Notes under the pieces: model-generated
What the model was told of the DNA's origin: nothing
Database searches by the model: none
Seen by the model: only the letters and a program-made list of their open reading frames with translations
Assembly (NCBI GenBank): GCA_964016885.1
Contig: OZ024740.1
Span: 111,476,001 to 111,540,000 of the forward strand
Origin: Eledone cirrhosa
Taxonomy: Eukaryota
Direction of reading: 5' to 3'
Length of the DNA stretch: 64,000 bases
Shown: positions 1 through 64,000 of the stretch, one piece after another
Numbering within the stretch: position 1 is the first letter of the stretch
Layout of the letters: each line of letters starts with the position of its first letter
Made by a program: the position numbers and the translations under genes

Positions 1-436
1 CGTTTCGAAAATCCTTTAACATGAGTATCTATTATATCAAGCGAATGACAGGTCATTAGATTATGATGACGTTGATGAATAATCTATTTAAACAAAACAT
101 GAACAGTAAATTCTAATGCGGAAAGAGGGTGGTCGTTTGGTGTGCAAAGGTTCCCTCGTTACAGATGACTGATTTCTGTAGCACTTTATCTGCTCTCATT
201 ACTTGACAACTGACTGGCCGTCATGCGACGACGTTAACACAGCCTCATGTAGACAAAGATTCATCGCAACAATATCATTACAAAGTTTATAATTTTACTT
301 TACACGCTGACAGTGATAGAGTTCACTAAACAATGGTTAGGTACCATTGCTGAATAACTATTCGATATTCCGAGTTCAAATGACACCGAGGGTGGATCTA
401 TTTTCTTATCTTAGTTGATGACGAGATGATGTAGAT

Positions 437-767
437 CAGAGGTTCTCAAAGTGAGCGCTACCACCCACCGGGAGGAGTTGAGAAGGTCCAGGGGGCACTG
501 AGGTTTAAGGGGGGTTGTGGTGGAGGTAGAGACGATATAAAAGTATATTAAATATCAAATGATACCTTTTATATATATAGTAAAATAAAAAAATATTCAC
601 ACATAGTATATATTATATTATTTATTATGTATAAATTAACGATTTTATTCATTATATATTATTTACAATTTACATGTAGACAGGTCTCTCTGGAAATAGG
701 GTTGGGGTGCGGAGGATTTTACGTGGCCATGAGGGAGGCAGTGACCCTAAAAGTTTGAGAACCTCTG
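437..767. mobile_element. Non-autonomous hAT (Charlie-like) MITE
   Basis: Perfect 14-bp TIRs CAGAGGTTCTCAAA (437-450) / TTTGAGAACCTCTG (754-767), flanked by a perfect 8-bp TSD ATGTAGAT (429-436, 768-775); no ORF. Confidence 0.92.
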
Positions 768-1203
768 ATGTAGATGATAGGTGATTTCGTGTATTTGTTT
801 AAACAAATAGAAAATGTGTAACATATAAATTTAATTAACGTACTTACATTTAATAACACAAATAATTACATATTAAAATTGAATCCACGAAGTTGATAGA
901 CTGTAACAATAAGCTTGGGTTAGTTATAAATTATATGTTTGTGTGTATGTTGGGTGGGGGAGTAGTTGAACAGTTAGACGCAAGTTACACTGCGAGATTG
1001 TTTACTTTTAATTCTTTTTTTTGAAATGCCGAACGAGAGCGTTAGCTCGTAAGTAGCCCAATCACGTAATTCTATCTCGTGCGGGTTCATCCATTTAATG
1101 CGTCAAACTGCTAATGAAATTGCAAATGTTGTTAAGTAATTTTTATTTGGAATATAAACATTTATATTTTCTCAATTATTCACAAGGAAAACAAATGTAT
1201 GGG

Positions 1204-1520
1204 TTTCTAATCTAGACACAAGGCCAGCAGTTTAGGTTAGATTAAATCGAATCCAGTACTTGACTAATCATTTATTTTATCGACCTCGAAAGTTGACCTC
1301 AGTGGAATATAACGTATTATAACTGAATGCTACGAAGTATTTTGACTGAAACTCTAACAATTCTGCCAATCAACAAACCTAAGCAGAAACCAAAACAATG
1401 GTTTGTAATTTAGGCACAAGGCCAAGAATTTTGGGGGAGGGGAAAGTCGATTAAATTGACCTCAGTGCATTACTAGTACTTTACTTCATCGAAATAGTAA
1501 GGATGGAAGGCAAAGCTAAA
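1204..1520 (-). mobile_element. Two adjacent degenerate tRNA-derived SINE copies
   Basis: The motif ...cacaaggccagca...cagtacttgact...tttatcgac... occurs twice (~1204-1372, ~1400-1520) and matches the SINE family seen throughout the window. Confidence 0.75.
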
Positions 1521-1909
1521 CACGTCTTTGATAATAGGTTTGGTAAGTCAGTACTGAAAAGGCGCTAGTAACACACAATTGTATTGGTTTCATTTTAGCT
1601 CAAAGAGACTAAATGTATTTAAGGTCCTTGAGCATATATTTATTAAAACCGTATGGAGGCGCTATTGACTATCAATTCTTCTCGAAGTGAAAACATTTCT
1701 CTCTTATTATTATCTCCCTTATTGCTGTATAACAATCTGGGAGAAGAGTCATTGTATCAGACATTCTGTGTAAAAATTATTTTAAATAAGAGTGGATCTT
1801 TGGCACTGAAGTGTTTGTGAGTCACTGTCTGAGATTCTAGCAATGGCTTCCTTCCAGTGGGAATCAAAACCGACACACTGGTTTTAACACACTTTCCATG
1901 CACAAGATA

Positions 1910-2070
1910 CTCTAATTTAGACACAAGGCCAGCAATTTGGAAATATTAAATCGATTCCTGTACTTGATTGTTGCTTCATTTTATCGACTACAGAAGGATG
2001 AAAGGTGAAGTTGATTTTGAACCAGAGTGTAAAGAGCCGAAATATACATTGCTAATTTCTTTTACCGCCT
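1910..2070 (-). mobile_element. SINE copy, same family
   Basis: ctaatttagacacaaggccagcaatt...tttatcgac...ggatgaaagg...tttgaaccagag. Confidence 0.7.
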
Positions 2071-2782
2071 CCTCTACATCTTTATCAACATTATCATCAC
2101 TACCACCATCATCCTCATCATCAAAAAGAAGAAGGAGAAGATTCTCTCGAGTCTGCTTGAAGAAGACGAAGAAGAAGAAGGAGGAGGAGGAGGAGGAGGG
2201 ATTAATAATTCTTCTAATCCACCACCATGTGCACTAGTAATGTATGTGAAATCTAAAGGCTTACACAAAGAATAGATACCGGCTCACAATCTCAGCTCTG
2301 TAAGAATAAATGACTTGTTCTAAAATTGGAAAAAACTTCGGCATTTTCATATTTATTCCTTCTTGTTATTTTTATTCAGCTATTTATTTAGGCAAATTGA
2401 CATGGACAGTAAGAGAAAATCTCATGGAATAGGTCACGTCTCTCAACCAATGAACGCCATGCTTATATAATTGTATAACTGCCTCTGGGTCTTGACAAGG
2501 GAGAATATAACGTAATTGTGGCTTAATAGGTTCTTCTAGATTTTGGTGCCGTGCAAAACGAAGAAGATAAACAAAAACGCGTATAAGGAAGTGTACAAAA
2601 ATGCCGGTGGGGGGAGGGGGTTGTGGGCGGGCCATGAAATGAATAATAAGGAACTGCAGGGGCGAGGGGCGGGCAACAACAACAAATACAATAACAACAG
2701 CCATAACAATAATAATAACGATTTCATTTATCGTTCGAATTTTAGAATATGTATTGCCAATGATATAATGATAATAATAATG

Positions 2783-3010
2783 ATTTCTAACCTAGGTACA
2801 AGGCAGGTGCATTGTGAGGCGGAAACCCTGATTATATCTTGCCCAGTAGTTTACTGGTAGGCAGCGAATTGGTAGAGTTGGTAGAACGTTGAATAGAATG
2901 CTTTGCGGTATGTGTTTCTGCTCTCTGAGTTCAAATCCCGCCGAGGTCAACTTTCCCTTTCGTCCTTTCAAAGTCGATAAAAAGTACCAGTCAAGTACAG
3001 GGGTCGATTC
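2783..3010. mobile_element. SINE 3' fragment (-) abutting a SINE 5' half (+)
   Basis: The plus part has a B-box-like GAGTTCAAATCCC followed by gccgaggtcaacttt...gtcgataa...gtaccagt. Confidence 0.7.
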
Positions 3011-3544
3011 TTCCTCTATATATTTTTCTCATCTTCATTCTCTCTATCGTTCTCTGAAAGAAATCTGCTGTATTCAGATTTGGAGAGAAGATGGGCTTCG
3101 CCAGGTTAAAGAAAATACACTAGAAACGCTGTATGTCAATACGGTACCCCTACGACTCCCTTAGGCGTTACGGGAAAACAATAAAAAGTAGTTTACATCG
3201 CCATTATGCTCACTACTGCCGTCATTATCCGATGACGAAGAAGTAGTATCAAAGAAAATACAGAGACGATAAGAACATGGGAATGAATGGATACATTTGG
3301 TAAAAATAGGAAAAAAAGAATAAAATAAAATAAAACAACGAGAAAGTAGCATAGATTGTAAAGTAAGAAGAAAAATGTGTAAACAAAAAGCAAGAAGGGG
3401 AGTGAGAGTGGGGAGGATAGTTGTACTGGTGATGGAGATATAGGAAGAATTTATTATTTTAAATATTTGAAATCAAACAACAAAAGGCTGCAATAAAGGT
3501 GAGAAAGGGATAGAAGTAGCAGGAAAATGGCAGAGAAAAATAAT

Positions 3545-3658
3545 TGTTTCTACTTTTGGCACAAGGCCAGCAATTACCCAGTGTATTACTGGTACTTTAT
3601 TTTATCGACCCCGTAAGGATGAAAGGCAAAGTTAACCTCGGCAGGATTTGAACTCAGA
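3545..3658 (-). mobile_element. SINE, young deletion subfamily
   Basis: Near-identical to 23024-23139 and to the reverse complements of 35895-36012 and 51272-51390. Confidence 0.85.
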
Positions 3659-3759
3659 AAATGGCAGAGAAAAATAATGACAGTCTGAATGAACAACATT
3701 GTAAACTTCAGAGTAACAAGACTCATCTTCGTCATTTAGCCTTAATAAATAATACAATA

Positions 3760-4850
3760 TATACTGTTGTGAAAAGTTGAACCCATCCTAAAAGTTTAAA
3801 CAAAACTGAAAATAGATATTAATACACACTTTAAATCATCAATTGTATGAAGACATCGATTTCATTAAAATCTAATATTGTGAATATTTAACTGTTGCTT
3901 TGATGACCGCTTGCATAGGATGGGACATGCTGGATATGAGAACCTGATCATATTCCAGTGTCCGTTCTTTAATCCATAAGAGCTTAAGAGCCACCACCAA
4001 GGATTTAGTCGTTTGTCTGCAATCTTATCATGTATTCTTAGAAAGTTTCAATTAGATGGAAATCAGGGCTATTTCCTGGCCATTCTAATAGTGTTACCAT
4101 GACATTTTAAATATATTTTTACATAAAATGTGTCATGTGGTTTGAAGCAGCATCCTGCATATGTTGCATCCATGTATATGCATTGATATTTCCAGTTTGT
4201 CTTTCAACAGTTTCAGGCATTTGGGGCTATTCATAGTTGTCCTAGTGACAGATGTAAAGAAACTGGACTTTCCAGACTCAGAAATGTTGGTTGATTATAT
4301 CTTTTTATTTATTTTCACGATGTCTCATGACATCGTGCTAACGTACGACAAACTGCTGCATTGTTGATTCGTCGGAAAACAGTGCTTGGTCCTATTGTTC
4401 TCCAGTCCAATAACCATGTTGTTGATTTTTTGCGAATATCAGGCGCTTCTTTTTCATAACCAATGCCAATCCTGGCTTTCGGGCAAATTTGCAATATTTT
4501 AGCCAAATCTCATGAAACAGTCGCCGTGTTACAACACCAGCGTCTCAAATCTGTACCCCTTAGAAGCAACGCAGCTCTAATTCTTTACCATTAACATGTA
4601 TGAGACCGCGAGGCAAAGTTTTTGATAATAAACATTTATATTGGTAGCGTTTACCTAATGCGACCACTTCATATGGGTTATAAATTTGGTATTTACGAAG
4701 AGCAATATGGATTGATCTCTCGCCATATTTTGTCAGACATCCCAGACTCTGGGTAACCTGTATTTCGAACGTAATGATTTCTTGCCCACTTTTAATGTAT
4801 ACGTACTTCAAAAAATCAATCCTTCACGGCAAATGTTCAATAAAAAAAAA
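3760..4850 (-). mobile_element. Decayed Tc1/mariner transposase remnant
   Basis: Minus-strand frames give LFSDEST (~4365-4385), WPGNSPDFHLIET (~4045-4083; cf. the Tc1 WPxxSPDLNPIE motif) and QAVIKA (~3895-3915); many stops and frameshifts. Confidence 0.75.
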
Positions 4851-4871
4851 ATTCAACAGACATTTATATAA

Positions 4872-5105
4872 TGGTTTCTTATATAGGCACAAGCCCAGCA
4901 ATTTTATGGGAGGGGAGAGTCGTTTAAATCAACCCCAGTGCGTGACTGGTACTTTATTTTATCGATCCCGTAAGGATGAAAGGCAAAGTTAACTCACGCG
5001 GGATTAATTTAATGGTATTTAATTGGTCGCTTCACATAAAGGGTCGTAACTCTATGCTGCAAAGCATGTTGACTGACACTCTACCGACACTGCCAATCGA
5101 CCGCC
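4872..5105 (-). mobile_element. SINE copy, longer form
   Basis: ggcacaagcccagcaatttt...ccccagtgcgtgactggtactttattttatcgatcccgtaaggatgaaaggcaaagttaac. Confidence 0.8.
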
Positions 5106-6579
5106 CTAGACATTTAAATAATAAAAAGGAAGCAATAGACTTAAGGTTGTTTTGGTTTTTTGCAAAGAACAAAGTCTGTGTGTAGGGGGGGGGGGGGTAA
5201 TGCTTTGCAATAATTGAGAAATTTTAAAATATTGCTAGGTGGTCTTAAACTTTTGGCCATGCCTTTTATGAAACATAAAAAAAAGAAAGATTATATAAAA
5301 GATGAAAAAACATGAAATAAAGAAAAAAGAAAGAAATGAAGAAAGACAGTCGAGAGATAGAAGCAGAAGAAAATATGAATGAATCAACTACAAGTGAAAA
5401 AAAACAACAAAAAGAAAAATTAATGGGTGGAGAAAAAGCAAAGCAGCAAAATGGGCGCTTTGCATAAATGGCACAATTAACTGTGAAATTAGATTCATTT
5501 GGACGCCATGTTGAACGGTTAATATCATTAAATGCCCTATCTGCTTTCTTAATAACGTCAAACTGTCCAACTGGCCCCAGTCGTAATGTTAGTCACAGTT
5601 TGGTGACGAATAAATTCAGCCGCACTCTCTCTCTCTCTCTCTTTCTCTTTATCTCTACACTAAAGACAAAAAGAAAAAAGAAACAAAATAAACACCCGAG
5701 AGCTCTGCTCACCGTTCCACCCATCGTGCCACCACTGGCATCTGTATATTGCACTGCTATTACTACTACTATTACTACTTAACTGGCGCGTGCATTATTT
5801 AATCATTTTAACGACTTCGGAACAATGAAATTCAAAGATGGTATCGGCAAGACTTGAATCTAGTATTTAAAGGGACACAATTTTTTTATGTCAAAGTAAT
5901 AAATCGGAAGTTCTATTGATTTTTCCAACTGATATCTAAGGATGGCTCCAAAATATTGAACGGTGAATGTTAACGGCGCAATATGCGACCCCTTCGCGGC
6001 CTATGTTCGCTCCACAACGTGTCTTCCCCCCATTTCTCAGATATGCACTTCATTCTTACAAATAAAATAAATTCAACTCACAATTTGACAATCTGACAAA
6101 CCTAGTTTTTCTCTGACTGCACTAAAAAGAGTACAAAGATTGAATTTTCCTACTAAACTGTCAACACTCACCCATGCAAATTCATATTAGATGTCATAAC
6201 ACCATACGTTCTTCCCCACATCTTTGTATATTACCATAACAGAGCTACGAGGCAAAGGTGCTTAGGAATTTATTTAATTAATTACACAAATTTGTATAAA
6301 CTGTGATCTTTCAAGGATCAGTTAATACTTCTTTCTGAGGTCTTCGCCCTAGGCGGCTGCCTAGTTGGCCTAATCGTAGCGCCGGCTCTGCCAATTCACT
6401 TATAAGGACAATGACGTTTCAAAACATAATGGCATTAAAAAATAGAGGATGGTGTAAAAGAACTGTGACAATCTATTTTATTACATTTAACTGAACTGGA
6501 ATTCCCTGCAGAAGCTCCATGTGTTTATTTTTGCCCAAATATTTGTTACCACTTCTGAATAACGCAGCGGCGTGAGTAA

Positions 6580-6902
6580 ACGCACGCACACACACACACA
6601 CACATACATACGCACACACACAAACACAGAGACACAGAGACACAGACACATAGACACACACACATACACACAGACACACACAAACACAGAGACACACAGA
6701 CACATAGACACACACACACACGCGCACACATACACAGAGACACACACATATACACACAGATACACAGACACATAAACACACACACACACACGCACACATA
6801 CACAGAGACACACACATATACACACAGACACAGACAGACACACACACACACATGTATACACACAGACACACAGATACACCGACCCACACACATACACACA
6901 CA
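6580..6902. repeat. (CA)n/(CAGA)n compound microsatellite
   Basis: Directly visible. Confidence 0.95.
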
Positions 6903-7499
6903 AAAAAAATCAGCATTATCATTCTCAACCTTTTTGATTATCCACCATCACCATTATCACCACCGCCAATTATCACCATCGTCCTTTTCATCATTACTAC
7001 CACCATCATGATCATCATAATCATTACCACCACCACCAGTACCATCATCATCATTATCATTATCATTTCCATTAATGTCGTCATTATAATTATCATCACC
7101 ATCACTATCATGTCCCTTCACCTCACTAACTCATTGCTGCAGTTATAGAATTGATTTCGGAAAGTTTAGCAATTATCTAGATCAATAATCATTCCTTACA
7201 GTCCATCCAGCAATTCCATCTCTCCTCCCTTCTCTCCCTCTCTGCTTCCCTGTCTGTCTGTCCCTCTGTTTCTCTCTCACTCCCTCTCATGCTAATTCTT
7301 CGCACCATCGAAAGAACTCGGCTGTCACCGAACCATTATTAATTTGTTACAGTTATTCTTATAAAAATATAAATATTAGATAGCGTTTAAATGATATGAA
7401 TAGAAAAAAATAATGAATAATAATCATAAATATGAAGATAAACACTCACACATACATGCATGCAGATAAACACACTCACACACACACACACCACACGCA

Positions 7500-7639
<140 letters not shown>

Positions 7640-7955
7640 TATAAATCAAGAACCCTAAATGAAGGATAACGCCAACAAGTACACGAACAGCAACAACAAC
7701 AGCAACTAAGTCAACAAGGAACATATCACCGCACAGATGACACTACTTTCCCGCCCCACTGAAATATATGGGCTTTCATTAATATTCATTTATGGAGAAG
7801 GGGCTCAATCTATGAAGTTATTCGTAAAATGGAAGTTAGTTTGTCGTCATCATTATTTATTAAGGGATCACATTTCCTGATCAGTTCTTCATATATATAT
7901 ATATATAAATGTATATAAATGTATGTGTGTATGTGTTTGTATTTATGGGCAAAAG

Positions 7956-8046
<91 letters not shown>

Positions 8047-8136
8047 ATACTTGGGCAGGGTCATATTTGTGTAATATTGCCAGAATTAATAACAGAACAC
8101 ACTCACTGTTTGGCTGGTTTTCGCTTCTCGCTAAAA

Positions 8137-8188
<52 letters not shown>

Positions 8189-8223
8189 TTTTGCCCAGAA
8201 ATACAAACACATACATACATATG

Positions 8224-8255
<32 letters not shown>

Positions 8256-8556
8256 TGGGGGGGGGGGTATAATAGCGAAGGTTTGAGCGAGGGAGAAAGA
8301 GGGGGTGTGAAAAAGACGCCGCTAGAAAAAAACCTGACAAGAGATAAAAGGAAAGAAGCTAATAAATAAATAAATAATTAAATAAATATAGAGAGAATGA
8401 TAGAAATAAAGTTATAAAACATAATGGAGCGTATATTGCTATTTCGAGTAATTCTAGGATTGTGAAGACGTGTCTTGAATATATTTTACAGAAAAATGCA
8501 TCTGTATTCAGCCAGTGCAGAACACAAGTTAGCGCAAGTTAAAAAAAGACGTGTAG

Positions 8557-8597
<41 letters not shown>

Positions 8598-8602
<5 letters not shown>

Positions 8603-8691
8603 CCCCGACGGCAGAGCTCAAGCCGTTTCGACGGCTATTTCTGGACTGAAATAGCCGTCGAAACGGCCTGAGCTCTGCCGTCGGGGTCATA
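8598..8691. repeat. Near-perfect ~44-bp-stem hairpin of a (TA)n-anchored interspersed element (related copies at 9152-9258 and 61137-61225)
   Basis: tatgaccccgacggcagagctcaagccgtttcgacggctatttc-tggact-gaaatagccgtcgaaacggcctgagctctgccgtcggggtcata. Confidence 0.9.
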
Positions 8692-8778
8692 CTTTTTCCT
8701 ATTTCCCACTCTACTACCCTAAGTATTGAGTACTCTGGTGAGTTATGGTCCATCTGGTTCCTCACCACAATTCCTTTG

Positions 8779-8875
<97 letters not shown>

Positions 8876-9109
8876 GAGAGAGAGAGAGATAAATAGATAG
8901 GTATACATATATACATATCATCTTCATTATCATCTTTTAACGTCCATCTTCCACGCCCCCCCCCCCACACACACACATATATATATATGTATATATATAT
9001 ATATCTATTCCCACATCTTACGTTAATTATTTTTCCATTTTGACGTTATAGTCACTTATATATTATGAAATACTGTTGGCTTCAAGCTCACAATAATTTC
9101 TATACTTTC

Positions 9110-9156
<47 letters not shown>

Positions 9157-9281
9157 AAAAGTCAAACATTCTCCTATTACCCACTCTACTACCTTAAATA
9201 TTGAGTACTCTGGTGCGTTATGGTCCATCTTGTTCCCTACCAGACTTCTTTTGTTATATATATATATGTGTGTGTGTGTGT

Positions 9282-12200
9282 ATACAAATAGTGAAAAGGA
9301 AAAAAATAAAGTAGAAAATGCTGGAGGGATTCAGTATAATATCAAAACATTTATTTGTAAAGTAGTGATTTCCACATTTATTCGTGTACCGGTTTCAGCT
9401 TTATATACTTTTTCAACGACGGAAGCGTCTAGTGCAGTTAAATTGCATATTTATACGAATAATAATAAAATGGAGGAAAACAATTTTAATTTTTACATCC
9501 ATATTTAGAGAGAAATGTTCATATTTTTGTTCTAAGTTTTCTTTCGTTCTCTGTTAGTGTTGACCAACAGAGGTGGTAGCAGTTTAAATTGTTGGCTTCA
9601 ACTGTTTTCCGTTGACTAGTAGTAGTGGGGGAAGAAGGGGAAGGAGGTGAAGAAGGAGAAGAAGGAGAGGATGTGGGGGAGAAGAAGAAAAAGATGAAGG
9701 AAAGGGTGGTGACGAAGAAGGAGGAGATGGAGGAACAGGGGATAGGTGTGGTAGTAATACCAGGGCTATGGTAAGGAAGGGGAAGACGGAGAAGGGGTAG
9801 GTAGAGTAGAATAAGACGGCAAGCAACTGTGTTGGTGATAGTCATTGTTTATAATGGTAACACCAAGCTGTACGTGGGATTGGTTTGAATGATTGAATGA
9901 TCTTAGATTTGACTGAGGAAGTAATTGTTTCTAAAAATATCTATCTTGGTATTCCTGTCTAAAATGCTGGTATTCTTAAATTGACCTGCAGTCTGGGTGT
10001 TTCTAAGAGATCTTCCTGAAATGTTGCCAGTCTGAACTGAAAGAGGCGAGAGAACTCCTGCTGGACACGGTCGGTTCAAATGCCAAAGGCTTAATTTGTC
10101 CAGGTGCTAATTTTAAAGTGTGCCAGCTGTAGTTTCGTCCAAACTGGATGCATTTAGAAGGGTTTCGTATTTGGCGATAAAGTGTGATTCATTGCTAATG
10201 CGCTGGATGTAGGAAGCGTTGTCTTTAAATTTGTAGAGGGGAAAAATTCTGAAATTGGGTTGTTCATTGGAGGCGCAGGTAGCAATATGTTCACTCAGTG
10301 CTACTTTTCTGTATTCCCGTATTCTAATTTGGGATCTATGAACGGTCATACACTGACGAAGACTGTTGTTAGTCTGTCCTATAATGCTCTCGACAACCTG
10401 AGCAACTCAACAGATAAATTAGGTTTTCTATGCGCATGTGAATTTGTATTCAACTGTAAAGCGTTGCCCTTGTTTGAAGTGTGTGTGGAGATGTATGGTA
10501 GAGTTTTCAGTCTCGATTCATTTTTAGTTTGGGCTATCTAAGTTCCTGAATGTTGAATTTTAGGGCACGTTGGAATAAATTGTTAATTAGGGATGATGGG
10601 TAATTCCTGCTAATGATTGTGTCCTTTAATCCGTATAGTCGTATGTAGCAGGTGTTTCTATCAGATACTATTGTGCAGATCCTTTTGGCTAGGTTGTAAG
10701 GGATGTTCATTTTGGTGTGTCATGGGTGGCATGAGTTGAATGGAAGATACTGTTTGGAGTCTGTAGGCTTATAGTATATGTCTGTTTCTATGTTGTTGTT
10801 AGTTTTCTTGTTAAGGATGTCGAGGAAAGGAAGTTGCCCACGGCTGTATTCTATTGTAAATTGAATGTTTGTGTTGAATCCATTTAGAAATATTTTAAAT
10901 TCAATAAGTCTTTCCATACAATCATCCAGATATCTCTTCCAGTTTTTTCTATGTGGGGGTAGAAGGAGTTTCCATATTTATCTAGTACTTTTCGGTAGAG
11001 GGTGATTTCCAAATATCTCATAACAAGGTTGGCGTAAGAGGGGGCCGTTTTCGTGCCCATAGCTGACCTGGATTTCTGTCTGTAGAATTTGGCATCAAAT
11101 TCGAAGTAATTATTCTCCACCATAAATTTGAGCCCTTCTATTACGAATTCTTTTATGATGCGTTGTGGGAGTTCATTGGGTGTAATTTTCTAACCAGAAT
11201 TGGATTGCCTCTATTCCTAGGTTGTGTGGGATATTGGAATATTGGGGGTGGTAGTGTAAGAATGGAAGTTTCTTTGGTATCTCCTTGTGGAAGAGAAGTT
11301 GTAATGTCCATCCTGGAGGTGATGTTTACTTATTTCTTTGTAAATTGCAAGGGTATCCGCGTAGTTGCTGCGCGGTTGGGTTAAGAGGTAAGGGTTAGGT
11401 GTTGCATTCTGATTTTGGTAGTGGAGGAGGTTATGTTTTTTTGTTGGTTGTTGAACAGTGTCTGAGTGGTGTTTAAGTTTTCTTGTTTTTATGAATGAGT
11501 TATTGGAAGATTGTTCCATAGTTTAAAAACCAAATTTCGCTTTTTTTCCCAGCGTTGAAGGGATTTAAGTTCCTTCTTGTTACAACCCTCTATCCATAGT
11601 TTTGAGATCTCCTCTAGGTTGGAGCCTTGAGTCTTTTTGTTAATTTCTTCGTTGATCTCTTCATCGATGAATTTTATTTATCCTCATTTTTCTGAGCTCT
11701 CAATTTTAGAAGTTCAATATCCGTCTTCATTTGTTCCGGTGCCATTCTTTCCCTAAGTCGTCTTTGTCTCGGGTTCATCTGGAATGGGTTTAATCTGTAG
11801 TTTGCGGGGAAGAGTTAATGGGGATGAATTGAGCCCTTTTTCATAAATCTCCACCTTGTGGTTGTTTTGGATCATCTTCCAAAAGGAGAATTTTCTGTCT
11901 CTGAGTGATGTGTTCCATTATGGCATTATTTGGTTTTTCATTTTGTATGTTGTTAGTGTATCAGTGCCACATGGTCCTTCGTTTGTTTCTCTTAGGTTGT
12001 GTTATTTGTAAAGTATGTTTTGATCGTTTCACATAGGCTTTGAAGTTTTTCACCGATTTCGGAGGATTTATATTTGAGATCGGTTTCCCCATTTGTCGAA
12101 TTGAGTTTGTTTATTTTCTGCAGTTCCTTGAGTATCTCTTCATTTATGTTAATGATCGTTGTGTCTGTTTTTGTCGGCATTTTCTGTATCTCGTGTGGGG

Positions 12201-12730
12201 GTATGATATATGGAACGTAGAAAAGTGACACACGAGTTGATATATATGAACAAATAGTTAAAAGGAAAAAAATACAGTAGAAAATGCTGGAGGGATTTTT
12301 TCAGCTCAGGCTGGCAGTGGCCCGCTACTCATACTGATGTTGGGGTGGTGTTCTCGGGGTGAAGAATATAAGGGCCTCATGGACTCAATATTGTGTGAGA
12401 TAACTATGTAGGATAGAACCTTTACTGTGAAAATATGGTGATATATGTGGAGTGGTGTAAATGCATGAAGGTTAAGGAAGACCTCTTAGAAACACCAACA
12501 CTGCAGGTCAATTTAAAAATGCCAGCATTTCAGGAAGATCTCTTAGAAACACCCACACTGGAGGTCAATTTAAGAATGGCAGCATTTCAGACAAAATACC
12601 AGGATAGATATTTTTAGAAACAATTAATTCCTCAGTCAACTCTAAGGTCATTAAATCATTCAAGCCAATCCCAGGTACAGCTTGCCCTTACCATCATTAA
12701 CAATCACTCTATCACCACCACAGTTGGAGG
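9282..12730 (-). mobile_element. Penelope-like element (RT + C-terminal GIY-YIG), decayed, with direct and inverted pLTR segments
   Basis: RT fragments NNYFEFDAKFYRQKSRSAMGTKTAPSYANLVM and FTIEYSRGQLPFLDI...TDIYYKPTDSKQYLPFNSCHP; EN tail ALSEHIATC...FRIFPLYKF. Direct repeat 9285-9330 ~ 12250-12297; inverted repeat 9825-10025 ~ 12525-12725. Confidence 0.9.
9383..9421 (-). ncRNA. Minimal type I hammerhead motif (U3-A8 variant) in the PLE 3' region
   Basis: Minus strand: cgtcg TTGAAAA ag-tatataaag-ct GAAA ccgg TA cacg; stems I and II are weak. Confidence 0.55.
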
Positions 12731-12799
12731 TAAATTGAACAGAACCTCGTGAATATTTCATAGCTTATTATGTTCTTCACTAATGTTTTGATGGCAATA

Positions 12800-15700
12800 A
12801 CAACAACAACCATTGAGCTCACCCCCGTAACGTTTTGCTCTCATGCGTGGAGTTCTTCCTTACCCTGTTTCTTTGTGTAAGTGTATGTATGTATGTGTGT
12901 ATGTTTTCTCTTTCTCTTAATTTCGAGTATATTTTTTTGACCGGCCACCTTCCTGGTGGCAAGGTTGTAAAAGAAAAGAAATTGTCATCCCTTGAATCGC
13001 AAGAATGTTTTGCAAATTTTGAAGGTGCCAGCTATCGCAGCCATTTGTAGACTATGAATTAGGGAGCTGCGCTTTTTGTCCGCAAATCCAAGTTCAGTCA
13101 TACTTTGGTCCAAGCGGGTTGGTATATAACCCGTAGCACCAATAATGATGGGTATGAAGCTAAAGGTGTATCTTGGATACTGGATTTGTAAACTCCTCAT
13201 CAATGGTCCGTAGATGTCCTCCTTCTCCTGTATTTTTCTGACAACTTTTACATCAAGTGGGCAGCTGATCTCCACAACAGAACACGTTTTCAATGTGTGG
13301 TCCCAGACTACAATATCAGGCCGGTTGTGCTTTAATTTGGTGGCAGTTTTTATTTTCAGGTTCCACCAGTATTCCTTAGTGCCATCTGTCTTAATATATT
13401 CTTCCTCGTTTGTTGTTAATTTTGTTTTCCGAAGTGCGTTCCAGATGGTTCCAGCTATCCCATCGTGTCTCATGGGAGGTAGTAGCGAGATGACATTCTT
13501 TCGCAGCTGGCAACAATGTGGCTTACATCCTCGATCTTTGTTTTACATAGCCTACATTTATTGTCAGCTGCTGGCCCTCCTCTTTTGTGCAGCAGATATT
13601 TGGTAGGGAGTTCTTGTTCCTGTATTGTATAGAGATATCCCTCAAGGTGTGATGTCATAAACTTGTCGGAACTCCATGCCAGGCTTTTTGAGTGGTTTAT
13701 CCCCTCTATGGTCTGTGTTTTACGCCTCAAGTATCCATGCACAACTTTTTCTGTAAATTGGTCAATTTTTTTATCTTGTTTGAACATTGAATAGGATCTT
13801 CCGATTTCTCTGGGTGAGAGATTTATATCAGGCTTTATTCCATATCTCTCCTCCAGATCAGTCGCTATTCTAATGATATTTCTTTTTTCATGCTCATAAA
13901 CCTGGGCAAGATGGTTGCCAACCTTTTTCCTCTGTTGAAGGTCTTGCTTCAGTGTTACTATCCGGGTCTCATATGTTGTTAATATTGATTTTAGACCCCG
14001 GCCACCTTCCTTGCGTGAGAAGTATAGCCTATCCACATCACCATTGATGTTAAAGTTCCCAGTAATACTGAGAAGTTTTCGAGTTCTAACATTCATCTCA
14101 CTTAGTTCTTGCAATGACCAGTTCAGTAGGCCAAATGTTGGCGTTAGAATTGGCACAGCATAAGTAATGTGGGCAATGTATTTGTTGTATGCTGACAGTT
14201 CTGATGACCATATTTTCTTTACTCTTCTGAGGTATTCAGTTCTGGTTCTCTCCTTATTTATGGGTCCATCATATCTGACATTCTCATCCTGTCCAAGATA
14301 TCTGTAGTTGTCACCTGACTGCAGAGGTTGTATTGTCAGGCCGTTCATCTCTAGATTTCTAGAGGAGAGCACAGCTCTTCCACGTTTTACTGCCAAATAT
14401 GCACACTTGGACTCACCAAATTTCATTTTGATGTCGGTTGAAAATTGTGTAATGAGGTCCAATTGTTTCTTGATGTCATTGATATTTGGCCCATACAACT
14501 TCAGGTCATCAACAAAGAAAAGATGGGAGATACTTCTGGGCCCACTTCTTTGTCCACCTTGTTTCCTGAGTAGGTAAGATAGTGGATTCAGTGAGAGAAC
14601 GAAGAGTAGCACTGACAAGCTATCACCCTGAAAGATGCCCTTCTGGTAATGTATCTTATCAGTCTTAACCTGCTCCTTCTCACCTCTAAGGATCAAATTG
14701 GTGTACCAGTTCTTGGTCAGGCGTTCAACAGCAGCTACCAATGGTTGTGGGACTTTAGCTAACTGTAAAGCCTTAATAATCCACCCATGAGGTACACTAT
14801 CGAATGCTTTTTGATAGTCCAGCCACACGACAGTCATGTTTCTGCGATTCTTTGTTGTTTTTTCATGAATCATTTTGTTAGTTAGTAGGTGATCTATGCA
14901 ACCCCACACCTCCCTCTTTCCACCAGCTTGCTCAGGTGTTATGATTTTGTTGGTAGCACAGTGATCCTGTAAGAACAGGTTAAGGCACCCAGTATATAAT
15001 TTATACATGATGTTTTGGCAGGCAATTGGGCGGTAATTTTTAGCAAGGGTGGTTTGGCTATTTTTGGGAATGAGGAGAGTAGTGGCAGTTTATAACCATC
15101 TGGGCAGTTCTTCTGTGCCCTTAATGGTTTCTGTAAACAGCCGTATGAGATCTTGCCGATAGAAAGTGAAATTCTTCAACCAGTATCCTGTAATGAGGTC
15201 TGGGCCTGGCGATTTCCTATTCGACATTTTCTGTAGAGCTGTTTCCAGTATTGATCCATCTATGTCATATTGTTTTGTCTGGACATGTTGGCTGTAGTCC
15301 TGTTCCAGTTCTTTTAGCCAATTAGCTTGTCTGTTGAATCCGTCATCCGTTTCCCATACAGATCTCCAGTAGTTCTCAACCTGTTCTTTTGAAGGGGTGT
15401 CGTTTAGAGGGATTGAGCTTTTGCCACCTAAGCTGCGATAAACTGATTTAGGATCTCTGGCAAACAATCTATTTAGCACTTGTCGTTTATGTGCTGTTGA
15501 CTTATATTTTAGTCTTTCTGTTGTAGCTGTGAGTTGTTTCAACTGGTGTAATTTGGAGTTCAAAGTTTTAAATTTTGTATCTCCAAATCGTCTCTCTAAC
15601 TTTTTCTTTAGGTCTTCCTGGTGTCGTGTGAAGTTGCTCTCTATGTTGCATTTCATAACGACTGCGATGTGTGAAATACTTCGTCTCAGGGACAAAATTT

Positions 15701-17120
15701 TGGTTTTTAAATTTCGCATCCACGCTGGTTCAGGCTTTCTGTTTGTATCTTGATTGCGTGGTTTTAGATGTGTGTTATATGATAGCAATGTGACAGCTGA
15801 AACATATAACAAAACATTAAGCGTTTCAAATGTCGTTTCTACACCTTTAGATCGTATACGCTTCAGATAATTGCCAGCTATTTCATTCACCGCTTCCAAT
15901 TCCAATTTAGTGGGTTCTTTACTGACTCTAGTGTTTTATGGTCTGTCACTCACATTAAGGCTGTGTATCTCTTGAAACATATCGTTCCATATCACTTGTA
16001 GGGTGCCCACAAGTTTTTGGTGCTCTGTTTGTACAGTAGAGTCATGAATTTCAGCCTCGTTGTTGATGTGGTGACAAATACTACTAGAGTTAGCTGACCA
16101 TTCTCGCTGTTCTTCAGTGGAAGTGGGATGGATTTCAGCAAAATTGTTGGTGAGCTGTTCACAGTTATATTTAGCTGGCCATTCTCTTTGTCTGTCAGTG
16201 GAGGTGGGGTGGTTGTCTACAAGGGATGTATTTGTAGTATCACTCAATTCCGTTAGATGTATCAATTTACATCTAATGATACGTTTTGCCTGTTCATGTA
16301 GATGCTTTGGAGAAAAGCCTAATTCTGGGTGTTTGGAGTTCCATAAAGTTTTTAGCCTTTGCATAAAACCGAACTTTTGGGGTTCAGATTGTTTGTATGC
16401 TTCATATAATACTTTGTTAAGCTCGTAGCTCCACTGTGTACAACGATTGTAGTTGCGATTTGGTCGAAGGAGACTTGTACTTTTTGCCATGATGAGTTCG
16501 TCTATTCACTAATATTTCGTATTTATTTTTCAAAATAGTCGATGATCTTCTTTAAAAGTTACGACAAAGTTCTGTCAGAATCAAATTTAAAGTTATTCAC
16601 AGCTTGGGTAATATTTCTTTTCAGTTAGTTTTTAATTCTACAACTGTGTTTTAAACGTTGTTCTTGAATCGTTTGAATCGACAACAAAAAGAACCGTTAC
16701 TTAATATATTCCTTTATGAATGTAATATAATATAACAACGCTGTATTTATATGTTAAAGTTTATGTATCATTCATATAAATAGGTGTTCTACAACTTATT
16801 CACAACATATTCACAGTTCAAACACTTATGTTTTTATTTCTGAATCGAAAACGTTACTTGTATATTTCTTTATAAATGTAATATAACAACGTTGCATTTA
16901 TATGTTAAAGTGTATGTATCGTTCATATATCATAAGTGTATGTATCGTTCATATAAATAGGTGTTTTACAACACACAGTTCAAACACTTATGTAGAATTA
17001 TTGTATGTAATCTTACCGCGTAATGTAGCTCAACTTTTTCCAATATATGGTATGTTGCCTTCATGTAAGCCGTAATTACACACGTCCGATTATCGGACAC
17101 TGACCACAACGGTCGTCATT
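12800..17120 (-). mobile_element. R4/Dong-clade RLE-type non-LTR retrotransposon, near full length, frameshifted
   Basis: ORF pieces 15936-16490, 15090-15905, 13470-15008 and 12985-13473: RT (GIFQGDSLS, LFFVDDLKLY), CCHC (CRLCKTKIEDVSHIVASC) and RLE (HNRPDIVVWD...VVEISCP). Outer limits approximate. Confidence 0.92.
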
Positions 17121-17179
17121 TATGTATGTATGTATGTATGTATGTATGTATGTATGTATGTATGTATGTATGTATGTGT

Positions 17180-17500
17180 TTTTTGTCCTGCAGGGTGTTC
17201 AAAATCACCCTCCAAGTAAACTTGGTGGGGTTGCCGGTTTAGTCGCCGACGACCCTACTATGCGACAGGTTGTACTGGGTTACATGTTACCAGTAGCACT
17301 CAAGAGTGACCCGACATAGGGCGGAAGAACTCGAAAGAGTCAACGGCTATCCGAAAGTGTGTAAATATGTACATAGACATGTACCAAGCGGTTAAATCAC
17401 TGGGAGTGAAGGACCCTTAGCCTTTGTCGGGGCATTCTTCTAGGAGAAGGCAACCGAGGAAACTGGGATAACTCTGAAATAAAACCTGCGGCTCAGTAGT
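17180..17500 (+). mobile_element. Probable RTE-type LINE 5' region fragment
   Basis: GC-richer segment after (TATG)n containing ctaggagaaggcaac...ctctgaaataaaacc, resembling RTE 5' ends; recognised by pattern only. Confidence 0.35.
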
Positions 17501-17645
17501 TACAGATGATGTTGATCTTTTCTTCTTTTCGGGTTATAGCTACTGTCGCTCAGAGAGTGGGATTGGCTCAGTGGACAGTCTTTCCTCACTTTAAAAAATA
17601 TCTTCACGCACAGGCATTGCACGATAGAATTATTAATAATGGTAT

Positions 17646-17700
17646 ATCGTGCAATGGCCATACTCGATAACGAGGGGCCAGCCATCATGTATGTATGTAT
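17646..17700 (+). mobile_element. RTE 3' terminus with (TATG)n tail
   Basis: Reverse-complement match to 43911-43966, the 3' end of the RTE at 43911-47870; a third diverged copy is at ~42035-42070. Confidence 0.75.
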
Positions 17701-17938
17701 GCATATATGTATGTATCCACGTGCTTACACATATTTACACACATATAGATGAAAACGCCTACAAGCATACACATATCCATCTATAAATACATGTGTAAAT
17801 ATATATATATATATACATTACATGGATATGTTTCCTTTCTCTTAAATTGGTGAAAAATCTTTTCTGCTTCCTATTGACCTTTGTGAAGACAGAATTGTCA
17901 CGAAAGAATAACGCCACGAACGGTGGTGGTGCTGCTTC

Positions 17939-17939
17939 T

Positions 17940-18037
<98 letters not shown>

Positions 18038-18059
18038 AGTGGTGGTGGTGGTGGTTGTG

Positions 18060-18113
<54 letters not shown>
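17939..18113. repeat. (GTA)n microsatellite
   Basis: Directly visible. Confidence 0.97.
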
Positions 18114-18124
18114 ATGCTCCAATA

Positions 18125-20290
18125 TAATGATTTCATTTATTGGCCACAAGGGCCGACATATAGGGGACAATACAAAATACTGGGACAGTGGGGTTTTACA
18201 GAAAAATCGAGTAAACAATATGAATAACAATAACAAAGTAACAATAAAATTACAACAAGAAAAAATTCCCCAATAGGGGGACGACCACCCAGGGTTCACT
18301 CAGGTACCCCACCAAACCTGAACGACCCGACGCTTCGAGAGCACCCTGGAAGGACACCCCTCTCCTCCTCAAATTTACCTACCTACAGCCGCATGACCAG
18401 AGTAGGCCCACTCACGGGTCGATCTTCACTATGGACTCGGCCGATAGCCGGATCAGTTCTACACGCGACAACTGCTGTTCAACATAACTCCACAAGTCAG
18501 TAATGCACGGACACTGGACGAGTGCGTGCAGAACGGTTTCGTCGCTCTGCGCGCATCTCGGGCAGGTCCGTCTGACAGCACTTCCCTGCCTGTAGAGTTT
18601 ATCTCGAACCGGTAGTGCCCCCCGGTAGCACTGCCAAGCGAGGGATTTTGGGAAATTATCCATCGTCCCCGGCTAGAAAGTCCTCCAGTACAGACTGGTT
18701 AGTTCGACTTCGTTGACTCCCAGAGCCTCTCCGAGTGCGCCGTCGCACTTGCGCACCACTAATCCTCTATAGAACTCGATAGTGGAAGTTCCACTGACCG
18801 CATTGCCCGCCTGGTAGAGGACAGTGAGTGCCTGGCAACATTCCAGATGCCAGTCACCCAGTCTCGGTCTCTTCTTGACTCAGGTCTGCAGCTCAGTCAA
18901 AGAAACGAGCTGCGGAAAGGCTCGTCTGACAAACGGCGACCACACCTGTTCACCGTTTAGGCAGAAAATCTGGAGATGCTGCAGCCTCAGCGCGTGCCTG
19001 CGCATCATTAGCCACGGCATGCCCTGCCCGCCACGTAGAGGGTGCTGGCAGCAGATGGACCGCCTCACCAGCGGAACCTGACCCTTCCACAAGAATTTGA
19101 AGATGAGCCGCTCCAAGATGGCGAGGCGCGAACGGGTGCAAGGGACGACGGTCAGACGGTAGTAGATGACGGACGCGATGTACGGGTTCACCACCTCCGC
19201 CCAACCTTTCAGTGATAGCTTCATCCCAGCCCATTTCTGGGTGAGACTGGCTACCCTGCCCGTCATCTCGTCCCAACTCTTATCCACCTGGAGGTCTGGC
19301 CCGAACCAAACCCCTAGCAACTTTACCGGTCCGTCCGTCCAGCGACTAACGACACTGTTGGACGGCATGGACTTGCCTCTCCAGGTGCCTAGTAGCAAGC
19401 TCACTGACTTTTCCGGGTTAGGTTTTGCTCCCGTCAACCTTTCATATTCCTCCAATAATAATGGAGGTGTCCGATACTGTCACAGTGTTGTCATCCGCAT
19501 AAGGCGACACAGCCTTTCAGCGTCCTGGTTCGAACGGGATGCCCTGCAACAGCTCCAGCTTCCGCAGTAAAGGCTCGAGAGTCAATACGTACAGAAGGGA
19601 GGAGAGAGGGCACCCTTGACGGACCGATCGGGAGATCTGAAACGGTTCCGAGGAGTCGCCATAAACTTTGACTACTAAGCAGATGCCGCTGTACATTGCA
19701 GCGATCCAGCTTCTCAAGACGAGGCCGAAGCGCAAGTTTGCGCCTCCCCGACCAAATCCTCGACGACAAGTGCCAACCTCTTCGCCTGAAATTGTCTAAT
19801 GTGTCCCTCTTGTTCTCGTCTTTCCTTATCAGCGTCACTACGCCCCAGCTCACAGAACTGGGAATACTGCCGTTCTGCTGCCAGTTGCAGTAGAGCGCTT
19901 CGACGAGATTGGAGAACAAGTCTGGCATATTTACGTAAAGCTCGTAGGGAAGACCATCCAAACCGGGTGACTTGCGCCTCATGCAGCCGACAAGGGCATC
20001 CTGAATCTCGGCTGAAGTAATCGGCCTTTCGCAGCGCTCAGCGTCGGCCGTGGAGAGTTACGGCAAACCATCGAGGTAGGGACTGAAGTACGCCACCGTC
20101 TCTGACCCGCCACTTACCCCGAACAACCGAGCAAAATGTTGGCGAAAGGCCGAACACATTCGCTTGGAATCGTTCAGCTCGTGTTCGTCTCGGTCCGTCA
20201 AAGACTGAATCGTGGTTTTATTACCACGCTGCGCCTCTTCCACGCGAGCCCATCGAACAGTTTCGGTTCGCTCGTTTCTCAGTAATGCTC
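18125..20290 (-). mobile_element. 5'-truncated L1/Tx1-type LINE ORF2 remnant
   Basis: KSPGLDGLPYELY, SVRQGCPLSSLLYVL, YADD (~19490-19503), VKLLGVWFG, and zf-RVT-like ALPVRDKL...CPRCAQSDETVLHALVQC; GC-rich and frameshifted. Confidence 0.9.
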
Positions 20291-20544
20291 CCAATATCAT
20301 AATATCCATCGTGTATCTGGAGGTTAATATATATATCTATGCTTCTGAGCGTAATATTTTCTAAATTTTCTTTCTCTTTCTTTCTTGCTGTCTCTTTCTC
20401 GTTCTGTCCCCCTTTTCCATTCTTTCAACTTTATAAACAAATCATTTCTTCCTCTTAAACATTGACTTTCTGATAGAGAGAGTGAGAAAAAAGTAAGAGA
20501 GAGCGAGAGTGGGGAGAGGGCGTGGAGAGCGAAATATATATATT

Positions 20545-20966
20545 TAAAATTCAGCTTCGGCATAGCTGTATACATACATATATGTGAATTCCATATATCT
20601 AAAAATACACAGTATGTTTAATAAATTAACATTTTGAAAACCCAGCCACGAAGAGAAAGGCCGGCGGCCAGCGCCATCTAGTGGATTCCAGCAGAAGCAG
20701 CGTAGGATAATTTTCTATGCATTTCGAGCTCTGGCACTCATCAGGACAATGCTTCTTCCCGTTGCTTACTGCCGGTATTTAAAACAGGCTAAACTATAGT
20801 TTTTAGCCTGTGTTAGTGGGCTGATTAGCCTCATTTGCATATGAAACTGTATAAGTTCCCTCAACTTAAAAGTAGAATTGAAATTTAGCTTCGACATAGC
20901 CGTATACACACATGTATGTGAATTTCGTATATCTAAACATACCGTATAAATAAATATTTTGAAAGC
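20545..20966 (-). repeat. ~334-bp-period unit (1.3 copies) containing a hammerhead; retrozyme/pLTR-like monomer
   Basis: Diverged direct repeat 20545-20640 ~ 20879-20966 brackets the hammerhead at 20710-20750. Confidence 0.7.
20710..20750 (-). ncRNA. Minimal type I hammerhead ribozyme motif
   Basis: Minus strand: attgtc CTGATGA gtgc-caga-gctc GAAA tgca TA gaaaat. Canonical core, one mismatch each in stems I and II, palindromic stem III ATGCAT. Confidence 0.8.
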
Positions 20967-21039
20967 CTGTCTTTCATACACACATGAGGATTGCAGCGTC
21001 TTTACAGGCGATTGCCGTCTCTTATTGATTCTTCGTTAT

Positions 21040-21530
21040 CATCCCATGACTTCGTTATCGTCCATGACTTTGTAGGCCAATTGTAGATATGCATGGTTTA
21101 CGACACAGGTGACAGAAGAGTTATGATTTCCTGCAGGACACAATCTTTATGTACCACCATGTGTCCTTTTTGTTCGGAACTAGTTCTAGACACTTTGTTG
21201 CATATCACGCACGTTGTTTCCCCAGGTCTTTATTGAGTGGAGCTATCTCCTCCCAGTTGCCTATATCAAATGCCAGCTATTTGAGATTGTTCTTGATTAT
21301 ATCCCTGAACCTTATTTTCGGTTTGTGTTGAGGTCTTTTTCCGAGATGGAGCTCACCGTAAACCAGTTGCTTCTGGATCCTGCTTTCTTTCATGCGGACG
21401 ATATGTCCTATCCAGCGCATTTGTGAAGATGTTCATTGGGACTCAATGCTTGGTCATTCTGCTTTGATAGGAACATGGATGTCAGGAGTTCTGCTTTGCC
21501 ACTTGATGTTGAATATGGGCCTTAAACATC
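21040..21530 (-). mobile_element. RTE LINE C-terminal fragment
   Basis: Minus frame QMRWIGHIVRMKESRIQKQLVYGELHLGKRPQHKPKIRFRD. Confidence 0.8.
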
Positions 21531-21669
21531 ATACAGGCATACACACACGTACGCACACACACACACACACATACACACACACACACACAAATACATATAT
21601 ATATATATGTGTATGTGAGTGTGTGTGTTTGTATTTGTGTGTGTGTGTATGTATGTATGCATATATATC

Positions 21670-22020
21670 TTTTATGGAGGGTTAGTTAAAGGTAAAAGAC
21701 CAGATAAACCAAAAAAGAGGTATAAGAATTGGTTGAAAGGCTCTTTGAAAGACACTAACGTCTCTGCTGATACATGCAGTCATAAAGTGAGACCAGTGGT
21801 TGACTACCAGGCTGGTGTCGGAGTTGCTATTCATCTTACCTGTCAAGTATGTGGAAAAGAGTGTAGATCAGCAGGAGGGCTCAAACGACATGCAACAGTA
21901 CATGGCAACCAAGTACCGTCGGCTATTGCCAGTGAATGTTTTTATCGTGGTTGCCAACTCTGCAAAACATTTTAGATCATTGGTTGGGCTAAAAGGCCAC
22001 ATTCGATCACAGCACCGTTA
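21670..22020 (+). mobile_element. RTE 3' fragment with internal deletion, same family as 43911-47870
   Basis: FYGGLVKGKRPDKPKKRYK...ADT|SHKVRPVVDYQAG...CQVCGKECRSAGGLKRHATVH; lacks the ~220 bp present at 44580-44800. Confidence 0.88.
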
Positions 22021-22039
22021 TATATATACATGAAAACAG

Positions 22040-22920
22040 GGAGAAAAAGACGATTATTAGGAAGAAAAATATTTTTTTTCCTCTTCATTTTTCTCTCTTT
22101 TTTCTGGGTTAGAAAATGATTAAAACGAAATATTTTACTTAGCGTGAAGTGTTAAGGTATTAGTTGATTTATTTATTAATTAACAATGGCATTTATTTAT
22201 TTATTTATTTTTATATTTAATAATTGTCTATTACCGGTTTCAGTATTTTTATGCATTATCAAATGATAATAATATGTATTGGTGTATAATGGTGGTGTTG
22301 GACATGTTAAAGAAATGGTGCAGAAAGAATAATGTTATTTAGAAACAAAGTTTATGAAGTTAAAAGAAAAAAGAAAAAAAGGGGGTCGTAATGTGGAACA
22401 TAAGGCAATGTGAAAGAAAAAATAATGTTATTTACAGGCATAGTTCTTGAAGATAAGCAGATCAAAATGTGTTAATATAGCAAGAGTGCTTAGTTGATCC
22501 ATGATGGAGGAAAATGGTAGTCTGGGGTTTGATATGATTTCCCTTTTTAGAGAGTTAATATGCAGGGGGAGGTAATTCAGGGTGGGAGAGAAATAGTGGA
22601 TGGTATTTAATTTATTTAAGAAAAAGGATTAGGCAGGGTGTCAGGGAGGTAACTCTTTAGAGAGACATCGGTATTTGTAAATGTTTCATTGTTCGTTCCA
22701 GTTTTAGTTTAGTCCGAAGTTTAGTGCATTAAGTAGAGGTTGGAATTTGTTAATGAAATACGTTTCCTTATTGGTACGATGGATGAAAGTAGCGTTGTCT
22801 ATGAATTTGTAAATGGGGAAAAATTTTAAAGTTTGGATGTTGGTTGGGTGCACAATTGGCGATATGTTCACTAAACGCAATCTTTCTGTATTCCTGTATT
22901 TAGGTAAAGTAATGGTCATA
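22040..22920 (-). mobile_element. Penelope-like element 3' fragment (EN tail + 3' UTR)
   Basis: KFFPIYKFIDNATFIHRTNKETYFINKFQPLLNA is homologous to ORF 10113-10349; a hammerhead motif lies downstream. Confidence 0.78.
22223..22270 (-). ncRNA. Degenerate hammerhead motif (U3-A8 variant)
   Basis: Minus strand: attatcat TTGATAA tgcat-aaaa-atact GAAA ccgg TA atagacaat. Confidence 0.5.
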
Positions 22921-23023
22921 ACTAGGAAGGATAGTATATTAAAAGATGAAAATTATAATAACATAATAAAATATAATAATATAATTATATAATAATAAAA
23001 TTATAATAACATAATAAAATATA

Positions 23024-23139
23024 ATTGTTTCTACTTTTAGGAACAAGGCCAGCAATTATCCCAGTGTATTACTGGTACTTTATTTTATCGACCCCGTAAG
23101 GATGAAAGGCAAAGTTAACCTCGGCGGGATTTGAACTCA
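23024..23139 (-). mobile_element. SINE, young deletion subfamily
   Basis: Near-identical to 3545-3658. Confidence 0.85.
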
Positions 23140-23759
23140 ATAAAATGTAATATAATATAGTACAGTATGGTACATTGTATATAGTATAATATAGCGTATG
23201 ATGCATCACAAAATATAAAATAGTAAATATTTTCAAGTGGGTCTATGTATAAGTAATCAAACTCAGATAAATGCATGTTGACATATAGTCAAAACGCATA
23301 ACTTTCTTAGATCACAAGAGTACATATATTCACATATATAGATAGCGGTATAATTGCATTGATACTCCATTAAAAACATACATACGCATACATAGATATA
23401 AATATATACATATACATACATACACGCACACAAACATATATATATATATATATATGCACACTTATACATACATATATACATGTACACACACATACATGTA
23501 CATACGCATATACACACACATACACATATACACACATATATATATTCTCTTATCATACATACATAGATACACGTATAACCATGCAATTACATGTGGTTAT
23601 GTATCTTGATGCCATTAGTCAGTAACGCATGAATATATGGAAGCTAGAAAATTAAAAGGTTAAAAAATAAAAAAATAAAAAAATAAACAGGAAGGCGTAT
23701 AATTAGGGGAAGGGGATACTAACAAATGGTACGTCACATAGAACTATAGTGAGTTGCTA

Positions 23760-25140
23760 TTTAGAATGTTTAATTAGGTTTATAGTACTTAAAAGTTTTT
23801 CATATACGGTGATTACAATCTACAATCAGTTCCTGTCTTTTATTCAATAAGTCGTCCTTAGATTTAGTAATTTCCAAGATCTCCGCGGGACATAATCTGC
23901 ATTCTCTCCTGTTCCCAAGATATGGAGTTCTTTGCAGAATGGTATCCCACGATAGCTTGAAATCTATTTTTTTTCTTTTTATAATTATTTAGTGCTTCAG
24001 CTAAAGATGTGGCGTTAGCTAGTTTAGTATTGTTAAAGCTACTGGAGTGTGCGTAATATCTTTTCTTAAATGTGTTCGATGTAGATCCTATATATGATTC
24101 GTTGGAGTCAGTAGTAGACACAGTGCATTTATATATTACATTATTAATCAAACAGTTGCCATTTAAGGGGCAAACGCTTCTATTTCTACAATTACAACCA
24201 TACGTAAGATGGTTGTTGGGGGTACCTACATAATTCTCATTAATCCTTGAGCTATTCTTATTGTAATTAATGTTAGAGAGAAAATGAGTGCTGCTTTGTG
24301 GGTGATTTGGTGCTGGGGTTGTATTGTGATTTTGTGTTGTTTTGTTGTATTGGTGATTTGGGTGGTTGAGTTTACCAGGTTGAAGGATTGTATTATTTGT
24401 CCTTTTAAAAGGTGCAGTCTTATTTAAATTATGTTGTGGTGGTGTGGTCATATTATTTTTTAATTTATAAATGTTGTAGTTGCTTATTTTTTGCTGGAGA
24501 TTGTTTGATGTAGAGTATGAGAATTTAACAGTATACCTGTTAAATATTTGGAGGTATCTGTGGTTTGGTGGAAAGGGTTTATGTAGAATTTCGAAGAATT
24601 TGGGGGGAATTTGTCCAATAGTTTGCAGGTTGAAGGTTGCGTTGTACCACGTTATGTTTCTTTTGCGGTTTTTAGTTAAGTTCTTATTCCCACTTATATT
24701 AATGTGCTGTGTTCTAAAAGAGTTCTTAGGGTTAGTATTTTTGTTTGTGGAATTCGGTAAATTGCTGTGGTTGTATTTGGTGTTATTATTGGGTAGATTA
24801 TGAGAGGTTGAATGTTTGGTAGTCATATGTGAGTTGTTAACATTGGTCATAGATCGTGTAGTAATAATTGTTGTGGTTCTTCGGTTGTTTTGTGTGATAG
24901 GAATGACCCCATTAGGCATTTGTTTCGATGGTATTTTTTGGTGTTTGTAGTTTTTGGTAGGTTTTGTAGTATGGTCCATAGTAGTGTTGGGGATATATGA
25001 CATTTTTTCTTTATATCCACTTCTAGTTAGGGCCTCGTTGTGGAAGGGTGCATTTTTATAAAATATTTCCTCATTGGAAGATAATTTAGAAAGTCTAAGA
25101 GATATACTCAGTTTTTGAGTATAGAGCCAGGGTGGTTAGA
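23760..25140 (-). mobile_element. Penelope-like element 3' part (thumb/linker + GIY-YIG), probably Hydra clade
   Basis: ORF 23864-25003: RKRNITWYN...FPPNHRYLQIFNRYTVKFSYS, CNCRNRSVCPLNGNCL (CxCx5C), VIYKCTV...YIGSTSNTFKKRYYAH; long N/T/H/K-rich low-complexity linkers. Confidence 0.88.
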
Positions 25141-25236
25141 GCGTGAATGTACATAGTGTAGATTCTGGTTGGCTTATCTATCTATATATATATATATATA
25201 TATATATCCTAACTCGTGTGCTTCCTCTCCACATTT

Positions 25237-25351
<115 letters not shown>

Positions 25352-25926
25352 GGGTTAAATTTTCAAATGTGTTAATTTATAAAGTGACTCATCATGAAAC
25401 GAGGGAGATTTGTGTGCTAGTTTTAGTGAGTTGACAAATGGCATGAACCCTTCTTAAGGCAATAATGAATTTGGGAAAACTAAAATCAAGAATTATTATC
25501 TCAGATTAGAGTGCCAGCCAGCCTACAAACCTACTAACATTGTAAATTCATGGACCACCCCTGCCGATAGAATATATCTCACAGAAATAATTATTGACAG
25601 CTTCAATACATCTCACTGTAAATAGGTACCATGGAGAGGTACAGATTCTATCTATCTAAACATCTAAATCTGTCAACAGATCTGTCAATCTACAGATCTA
25701 AATCTGTATTTAGATATGGATCAGATATGGATATGTCTACAGATCTGGATCTCTAGAGAGATCTGAATCTATTGTACCAAATTCAGAAAAAAAAGCTAGA
25801 GACCACTCCAGTTCACACTCCACATGAACATGAAACCATGACTGATTATCACACGCACCAAGAGTTCTAATCTCATAAGGTTTGCATAACCGGCACCCGG
25901 GCCGCTCTCGGGATTCTGAGCGGAAT

Positions 25927-26290
25927 CTATCGGACCCGCCTGGGCCGAGCGATGTTGACCAGCAAGACTTCGGCATCAGGCAAGCTCACTGTCTCATCTG
26001 GTGGAGTGCCAGACGGCCGTGGCTGGGCAGACGAGGGGAAGAGACAGTTTCTGCATCTCCATGCTGCGAGGGCACTGGAAGCTCGACGCGTCAAGACAAC
26101 ACAGGTGAGGTGGGGGATGCAGCCGCACCCCGAACAGTTCCGGTCCCTCTTCCGTCTGTTCGTAGTGCTGCAAGTGATGCAGATGTCGACTGGTGGAGAT
26201 GGAGGATGGGGCGTGGAGCCGAGGACTGTGGCACCAAGTGGCATCAGGGGTTGTCACCAGCCTAGGTCCTAGGCACAACTGCATGTGTGT
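25927..26290 (-). mobile_element. GC-rich fragment encoding a PHD-like finger, probably a retroelement N-terminus
   Basis: DICITCSTTNRRKRDRNCSGCGCIPHLTCVVLTRRASSALAAWRCRNC fits a C4HC3 pattern with a W before the final CxxC. Confidence 0.6.
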
Positions 26291-26688
26291 GGAAGGGAAA
26301 ATGTTGGTATGAGTGAGGCCTCATAGCTCACCTACATCAGATATGGAGGCCACAGAATACAAGATAAAAGAGAAGGGGGTGCATGGAGGGGGACACACAC
26401 GAAAGTAGAAAGTTAGCAAATAAATAAATGAATGGATGAATGTACAAAAAGAAAATAGGGGGTTGTTCCCAGCGGAATGACCCAAAGGTTGTTGTCACTA
26501 ATACTGGAGTTGGCTTCCTCTTGTTAATTTTGGTGGTAGTGATTGCTGGTAAGATGTTGGTGTATACACATATATGTTGTTGTTATTCTCACTGCCGCTG
26601 TCGTATCGTTCCTCTTGTTAATGGTAGTGGTAGTTGATACCGATACCTATTTCGGAAGCCAGTAAAGTAAAAGGAGAATAAGGTGAAT

Positions 26689-27171
<483 letters not shown>

Positions 27172-27199
27172 TATTGCAAATACCAAAACAAAAACAAAA

Positions 27200-28725
27200 A
27201 CAAGGGATCGACACTTCAAATTCATCTTATTCACTGTATACAAATGGATATTGCTAATTACTACTCCTCAATTACCTCTAATTTACTTAATAAGGCACTT
27301 ATTTATGCTTCAAAATATACGGACTTATCTAGTGAAGAAATAAATATCATTTTAACCGCACGCAAAACCCTAATTGAATTTAATAACCATCTCTGGACAA
27401 GGGCTGACAGACAGAACAATTTCAACATCACAATGGGATCATCTGACTCAGCTCAAGTAACAGACCTCGTTGGAATATTTATTCTTAATGTACTACATAG
27501 AAAAATGCCGGAGATGGCCGGAGGTTTATATCGCGGCGATATGTTACTTATAGTCGAAAACCATAGCAATAGCGAACTTAATATGAAAAAGAAATCTATC
27601 ATAGAATTTTTCCATAATTACAACCTTAAATTAGAAATTGAGAATAATAATAAAACTGTTAAACTTTAAACCGTAGCTCAGGTCTATATTACCCTTTCCA
27701 TAAGATTAATGAAAACCTAAACTACGTAAGCTTCCATTCTACCCATCCTAGAAATGTAAAACGTACTATTGTCAATAGCGTCCAGCAACGAATTTCCCTC
27801 ATTTCAACCAATAAGAATATTTTTGATAACAAGGCAGAATATTACAATGATGCGTTACATAGAGCTGGCTACACGAGTAAAATTAAATACTTAGATAATA
27901 ATAACATGCAAAATCACCCTAAAATTCACTATAATAATAATAATAATAAGCAATTTAAAATAAATAGTAAATCAAGCAAAAGAACTAGAACTAGAAATAT
28001 TATTTGGTACTCTCCCCCATTCTCGATAGACGTTAAAACACCTGTAGCAAACCTATTTTTCAAAGCAGTAGATAAGTGTTTTCCTAGATCTCATAGATAC
28101 CATTCTATTTTTAACAGACATACTATTAAGCTATCTTAATCTACTACGATGGACATGGCACAAAATATAAATAGAATTAATAATAGAAACTTAAATTTAA
28201 ACCCAAACTAAATAAACCAAGATAACAATATTAATATTACTAATAACAGTATCAATACTAATAATAATCGTACCGTTCATAGTAACAATAACTCTGGAAA
28301 ATGTAACTGTAGAGACGATTCAAATTTCCCTTTACAGAATAATTGCCTAGATAAAAACTTAGTATACAAATGCACAGTAAAAACTAGAGATAAAATATAT
28401 AACTATATTGGAGCCAACTCTACAAAATTTAAAGAACGCTGGTATAATCACAAACAAACTTTTAATAGATCCGATAAAAATTTTCTACAAAACTTTCACA
28501 TCTAATTTGGTACTTAAAAGACAATATTGACTATTCAATCTCTTGGGGAACGATTTCGAAAGCGCCCGCATACCGAAATATGGCTCTCTCAAGAATTTGT
28601 CATTTGTGTATTGAAGAAATATTTTATATACTTACCTGCCAAAACTCTATTATCAAAAAGAAAGAATTATTCAATTCTTGTAGACATCGCCAAAGAATGA
28701 CTTTCAGAAGTATCTTTAATCTATA
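27200..28725 (+). mobile_element. Penelope-like element (RT + GIY-YIG), probably Hydra clade, decayed
   Basis: MDIANYYSSIT...FNITMGSSDSAQVTDLVG...GGLYRGDMLL; RNIIWYSPPFS...FPRSHRYHSIFNRHTIKLS; CNCRDDSNFPLQNNCL, LVYKCTV...YIGANSTKFKERWYNH (~28300-28450). Confidence 0.9.
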
Positions 28726-30168
28726 AAATATATTTCACTTGATTACATTATATATGTCTTCACTATGTTTTTGTCGAGATTTTGTGTTGATTTTTAAATG
28801 ATATTTTTCTTATTATCTAATATTTTTCAAATGATATTCTTTTTAATGGTTTTCAATGATATTTTGAAATATATTTTTTTTGTGATAATTTTGATAATGC
28901 TTCTAAATATACTTATGATGTCTGTAATAATATATTTTCACTATATAGAATTTAGCACATGCATTGATGTAGATAATACTATCTATATACATATATAAAA
29001 GAATTCTCATCTTTGAAAACATCTAATATAAAATACCTTATATACAAAATAATATATTAAATGTTTCTACTTATATTCCGCATATATCCTAATTGTATAT
29101 TTCTTTAAAAGTAAATTCTAGAATTAAATGACAAATGTAACATAATTATTTTAACTAAGAAGCATTGGAGTTATCTTTTCCTTTATAATGTAACATGCTT
29201 AAACATTCCATCTACGTAAAAACTAAACTTTACATAAATATTTATTTTCGTTGACTTAATAAATTTTTTGTGAATGTTTCCTATCTTGATTGAACTATCT
29301 GAATGTACAAAATAATCTTCTCAAATAAAATTTATAACAACGTCCTTTTCTTAACTATATATTGAAAATGTAAACACAAAATTCTTCGTAACCCTTAACA
29401 TATATAAAAATATTTAATTTATCTATCTAGTGAAAATAACAACATATGTACTCACCAAAAATATTTATATAAATATTTATATAAATAACCCGTCGCAATA
29501 TAATGAACTAAAATATACTTACAACCTTAAAATATACTTATAAATATTATCTATATAATATTATAACTCATGATTTGAATAGATCCAATATTGCATATCT
29601 CAATTTTGTTTTAAATTTTAAATTGGTATTTTACCACTTCAACACATTCTTAACTCTCATATTATTTTATAGATACTACCAAAATATATGATTATATAAT
29701 TAAATAATTAAATATAATTATATCACTCTCTTTACACCATTACTGATATGATCCATACAATTTTATCTTAATAATAATAGTGTATTTCTAACTATAATTT
29801 TTTCTTATAACCATTCCTTAAATTTTCTTACACAATAACATTAATATTAGCCTCTCTTTTTTCCTTTTATAAATTATCCTTATAAATTATCCTAATAATT
29901 ATTTAAATTTACCTAGCGTCTAAATATAACGATCTCTTTTCAGACTTACGTTTCAACCTCATTTACATATTCATCCTAAGAATTTGAAATTTTTCTTTTA
30001 CTATCCAAACTGAACCTGAACAGAAAAGGTCTGGTTTCTTAGGTATATCAACATTTATAAAACAAATTTTGTATTTTATCTGATGAGCGCGTACCAAAAT
30101 GTTGGTACCCTTCAAATATATATAATAAAATAAATATGGTTTTATAAATATAGTTTCCATTTATTAAT

Positions 30169-30259
<91 letters not shown>

Positions 30260-30539
30260 ATGTGTGCGTGTGTGTGTGTATGTGTGTTAGAGATAAGAAT
30301 TTTCAATATATTTCCATCTAACCTTTCAATTCATTCGTTTTTCTTTAGATTAAAGTGTTGCATAACTTATAATTCAGAGGTTTACTTATTGTTGTTGGGT
30401 GGATGACAAATCCAAGTATTTATTAAAAGAGACATTATTTCTTTCTTTGCTATTACTATGATTTTCATAATGAAAAAGTAAGTCGTTTTCATAATCACTT
30501 TTAGAGGAAATATATTTTTAGAGCCTTTTAATCATTAGG

Positions 30540-32392
30540 CACCTCATTGTCAAGCTTGATATGAGGAATGCCTTTAACTGCATACGCCGGGACCAGCTGC
30601 TCGATGCCTGCCTCAGCCGATCCCTCTCCGCCTACCCGCTGGCCTACTTGTCATATGGAGCCCCGAGCACGCTCCTTCCTGCTGATATGGTCATAACTTT
30701 GGCCGCTGGGGTCCAACAGGGCGACCCTTTGAACCCCCTCCTGTTTGCCCTTGGTATAGACAACATTGCCAAGAGTATCACAGCTCCTCTCAATCTTTGG
30801 TACCTGGATGATGCTACGCTGGGTGGGCCCGTGGAGACTGTCTGCCACGACCTTCAATCGGCGATTCCTGTCCATACGGGAATCGGCCTCCAGGTCAACT
30901 CGTCCAAGTCGGAGGTGGTGAATATCAGCGATGATGCTGAGAGCTTTGCAGCCTCCGTCTCGGACGTGCGATCCATTCTCCACCAGATACCTGTGACCCC
31001 GAAAGAGGATATCCTGATCCTCGGGTCACCGATGCACCCGCCGACCATCCGCTCCACCATCAGGTCTAGGCTCCAACAACTCCAGACACTCACGAGCCGA
31101 CTGGGCTTGATCGACGGCCACCCAGCTCTCTTCCTGTTGAAGAAATGCTTCACCATACCGAGGCTCCTCTGCACCCTTCGCAGCGCTCCGTGCATCTCTC
31201 ATCGCTGACCTCGATACTTGTATCCGAGCGGCAGCTAAGGAGATATGCAACGTCAGGTTTGACGAGACATTGGATAGCAACAAGCCACTTTCTCTGTCAG
31301 ATATTATGGGCTTGGCCTCCGGTCCCCGATGTCGCTGGCTTTGCTGGCGTTTCTTTCATCGGTAACCTTATGCCGAGTCCTCGTCAGCAGGGTTTTCCAA
31401 AACACAACAGAACCCTCTGTATTCAGGGAACTTGATGTCACCTGTGAGATGTGGGACATGCTGGGACTTATCCCGGTAGACGTCCTTCTTCCTTCTCCCC
31501 CTGCTGATGTCAAGTCTCCCCAAAGCATGCCATCCAGTGCAGCCAGTCCTCAGACAGGCTCACGCGCCAGCTCGACCACCACCGCCTTACGTGTTTTTGC
31601 CTCCAAACCCCACAGTGGTGCCTGACTCCATGCCTTGCCCTCTTTCTCCACTGGCATGCAGCTGGATAAAGATATCCTGCGCATCAACGTTTCCTTGAGG
31701 CTTGGACTCCGGATCTGCGAGCCACATAATTGTCGCTGTGGATCCACCGAGGACTCTTTCGGCCTCCACTCGCTTTTCTGTCGCCACAGTGCCGGCCCCC
31801 TTCCACGCCATGCTGCCCTCAACGAGGTCATTAAGCATGGATTGGAGGCTGCAGGCTTCCCCTCCCAGCTTGAGGCTGTGGGGCTGGACCTCAGGGGATG
31901 GCAAAAGGTCAGACGGTATGACCAACTTCCCGTTCCGCAGTGGCAACCCCTCCTCTGGTATGCCACTTCCAGCGACACTTTCTCCAGCCACAACCTGGTG
32001 CAGTCTGCGACTAACCCAGGTACTGCTGCATGTCGGGCTGAGGAGGACAAACTCTCCAAGTATCGGTCGCTCTCCCACAGGTTCGCGGCCATGCCCTTGG
32101 CAGTGGAAACTTCTGGTATCCTTGGCCCTAGGGCTACCTCCCTATTCACCACCTTAGGCGCTGAGCTGGCCAGCCGCAGGTGTGAGCCTCGCGAGTTGGA
32201 ATTGCTCTTCCAGTGCTTCTCTCTTACCATCCTCCTGGGAAACGCCTTCTCTATCCTATCCGCCGGGTCTGTGGGGAGGCCAGCACGCGGGACCCCATTT
32301 GCTCACCATACGGATTAATAGGCAAAGTTATAAACTATTGTAAATAAACCTATTTAATACTTAAAAACAAATAAAAATAAACAAATAAACAA
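30540..32392 (+). mobile_element. 5'-truncated CRE-clade non-LTR retrotransposon
   Basis: RT KLDMRNAFN, GVQQGDPLNPLLF, WYLDDATLGG; LRLGL..C...CRCG...GLHSLFC...RH; RLE GDGKRSDGMT...PLAVETSG; A-rich tail ~32360-32392. Confidence 0.88.
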
Positions 32393-33459
32393 GGATTAAG
32401 TTAGTTTTTCAATTGAAAAACAGTTCTTTGACAAAGGAAACAAGTGAATTAATATGTTCCCTGTTTGTTTCTTTCATAGATCACAGAATCATTCATTAGT
32501 ACTGTATAAATTGGCATATATTATTGAATTGACAGAAAATATATCTCACAGCCATGCAATGAAGAACTTTTACAATATCCTTAATAAATTTATGGGAATG
32601 AAAAATCAACAATATCTCCATAAGATTATATATATTAAATTTCGAAAGTAATTCATAGCTTTATTGTTGAAAATAATATTTCACCTGATACAATATCACT
32701 TTATGCAGTAACATGGGAGCTTAACTTCAGTTTTGCAAAATATTTCCTTTAAAATCTTAAGGAATTTGCATGATTGTCCCCTCACAAGCAAATAATGGTA
32801 TCATGGTTTTTAGTTACCGTTATCCTCTCTTAACATTCCTCCATGTAAATTTATAAACGGGTTTTTTATAGTAATATTTACAAAGTTAAATCATGTTAGT
32901 TATCTAGACAAATCATTGAGAATATTTAGCTAAAACACCCCAGACACCATACAATGTATAGTTAAATGTAAAAATTTGACATTCAACATTTGAAATGTTT
33001 ACCTATGAATAAAAAAATTAAATATAATAAAGAAGGTATTTTGAAAAAAAATCCTTAATAAAATAGAAAAAAGAAAATTGTTAGTGGTTGTAGTATAAAA
33101 TATAGGATTCAATTCCAAATGACAGACAATATTAATATCATTAAATCACAAGTTGTGATCATAAAGATGGTAATTTTGAGTAGATGAAGCCAAAGTCTTA
33201 TGAATAATAATGACTATTATATTTTGTAATATAATAGTGGTTATTATACATAAGACTTTGGCTTGTAATCATTTTTACTATAAATATTATCAAAAACTGC
33301 ATTGAAGTAACAAAAGATATATAATAAATGATGTTAATAACTATTAAAAATTATTAAGTTATTATTTAGAATAACTATTTTCAAAAATATTTCAGCACAT
33401 TACAAAGGCAGACTAGAGAAAGTTATGGCTAAATAAAATGAGAACTTTTTAAAATGTGT

Positions 33460-33702
33460 CATTTTGTAGTTCAAGTGTCATTTTCTGGTTCAGAACTGTC
33501 ATTGTTTGGTTCAGAACTGTTATTTCCTTTGATTAGAACTCTTATTTTTTTGTTTAGAAGTGTTCTTTTTTTGTTTAGAAGTGCCCTTTTTTGGTTTAGA
33601 AGTGCCCTTTTTTGGTTTAGAAGTGTCCTTTTTTGGTTTAGAAGTGCCCTTTTTTTGTTTAGAAGTGTACTTTTTTGGTTTAGAAGGGTCCATTTTTGGT
33701 TT
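33460..33702 (-). repeat. 21-bp coding minisatellite (TSKPKKG-like heptads) in the CTL C-terminus
   Basis: Repeats of gtttagaagtgcccttttttg, grading into agttctgaaccaaacaatgac-type units. Confidence 0.9.
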
Positions 33703-35745
33703 CACTACTTTTGTTTTGCCTAAAAGTATCATAAGCCGCTTATTCATAAAATATGGCTTTTCAGGTGAGCCATCATTTGTTTTAAGATCTTCCAAGACAG
33801 TGTATCTACTGCCATGTCATACACATCGAAGAAGAGCGACGCTATGAAGTAGGTACCAATAACAATTATTATCATTGGAACCAGATGAAAGTTGAGCTGT
33901 ATAACATCAATATATTCTTTTATTCTATTATTATATTTTTGATAAAATATGAAATAAGAGAAAAAGACAGCAGCACACACAATCATAAGTTGATTCATTA
34001 GAAGAACAAAGCTGGTTGAGTTGTTAACGATGACAGTCCTAAAAATATTATGCACTAACAATGAGAAGGCGTCTTTGGCAGAGGTATAAAAGTTTTTGCC
34101 ATGAACAGCAATCATTATGTAAGCATTCTTGTTCATGAATTTCAAGAATACTTCAAAACACCAGAAGCAGCATTTCATACATTTCAGCACATATTTAGCA
34201 AATGGATTTTCAACATTCTCTAGTTTGCGCCCAAGAAAATCCAAAAATATTCGAATCATCTTAACAAGAGCAATAATCAGGGAACCATACGCCAAGGAAC
34301 CTAAATGATATCGTAAACATCTCCAAAATGCCTTTAAGAGAGGGAAGCTCGGAATGTCTTCAGGTTTGTCAAAAGCCCAATAATAAGAAGCAAATGCTCC
34401 AGCCAAAGTTAGTTGAGCCATTGCAGATACGAAATTCCTTAACCAGAAGAACATAAAAAAGGCATAGAATTGAAGATAAATTGTGTATGACTCCATACTT
34501 TTCATGAAATAACAGATATTAATTTGTTTGGTTGTTGTATTTTTGCACAATCCAAGTGTTTCCATAGTATTTTCAATATGATCGCTGGTAGAATTCAAGT
34601 TAAGCTCGACTGATTTGTAAATGCTATAAAGATGAATTGTTATTGCAAGCCACAAGTAGATAATACCAGTTTGTAAGATGAACGGAATAATTGGCCATAT
34701 CAATGTAGACTTAATATGGCCAACAGCTCTGCTTCCTTCTTTGATCAATTCTATTGCAATCTTAATACGAGACATGAGTATCAGAAATATAAATAGGAAA
34801 ATAGTAAATATAATTCCAGTAATGATACATATCCATAAATACAATATTGCTTTGTTAAATGTATACGGAAGTGGATTCAATACAAAAGTGATGCTCTCAC
34901 CAGATTCCTTCGCAATCGTATACTTCCAAAGAGACAGTCCACAACCCATAGCAAGTAAGCCCAAGAAAGTAATCATCCCGTACCATATTATCACACCTGC
35001 CACCCATCGCATTATAATTATCAACACTTGGCAAGCACATGTTGCAATAAGCAAACAAATTAAGATTATCCACCAGGACACCAAAATATCACTTATTAGT
35101 TGTTCTGCATAAGCCTTGGTTTTAAGTATACCCTCGATATTAATTGCTGCTCTTCTCAGCTCATCGTTTTTCACGGTTTTAATTTGAATGTTGCTACCAA
35201 TTTCAATAATATCAGGAACACATCTCTTTATGATTTCTATGGACTTAACTATATATTGGGGCAATCATTTATACCTTGTTCTGTGCAATATTGTTCTGGG
35301 GAAGATTGTGTTTCCGTAGGACACTGTTTAACACAAATCTGTGGTGTGAGACATCCGATTAGAAAGCTGAGAGGGGAATACATCGTGTGATATCTGAGAA
35401 AAAAAGATTAGTTTTATTCTTCATGATACCATATCCACATAAATTATTCTCAGAATCCATAGGGTAAAGTAGAAGAGTGTAGTTTCCTTTGACAAAGGCA
35501 AAAATGGCAACACCAGCAAAACCCAAAAGAAAGAGGAAGAACATCAGGCAGAATATGATGTCGGTACATGACCTGTCTGTGACAGGTCCTGGAAGCGGTA
35601 ACTCAGATTCATCAAATTCATCAAATTCATCAAACTCATCAAACTCATCAAATTCATCGAACGATTCCTCTTCTTCGTCACTTGGTTCTTCACTGTTATC
35701 AAGGTCATCAAGCGGTTCCTCTTCTTCGTCATTTATAGTTGCCAT
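33470..35745 (-). pseudogene. Intronless choline transporter-like protein (SLC44/CTL, CTL2/4-like) retrocopy with frameshifts
   Basis: Family motifs RSCTDIIFC, YPMDSENNLCG, CLTPQICVKQCP, LAGAFASYYWAFDKPEDIP, RYHLGSLAYGSLII, CCFWCFEVFLKFMNKNAYIMIAVHGKNFYTSAKDAF, VYDMAVDTL..LED...NDGSPEKPYFM are collinear without introns. Frame breaks at ~35362, ~35260 and ~33797. Confidence 0.88.
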
Positions 35746-35859
35746 CCCATTAAGTTTATAGCTTCAAAGTTTGTATTCTATTTCGTTTTAATTACCCGAC
35801 TTAAAATGTTTTCTTTCTCCTTGTTCCAGTTTATTTTTATAGTAGTAGTAGAGGGTCGA

Positions 35860-36015
35860 ACATGCTTTCCAGCGTAGTTACGTCCTTTTACGATCTGAGT
35901 TCAAATTCCGCCGAGGTTAACTTTGCTTTTCATCCTTACGGGGTCGATAAAATAAAGTACCAGTAATTATACTGGGTAATTGCTGGCCTTGTGCCAAAAA
36001 GTAGAAACAATTATT
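35860..36015 (+). mobile_element. SINE, young deletion subfamily
   Basis: ctgagttcaaattccgccgaggttaactttgcttttcatccttacggggtcgataaaataaagtaccagt...gctggccttgtgcc...gtagaaacaattatt. Confidence 0.85.
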
Positions 36016-36184
36016 ATAGTAGTAGTAGTGGTGGTGGTGTTAGTGGTAGTGGAGGTAGTAGTAGTGGTAGTGGTATAGGTGGTGTTGTAAATGCTTAATC
36101 TAACTAAGCAACGAAAGAAGTAAAGAAGTAAAGCGATGGAAAAATCGAAAAACTAAAAACACTGAAACGCTGGACGACAACTAA

Positions 36185-36364
<180 letters not shown>

Positions 36365-36418
36365 CGTTTCTGAATTTGTTTAGCAAGATTCTTTATCTGA
36401 AATCGTGTGTTGAAACCG

Positions 36419-36600
36419 ATATTGTTATACTTTGGGAGGGTCATGTTGCCAATAAGAAACACACGCACCAGTTGCTTTCACTTCAATTTATTATATATTT
36501 ATAAATTTATAAATTTATAAATATATAATAAATTGAAGTGAAATCAACTGGTGCGTGTGTTTCTTATTGGCAACATGACCCTCCCAAAGTATAACAATAT
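36419..36600. repeat. 182-bp near-perfect spacerless palindrome in (TA)n context
   Basis: Centre at 36509/36510. The arm start attgttatactttgggagggtcat is related to 8041-8064 and 61246-61262. Confidence 0.93.
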
Positions 36601-37388
36601 ATATATATATCAAACGCGAAACAGGACTCTAGATTTTTATTATGCATGCATTAGAACTGCTCGGCGTGCTAAATGACGTAATTGCATCGCGTTTACTCTG
36701 TTTGCGATATCATTCAAGTAGCACCTTTCTGTCTTTCTCTACCTGAATGCAATATTTGCCTGTCAATTTTTTTAAAAATATTTATTTCTATTTCCACGGA
36801 TGGTTATATGTCTCAGTTTCAGATCCCATAAAAGGCTGAATGCAGAAATTCTTTCTTGAATTTTTAATTTGTGCAAATATACATACCCGATATTCATAAT
36901 ACTCAGCAAAAGGCGGGGTGTATATAATACAATCAATCACAAGTAAACTATACACCTATTCGCTCTTAGTATTATTCTGAAATGTAAATTATCTTCTGAT
37001 GAGGAGTCAATAAAATCCAAAAATCGATGAAAGATGTTTATCATTTGTACAGTTTACTAGCAAATTCGTATTTTCTGGCATGTTTTCATGCCTACATAAT
37101 ATTTATGTGAATATATTTATACACATTGGTGCAATCTTGGTTACAAACTCTGTATTTATGCAGATATAACTTTATTATGCACTTCGGCTGTTAGCGCACC
37201 TATTACTATATATCTTAATAACAATTCCAATGAGAGAGCTAATTAGATTCAGATTAGTAAGTCCATTTTATCTTTTTAGAATAATATTAAGAGTGGATAG
37301 GTCTATATGCTCAACAAATACATGTTTCCTAAAATATACACCGTTCAAACATACATACTCGTACATACACACATCTACATATCTAAAC

Positions 37389-37479
<91 letters not shown>

Positions 37480-37730
37480 ATATATATATGCATCTTATCT
37501 ACAGACGAACTTCAGTAACGCATCTGCCCAACATCCTACATCCCGGACTACATACCAGCCCTCCTCGTCCTCCTATATCTCCTAACTTTACTCTTTCTAG
37601 ATAAAGGACTAATGTCCGATACGTTGAGACATTCTATTTTCTTATCTAGCAAGCGTGAAACTAGTAATAATTTGTGTTATTGTATCTCAGCTTCTTTAAA
37701 ATCTTGAAATATATATATTTATATATATAT

Positions 37731-38028
37731 AAATTAATAAAAACAATGAAGAAAAACAAAGAAACAGTTCCTTATATTAAAAAGTTCATCATTTTACGAT
37801 CGTTTCTAGGATATATATGTATGTGTTTGTATGTATATCATATAGATCTATGTAAAAATTTTACAAACTATCAGAGGGGATATACATACCTATACATATA
37901 TATGCTGTCTTTAGAAATAATTATACATACCAACACACACATATATATCCTAGAAACGATCGTAAAATGATGAATTTTTTAATATAAGGAACTGTTTCTT
38001 TGTTTTTATTCATTGTTTTTATTAATTT
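37731..38028. repeat. ~96-bp inverted repeat arms (37731-37826 / 37933-38028)
   Basis: Near-perfect reverse complements that contain GAAACGATCGTA. Confidence 0.9.
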
Positions 38029-38171
38029 ATCTTGACTCTGTTTTCCTGTGATTTTCATCGAAAAATTTTTTGAATACATCTTCTCTTTTCACGATATTTG
38101 GATTACATTGAATTCTTCATACGGATTGGACACTACCGTATATTTTGGTAGATTTATCTACACACACACAC

Positions 38172-38313
<142 letters not shown>

Positions 38314-38314
38314 A

Positions 38315-38358
<44 letters not shown>

Positions 38359-38412
38359 TCTATCTATTAATGTATCTATATATGTATAGAGGTATGGACA
38401 TATATATTGAAG

Positions 38413-38461
<49 letters not shown>

Positions 38462-38695
38462 GTGTGTGTGTGTGCATATTTATATCTTCACATGTATGTC
38501 TAGACAAATGTTTACTTATGTATTTGCCTATCTTGCCATGTATACAGGGAATATAACTTGGAGACATTGAAGAATCTTGTCATGCTTCTCCTCTAAAGAA
38601 GAACAAAGTGGATGTCGAAAGATACATATAAACATAAACATACTCGAATACGCACACACACACAACCCCCCCCCCCCCCCACATATATATATATA

Positions 38696-38739
<44 letters not shown>

Positions 38740-38741
38740 TA

Positions 38742-38828
<87 letters not shown>

Positions 38829-38829
38829 A

Positions 38830-38917
<88 letters not shown>

Positions 38918-39860
38918 ATTTAGCTAGCTTGCAGTCATCTCCTCATTAAATTACTTTGCAGCGAGAGACAAATTTCGAAATTTCTCAAGCAATAAAATAC
39001 AGTTCTCACACTGTCCGTTTTTATATGTCTTGTCAATCTAATTATCTCAAATGAATTGCTTCAGAGGAAAATCATTAAAAACGTCTGAACGTCTCTCAGT
39101 AATTCTCGTCTGCTATGAAGACTGTAAATTGGGGTAGGCATAAACAACGGAGAATAGATACATTTATTTATTTTTATATTTTTTCACTTGTTCTATATTG
39201 ATAATAAACTCTAAAATCATCTTTAAATTGAAAAACACGTCCGTTTAAATTTATGTCATCAAGAATTATATTCAATGATGACACCAAGAAGCAAATATAT
39301 ATCTCGGTTTTCTTCTATCATAAAGAAACACTGTAGGATGTATTAGAAGACTAGGAGAGAGAGAAAAATCTACCAGATAATTAAATAATAGCAACAACTA
39401 TTCCATAATTAAACATTATTGTGTGTTTTGTTTGTTTTTGTCTTTGTTTAGAGTTGAACGTCCATCCATTCATATATTCGTCTACCGGTCTGCTTTAAGA
39501 AATATACACGACAGCTACGCCCCCACATCTCCTTAAGAAATGTATAAATGTCATATAATGATATCATCTTCATCACGCCAATCGCTGTTTGAATATGTGA
39601 CATATATAGTACGAAAATACGATATAAATGTATTAAGAAGGAAATTATAGCTGGCTGTGTAAGTTAGGGGTAGACTTTTGGTATTCCATAAGCACAACAG
39701 CCAGGATATTTAGCCCTTATGAGTCAACACTGTGTATCTGTGTAAACCTCACTTTATACAAGTATCTTGAGTATTAACATACCATAATGTGGAGAGAGCT
39801 TGATCAATAAATATTGCTTGTACAGGTAATCAAAGCGTGTATACATATTGGGGGGGGGGA

Positions 39861-39896
<36 letters not shown>

Positions 39897-40266
39897 TGAA
39901 CGTATATCATATTTACACACAGTTCCATGATATACTTGTAAACACAAAGAAGAGGATAACTCTAGTAGACGTGCACCCATATCATTAAACAGTAGATGTT
40001 AAAAATGTTAAAAGTAAGTCCCCCCTCCCCCCAAAAAAAACACACGTAGATATACATTTGCTGATAGAACCGTTGATACAGTTGCAACGATGCTATTAGT
40101 ACAATCAGATATGTCGTTCGTGATAAAGAAACTAAATAATTGGTCATTTTTCTAAATAACCTGTTTACATAGCCAATAACCTACATAGAGTAAACTGAGC
40201 CACTGTATAATACACACATATACTCTCTTTTACAGACATACACACACACCGCAGGCTGCCGTGTAG

Positions 40267-40301
<35 letters not shown>

Positions 40302-40477
40302 CACTATGCTTTGTGGTACTCATTTATCTTGAATTCCTCAAATATCTCTTCATGACATGATTCTCTCATTCAAATTATATTAAGCACAAGAAATGTACGA
40401 TGAATACGTATGTGTATAGTACACACGTATGTGTGTAGACTGACAAAAAATTATGTATATCCTAAACATACTGTTGT

Positions 40478-41040
40478 TTCTTCTTCTTCTTCTTCTTCTT
40501 CTTCTTCTTCTTCTTCTTCACTCACTTATTCCTGAAAGGGTCGTGGGGGCAGGGTTCTCAAACAATTCTTCCACTGGGTCCTCTCAGAAGCAACCGTCTC
40601 CAACTGATCGGCTGAATCCCCAAGCGAGACTACCCAAGCTCATGGATGTTATCCAACCATCTTGCTCGGGGTCTGTCCTTGGGTCTCCTGCCGGTTGGTT
40701 TTGTCTGTAAAATCTTCCCTGGGGCATTTTAACACCATGCCCATAATATCGGAGCTGTGATCTCTCAATTCAAAGAAGTAGCGGCTCTACCAGGAGTGAC
40801 TCTCTGATCTCCGAGCTACGCACTCTATTGAGCAACGTTACTCCATAGACCCTTAGGAGGAATTCCATTTCAGCCGCTTGTACTCGCGATCGTATCCTTT
40901 CGGCCATTACCCAAGATTCATGACCATAGTTATGGGTTAGTACAATTACCAATTTGAAGACAGCGAGTTTGGCTTTTACGCCTTTTTTTCCGATTACTGA
41001 ATGCTGAAGCTGGCGCATTACTGCACCAGCTTATACGATA
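40478..41040 (-). mobile_element. RTE/RTE-X LINE 3' fragment with (AGA)n tail
   Basis: YGHESWVMAERIRSRVQAAEMEFLLRVYGVTLLNRVRSSEIRESLLVEPLLL; (ctt)n at 40478-40519. Confidence 0.85.
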
Positions 41041-41384
41041 TGTTTATTATACATATGTTTATTGTGTATATATATATATATATATATATGTATGTTACAT
41101 ACGACGGGCTTCCACACAGGGTCTGTTTAGTAATTAACTTCCACAAGGCGTTGGTCAACTCACGCGGTTAGAATGAACTGAAAACCTCGGAGTTAAGAAG
41201 AGAACTTATTACCTGCATTCTCATTAACCTGGCTTTGGTTATTCTTTATATCACCGGTGAAAAACATTTCAGTTGGATGCTTATATTGGAAAACGAATTA
41301 AAACATTCAAATATCTTAGAAAAAAGGTTGTTTTTAGAGACTTGTGTGTGACAGCTCACATCTATGCAGGTTTACCTGGCCTCC

Positions 41385-41595
41385 TCCAAGGTATATCTCG
41401 TTGGAGGTGTCTTGGTTAATTTAATGATAGGGACCCCAGTCCTATCATTTCATTTCTACAGCTGAGTAAACTGGAGCAACGTGAAATAAAGTGTTTTGCT
41501 CAAGGAAACAACACATCACCCGGTCCGAGAATTGGACTCACAACCTTTCGATTGCAAGCCCAATGCTCTAACCACTAAGTCATGCGCCTTCATAG
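41385..41595 (-). mobile_element. tRNA-derived SINE, second family
   Basis: tacagctgagtaaactggagcaacgtgaaataaagtgttttgctcaagga...tgctctaaccactaag; a partial copy is at ~59490-59557. Confidence 0.75.
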
Positions 41596-41844
41596 GTTTT
41601 AGAGACTTATATATTCATGCATTCATTTTTGTGTTACCGCAATAATGAAAAGATTCCCGATCTGCCCCACATCCAAAACACTTGTTTTAGGACGGTTAAG
41701 CGATAGAACAACTATAAGGTAGGACTTGCGACTAAATAACAAAAATTCATAAGTTATGCATATTTGATTGAAATCTTTCTCTAATGATTATAAAACTTAC
41801 TAGAAATACTACCTGATTCATTATCTACAAATTAGTTTCTGTAG

Positions 41845-41990
41845 TGGCATGGCTGTGTGGCTAAGGGGTTACCTCTACAACTACGTGGTTCTGAGTTCAG
41901 TCCTGCAGCACAGCTCTTTGAACATGTGTCTTTTACTATAGACGCAGGACCAATGTACAGTGCGTAAAATTTGGCAGACAGAAATTAGGT
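41845..41990 (+). mobile_element. tRNA-headed SINE 5' part
   Basis: A-box-like tggctgtgtggctaag and B-box-like gagttcagtcc. Confidence 0.6.
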
Positions 41991-42000
41991 TCAGTCAAAA

Positions 42001-42036
<36 letters not shown>

Positions 42037-43765
42037 GGTGGCTGCCACTCGTTTTCGAGTACGGCCACTACTTTATATCCATGTAGGAGAACCCCTACTG
42101 ATGCGCTAAACGAGTGTGACTTTTCAGTCCAGCCAGCGACTTGAAAACTCTGGTACAAACACTACACTTGTGACAATTATTGACACATAGTGCTAGACCC
42201 ATTGTACCATGTGACGACAAGTGCAGAGAGATCTCCAGATATAAAGCAATGCCTGTGCCGCGAAGCTTTTATAGTGAGCAAAGGCACAGCACAAAGCCAG
42301 TCCCACTCTATTAACCAAGATGATATTTACTAAAAAGAAGAACAAGTCAACATCATTGGATACCATCAGGGTTGCAGCTGTTATATCAGAGTTTTCCTTC
42401 TCCTAGAATTCTGCCTTGACAAAGGCTAAGGGGTCATCTCTCCCGGTGATTTTGGATGGCCATTGACTCTTAAAAGCTCCTTTGCCCGTATTTATATATA
42501 TATACATACACAGATATAATGTGTGTGTGGGTGTATATATATGTACACACACAGATATAATGTGTCTGTGTTGCTCAAGTTTGTGTTTTTGTTTATGTTC
42601 CTGAATTTGGTGATTCAACAAAATGGGAGCGATCGATAAAATATGTACCAAACTTGGAAAATAAATAACTAGTAGGTTTCAATATGATCGAATCAATCAA
42701 AGCGGCGCCCTAATATGCCTGCAGTCTAATGGGTGGGTCCACTAAAATATCAGAATAAAAGAATACTGCCTCATATTTGGAATATTTTTGACCATTCGGG
42801 CAAATATTCTAAGTTTTTGGATGGAATAGTCTAGTAGACATCTGCAGACAATCCCTGCGGGCACAACTGAGATTTACGTTTTTGATGTTATCAATATTTA
42901 TGTCGTCTTGACATTGATAGGGCACACGATTTTCATATCACACCCCTGCGATCATTAGCTTACTCCTTGTTAAAACAGCCGCCACATTCACACATAGACA
43001 CACAGACGTATGTATATGTATGTATGTATGCGTATGTGCTTGTTTACATTATACACACACACACACTCACATAGACCCCCCCACACACACACACACACAC
43101 ACGCCAGCGCGCGCGCACACACATATATATATATAGTTAATAAAGGAAACAGAACAACCACAATAATGCAAAAGTACACAGTTGTATTATTTCATGCTTG
43201 GAGAAAATGAAGGAGTGTTCGAAGTTTTGGACAAAAGTCTTTCGTCGGGAAAGTTTGGATAATGAGAGACAGGTAGATGTATGAAAGTACAGTGTAAAAG
43301 TTAAGAAAGGAAGTAGGAAAAGGGTGTTGGGAGGAGAATGAAAGGTATGGGCTGCTAGGAAAAGATCCAACCTCAGGAATCGGGGCCAAGATGGAGGACA
43401 CAGGGGTTTCCTGTGTGTGATTCAGTGTCTTTGCCAAACTAATGAAATTGGTAGATTTATGGAATCCACTACGTTAGAGTGAAAAGTCAAATTCTAATGT
43501 TGTTTTTAATTTTCGGAAAGGCGAACCGTAAATATATATATACTAGCTGGCCCGTCTGGCTGGGCCGGCTAGGTATACCTGCCCCCACCACTCCACTGCA
43601 AAGATACCACACACCCTCCCGTGTCACATTGTCCTTCCGACTCTCTCTCTGTCTCTGAATAACTAACACTTTAATTGTATCTCTCTCTGTCTAACGGCCT
43701 ATCCTCTCTTTTCCCCTCCCTCTGTTTTTCTGTCTCTCTCTGTAGATGTGTGTGTGTAGTTTTCC

Positions 43766-43813
<48 letters not shown>

Positions 43814-43910
43814 ATATTGAAGGGAGATACGGAAAGTAAAACAGTGTTGTCATATAGAGAGTGAAGAGCGACAGTAAAGCAGTTAAATTATAGAGAAGGG
43901 GAATGATCTT

Positions 43911-44033
43911 ACATACATACATACATGATGGCTGCCCCCTCGTTATCGAGTATGGCCATTGCACGAGAAGAAAAAAAAAAAAAATAAATAAATAAAATAA
44001 AATAAAATAAAATAATAACAAATTCAGAAACGA

Positions 44034-44067
<34 letters not shown>

Positions 44068-44274
44068 AAAAAAAAAAAATATATATATATACATACATAT
44101 ATACATACACACATACATACAATACACATACACACACACATATACACACACACACATACATTAATAACAATAATAATAATAATAATAATAATAATAGCAA
44201 TAATAATAATAACGACAACAACAATAATAATATACATATTCATATATATATACACACAACGCACGCACATAAGC

Positions 44275-44332
<58 letters not shown>

Positions 44333-47300
44333 TAACAACTAACAGTGCTGCGATCGAATGTGGCTTTTTAGCCCAGCCAATGATCTACAATGTCTTGCAC
44401 AGAGTCGGCAACCAAAACATTCACTGGGAATAGTCGGCTGTGGTTGGAGTTCGTGTACTTTTGCATGTCGCTTGAGCCCTCCTGCTGATTTACATTCTCT
44501 ACCACATGTTTGGAAAGCATGATGAGTAGCATCTCCAACAGCAGCCTGGTAGTCAACCACTGGTCTTACTTTATGACTGCGAAGATGACTTTCGAGTCCA
44601 GCTTTGCTTAGGCAGAGTCTCGCACAGACGCTGCATGTCAGCACCATAGGAGGATCCTCGCCGTCTGGAAGTGCAACAGCAATGCCCTTCCTCACAACCC
44701 GCATTACTTTCTCGTGTGCGATTCGAGACGCCTCAAAGGCAACTTTTCCCTCATATACAGTCTTTCTCCATTTATTACGATCAGCAGCAATATTTTCCCA
44801 TGTATCAGCAGAGATGTTAGCGTCTTTCAGAGAGTCTTTCAAGGAATCCTTATACCTCTTTTTTGGTTTATGTGGTGGTCGTTTTCCTTTAACCAACTCT
44901 CCATAGAAGAGTTGTTTTGGTATTCTAGAATCCTTCATCCTGGCAAGGTGACCACTCCAACGGAGTCGTTGCTTAAGCACAAGAGCTTCTATACTGTCAC
45001 ACATAGAGCTTTCCAAAATCTCGACATCACTGATGTGGTCCCTCCAGTGAACGCCATGGATCCGTCTGAGACACATCTGATGGAAACGCTCCAATTGCTT
45101 AAGGTGGTGTCGATATGTGACCCAGGTCTCGCAGGCATAAAGAAGACAAGAGAGTACACATGCCCTGTACACATTTACCTTTGTCCTCCTGCATATGTCT
45201 CGCCGACCCCAGAGTCGCCTTTCTAGCTTTCCGAAAGCATCACTTGCTTAAGAGACCTCTTGTATGCAGATGATTGCGATCTTGTAGCGCACACATAATC
45301 CTAAGTGAGATTTCACTGTCAAGGTTGCCGTATCGATTGACAGTGCTTCCCAGGTAGACAAACTGATCAACCACTCCAAGTCGTTTGCCATACACATAGA
45401 TGTTTGGTTCAGTGTACTGCTTACTAGGGGCAGGTTGGTACATGACGACGGTTTTCTTGAGACTGACAGTCAAACCCAGGGCAGTGCAAGCGTCAGAAAA
45501 TGCATTCAAAATGTGCTGCATATCACTCTTTGTGTGCGCTACAAGATCGCAATCATCTGCATACAAGAGGTCTCTTATGATTGATGTAAATACCTTTGTC
45601 TTCGCAGCAAAGCGCCTGATGTTAAATATGCTGCCTGAGGTTCGATATCGGATGTAAACACCATGCTCGCAATTCCTGAATGCAATATAGAAAACCATTG
45701 CAAAGTATATGGCAAACAGGGTCGGTGCTGGAATATCCCCCTGTTTCACTCCATTTTTTACTGAGATAGGCTCCGACATGTTACCTCCGACATTAACCCA
45801 AGCCTTCATGTCGTCATGGAAAGACCTAACTAAAGCAAGGAACTTATCAGGGCAACCAAGTTTCTGGAGAACCTTCCATAATGCCTCTCTGTTGACAGTA
45901 TCGAAAGCCTTTGTCAGATCGACAAAAACCTGATACAGATCCAAGCCTTGTTCAATGCACTTCTCCTGGAGCTGTCTAGCTGAAAAGATCATATCAGTAG
46001 TGCCGCGTCCAGCACGAAAACCAGATTGACTTTCAGGAAGAACACAATCTGCAATGTGTGTCAGCAGACGGTCCAGAAGCACCCTACATAAAACTTTCCC
46101 TACGACAGAAAGCAATGATATACCTCTATAGTTCCCACAATCGTTCCTGTTACCCTTTCCCTTGTACAAGACCACCATTACTGCATCTCTCCAGTCCTCA
46201 GGTACGGATTCATTAGCCCATATCCTTCCAAACAAAGAGTGCAGATGTTGCAGGAGTCTCTCACCACAATATTGTAGGAGCTCAGCATGTATGCCATCCA
46301 TACCTGGAGATCTCAAAACTGTTCAGCTTCGAAATAGCCACTGCAACCTCCACAAGGGTCGGAGGTTCTGCGAGAGCTATTTTCACAGGACTTTCTGGAA
46401 TGAGATTGAGGAAATCTTCACTGACGACAGACGGCTGATTCAAAAGATCATCAAAGTGCTCTCGCCACCTTCGTAGAATTCCTTGTGAGTCACGAAGAAG
46501 TTCTTTGCCATCCTTGCTGCGAAGCGGTGTCACCAGAGAAGAAGACGGTCCATAAACCTCACGCAAGAGACTGTACAACAGCTTTGTGTTATTGGAATCA
46601 GACGCAGTTTGTATCTCACCAGCCTTCTCACTCCACCACTGATCCTTCATCTGAGAAAGACTCCGCCTAACACGTGATTTTACATCCCTGAGCTCCTCAT
46701 GCAACGTATTCCTCTCCTGTGGTTTTGCCAAGTAGCGTGACAGAGCACGCCTCTTATCAGCCAACAAGTCTTCTATATGTACATCATTCTCATTAAACCA
46801 GTCCTGATGTTTTCTCTGCACCAATCCCAGAACACGCCTGCCTACATCATAAACCGACTTTTTAAGGGTCGGCCAATCCTCACCAAGATCTGCAGCCTGC
46901 ATCTCTTCTTCCAATGTCCTCTTCACATTTTTATCCTTAAGACGAGCAGCATTCAATCTTTTGGGCAGGGTAACACCAGGAGCCCGGATTTTACGTTTGG
47001 TGATTAGTTTCACTTTAGCAGGTACCAGGCGGTGGTCCGTCCAGCACTCAGCTCCACGAAGAACACGAACACACTGCACATCCTGTCTGTCACGCATCCT
47101 GACTAGGACGTAGTCCAAAAGATGCCATTCCTTAGATGTAGGATGCATCCATGTGGTCTTGAATTTGTTCTTTTGTTGGAACATGGTGTTGGTAACACAC
47201 AGATCCAGCTCCTCACACATCTGCAGCAGGAGCATACCATTGCTGTTACACTTTCCCACCCATGCCTTCCGATTACATTCCATGTGTTAAAATCCCTACC

Positions 47301-47870
47301 CACTCTAGCATTAAAGTCACCAAGCACGATGACTTTGTCTGCCTGAGGGATATTTCTTAGAACACCTTTCAAGGCATGGTAAAAGGACAGTTTTTCTTCA
47401 TCGACAGAATTCATAGTTGGAGCAGACACACTTACCAGGGTAGCATATCTTCCCTTGTCCAGTGGAACTCTCATGGACATAAGACGCTCACTAATCCCTA
47501 CTGGAAATTCTTCTAATTTATTCACAAGTACAGTCTTAACAGCAAATCCTACCCCAGCCTCTCTTCTGGTTCCTTCATCTCTTCCTTTCCAGAAGAATGT
47601 ATATTCTCCACAAAATTCCGTAAGATGACCATCTCCAGCTAACCTCGTCTCAGATAAAGCCACGATGTCAAGATCGTAACGTCGAAGCTCCTTTGCAACA
47701 AGAGCGTTCCTTCGTTCAGGACGCTCCAAAGAATCCCTGTCAAGCAGCGTCCGTACGTTCCAGCAGCCAAGACTAAATGCCCTGTTTGGCTCTATTACAA
47801 TGGCACGATGACGGGCGGGCCCAGGTAGTGATAACTTGGGGCCCCTGCCCTTATTGCCAATGATCTTTTT
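43911..47870 (-). mobile_element. RTE (BovB-like) LINE, near full length: APE endonuclease, RT and three C2H2 fingers; frameshifted
   Basis: EN LGCWNVRTL, DIVALSETR, GDFNARVG, TDHRLV; RT FVDLTKAFDTV, GVKQGDIPAPTLF, LLYADD; C-terminal LRWSGH..RM...PKQLFYGEL plus C2H2 repeats. The 3' terminus and (CATA)n at 43911-43966 are separated from the ORF by microsatellites. Confidence 0.95.
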
Positions 47871-47919
47871 TGTTCCAGAACCTAAATTGCCAATTATCTC
47901 GTTTACATTGTTCTGGAAC

Positions 47920-50148
47920 ATCATTGAATTGGAAAAAATAGGGGATGATTATTTACGACAGATAAAAACCCCAACATTTTGGCAAATCAACGATTGTTTA
48001 TATGCCCTAGCAACGACAGTGAAGCATTATCTTGGTGATAGCAGAGATATTAACAAAAACAGAACACCACCAAAAATACCATCATATATAACTAAAATAG
48101 AAAAAAAAGATTGCTGACCTACGAAAAACCATAGGATATGTGACAATGCTCCTTACATGCAAACAAACACAAAAAAACCTCACTCCTCCCCAACAAAGAG
48201 TGAAAAATAAAATAGAGACGATGTTTGGTAACAGTAGAACCAGAACTCTTCAATATAAGCTGATCACCCTCAAACAAGATTTGAGAGCTGTTAGCGAAAA
48301 ACGCCGATACCTGAAGAAGGTAGATGAGCGAAAAGTGCTTAATAAAAGATTCAGACGAAACCAAACATCAGTCTATAGAGATATGAAGAACAAAATAATA
48401 AGTGTGACTGAGGCCCCATCTCAGAAAGACATAGATTCCTTTTGGAGCAAAATATGGGATGAAAAGAAGAATTTCAACCAAGATGCAGTGTGGCTAAGAG
48501 AAATCCGAAAGAACTATTGCTCCTACACTACAACAAAAACATACGAAATATATGAGTGTACCCTTGAGACTGTCATAGGAAAACTCCAAGATAAGAAAAC
48601 ACCAGGAAGAGACATGGTATCTGTAATATGGAACGCGTAACCAGGGAATACTACACCCGATTAAGAAAGATCTGGTCATCGGAACTCTCTGCGCTAAACA
48701 AAACAGTGGCTCATAATGTGTTTGCTGTGCCTGTCCTAACACCAACGTTTGGAATACTCAATTGGACGATAGACGAAATCCGAGCAGCTGATGTTGGAAC
48801 TCGAAAAATACTAAACAACACCAGAAACTTCCACATCAACAGTGACATAGACCACCTTTACTTGAAACGTAAGCAGGGAGGCAGAGGCCTAACATCAGTC
48901 CAGACAACATTTGAATGTCGCATCATATCTCTCCGACAACATCTACGAAGCTCGAAGCATAGGAGCCCGTTTCACGAGCAAGTCTATCTGCATAAAACAG
49001 ATGAGATCATGAGAGTTGGGAAGGAACTACTCGAGAGATATTCCCTGTGTGATAATCAAAAACTCACACCCTGGGAAGTCGCTCAGCAGTATCGCAGTGA
49101 ATCCATGGATGAAAAACTGCATGATTATCAGCAAAAAATCATGCATGGATATGTTGCCAGGAAGCTCCAGAGTGAGAGTAATAGATAAGGAAAATAGTCT
49201 ATCTTGGACCAACAACCGCTATATTGGCTTCCACTTTGAAGGATTCACTTTTGCAATCCAAGAACAGGAGATTAACACGAAATACCTGATTCACAAAAGA
49301 GATAGGGATGCAGGCAAAACACCTAGATGTGATAACAAGTTCAAACTCTGCAGAACTAACATCGAGGATATCACCCATGTCATCAGCAGCTGTCCAAAGA
49401 TGTCATCGTGGTACTATCTACCTATGAGGCATGATGTAGTGGCCTAAACATTGTACAATGCAGTTCGTAAAAAAGATAGCCCGATAATAAACACATTAAA
49501 AGCTAGAGCAATGTGGAAGACATCCATGTACATAATATGAAAGAGTACTGGTGGAATGTTCCAGTAAAATCCCCAATAAAATGGAAGCATTACAGGACAG
49601 ATATTATGATATGGGACAGGGAGAAGAAAGCATGCACAGTAGTGGGAATTAGCTGCCCAGCAGATGCCAATATAATATCAAAGATTAGCGAAAAGGAAAA
49701 TATTTATACAGAACTGATGAGAAATCTGCAGATACTCCACCCTGATTACACCTTCAGATTTATGCCTGTGATTATTGGGGCACTGGGGTATGTTAGTAAC
49801 TGCCTCAATACAAATCTTGAGAAGCTAGGCTTCACAGGAACAGAAAGAACACAACTAGTTTGGAAATTACAAGTACAATCCATTAATGGAACAGTAAAAA
49901 TATGTAAAACATTCCAAAAATTTTGCATCTAATAACTGCATATACACATGTACAGATACAAAGCATATACACATGCACACATACAACTTAAAACATCCAC
50001 ATCCACACATACAATAACATCCATATCTACACATGCAGACATGCATACATAATCTACCTAGTTGATGTTGTGTAAATTCCTATGAGAGAGTCTTGTGTCT
50101 ATGTTAGAAACAGACTCTCTCTCTATTGGTAAAAATTTGTGAAATTAT
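47920..50148 (+). mobile_element. R4/Dong-clade LINE with the RT core deleted
   Basis: Collinear with the 12985-15905 element (KTPGRDM...W then ERVTREYYTRLRKIWSSELS; IEDITHVISSC; YRTDIMIWD...ISCPAD), but no RT motifs between ~48625 and ~48630. Confidence 0.9.
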
Positions 50149-50304
50149 AAAACCAGAATAACATACATATAATGTATAGATATGTGTGTGTGTTTATGTA
50201 TGTGTATGTGTGTTTGTGTATGTGTGTATGTGCATGTGTGTGTCTGTGTGTTTTGTTTCGAGGTTATCCGGCAATTGGCGAAATCAGGTGTGAAAGTATG
50301 TGTA

Positions 50305-50367
<63 letters not shown>

Positions 50368-50569
50368 TTCTTATGCGAGCGACGAGAGAGAAAGTGTGTG
50401 GGATACATACATTATTATATTTGTCTGTATTTTCGTCGTTCTGCAACAATTATATTATGATATTTGTATCCAAATGATTTTAGATGTATGTATTACCTTC
50501 TTGCCCATCCCTCTGTTTCTCCCCCCCCCCCCCCTCTCTCTCTCTCTATCTCTCTCCTCTATCCTCTCT

Positions 50570-51021
50570 ATCTCTTTAGATGTGTGTAGTTTTCCTAATT
50601 TGCCTCTTTCACTCTCTGTCTCTCTAAGAGGGTTGCCCGAATTTGACCGAATTTGAAGGAGGTTATCCTTTTAAAATAAACAAACATACGACGCTCATCT
50701 CTATGTTGACATATTGAAGGTAGATACAGAAAGTAAAAGAGTGTTGTCATATAGAGAGTGAGGAGAGACAAAGAGTAAAGCAGTTAAATTATAGATAGGG
50801 TGAAAGAGGGAGAGAGAGAGAGACGACGCTCAGCTTTATAATATTAGAGAGTGAAATGCGACAGAGAGAGGAAAGCAGTTAAATTATAGGGAAGGGGAAT
50901 GATCTATTATAGAGAGGGGGAGAGCGACGGAGAGAGTAAAGCTAAGAAACTATAGGGAGGTGTGTAGGATACATACATACATAATACATACACACGACAC
51001 TCAGCTTTATAATATTATAGA
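50570..51021 (-). mobile_element. Probable Helitron-derived fragments (related to 43540-43910)
   Basis: Shared blocks with 43742-43910. Minus-strand A|TCTATAATATTATAAAGCTGAG 5'-end-like sequence at 51021; a CTAG-plus-hairpin end at ~43540-43572. Confidence 0.5.
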
Positions 51022-51269
51022 TATATATACGCTGTGACTTCCACGTGAAAGTATGCAAACAAGTATATATATAAACGAGTAGCAGAGAGGTATAGTTTGA
51101 CAAAGGGAAATAACCCAGAAACATGCTGGCAGTTCTTCAATGCTACTGTTGAACAAACGGATATCGATGGTTATCAGAACCCCCCCCCCCCCCCCAAAAA
51201 AAAACATGGCATAATGAGGCCGTTTGCTTGCGTACAAATCGAATACACATAGAGTTACATCCCTTTATG

Positions 51270-51400
51270 GTCTGAGTTCAAATCCCGCCGAGGTTAACTT
51301 TGCCTTTCATCCTTACGCAGTCGATAAAATAAAGTACCAGTAATGCACTGGGATAATTGCTGGCCGTTGTGCCAATAGTAGAAACAATTATTATTATTAT
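51270..51400 (+). mobile_element. SINE with B-box and (TTA)n tail
   Basis: ctgagttcaaatcccgccgaggttaac...gtagaaacaattattattattat. Confidence 0.88.
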
Positions 51401-51479
51401 TCGATATAACCCATAATTACATTTATATTATCCGCTACGGTCGAGCGAAAAATCTAATTCTAATTGTGTTATATATATA

Positions 51480-51592
<113 letters not shown>

Positions 51593-51730
51593 GAGACAGA
51601 GAGAGAATAAGTGATTTACATACGTACGTTTCTTGTTATCAATATTTGTATGACTATCTGTGACCTACCAACCTAACTAATTTAATTATTAATTCATTAG
51701 CCCATCTAAATATCCTAGTGTGTAAATACC

Positions 51731-51773
<43 letters not shown>

Positions 51774-52124
51774 TACGTTGTGACTTCCACGTGAAACTAT
51801 GTAAACGAGTAGATATACAATAAAAAAAAGAAGAAAAATCCAAAGGGCAAAGGAATATGTGAAACAGTATAATCTATATAAACGACATTAAAAACTACCA
51901 AAATCAACGAAATGCACTTACCCATTTACGTGAGACATGACAAACAAATATTTCCATCTCTGGATAAGGAAGTAAGTAACTCAATAGAGAAATATAATAA
52001 CAATTTAACACGTCTAATGTAAGGTTTGTCAACAGTTCTAATATATGCAAGCTACAACCACACCACCACAACCACAGACACCAACGACACCAACAATAAC
52101 TACTGCATGAACACAAAAACAAAG

Positions 52125-52125
52125 G

Positions 52126-52165
<40 letters not shown>

Positions 52166-52212
52166 CAGCAGCAGCAGCAGTAGCAGCAGCAGTAGTAGTA
52201 GTAGTAGTAATT

Positions 52213-52259
<47 letters not shown>

Positions 52260-52274
52260 TGTAGCAGCAGCAGC

Positions 52275-52364
<90 letters not shown>

Positions 52365-52376
52365 TGTAGCAGCAGC

Positions 52377-52431
<55 letters not shown>

Positions 52432-52442
52432 GTGGTAGTAGT
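52125..52442. repeat. (GTA)n/(GCA)n microsatellite
   Basis: Directly visible. Confidence 0.97.
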
Positions 52443-52493
52443 GGCGGGGGCGGTGGTGGATGTGGTATTATTATTATTAACATTATTGTTAAA

Positions 52494-52625
52494 TGCCGCC
52501 GAGGTTAACTTTGCTTTTCATCCTTACGGGGTCAATAAAATAAAGTAGCAGTAATGCACTGGAGTTGATTTAATCGACTTTCCCCACACTCCGAAAATTG
52601 CTGGCCTTGTTCTCATATAAGAAAC

Positions 52626-52665
<40 letters not shown>
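52494..52665 (+). mobile_element. SINE (longer form) with (TTA)n tail
   Basis: gccgaggttaactttgc...gcactggagttgatttaatcgactttcccc...gctggccttgt...gaaaccattattatt. Confidence 0.85.
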
Positions 52666-53730
52666 GTTCTTTGAGTCTCAGTCATTGATGTTATTTAACG
52701 GGAAAGTTTGTTGAAATGAATATCAAGCCGCTACCTGCAACCTCAGATATTCAGGACGTATCGGAGGGTTCTTGCTGTTCCCAGCAAGCATGCCTTTTGA
52801 AGTGTTCCAAAAAGCGGGGCTGGACTAACTTTCTTTAACCACCCTTGAAAACTCTTTGAGATAGTACCTAGTGCGCCTATGACAATCGGGACGACTCTGA
52901 CTTCATGGCAGTTCCAAATCCTTTTTACCTCCCACTTTAAGTCCTGGTATCGGTTAATTTTCTCCCTCTCCTTTCCTTGTACTCTCGTGTCAAATGGGCA
53001 GGCTACATCTACAACCAGGCACGATCTTTTTTCCTTGTCCAAAACCACCAGATCAGGTCTATTGTGTTCCCGTTTCTTATCCGTCTGTATCCTAAAATCC
53101 CACAGCACCTTCACCTGATCGTTTTCTATCACCGACTCTGGCTTATGCTCATACCACTTCTCAGAAGGTGGTAAATTGTTTACTTTGCATAGGTGCCAGT
53201 TGATCACCCTGCCTATGTCTCCAGCCTTTATAGTGAGTCTGCGCTATCTGTTTACACTCGGATACAATGTGAGCCACAGTCTCCTCTCTCTCTCCACAGA
53301 ACCTACACAGTGGGCTAGCCTCCTCCTTGTAAATATGGTGTTTCACCCACTTCGTTCTGAGGGCCTTCTCTTGTGCAGCCATTAGCATTCCTTCTGTAGC
53401 CTTTTTAAGGTCTCCAGTTCCATGTCCGTGGATCTCTAAATTCAGTTTTCTTAAAGAAGGTACTATGAAGGGATTTTCCATGAAGGATTTTCCCTGTTGT
53501 TATTTCCTCCTTGGACATCCCCTGGTCTATTGTCCTCTCCTTCAGTACAATTCTGAGCATTGTCAGTCACGTATTTGTGCAGGTTGTTTTTCTCCATCTG
53601 AACACAGTCCTCTATGCTGATAAGACTTCTTCCACCTTCAGATCTCTTTAGACATTACTCCTTCAGATCTCTATCGACATTACTCGTCTTGTGGAACATG
53701 TAGATAGTCAATAGCTTCCTAGTCTTCCTA
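52665..53730 (-). mobile_element. Dong/R4 LINE 3' fragment (CCHC + RLE)
   Basis: CRFCGEREETVAHIVSEC; WYEHKPESVIEN...LWDFRIQTD...HNRPDLVV...VDVACPFD; ends in (TAA)n. Confidence 0.92.
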
Positions 53731-55535
53731 TAAATAATCATGACGTGCAGACACAAGAGAAGGTGCACACTCGCCGCATGGAATCCACCGGAAAGCCCAG
53801 GCTAAAGGCATTCGGCGAAACGGGTTCAAGGGATCAGACACCATACCCTGATGACAGTATATGTCTCATGAGGTAAACAAAAATAACCCAGGATGCATAC
53901 CCGACTCTGCACGTCACCTTAGGCAAGAACATCACCTGAGCCGGGACAGGTTGACCTGGATTCCATTGACTTTCAGTCAAATATCTTACACTTATAGGAC
54001 AACATGCTTCAACCACAATGACATACTCCAGTGTGGCCGGTCCACGCACCCCCTTACATGTGTACCTTTTCAATCGAGAATCCTTACTCTCCACGTATTC
54101 CATTTTGGAACACATATTATTTTTTCCATATGCAGGCCCAAGTGTATATCTCATACTCCTCCTGCGTACTATCTCATACGCATACACGTCCCTTCTTCTT
54201 TATATATCTCTATGTGACGTTATATGTATATTTTTAATATATTGTATATTTCTTTTTTATATGTGTGTATATATGTATGCGTATATGTATATATGTGTGT
54301 ATATATAAATATATGTGTATATATATATATATTTATATGTGTATGTGTATGGATGTATGTATATGGTTATATTGTTTAGATTTGTGCCTGTTTACTACAA
54401 GATACAACGTTTAATGTATGACGTTATATGTATATTTTAGTATATTGTAGGTTTTTTTTTATATATGTGTATGTATGTGTGTGTTTGTACATATGTGTGT
54501 GTGTGTATGTGTATATATATATGTGTATGTGTGTATATATATATATATGTATGTATGTATGTGTATGGATGTATGTATATGGTTATATTGTTTATATTTG
54601 TGCATGTGTATAACAAGATGCATTCTTTCATGCATGACACTTTGTATGATCCATTGTGTAGCTTTATATGACTTTGTGTGTATATCATATTTGTGTATAG
54701 ACAGATATATGTATGTATCTTTGTAGACGTGCGTGGGCTTGTAGGTAATAGGCGCATATTTGTAAGAGTGTATATGAGCCAGTGTGTGTGTGTGTGTGTG
54801 TGTACGTGCACCCACTGTAGGGTAAGGGCTTGTTTGTGTGTGTGTATATATATGTGTGTTTGCGGGCGAGTTTGTTTTTGTGCCTGTATATATGGACACG
54901 TGTGTGTATGTGCGTGTGCGTGTCTATCTATATGTCTGTACGTGTTTGTGTATACGAGTAGATATATGCGTATGCATGTGTGTGTGCCTGTGTGCGTGTG
55001 TGTGTGTGTGTGTGAGCTGATGTGCGTGGGCATGTAGGCAGGCATTTGTGGACGCGTATGTCTATAGTTTTATGGGTTCTCCTTAGGTGCGTATGTATAG
55101 CCGGAGTATATGCGTAAGGACTGTTATTTATATGATTGGTGCGTGTGTGTGTGTGTGTGAGCGTGTGTATATATATATGTGTGTGTGTGAGTGCGCACGG
55201 GGACGTGTGAACTACCAAACCAAGCAAGGATTCATTGAAGTGTGGCAGGAAAAGGACAGGTGATGGTCAGTGTGACAGTACCTGTTGGTCAAAATTTATG
55301 ATGACGTAGAAAAACAACAGCCAATAGCAGGACGAGTGAAGAGGATGTTTTTTGACGCTAATACCCCAGTGAGAAATTTCATCTGAAATTATTAGATGTG
55401 TCCGACGAACCTGCAAATCCAGAAGCAGACAGACCCACACAATGATCGTGTCTCAAGCTATCTGCCGGCGAAACAATTGTAACACACAATAAATTGAGTT
55501 CTGATGCATCACTGATTTTTCGTTTTATATTATAT

Positions 55536-55598
<63 letters not shown>

Positions 55599-55720
55599 AA
55601 TATAGACATAGAATATTCGAAAATATTCTGTATGTTTATAATAAACATTTTGAAGACCTAATCGCTATAGAATAGAATACGTCACGTATTACAATTAGAT
55701 TCTCGATAAAAGCAAGGGAA

Positions 55721-55763
55721 GTAATCTACGCGTTTCATTCTTATTAGAAATCTTCAGGACTAC
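55721..55763 (-). ncRNA. Type I minimal hammerhead (also at 56031-56073 and 56341-56383)
   Basis: Reverse complement of gtagtc CTGAAGA tttct-aata-agaat GAAA cgcg TA gattac. Confidence 0.88.
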
Positions 55764-56822
55764 ATATCCAGTGCTTTTATCGAGAATGACACAGCTAGAG
55801 ACTTGTAGAATACTTAGCTGTGTACAGGAACTGGTTTGAAAGAGCGGTTGCCGGTCCGGCAGAAATTAGAAATTGGAATAAATGCTCTGAAATAGCGATA
55901 TATATGTGAATATAGACATAGAATATTCGAAAATATTCTGTATGTTTATAATAAACATTTTGAAGACCTAATCGCTATAGAATAGAATACGTCACGTATT
56001 ACAATTAGATTCTCGATAAAAGCAAGGGAAGTAATCTACGCGTTTCATTCTTATTAGAAATCTTCAGGACTACATATCCAGTGCTTTTATCGAGAATGAC
56101 ACAGCTAGAGACTTGTAGAATACTTAGCTGTGTACAGGAACTGGTTTGAAAGAGCGGTTGCCGGTCCGGCAGAAATTAGAAATTGGAATAAATGCTCTGA
56201 AATAGCGATATATATGTGAATATAGACATAGAATATTCGAAAATATTCTGTATGTTTATAATAAACATTTTGAAGACCTAATCGCTATAGAATAGAATAC
56301 GTCACGTATTACAATTAGATTCTCGATAAAAGCAAGGGAAGTAATCTACGCGTTTCATTCTTATTAGAAATCTTCAGGACTACATATCCAGTGCTTTTAT
56401 CGAGAATGACACAGCTAGAGACTTGTAGAATACTTAGCTGTGTACAGGAACTGGTTTGAAAGAGCGGTTGCCGGTCCGGCAGAAATTAGAAATTGAAATA
56501 AATGCTCTGAAATAGCGATATATATGTGAATATAGTCATAGAATATTCGAAAATATTCTGTATGTTTATAATAAAATCTAATTGTAATACGTGACGTATT
56601 CTATTCTATAGCGATTAGGTCTTCAAAATGTTTATTATAAACATACAGAATATTTTCGAATATTCTATGTCTATATTCACATATATATCGCTATTTCAGA
56701 GCATTTATTCCAATTTCTAATTTCTGCCGGACCGGCAACCGCTCTTTCAAACCAGTTCCTGTACACAGCTAAGTATTCTACAAGTCTCTAGCTGTGTCAT
56801 TCTCGATAAAAGCACTGGATAT

Positions 56823-56865
56823 GTAGTCCTGAAGATTTCTAATAAGAATGAAACGCGTAGATTAC
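56823..56865 (+). ncRNA. Type I minimal hammerhead (also at 57133-57175, 57443-57485, 57753-57795 and 58063-58105)
   Basis: Stem I gtagtc/gattac, core CUGAAGA...GAAA, stem II ttct/agaa, palindromic stem III ACGCGU, predicted GUA cleavage after 56859. Stem I is extended by a perfect 16-bp helix attctcgataaaagca/tgcttttatcgagaat. Confidence 0.9.
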
Positions 56866-58258
56866 TTCCCTTGCTTTTATCGAGAATCTAATTGTAATAC
56901 GTGACGTATTCTATTCTATAGCGATTAGGTCTTCAAAATGTTTATTATAAACATACAGAATATTTTCGAATATTCTATGTCTATATTCACATATATATCG
57001 CTATTTCAGAGCATTTATTCCAATTTCTAATTTCTGCCGGACCGGCAACCGCTCTTTCAAACCAGTTCCTGTACACAGCTAAGTATTCTACAAGTCTCTA
57101 GCTGTGTCATTCTCGATAAAAGCACTGGATATGTAGTCCTGAAGATTTCTAATAAGAATGAAACGCGTAGATTACTTCCCTTGCTTTTATCGAGAATCTA
57201 ATTGTAATACGTGACGTATTCTATTCTATAGCGATTAGGTCTTCAAAATGTTTATTATAAACATACAGAATATTTTCGAATATTCTATGTCTATATTCAC
57301 ATATATATCGCTATTTCAGAGCATTTATTCCAATTTCTAATTTCTGCCGGACCGGCAACCGCTCTTTCAAACCAGTTCCTGTACACAGCTAAGTATTCTA
57401 CAAGTCTCTAGCTGTGTCATTCTCGATAAAAGCACTGGATATGTAGTCCTGAAGATTTCTAATAAGAATGAAACGCGTAGATTACTTCCCTTGCTTTTAT
57501 CGAGAATCTAATTGTAATACGTGACGTATTCTATTCTATAGCGATTAGGTCTTCAAAATGTTTATTATAAACATACAGAATATTTTCGAATATTCTATGT
57601 CTATATTCACATATATATCGCTATTTCAGAGCATTTATTCCAATTTCTAATTTCTGCCGGACCGGCAACCGCTCTTTCAAACCAGTTCCTGTACACAGCT
57701 AAGTATTCTACAAGTCTCTAGCTGTGTCATTCTCGATAAAAGCACTGGATATGTAGTCCTGAAGATTTCTAATAAGAATGAAACGCGTAGATTACTTCCC
57801 TTGCTTTTATCGAGAATCTAATTGTAATACGTGACGTATTCTATTCTATAGCGATTAGGTCTTCAAAATGTTTATTATAAACATACAGAATATTTTCGAA
57901 TATTCTATGTCTATATTCACATATATATCGCTATTTCAGAGCATTTATTCCAATTTCTAATTTCTGCCGGACCGGCAACCGCTCTTTCAAACCAGTTCCT
58001 GTACACAGCTAAGTATTCTACAAGTCTCTAGCTGTGTCATTCTCGATAAAAGCACTGGATATGTAGTCCTGAAGATTTCTAATAAGAATGAAACGCGTAG
58101 ATTACTTCCCTTGCTTTTATCGAGAATCTAATTGTAATACGTGACGTATTCTATTCTATAGCGATTAGGTCTTCAAAATGTTTATTATAAACATACAGAA
58201 TATTTTCGAATATTCTATGTCTATATTCACATATATATCGCTATTTCAGAGCATTTAT

Positions 58259-58315
<57 letters not shown>

Positions 58316-58319
58316 AAAA

Positions 58320-58804
58320 TTAAAATTGGTGCTCTGAAATAGCGATATATATATATATGAATGTATATATAGTGTATTTTGCAATACACTGTAGGCTTAA
58401 TTAAAAGCATTTCGAAGACCTTACGTTATTGTTTTAGAGTAGTGACAGTCTCACTTACTTTAATTTTCAGCAAACAGGGGAGATAAATCTGACAGAGCTC
58501 TGTTTCGCACTTTTTGGTGCTTATCAAAGCTAACTGCTCCGCCTATTTGCTGAAAATAATGAATGTTTGATTCTTATAGAATTCTAGTAATAATCAGGAA
58601 CTGATTATACAGAGCGGTTGCCGGTCAAGTAGTTAGCTTTGATAAGCACCAAAAAGTGCGAAACTGAGCTCTGTCAGATGTATCTCCCCTGTTTGCTGAA
58701 AATTAAAGTAAGTGAGACTGTCACTACTCTAAAACAGTAGCGTAAGGTCTTCGAAATGCTTTTAATTAAGCATACAGTGTATTGCAAAATACACTATATA
58801 TACA

Positions 58805-58808
<4 letters not shown>
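58320..58808. repeat. Fold-back monomer of a related hammerhead-bearing family (arms 58358-58537 / 58629-58808)
   Basis: Shares gctctgaaatagcgatatata, gaagacct and caggaactg..agagcggttgccggtc with the 310-bp unit. Hammerhead-like motifs at 58487-58532 (-) and 58634-58680 (+). Confidence 0.85.
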
Positions 58809-58873
<65 letters not shown>

Positions 58874-58878
<5 letters not shown>

Positions 58879-59235
58879 GTTGAAAAGGTAACACACTAGA
58901 GAGAGATAGAGCGCCATCAATGAAACAGGGAAAAACCACCTGTGTATGGAATCTATAATCTATGAAAGGCAGGGTAGACACACTATAATTAAAAATATAA
59001 ATTAAAGTCTATATACAAACCTCTATAACTATATATCACACACGTACAAATCCATGGATTTGTACGTGTGTGTTATATAGTTATAGAGGTTTGTATATAG
59101 ACTTTAATTTATATTTTTAATTATAGTGTGTCTACCCTGGCTTTCATAGATTATAGATTCCATACACAGATGGTTTTTCCCTGTTTTATTGATGGCGCAT
59201 TATCTCTCTCTAGTGTGTTACCTTTTCAATATATT
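58874..59235. repeat. 362-bp spacerless near-perfect palindrome
   Basis: Centre tcca|tgga at 59054/59055; starts directly after (TA)n. Confidence 0.95.
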
Positions 59236-59565
59236 GTATTTTAAAGAGCTCAGGATTCCTTCTCCTTTGAACACATTATTGACAGGGAATAGCGAGAGTC
59301 TATGGTTCCGTTAATTTATCGTGATATATATATATATATAGTAATAATAATAAATGTGAAGACTAAAATCCGAAGAGGGCTCGATAAGGATAATATATAA
59401 AAGGAACGATCGACATTCGTCAAATCGGACGGAGGAAACAATGTTTCCATTGGTCTTTCCAATTGCTAATATAATCAATCGATCGCAACCCCAGGTAGAA
59501 GGAGAAACGTGATATAAATATCTTGCTCAAGGACATAACGCATCACCCGGTCCGGGAAAGGATAA

Positions 59566-60558
59566 TCTACTTATATATATAACCAGCAATTTCTCTGTCT
59601 GTCTGTCCGACAGTGGAAACACGTGCGTAGAGAGAGAGTGAGAGTGAAAGAAAGAGACAGACTACGAGAGGGGGATAGCAGGAGGGAGAGAGGGAGAGAG
59701 AGAGAGAGAGTGAATAGAAGCTAAAACACGTGCTACAGAAATATTACCTTCCCCTTCCTTTCTCCACTTTGGTACTACCAAGCGAAACACTGTCGCTATA
59801 GAAACATTACCTTCCCCTCTCCACTGACTTTGGTCACTGAGGCCGAGGGAATCGCTGGTTGCTATACCTTGCACAAGCCAGAAGTAACCAGTTCGAGGCG
59901 GTTCTGACTTGACACCATGCGAAGAAAGTTGCCATTGAATTTGTGGTTGTTGCTACTGATAATAAGGTCCATTTGAAGAAGGTTGCCATTGAATTTGTGG
60001 TTGTTGCTGCTGATAATAAGGACCATTTGAAGAAGGTTGCTGCAGTTCCATAACCTACGTTTGATTTGTTCAATTTTTTTCTTCAATTTTTTTTGTTGTT
60101 TTTTTTTATTTCTTATTGAAAAAATATAAATAATAAAATAAGGTTAAAAATTTAAATACAATTAAATACGATTTAATTTCCATTTCCAGCAGCCAATGTC
60201 CAGAGTTCAATTTCATGAAAAAATTGGAAATAATTCAAAAAATTGAAGTTTAACTTTTGAACATTTGTTTTAACAATAAAAAAATATTTCCTTATTCACA
60301 CCTAATGGTATGATTAAAATTTCATAGGAATATTTTTTCTAACCGCCAGTTATTTATTTTCTCCTTTTTCGTTTTAACATATATTTATTTCAAAGATTTC
60401 ACCGTATAGATAACATATATATTTATACATGCATAAAAGACACACCGAGAGACGGTGAACATGTGGTGCCGAAAACATTCTCATCCAAATCTCAACAATA
60501 TCAGTATATACACTAGATTTGCTAGCAGAAAACCGCTCACCGGGTGGTTTTCTGCTAG
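59566..60558 (+). mobile_element. Non-autonomous Helitron
   Basis: A|TCTACTTATATATATAAA...tgtctgtctgtc 5' end; 3' hairpin ctagcagaaaacc...ggttttctgCTAG|T; no TSD; internal 54-bp tandem duplication ~59925-60040. Confidence 0.75.
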
Positions 60559-60717
60559 TCTATATATGTAAAACAGAGATTGTCTGTCTGTCTGACTCCA
60601 TAAGACTCGAGAAACACCCAACCGATTGTTTTGAAACTTTTCACATATAATACTTATCGTCCTGCATTACGACATTATGACGTCACTGTGTGTGTGTATA
60701 TATGTATATATAGTGTG

Positions 60718-60749
<32 letters not shown>

Positions 60750-61040
60750 ATATATAGTGTGGAACATTTTCCGAAATATTTACTTCTGCGTTCACAGATT
60801 GATTTTTTTAGTTTCAGAAGATCCGTTAAAGGTGAAAGCAGCGATTCTTTGCTTGAACTTTAATCTGTTATTTTAATATATATATATATAACTATATATT
60901 CATGTACATATATTTTTGCATACACAATAACAAAATATAAACATACGTATTTATTTCACGAGGCTCGATAGGGACAAATATATATCAAATATATAAGAAC
61001 CCTAGAGCAAATCCCGAGGAACGCCGGGCCATTCTGCTCG
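60559..61040 (+). mobile_element. Second non-autonomous Helitron in tandem
   Basis: TCTATATATGTAAAA...tgtctgtctgtctg start; subterminal cccgaggaacgccggg hairpin followed by ctgCTCG|T (degenerate CTAG). Confidence 0.65.
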
Positions 61041-61369
61041 TATATATATATATAATAAAAAAAAACCGTAGAGCAAATATTCATTAAAATAACAGATTAA
61101 AGTTCATTTTAATATATATATATTTATATATATATAACAAAGGAGGTGTGGAATCAGATGGACCATAAGACCATAAATAGCAGTCGAAACGGCTTGAGCT
61201 CTGCCGTCGGTGTCAAACTATTTCCTATATATATATATATATATATACTTGGGGAGGGTCATATTTGTGTAATAATATTGCCAGAATTAATAACAGAACA
61301 CCCTCACTGTTTGGTTGGTTTTCGCTTCTGTGTCTTTTATATCGGTTAATTTAATTTATTCGGTCCCCA

Positions 61370-64000
61370 ATGTTGCCATTGACTGACCAACGGTCAAAAA
61401 GTGGTAATAATAGAAATAATATATGTAGCAACATTAAAGACCGGTATACTAAGAGACAGAGCAGACCAGGGGTCCAACAACTTGGGAGGAAATCTGTAGA
61501 AAGCTTGGTTAGCCTCAATCAGCGCACAAGGGATGATGAGGTAGTATGTCTACCCACGGATAAGTCTGGTAGGATGTCAATAGACAGCATGCCGAACTAC
61601 ATCAAGGCTATGCAACCCCAGATCACCAACACGAGCGAAATTGCGCAGCAAATACATGATGGGAGAGAGAAAATCCTCAACGCTCACATGATGATGTGGA
61701 CCGACATCCTAAAGCCAAGCATAGGCACTGCCAACAACTTCCAGGCGTCCAACAATGGCATACCGCCCTTGTATGGGCTCTGCAAAGACCACAAAACAGT
61801 CGACGACCCGACAACAGGACCACCAACAAGACCTGTATGCGGAGCAAATATAGCTAGCAACTACAAGATCTCCTACTTCATCTCAATGGTTATACGCCCC
61901 ATAATCAAGATGTCCCCAGATGTATGTGACAGTACATAGGTCCTCCTCATCAGAATCAGTGAGTGCAACAAAAACAGGAACCTATCCAACTGCATAATAG
62001 GCAGTATGTATGTGGTATCACTGTACCCATCCATTAACATTGATTTTGCTGTGGAAAAATGTGTGGAGATGATCATTGAGAGTGAAGTGGAGTTCTGCAA
62101 CGTCAACACAGACGAACTGGGCCTCCTACTTAGACTTAGCTACGACACTGACTACCTAGACAGCCATGACCTTAGACGTTTCTGCCCTAGTAGACCCATA
62201 AGAGGTAGACCTCCCCACCATAACCTCAGTGGCAAAAAAACTCCCATGGGAAGGTGGATTGGGTGGACAAAAGCTATACGGACCCCCCAAAACAATGATC
62301 AGGTAAGAAAAATGGTCGCACATGCAATAGGGGCTAGTATCAAAACTACCCTAAAGGGCCACATATTCAAATTCAACGAGAAGATTTACAATCAAAACGA
62401 GGGACCAGCCATTGGTGTCAGCATAGCTGGTGACGTTGCGAACCATTTTATGGTATGGTGCGAAAGGAGATTCAAATATCTCCTTGATGAGAGCTCTATA
62501 GACCTCATCATGTACTCACGTTACGTATACGACATCAATATAGTAATAAGGACATCCCCACAAGAGAGCACTAACAAGTTTAATTTAGAACGTAGCACAA
62601 TGGAAAGCATCCAGCAGATAGCTAATTCCATACACCAGAGTATAACTGTAACTATCGACTACCCTTCCAAACACCCTAACAATAGACTACCTGTATTAGA
62701 CACGGACTAACTCTGGATTAACGCTATAGACAAGAGAGCCGAATTTCTCCACTCAAACTATGCTAAATCCATGGCCTCCTAATACCTGATACACAAAAAC
62801 TCAGCAATATCCAGTAGTGCTAAATTTAATATTCTAATCTCAGACTTGGTACGAGTGATGAAGAACGTGTCCCGCATGTGCGACCCAACAGAAATGGAAA
62901 GATACATCCTACACTACATCAACCGCATGCAGTTCTCTGGCTACAACCAAAGAGACAGAATCAGAGTATACGAAGGAGCCTAGGAGAATTATAATACCTT
63001 CATAGAAATGGATATGAAAGGAATTTGCCCATTATACAGGAGCAAATCATGGAATAGCTTAGATAGGACTAGACATAAGATAGGGAAAGCCACCTCCTGG
63101 AACGACAACCAGAGATACCAGAGTGTCATGTTTGTGGACGCTACCCCTGGAGGGAAATTAGCTAACCAGTGTAGAAAGGCCCTGAGAAAGACCCACTTAA
63201 AGATTAAGGTGGTAGAAAAGCCAGGAACCACCATAAAATCCCTGATCAGCAAAACCTACCCTTTTAAGAAAACCCACTGTACTAATAGGAAATGTATCAT
63301 AGGTAGAGTAAACCCCCGGATAAACTGTAAAACTAGAAACGTAGTCTATAGCATAAGATGTACAGAGGGTACTTGCAGAAACATGACAACAACATACATA
63401 GGCGAGACAGCTCGTAGCATAGTTGAAAGGATAGACCAACACTGGGGGGAACTAAAAGGACGAAAAAACGGTTTAGTACTATACGAACATGCTAGACAAC
63501 AACACAACGGTAATATAGACAACATAGAAATTAGAATAATATCTAAACATAGAAATGACCCAGCAGATAGGCAAATCAGAGAGGCCAGCGTAATAGAACT
63601 TAGAAGGCCAATGCTAAACAGAAAAAATGAATTGAATAACAACACCCAAACAAACAACACTGACCCAAGAGAAGTAGAAATAAATAAATAAATAAATAAA
63701 TAAATACACAAGCACAATAACAACGAACACATATAAACACACACTAGTAAACTAAGATAGAATACATTAACCAATACACAGTCACCCAAACAAGAACACA
63801 CATGAAACAAAACACTATACACACACGCAAACGCATGCACAGAGAAGACATAAAAAATAAATAAATAAAATAACCAAATAAATAAATAAATAAACAGACT
63901 AAATATAGATGGCGTAAGCATACAATGCAACGGGAGGAAACATAATAGCAACACTGACGATGTTGCAGATGTACAACGAAAGAACTTTGATAGACTATAT
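61370..64000 (+). mobile_element. Penelope-like element (Neptune-like; RT + Cys-linker + GIY-YIG), decayed
   Basis: PTDKSGR, PPLYGLCKDHK, PPTRPVCG, VVSLYPSI, YNQNEGPAIGVSIAG, RYVYDI, RLPVLD; C...C...NCKTRNVVYSIRC...TC...YIGETARS...H...RQIREA...PMLN. Confidence 0.92.

What the first reader, a model, noticed from the sequence alone, without database searches (positions are those of the whole stretch)
56521..56640. Inversion junction gives a divergent head-to-head ribozyme array and a ~1-kb fold-back
Seen: at 56575 the array switches orientation with only ~1 nt of overlap (ataaa|atctaattg), just after the small hairpin atgtttat-a-ataaa. Ribozyme-sense strands point away from the junction (minus in block A, plus in block B). 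Established: inverted 5' segments are typical of Penelope insertions. Inference: the junction records a template switch during PLE-type reverse transcription. Read-through from either side would give both a ribozyme multimer and ~1 kb of dsRNA, a potential siRNA/ADAR substrate.
Basis: partly seen in the sequence, partly recalled or inferred. Interest (0 to 1): 0.7.

Follow-up and report, generated by a model that had tools for sequence, protein, structure and literature searches.

The report
Two-armed retrozyme insertion, Penelope-type join
The flip in this tandem array is the central seam of a back-to-back insertion of a 310-base repeat carrying a predicted self-cutting RNA motif; most sampled copies in this animal genome have such a seam at a different spot and one arm from each of two fixed end points, so each insertion was likely copied from RNA at both cut DNA ends by a Penelope-type jumping-gene enzyme and then joined in the middle.

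Summary
The junction is in the assembly as described: 3.2 units on the minus strand meet 5.45 units on the plus strand at 56575, sharing one base, hammerhead-sense strands pointing outward, both ends in (TA)n. It is not special to this locus. The 310-nt unit has about 1,600 insertions genome-wide (estimate). Of 85 other loci sampled on this chromosome, 70 have two arms. [quoted passage not shown] Junction phases are random, arms unequal, seams carry 1-4 nt microhomology or templated filler, and the two arms of an insertion share variants. This fits two reverse transcriptions primed from both ends of a cut in (TA)n and joined by end-joining. It does not fit a fold-back template switch, and the small hairpin is not enriched at seams. 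PLEs with RT and GIY-YIG in this genome show the same layout, but no partner was identified. This exact seam was not seen in other individuals' short reads; no RNA data were available, so cleavage, circles and dsRNA are untested.

The parts
55526..55587 (.). (TA)n target, left side
   Evidence: (TA array 55526-55595)
55588..56575 (-). Arm A: 3.2 units of the 310-nt repeat, sense on minus; 5' end at u57 (seam), 3' end at the short end E1 (u107-114, inside the unit's own AT run)
55727..56377 (-). Three type I hammerhead-like cores (55757-55727, 56067-56037, 56377-56347)
56575..56575 (.). Head-to-head seam, u57 (minus) against u1 (plus), 1-nt microhomology
56562..56575 (.). Cut part of the unit's 17-nt imperfect palindrome (u54-70); not enriched at seams family-wide
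56575..58264 (+). Arm B: 5.45 identical units, sense on plus; 5' end at u1, 3' end at the long end E2 (u139-140)
56829..58099 (+). Five hammerhead-like cores (56829-56859 and every 310 nt to 58069-58099); predicted cut after the GUA at 56859 etc.
58230..58264 (+). ~35-nt tail (u106-u140) between the short and the long end, present only at this end of the insertion
58265..58300 (.). (TA)n target, right side
58318..58821 (.). Separate, older two-armed insertion of a 319-nt sister family (long end left, short end right)
58870..59325 (.). Separate two-armed insertion of a third hammerhead family; perfect palindrome centred at 59054/59055, ~85-nt tail on the right

Best explanation
The array is one insertion of a high-copy 310-nt non-coding repeat with a predicted type I hammerhead (a non-LTR retrozyme), and the seam at 56575 is likely where two separately primed cDNAs were joined. 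Inferred steps: a Penelope-type RT/GIY-YIG protein acting in trans cuts both strands of a (TA)n tract. Each 3' end primes reverse transcription on the retrozyme RNA, one at the short site E1 (u101-114) and one at the long site E2 (u139-147), about 35 nt apart and 120-160 nt downstream of the ribozyme cut site. Both enzymes run through several units of the template (a monomer circle is the simplest reading; an uncut multimer is not excluded) and stop at random points. Host end-joining fuses the two ends with 0-4 nt of microhomology or short templated filler. The head-to-head polarity, the one-sided tail and the fold-back potential follow from this geometry. Shown: layout, end pairing, seam statistics, arm identity. 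Inferred: enzyme, priming, circle, repair route.
For: Layout: 70 of 85 other loci fetched on C1 (0-121 Mb, chosen by one end next to TA) are two-armed. Of 74 minus-then-plus junction pairs examined, 70 had both ends classable and all 70 are one E1 plus one E2; none is E1/E1 or E2/E2 (one duplicated junction counts twice). The only plus-then-minus adjacency lies inside one complex seam (L058). In a sample not chosen by ends (first 100 of 2,200 hammerhead matches, 12 loci) 7 show minus-then-plus, 0 the reverse, 5 one orientation; 6 of 6 loci from the DNA search are divergent. 12 of 15 single-armed loci end at E1 alone, so E1 can be a start site by itself. 130 of 142 outer ends run into an AT dinucleotide tract of 6 nt or more. 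Seams: 58 of 70 scored; 41 have no filler, mean overlap 1.9 nt in 40 of them against 0.76 for random joins (0 of 20,000 simulations reach it), 17 have filler, several copied from nearby unit sequence. One template: arms of one insertion differ by median 0 (44 of 64 identical) against median 1.3% between insertions; 16 of 19 variants private to an insertion are in both arms. 63 of 68 E1 arms and 62 of 68 E2 arms pass a ribozyme cut site, and 3 of 136 5' ends lie near it, so the template was not a cut linear monomer. Enzyme on hand: ORFs with RT plus C-terminal GIY-YIG and a CxxC linker exist in the genome, and several sit in (TA)n as divergent arms with one short and one 40-63 nt longer end. 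In vitro, an anole PLE protein cuts and extends both strands and starts at two internal RNA sites that bound the tail (PMC11167929, parts 1-2 of 4 read).
Against: No autonomous partner was found: the unit gave no match inside a PLE body in 50 fetched PLE-bearing stretches (the weak matches in L145 and L180 are separate short inserts, those in L181 and L186 were not inspected base by base). PMC11167929 reports no difference in start site between the two strands, so it does not by itself explain the strict E1+E2 pairing. Arm lengths are correlated (rho 0.42), which two free-running enzymes need not give. Some insertions are not uniform: 13 of 123 variable columns recur in several units, L117 changes haplotype within an arm, and L063, L086, L121 and L133 show unit-specific variants, which suits a mixed linear template, two RNAs or later gene conversion better than one monomer circle. 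In the sister family 1 of 8 fully classable loci is E2/E2 (L218). Target-site duplications cannot be read in (TA)n. This seam is not bridged in other individuals' reads.
Confidence: 0.72

Rival explanations
1. Template switch or self-priming (the first reader's view; self-priming on an antisense template was proposed for rotifer PLEs): one cDNA folds back at a small hairpin, or the enzyme jumps to the opposite strand, and copies the inverted arm.
For: PMC3846280 (passages) infers self-priming from palindromes at inverted junctions. This seam lies in a 17-nt palindrome. 3 of 68 insertions are nearly mirror-symmetric, 8 of 68 have phases within 10 nt (4.6 expected, p=0.09). The neighbour at 58870-59325 is a perfect palindrome. 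Shared variants between arms fit this too. L058 has a seam with repeated switches.
Against: A fold-back arm cannot be longer than the arm it copies, yet the E1 arm is longer in 31 of 68 and the E2 arm in 37 of 68. Phases are uniform and unrelated; no hairpin enrichment. The second arm would have to stop each time at the other fixed site. Two seams hold 260-272 nt of foreign sequence.
Confidence: 0.12
2. Same two-ended priming, but on two RNA molecules or on an uncut linear multimer rather than one circle ('dual priming').
For: L117 switches haplotype within one arm; L063, L086, L121 and L133 carry unit-specific variants, some mirrored between arms. PMC11167929 found uncut RNA to be the main substrate in vitro. 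PMC2837659 (passages) describes dual priming as hard to tell from twin priming.
Against: 36 haplotypes among 68 insertions, yet arms within an insertion nearly always match: two random RNAs would often differ unless one locus dominates expression in that cell. Units within an insertion differ at only about 0.6-0.9 per kb away from the seam, which suggests a one-unit bottleneck.
Confidence: 0.1
3. The inversion arose in DNA after a plain tandem insertion (recombination or replication-based rearrangement between the unit's internal inverted repeats).
For: The unit holds internal inverted repeats and one seam (L099) uses a 16-nt one. Long arms show later block duplications (L072, L089/L090).
Against: It cannot give fixed outer ends E1 and E2 at the (TA)n borders, nor one polarity only; most seams have 0-4 nt overlap.
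Confidence: 0.03
4. Fold-back read or assembly artefact.
For: No listed contig or read bridges 56575; units in B are 100% identical.
Against: Arms are unequal with a 55-nt offset, end at different family-wide sites, and have unique flanks. Short-read contigs of another sample show 11 A-to-B joints at other phases at depth 6-40 among the 15 of 43 joints listed (sides of only 22-29 nt, so weak). Unit counts could still be off.
Confidence: 0.03

Closest known systems
Animal non-LTR retrozymes (Cervera and de la Pena 2020, PMC7229834, passages read; Li, Clavereau and Pollet 2026, bioRxiv 10.64898/2026.07.22.740005, parts 1-3 of 5 read)
   Same: Non-coding tandem unit of 170-400 nt, low GC, one type I hammerhead per unit with short palindromic stem III, self-paired monomer (z -5.05), thousands of copies, co-occurring PLEs; PLE mobilisation proposed in both papers.
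   Different: Word searches of the two texts found no inverted arms or tail for retrozymes ('inverted' 0 and 1 unrelated hit, 'tail' 0 in the preprint; their supplements were not seen). Here most insertions are two-armed with fixed end pairs. Stem II closes with U.U (62 of 72) or A-U (10 of 72) instead of G-C. No pLTR donor found. Expression and circles untested.
Endonuclease-bearing Penelope-like elements: inverted 5'-truncated copy plus one-sided 30-40 bp tail (Craig et al. 2021, PMC8557442; Arkhipova et al. 2013, PMC3846280; passages read), PAc in vitro (Frangieh et al. 2024, PMC11167929)
   Same: Head-to-head inverted arm, ~35-nt tail on one end, AT-rich or (TA)n target, hammerhead upstream of the two ends.
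   Different: No ORF; both arms are multi-unit tandem arrays; the tail is one-sided in 70 of 70 classable two-armed cases; start sites share short AT homology with the target, whereas PAc starts at a non-homologous site.
LINE-1 twin priming and dual priming (described in PMC2837659, passages read)
   Same: Both target strands prime cDNA; the result is two divergent pieces with a short-homology internal junction.
   Different: In L1 it is an occasional event with a chance internal site, a poly(A) end and an internal deletion; here it is the usual outcome (70 of 85 sampled loci), both sites are fixed, and both arms copy the same repeated sequence.

Membership tests
Animal non-LTR retrozyme | Tandem non-coding unit of ~170-400 nt, low GC | tested here: met
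   310-nt unit; no stop-to-stop frame of 120 aa over the array
Animal non-LTR retrozyme | Type I hammerhead motif in every unit | tested here: met
   8 cores in the array; 11 core positions invariant in 71-72 insertions while position 7 varies; every stem I change keeps pairing. With 51 of 310 positions variable, core invariance alone is not significant. No Rfam hit at gathering score. Stem II base pair is non-canonical.
Animal non-LTR retrozyme | Many dispersed loci | tested here: met
   2,200 exact core matches; 819 and 759 forward-strand end matches, i.e. about 1,600 and 1,500 ends
Animal non-LTR retrozyme | Self-cleavage of the RNA | not testable with these tools
   Prediction only; 8 of 9 predicted Xenopus dimers did not cut in vitro in the 2026 preprint
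Animal non-LTR retrozyme | Expressed as circular RNA | not testable with these tools
   No RNA holder listed
PLE-type insertion | Inverted 5'-truncated arm, head to head | tested here: met
PLE-type insertion | 30-40 bp tail on one end | tested here: met
   u106-u140, 70 of 70 classable pairs
PLE-type insertion | AT-rich or microsatellite target | tested here: met
   130 of 142 ends; partly built into how loci were chosen, since one end of each had to border TA
PLE-type insertion | Target-site duplication | tested here: inconclusive
   Flanks are simple repeats; shared words cannot be told from chance
Autonomous PLE | ORF with RT and GIY-YIG | tested here: not met
   None in or beside the array; such ORFs exist elsewhere in the genome
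Non-autonomous derivative of a named PLE | Sequence homology to a pLTR | tested here: inconclusive
   No match inside a PLE body in 50 stretches fetched around GIY-YIG hits, out of 150 scored and 10,597 candidate hits

The most novel reading that the evidence does not exclude
Penelope-type integration is by rule two-ended: a protein dimer starts two cDNAs about 35 nt apart on one RNA, one from each cut strand and always one at each site, and on a 310-nt circular retrozyme both roll around the circle to write two outward-facing arrays that the host joins in the middle. This would explain the PLE inverted arm and one-sided tail in a single step, show that retrozymes move as circles with PLE protein, and mean that each jump plants a kilobase-scale hairpin, well over a thousand times in this genome.
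Probability: 0.4. Interest if true: 0.72.

Novelty: new variant of a known kind. Interest (0 to 1): 0.5.

Why it matters
How PLE inverted repeats and tails form is named as open in PMC8557442, and published proposals differ (self-priming on antisense RNA in PMC3846280; two internal start sites in PMC11167929). Whether retrozymes are moved by PLE protein through circles is proposed but not shown. This family gives over a thousand young, nearly identical insertions whose two arms record start and stop points, so the models can be told apart by counting, and it names exact RNA positions and a target for an in vitro test. The single seam at 56575 is an ordinary example of that family rule, and other reports of this scan have already described the same family.

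Tried and rejected
Rfam gathering scan: no hit. Hairpin as cause of the seam: not enriched. 5' ends at the ribozyme cut site: 3 of 136, no enrichment. Extra mutation near seams: 0.8-1.1 per kb at 25-310 nt against 0.5-0.7 farther out; the peak within 25 nt reflects filler and alignment edges; no editing-like spectrum; not pursued. Sequencing runs: no RNA holder listed. Laying contigs of X1-X3 and X6 and RAD reads of X22 showed no record across 56575; these are other individuals or collapsed contigs, so this is no proof of absence; the opposite-strand joints of X22 are just the unit continuing. Search for a pLTR donor among 50 stretches: none. Target-site duplications: unreadable. Rows left out of counts: L058 (complex seam; its outer ends are E1 and E2), L090 and L111 (arm runs off the stretch) and L010, L012, L013 (not from the C1 sample) and the second L116 copy for the 68-insertion statistics; 12 of 70 seams without an exact anchor for microhomology. 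End classes were wide (E1 u100-116, E2 u125-150); L125 ends at u131. Literature searches listed no paper describing two-armed retrozyme insertions; only listings were seen for papers not named here, and subscription papers and supplements were not covered. PMC9977147 and bioRxiv 2024.12.14.628481 (passages) added nothing decisive. That the genome is a cephalopod's is my recall from its repeats and was not tested.

Full report
Observation. The window holds a 310-nt tandem repeat in two blocks of opposite orientation, A 55588-56575 and B 56575-58264, between two (TA)n tracts. Numbering the unit from 56575 on the plus strand, B starts at u1 and ends at u139-140; A, read on minus, starts at u57 and ends at u107-114. 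One base is shared at the seam; B's units are identical and A has two substitutions, both in the unit next to the seam.

The ribozyme. Each unit has CUGAAGA, a 4-bp stem II, GAAAC-GC-GUA and a 6-bp stem I extended by a long outer stem. The monomer folds better than 100 of 100 shuffles (z -5.05); the core alone does not (z -0.42). Stem III is a short palindrome of the kind that PMC4209133 (passages) says works as a dimer. Over 71-72 insertions the 11 core positions never vary, position 7 does, and all stem I changes keep pairing. Stem II closes with U.U or A-U, and several other hammerhead families of this genome share the U.U. Rfam finds nothing at gathering score. Cleavage is predicted, not shown.

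The family. The genome (3.0 Gb) has 2,200 exact matches to one core variant. Patterns for the two ends joined to TA give 819 and 759 forward matches, about 1,600 and 1,500 ends. I fetched all 85 other loci with such an end in the first 121 Mb of C1 (86 stretches). 70 are two-armed and 15 single-armed, one of them cut by an assembly gap. Among 74 minus-then-plus junction pairs (69 of these loci, one duplicate, the window, three), 70 had both ends classable and every one pairs a short end E1 with a long end E2. The four others are two arms that run off the stretch, one eroded end and one 33-nt arm. Most E1 ends stop at u105 and most E2 ends at u139-140, a tail of about 35 nt. Selecting by ends biases against tail-to-tail layouts; in the 12 loci listed by the core pattern alone, 7 are head to head, 0 tail to tail and 5 show one orientation.

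The seams. In 68 insertions the 5' break points are uniform over the unit (p=0.37), the two phases are unrelated (p=0.54), and 3 of 136 lie near the ribozyme cut site. Arms reach 5.9 and 8.5 kb (about 14 kb in L089/L090); E2 is the longer in 37 and E1 in 31; lengths are correlated (rho 0.42). Of 58 seams scored exactly, 41 have no filler and show more overlap than random joins (mean 1.9 nt in 40, null 0.76; one 16-nt case set aside), and 17 have filler: mostly 1-23 nt, often a copy of nearby unit sequence, and twice 260-272 nt of foreign DNA. One of these reads as the start of a LINE endonuclease frame (recognised from recall) and matches two other fetched loci at 91%. Short homology with templated filler is the known mark of polymerase-theta-type end-joining (own knowledge). 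The window's 1-nt overlap is the commonest class, with 2 nt.

One template. Arms of an insertion match (median 0 differences, 44 of 64 identical), while insertions differ (median 1.3%; 36 haplotypes in 68); 16 of 19 private variants are in both arms. Most arms run through cut sites, so the template was a circle or an uncut multimer. Uniform units favour a monomer circle, but L063, L086, L117, L121 and L133 show mixed units, and long arms show later block duplication. I put circle against linear or two-RNA templates at roughly 55:45.

The enzyme. GIY-YIG hits are abundant. Of 11 long frames scanned, 6 score for both RT and GIY-YIG, the longest of these 938 aa; 5 of the 6 frames printed have a CxxC linker before the nuclease, as PMC8557442 describes for the Neptune and Nematis clades. 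L182, L183, L186, L188, L179 and L180 sit in TA-rich tracts as divergent arms with one short and one longer end (tails about 40-63 nt). Two neighbours in the window follow the same plan: a 319-nt sister family (7 E1+E2, 1 E2+E2, 12 eroded or single among 20 loci) and a third hammerhead family with an 85-nt tail. No pLTR matching the 310-nt unit turned up in 50 stretches, so the partner is unnamed.

Mechanism. A cut on both strands of (TA)n with cDNA primed from each end gives outward-facing sense strands, 3' ends at the target borders and a central seam of two random 5' ends, as found. PAc protein cuts and extends both strands and starts at two sites that bound the tail (PMC11167929); it showed no strand preference between sites, so the strict pairing here is a further claim. 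A fold-back switch predicts mirror arms, a second arm never longer than the first, and hairpins at seams; none holds family-wide, though a few symmetric cases and the palindromic neighbour may be of that kind.

Reads and RNA. No RNA run holds the stretch. Contigs of one other sample and RAD reads of another do not show this seam, but the contigs show 11 listed joints from A to B at other phases at single-copy-like depth, with short sides. A plus-strand read-through would fold a ~990-bp duplex burying three of five ribozymes; whether it is ever made is unknown. The nearest gene-like frame found in the window, a choline transporter family hit at 33744-35264, is 20 kb away.

Verdict. Real in the assembly, one ordinary seam of a striking family rule: a retrozyme of known kind carrying the known PLE footprint in an unusually strict and countable form. 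The searches named under Tried and rejected did not list this layout for retrozymes. Earlier notes of this scan on the same family reach the same reading; I had formed mine before and do not count them as support.

Noticed in passing
window 58318-58821: Two-armed insertion of a 319-nt sister family that shares the end region but whose unit (L222) lacks a canonical hammerhead core; its sampled arrays are short (mostly 1-2 units). A natural control for whether the ribozyme is needed for long arms.
   Followed up: partly
window 58870-59325: Third hammerhead family (long stem III); perfect palindrome with no spacer, centred in loop III about 10 nt before the predicted cut; ~85-nt tail. Three such insertions side by side make this TA cluster a repeated landing site.
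   Followed up: partly
L085:980-1241 and L101:4599-4872: Foreign sequence caught between the two arms: 260 nt of a LINE-like endonuclease frame and 272 nt not identified.
   Followed up: partly
L058:2043-2220: Complex seam in which the same junction occurs twice with a 130-nt plus piece and a 43-nt minus piece between.
   Followed up: partly
L180:6190-6330, L190:2600-2930, L175, L187: Other hammerhead families of this genome share a U.U closing pair on stem II and a palindromic 6-nt stem III.
   Followed up: no
L174, L182, L183, L188 3' repeats: The PLE terminal repeats carry a hammerhead-like fold with UUGAAAA in place of CUGANGA, about 80 nt before the short end.
   Followed up: no
L089-L090 (about 14 kb arm), L072, L116: Later local growth: block duplications inside long arms, and one whole junction present twice.
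   Followed up: partly
window 33744-35264 (-): 506-aa open frame of the plasma-membrane choline transporter family without introns over this stretch; LINE RT fragments at 13470-15089 and 45240-47948.
   Followed up: no

What the first reader, a model, noticed from the sequence alone, without database searches (positions are those of the whole stretch)
58320..58808. Sister family next door: same scaffold, different hammerhead with compensatory U3-A8 core
Seen: a diverged relative of the 310-bp unit keeps the module order (hairpin, gaagacct, long helix ttcagcaaacagg/cctatttgctgaa enclosing the ribozyme, agagcggttgccggtc). Its ribozyme reads TTGATAA gcac-caaaaa-gtgc GAAA cagagctctg TC, with a 12-nt palindromic stem III ACAGAGCTCTGT and a GUC triplet; stem I is weak. 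It is also arranged as a divergent fold-back between (TA)n tracts. Structure conserved despite sequence turnover argues for functional RNA, and agagcggttgccggtc may be a cis-signal (inference).
Basis: partly seen in the sequence, partly recalled or inferred. Interest (0 to 1): 0.75.

Follow-up and report, generated by a model that had tools for sequence, protein, structure and literature searches.

The report
Penelope-borne retrozyme with twice-swapped hammerhead core
This is a likely disabled copy of an abundant small jumping repeat whose predicted self-cutting RNA keeps its shape through many paired mutations, including a core base-pair swap inferred to have arisen twice, and whose insertion ends suggest copying by a Penelope-type retrotransposon.

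Summary
The element (family B, 319-320 bp unit) belongs to a genome-wide clan of hammerhead repeats that includes the neighbouring 310-bp family A; the shared 16-mer occurs 18,504 times (control 0). Across 23 hand-picked members, 15 of 26 predicted pairs show double changes. The C3-G8/U3-A8 pair is Watson-Crick in 95 of 100 listed ribozymes and needs two switches on a tree (AU p=0.005). U3-A8 itself is published. The weak stem I is a private change in this copy (39 of 42 copies read AGCU). Insertions have the Penelope-like element (PLE) footprint: 3' ends in (TA)n (29 of 30), inverted 5' arms (21 of 30), two end sites about 30 nt apart. The 16-mer is absent from the PLE copies checked. It is predicted to pair with a second conserved block around those end sites, and in 3 of 6 representatives (A and C, not B) this region best matches the tail of an intact Neptune/Nematis-type PLE. 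Cleavage, expression and circularity are untested. The scan noted U3-A8 ~320-bp repeats elsewhere in this genome before. Verdict: a variant of animal non-LTR retrozymes.

The parts
58316..58628 (-). Full-length family B unit in ribozyme sense; its 3' end carries the tail and faces the left microsatellite
58628..58808 (+). Inverted, 5'-truncated second arm; 2-nt microhomology at the junction; ends in the internal TA run with no tail
   Evidence: and the sequence
58487..58531 (-). Type I hammerhead: stem I AGCU/AGAU (private change at 58488), core UUGAUAA 58527-58521, stem II GCAC/GUGC, palindromic stem III 58503-58492, C17 at 58491
58635..58679 (+). Second hammerhead copy with the same private stem I change and an extra A>T at 58665 in stem III
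58464..58556 (-). Long helix enclosing the ribozyme (arms 58464-58478 and 58542-58556); 8 of 13 pairs show double changes across the clan
58611..58626 (-). Shared 16-mer (RNA sense GACCGGCAACCGCUCU): predicted 3' arm of a GAC-loop hairpin plus the GCUCU strand of an outer helix
58330..58345 (-). Second conserved block UCGCUAUUUCAGAGCA; its AGAGC is predicted to pair with GCUCU; insertion ends fall just before it and 25-33 nt after its CGCU
58414..58421 (-). AGGUCUUC block (gaagacct on +), shared by A and B; C has a one-base variant
58371..58390 (-). 3' hairpin (AGUGUAUU/AAUACACU)
58263..58315 (.). (AT)n(GT)n tract shared with the 3' end of the family A array
58795..58872 (.). (TA)n tract at the 3' end of the right arm
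55588..58264 (.). Neighbouring family A array (310 bp, C3-G8 core, CGCG stem III) in two divergent arms; its full-length units are identical
61226..63983 (+). 5'-truncated, broken copy of the candidate partner, a Neptune/Nematis-type PLE (PLE-N), with an inverted pLTR piece at 61226-61423 and its own minimal hammerhead near 63950

Best explanation
The locus is a two-armed insertion of a non-coding 319-bp hammerhead repeat (a non-LTR retrozyme subfamily), likely copied into (TA)n by a Penelope-like retrotransposon and likely unable to act as a source itself. SHOWN from sequence: the clan, the covariation, the U3-A8 state in two separate lineages on the tree, the two-site 3' ends in microsatellite, the partial tandems and inverted arms, and this copy's private lesions. 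INFERRED: (1) source loci with two or more same-strand units are transcribed and cut at GUC into monomers; (2) monomers are probably circularised, by analogy with coral, mussel and axolotl retrozymes; (3) a PLE protein binds a predicted structure in which AGAGC pairs with GCUCU of the 16-mer and closes an AU-rich loop plus a GAC-loop hairpin; (4) its GIY-YIG nuclease cuts (TA)n on both strands and reverse transcription starts internally at two sites about 30 nt apart, some 140-170 nt downstream of the cleavage site; (5) the two cDNAs join at their 5' ends, giving the divergent fold-back with a tail on one side. The best partner candidate is the Neptune/Nematis-type PLE-N lineage (about 35% likely). 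This copy has one ribozyme per strand, so it could not release a monomer.
For: Exact counts in G000: 16-mer 18,504, control 0; A-specific 16,659; B-specific 1,552; second block 24,605. Covariation in 23 members: 94.1% of cells paired against 37-52% for slid controls; 15 of 26 pairs with double changes; the 3-8 pair is CG in 13 and UA in 10 with no mismatch. The ribozyme pattern has 4,699 hits against 25 for the control; my hand tally of the first 100 is 59 CG, 36 UA, 3 CA, 2 UG. On the B background (518 hits, first 100 tallied by hand): 97 UA and 0 CG at 3-8; stem II pair 2 is UA 56, CG 43, mismatch 1. A tree of 40 rows with positions 3 and 8 masked needs 2 changes and rejects one U3-A8 clade at p-AU 0.005. 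B loci: microsatellite at the 3' end in 29 of 30, inverted arm in 21 of 30; C loci: 25 of 30 and 15 of 30. Of 43 B ends, 18 fall in the internal TA run, 24 at +25 to +33 and 1 at +44; 17 further junctions read through into a tandem unit. Opposite arms of one locus share non-majority bases at 20 of 3,584 sites, against 332 of 252,945 between loci. This anatomy is the PLE hallmark in PMC8557442, and two internal start sites define the tail in PMC11167929. Intact 1,217-aa PLE-N copies end in (TA)n at discrete sites.
Against: There are no cleavage, expression or circle data. Rfam hammerhead models are not reached. No PLE checked carries the 16-mer. The tail-region match to PLE-N is not significant on score alone (74, 25 and 46 of 200 shuffles reach the best score for A, B and C; a profile search finds nothing). 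It is top-ranked by position only for A and two C copies (0, 0 and 2 of 804 windows as good), not for B, G or D (266, 195 and 257 of 804), and I first saw it by eye. The predicted AGAGC/GCUCU helix is nearly invariant, so covariation cannot confirm it, and the local fold is no better than shuffles (z -0.4 to +1.2). The end tally is biased: loci were the best hits to a query that stops at the conserved block, and only ends downstream of an anchor were counted. The second U3-A8 lineage rests on 2 rows, and recombination between subfamilies could mimic a second origin. In PAc, ribozyme cleavage is not needed for insertion in vitro. Eight of nine Xenopus retrozyme dimers did not cleave in vitro.
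Confidence: 0.85

Rival explanations
1. Same PLE-driven mobilisation, but the template is an uncut or partly cut linear multimeric transcript; circles are not intermediates and the ribozyme is selected for another step, such as release from read-through RNA.
For: PAc uses unprocessed RNA and tolerates ribozyme mutants in vitro. Most B and C insertions span about 1-3 units including the inverted arm, which a linear dimer or trimer could supply.
Against: Full-length family A units within one insertion are identical and its arrays reach 13-15 units, which fits repeated passes round one template. Related retrozymes accumulate as circles.
Confidence: 0.3
2. The unit is the pLTR of an autonomous PLE that I did not find, and these loci are ordinary 5'-truncated PLE ends.
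For: The insertion anatomy is the same as that of PLE ends. Retrozymes were reported as pLTR relatives in Xenopus. Only three PLE families were searched genome-wide.
Against: Upstream of a unit lies another unit, an inverted arm or flank. The PLE pieces within 150 bp of 4 of 30 B loci are pLTR or tail sequence of their own families. No ORF of 120 aa or more overlaps the element.
Confidence: 0.08
3. A DNA-level satellite or MITE-like fold-back whose hairpins come from template switching, with the hammerhead a relic or a chance pattern.
For: The genome is rich in fold-backs, including an unrelated one next door. Rfam is sub-threshold.
Against: The 3-8 tertiary pair and stem II covary in several subfamilies, which DNA palindrome repair would not maintain. 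The ends are polar: fixed 3', variable 5'.
Confidence: 0.03
4. This particular locus is a host-exapted functional RNA.
For: The core and the long helix are still intact on the - strand.
Against: The arms differ at 6 of about 198 positions, as for family-wide decay (2.8% between arms). The active fold lies 11.1 kcal/mol above the minimum, against 2.6-2.9 for six other B copies.
Confidence: 0.02

Closest known systems
Metazoan non-LTR retrozymes (Cervera and de la Pena 2020, PMC7229834, parts 2-4 of 6 read; Li, Clavereau and Pollet 2026, 10.64898/2026.07.22.740005, parts 1-3 of 5 read, supplements closed)
   Same: Non-coding unit in the 150-450 bp range, one type I hammerhead per unit, tandem and dispersed copies, co-existence with PLEs; the stable circular fold is predicted here.
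   Different: U3-A8 core and a 4-bp stem III that could form in a monomer. Two-armed inverted insertions with a one-sided tail in (TA)n are not described for retrozymes in the parts read. No significant homology to the pLTRs checked, unlike the Xenopus families. Circles are not shown here.
U3-A8 hammerheads: natural variants (Perreault et al. 2011, PMC3088659, passages read) and Schistosoma Cercyon PLE minimal hammerheads (PMC4209133, parts 1-2 of 4 read)
   Same: The same compensated core swap; PMC3088659 states that such covariants were shown active in vitro (its ref. 32, which I did not read).
   Different: Here it sits in a full-size retrozyme hammerhead, with C3-G8 sister subfamilies in the same genome and two inferred origins.
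Insertions of endonuclease-positive PLEs (Craig et al. 2021, PMC8557442, passages read) and internal RT initiation by PAc (Frangieh et al. 2024, PMC11167929, parts 1-2 of 4 read)
   Same: Partial tandem, inverted 5'-truncated copy, 30-40 bp tail at one end, (TA)n target, two start sites.
   Different: No ORF. The PAc start signal lies in the first 172 nt of the ORF; here a non-coding stem is the candidate signal.

Membership tests
Type I hammerhead ribozyme | Core (C3/U3)UGAN(G8/A8)A...GAAA...UH with a Watson-Crick 3-8 pair | tested here: met
   (38 of 42 B copies read UUGAUAA)
Type I hammerhead ribozyme | Three helices round the core, stem I open | tested here: met
   stem I 94.5%, stem II 86.8%, stem III 100% of cells paired; stem I is damaged in this copy
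Type I hammerhead ribozyme | Score above a curated Rfam hammerhead threshold | tested here: not met
   HH9 23.1 bits against 52
Type I hammerhead ribozyme | Loop 1-loop 2 tertiary contact | not tested
   An internal loop in stem I is predicted; contacts were not modelled
Type I hammerhead ribozyme | Self-cleavage at GUC | not testable with these tools
   needs an assay
Non-LTR retrozyme | 150-450 bp non-coding unit with one type I hammerhead, in tandem and dispersed copies | tested here: met
   Family level. This locus itself has no same-strand tandem
Non-LTR retrozyme | No protein-coding ORF | tested here: met
   no ORF of 120 aa or more overlaps the element
Non-LTR retrozyme | Expressed as linear and circular monomer RNA | not testable with these tools
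   no RNA holder listed
Non-LTR retrozyme | Target-site duplication longer than 4 bp when present | tested here: inconclusive
   Flanks are microsatellite
PLE-type insertion | 5' truncation with a partial tandem and an inverted 5' copy | tested here: met
   21 of 30 B and 15 of 30 C loci inverted
PLE-type insertion | Two 3' end sites 30-40 nt apart (tail) and (TA)n target | tested here: met
   with the sampling bias stated
pLTR of an autonomous PLE | Unit lies directly downstream of an RT/GIY-YIG ORF or matches a known pLTR | tested here: not met
   limited to three PLE families searched genome-wide and the loci fetched

The most novel reading that the evidence does not exclude
The clan is a long-lived parasite of one Neptune/Nematis-type PLE lineage that carries a degenerate RNA mimic of the PLE's ORF-start tail. 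The 16-mer and the UCGCUAUUUCAGAGCA block form the stem that sets where reverse transcription starts on a circular RNA. The ribozyme core switched C3-G8 to U3-A8 twice, in B perhaps to weaken an inhibitory AGCU(C/U)UG-CAGAGCU pairing. This would name both the partner enzyme and the cis-signal of an animal retrozyme.
Probability: 0.3. Interest if true: 0.7.

Novelty: new variant of a known kind. Interest (0 to 1): 0.45.

Why it matters
How animal retrozymes are reverse-transcribed and inserted is proposed but not shown in the papers read (PMC7229834 names PLEs as strong candidates; the 2026 preprint offers co-occurrence and pLTR similarity). This clan supplies a PLE-type footprint, an intact candidate enzyme, a candidate start signal that can be mutated in the published PAc-type assay, and a natural series of hammerheads with swapped core pairs and stem III palindromes of different length. 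The window copy itself is ordinary debris of that process.

Tried and rejected
Expression: no RNA holder listed. The two runs laid are contigs of unrecorded kind from one sample; they show that the repeat and the family base at 58488 exist in public data, and nothing about RNA. Rfam: no hammerhead at threshold. Pfam found no family for five PLE fragments, so the labels 'Neptune/Nematis-type' and 'Hydra-like' rest on motifs I read against PMC8557442, not on a tree. Exact 16-mer or block search in PLEs was negative. A clan junction profile found nothing in PLE-N, N2 or Hydra-like loci (best E 0.17). The lead from earlier notes that such repeats share a start signal with Hydra-type PLEs was not reproduced for this clan in that search. 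A direct B-to-N2 junction at L003 looks like a template switch but is equally explained by a later N2 insertion with a small deletion, so it is not counted as support. The idea that B arrays are short because a monomer-competent stem III reopens the circle is not supported: in my hand tallies of the first 100 hits, A gave 18 clusters and B about 86, but this is confounded with age (median pairwise divergence A 1.2%, B 2.8%, C 6.7%, from biased samples). No convincing Pol III A/B boxes by eye (consensus recalled, no scan run). Rows left out of the tree: three with chimeric or duplicate ends (L045_1180, L196_1391, L031_1202). Literature searches: 'retrozyme' plus 'octopus' and 'retrozyme, hammerhead, cephalopod' (the taxon was my guess from repeat content) listed no description of this clan; 'hammerhead U3-A8' gave one paper and 'U3A8' none; the search for a retrozyme start signal listed nothing relevant. 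One paper on dimeric PLE hammerheads that I recalled is not held. Supplements of PMC7229834 and PMC8557442 were not opened and those of the preprint are closed; they may list related sequences.

Full report
Observation. The region 58316-58808 is a head-to-head fold-back with 194-nt arms at 97% complementarity, between (AT)n(GT)n and (TA)n tracts. The left arm is a full unit whose ribozyme-sense strand is minus; the right arm is a 5'-truncated copy on plus. Both 3' ends face outward. The unit aligns with the neighbouring 310-bp family A at 208 of 330 columns, far above shuffles. A strict hammerhead descriptor hits the left arm once and 30 shuffled windows once in all. Rfam gives only a sub-threshold HH9 hit on each arm.

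Family. A DNA search of the 3.0-Gb genome G000 gave 1,074 candidates, of which 40 were scored, mostly at 94-97% identity. Exact counts: shared 16-mer 18,504, A-specific 24-mer 16,659, B-specific 20-mer 1,552, second shared block 24,605, all with control 0. The B monomer is 319-320 bp. In 42 aligned B copies the core reads UUGAUAA in 38 and stem I reads AGCU/AGCU in 39; both window arms share a private AGAU. The 'weak stem I' is therefore a lesion of this insertion. Its active fold is predicted 11.1 kcal/mol above the minimum, against 2.6-2.9 for six other B copies. With one ribozyme per strand the locus could not release a monomer (inference).

Clan and covariation. A third family, C (314 bp, C3-G8, 75% identical to B), turned up beside a PLE, and further subfamilies followed: D and E with U3-A8, G with CUGAGGA, and older, distant forms. 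A pattern for the clan's ribozyme has 4,699 hits against 25 for the control; the first 100, tallied by hand, are 59 C3-G8, 36 U3-A8, 3 C-A and 2 U-G (a few rows belong to distant or other families). On the B background, 97 of the first 100 of 518 hits are U3-A8, and stem II pair 2 is U-A in 56, C-G in 43 and mismatched in 1. In 23 members chosen for diversity, 94.1% of cells pair, 15 of 26 pairs show double changes and slid controls pair at 37-52%; the shuffle control ignores relatedness. RNAalifold, given no structure, recovers the long helix and stems II and III but not stem I. A 40-row tree with positions 3 and 8 masked and rooted on A needs two changes, in all 200 bootstrap trees, and rejects one U3-A8 clade at p-AU 0.005. 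The second lineage has only two rows, and recombination could mimic it. U3-A8 is known in nature (PMC3088659, passages; PMC4209133).

Insertion anatomy. Among the 30 best B loci, 29 have microsatellite at the 3' end and 21 have an inverted arm; for C the figures are 25 and 15 of 30. Of 43 B ends counted downstream of an anchor, 18 lie in the internal TA run, 24 at +25 to +33 from the CGCU of the conserved block and 1 at +44; 17 more junctions run on into a tandem unit. The block lies 143 nt, and the main end 169 nt, downstream of the cleavage site, so copying starts inside the monomer (inference; the sample is biased toward complete 3' ends). Opposite arms of one locus share rare bases about four times as often as copies from different loci (20 of 3,584 against 332 of 252,945 sites, mostly from two loci), consistent with one template or with conversion between arms. 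Partial tandems, an inverted 5' copy, a one-sided 30-40 bp tail and (TA)n bias are the described PLE hallmarks (PMC8557442, passages). Two internal start sites produce the tail in the PAc system (PMC11167929).

The 16-mer. In RNA sense it lies about 15-30 nt past the main end site. Its 5' half is the 3' arm of a short hairpin with a GAC loop (41 of 43 junctions; the fifth pair is broken in B), and its GCUCU is predicted to pair with AGAGC of the other block, closing a loop that contains the tail end sites (pair probability 0.8 in A, 0.48 and 0 in two B copies, 0.98 in C). The helix is almost invariant and the local fold does not beat shuffles, so this is a prediction. It would explain why these two blocks are the best conserved parts of A, B and C.

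Partner. The genome holds a young PLE family (PLE-N) with open frames of 1,217 aa, a C-terminal GIY-YIG domain, a CX4CxxC linker, its own minimal hammerhead and ends in (TA)n at about +24, +65 and +81 of the ORF; 408 ORF-start matches were counted (control 8). A broken copy lies 2.4 kb from the finding. Neither PLE-N, the related N2, nor the Hydra-like family searched carries the 16-mer. However, the clan's end region aligns in register with the PLE-N tail: 37 of 67 identical columns for A and 39 of 65 for C, better than all 804 other windows of the PLE-N unit, and the reverse comparison also peaks at the tail block for A and C. For B, G and D the match is unremarkable, raw scores are not significant against shuffles, and A scores higher at an antisense site. 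I rate PLE-N as the partner at about 35%. PLE ends lie within 150 bp of 4 of 30 B loci, which shared targeting can explain.

Mechanism. Shown: clan, covariation, polar two-site ends, fold-back, decay of this copy. Inferred: transcription of tandem sources, cleavage at GUC, circularisation (by analogy with PMC7229834), binding of a PLE protein to the stem, two-strand nicking of (TA)n, and two outward-ended cDNAs joined by microhomology. A side hypothesis: B is predicted to prefer an inactive AGCUUUG-CAGAGCU pairing by 2.9 kcal/mol, and a C3-G8 core would widen the gap to 5.6, so U3-A8 may relieve a folding trap. This does not account for lineage D.

Comparison and novelty. It works like, and meets the sequence-testable criteria of, a metazoan non-LTR retrozyme; cleavage and circles are untested. 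It fails the pLTR test within the families checked. Searches of the held library found no description of this clan; subscription papers and unread supplements may hold one. Earlier notes of this scan describe family A many times and U3-A8 ~320-bp repeats at other loci with the same reading. They are AI notes, not independent evidence, and my reading was fixed before I opened them.

Noticed in passing
window 58870-59239: A separate near-perfect fold-back (185-nt arms, 96%) shares the right (TA)n tract; it matched no other fetched locus and showed no hammerhead in my descriptor scans.
   Followed up: partly
window 61226-63983; L152-L157: Young Neptune/Nematis-type PLE family with intact 1,217-aa frames elsewhere in the genome, a minimal hammerhead, a GTAAGT donor-like site after a short upstream ATG, and tandem full-length copies.
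   Followed up: partly
L003:1845-2160: An inverted B arm is joined directly, with no TA tract, to the pLTR of PLE family N2: a template switch or a later insertion.
   Followed up: partly
window 36364-36610: The Rfam MIR4208-like hairpin hit is the fold-back end of a PLE of family N2, not a microRNA.
   Followed up: yes
window 23864-25135 (-) and 27160-28720 (+): Two decayed Hydra-like PLE copies with a CxCX5C-type linker.
   Followed up: partly
L204, L207-L211: Old hammerhead repeats (stem III ACAG..CUGU) that resemble the clan downstream of the ribozyme by eye, suggesting a much older lineage.
   Followed up: partly
L205, L206, L212: Another hammerhead family (CUGAUGA UUUCUC..GAAU GAAA) with a stem II like family A, ending soon after in (TA)n.
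   Followed up: no
window 33744-35264 (-): Uninterrupted 506-aa frame matching the choline transporter family PF04515, with a likely upstream part at 35359-35763; possibly a retrocopy or an intron-poor gene.
   Followed up: no
L212: Two near-identical multi-unit G-subfamily fold-backs in inverted orientation 2.9 kb apart, each followed by the same second hammerhead element.
   Followed up: no
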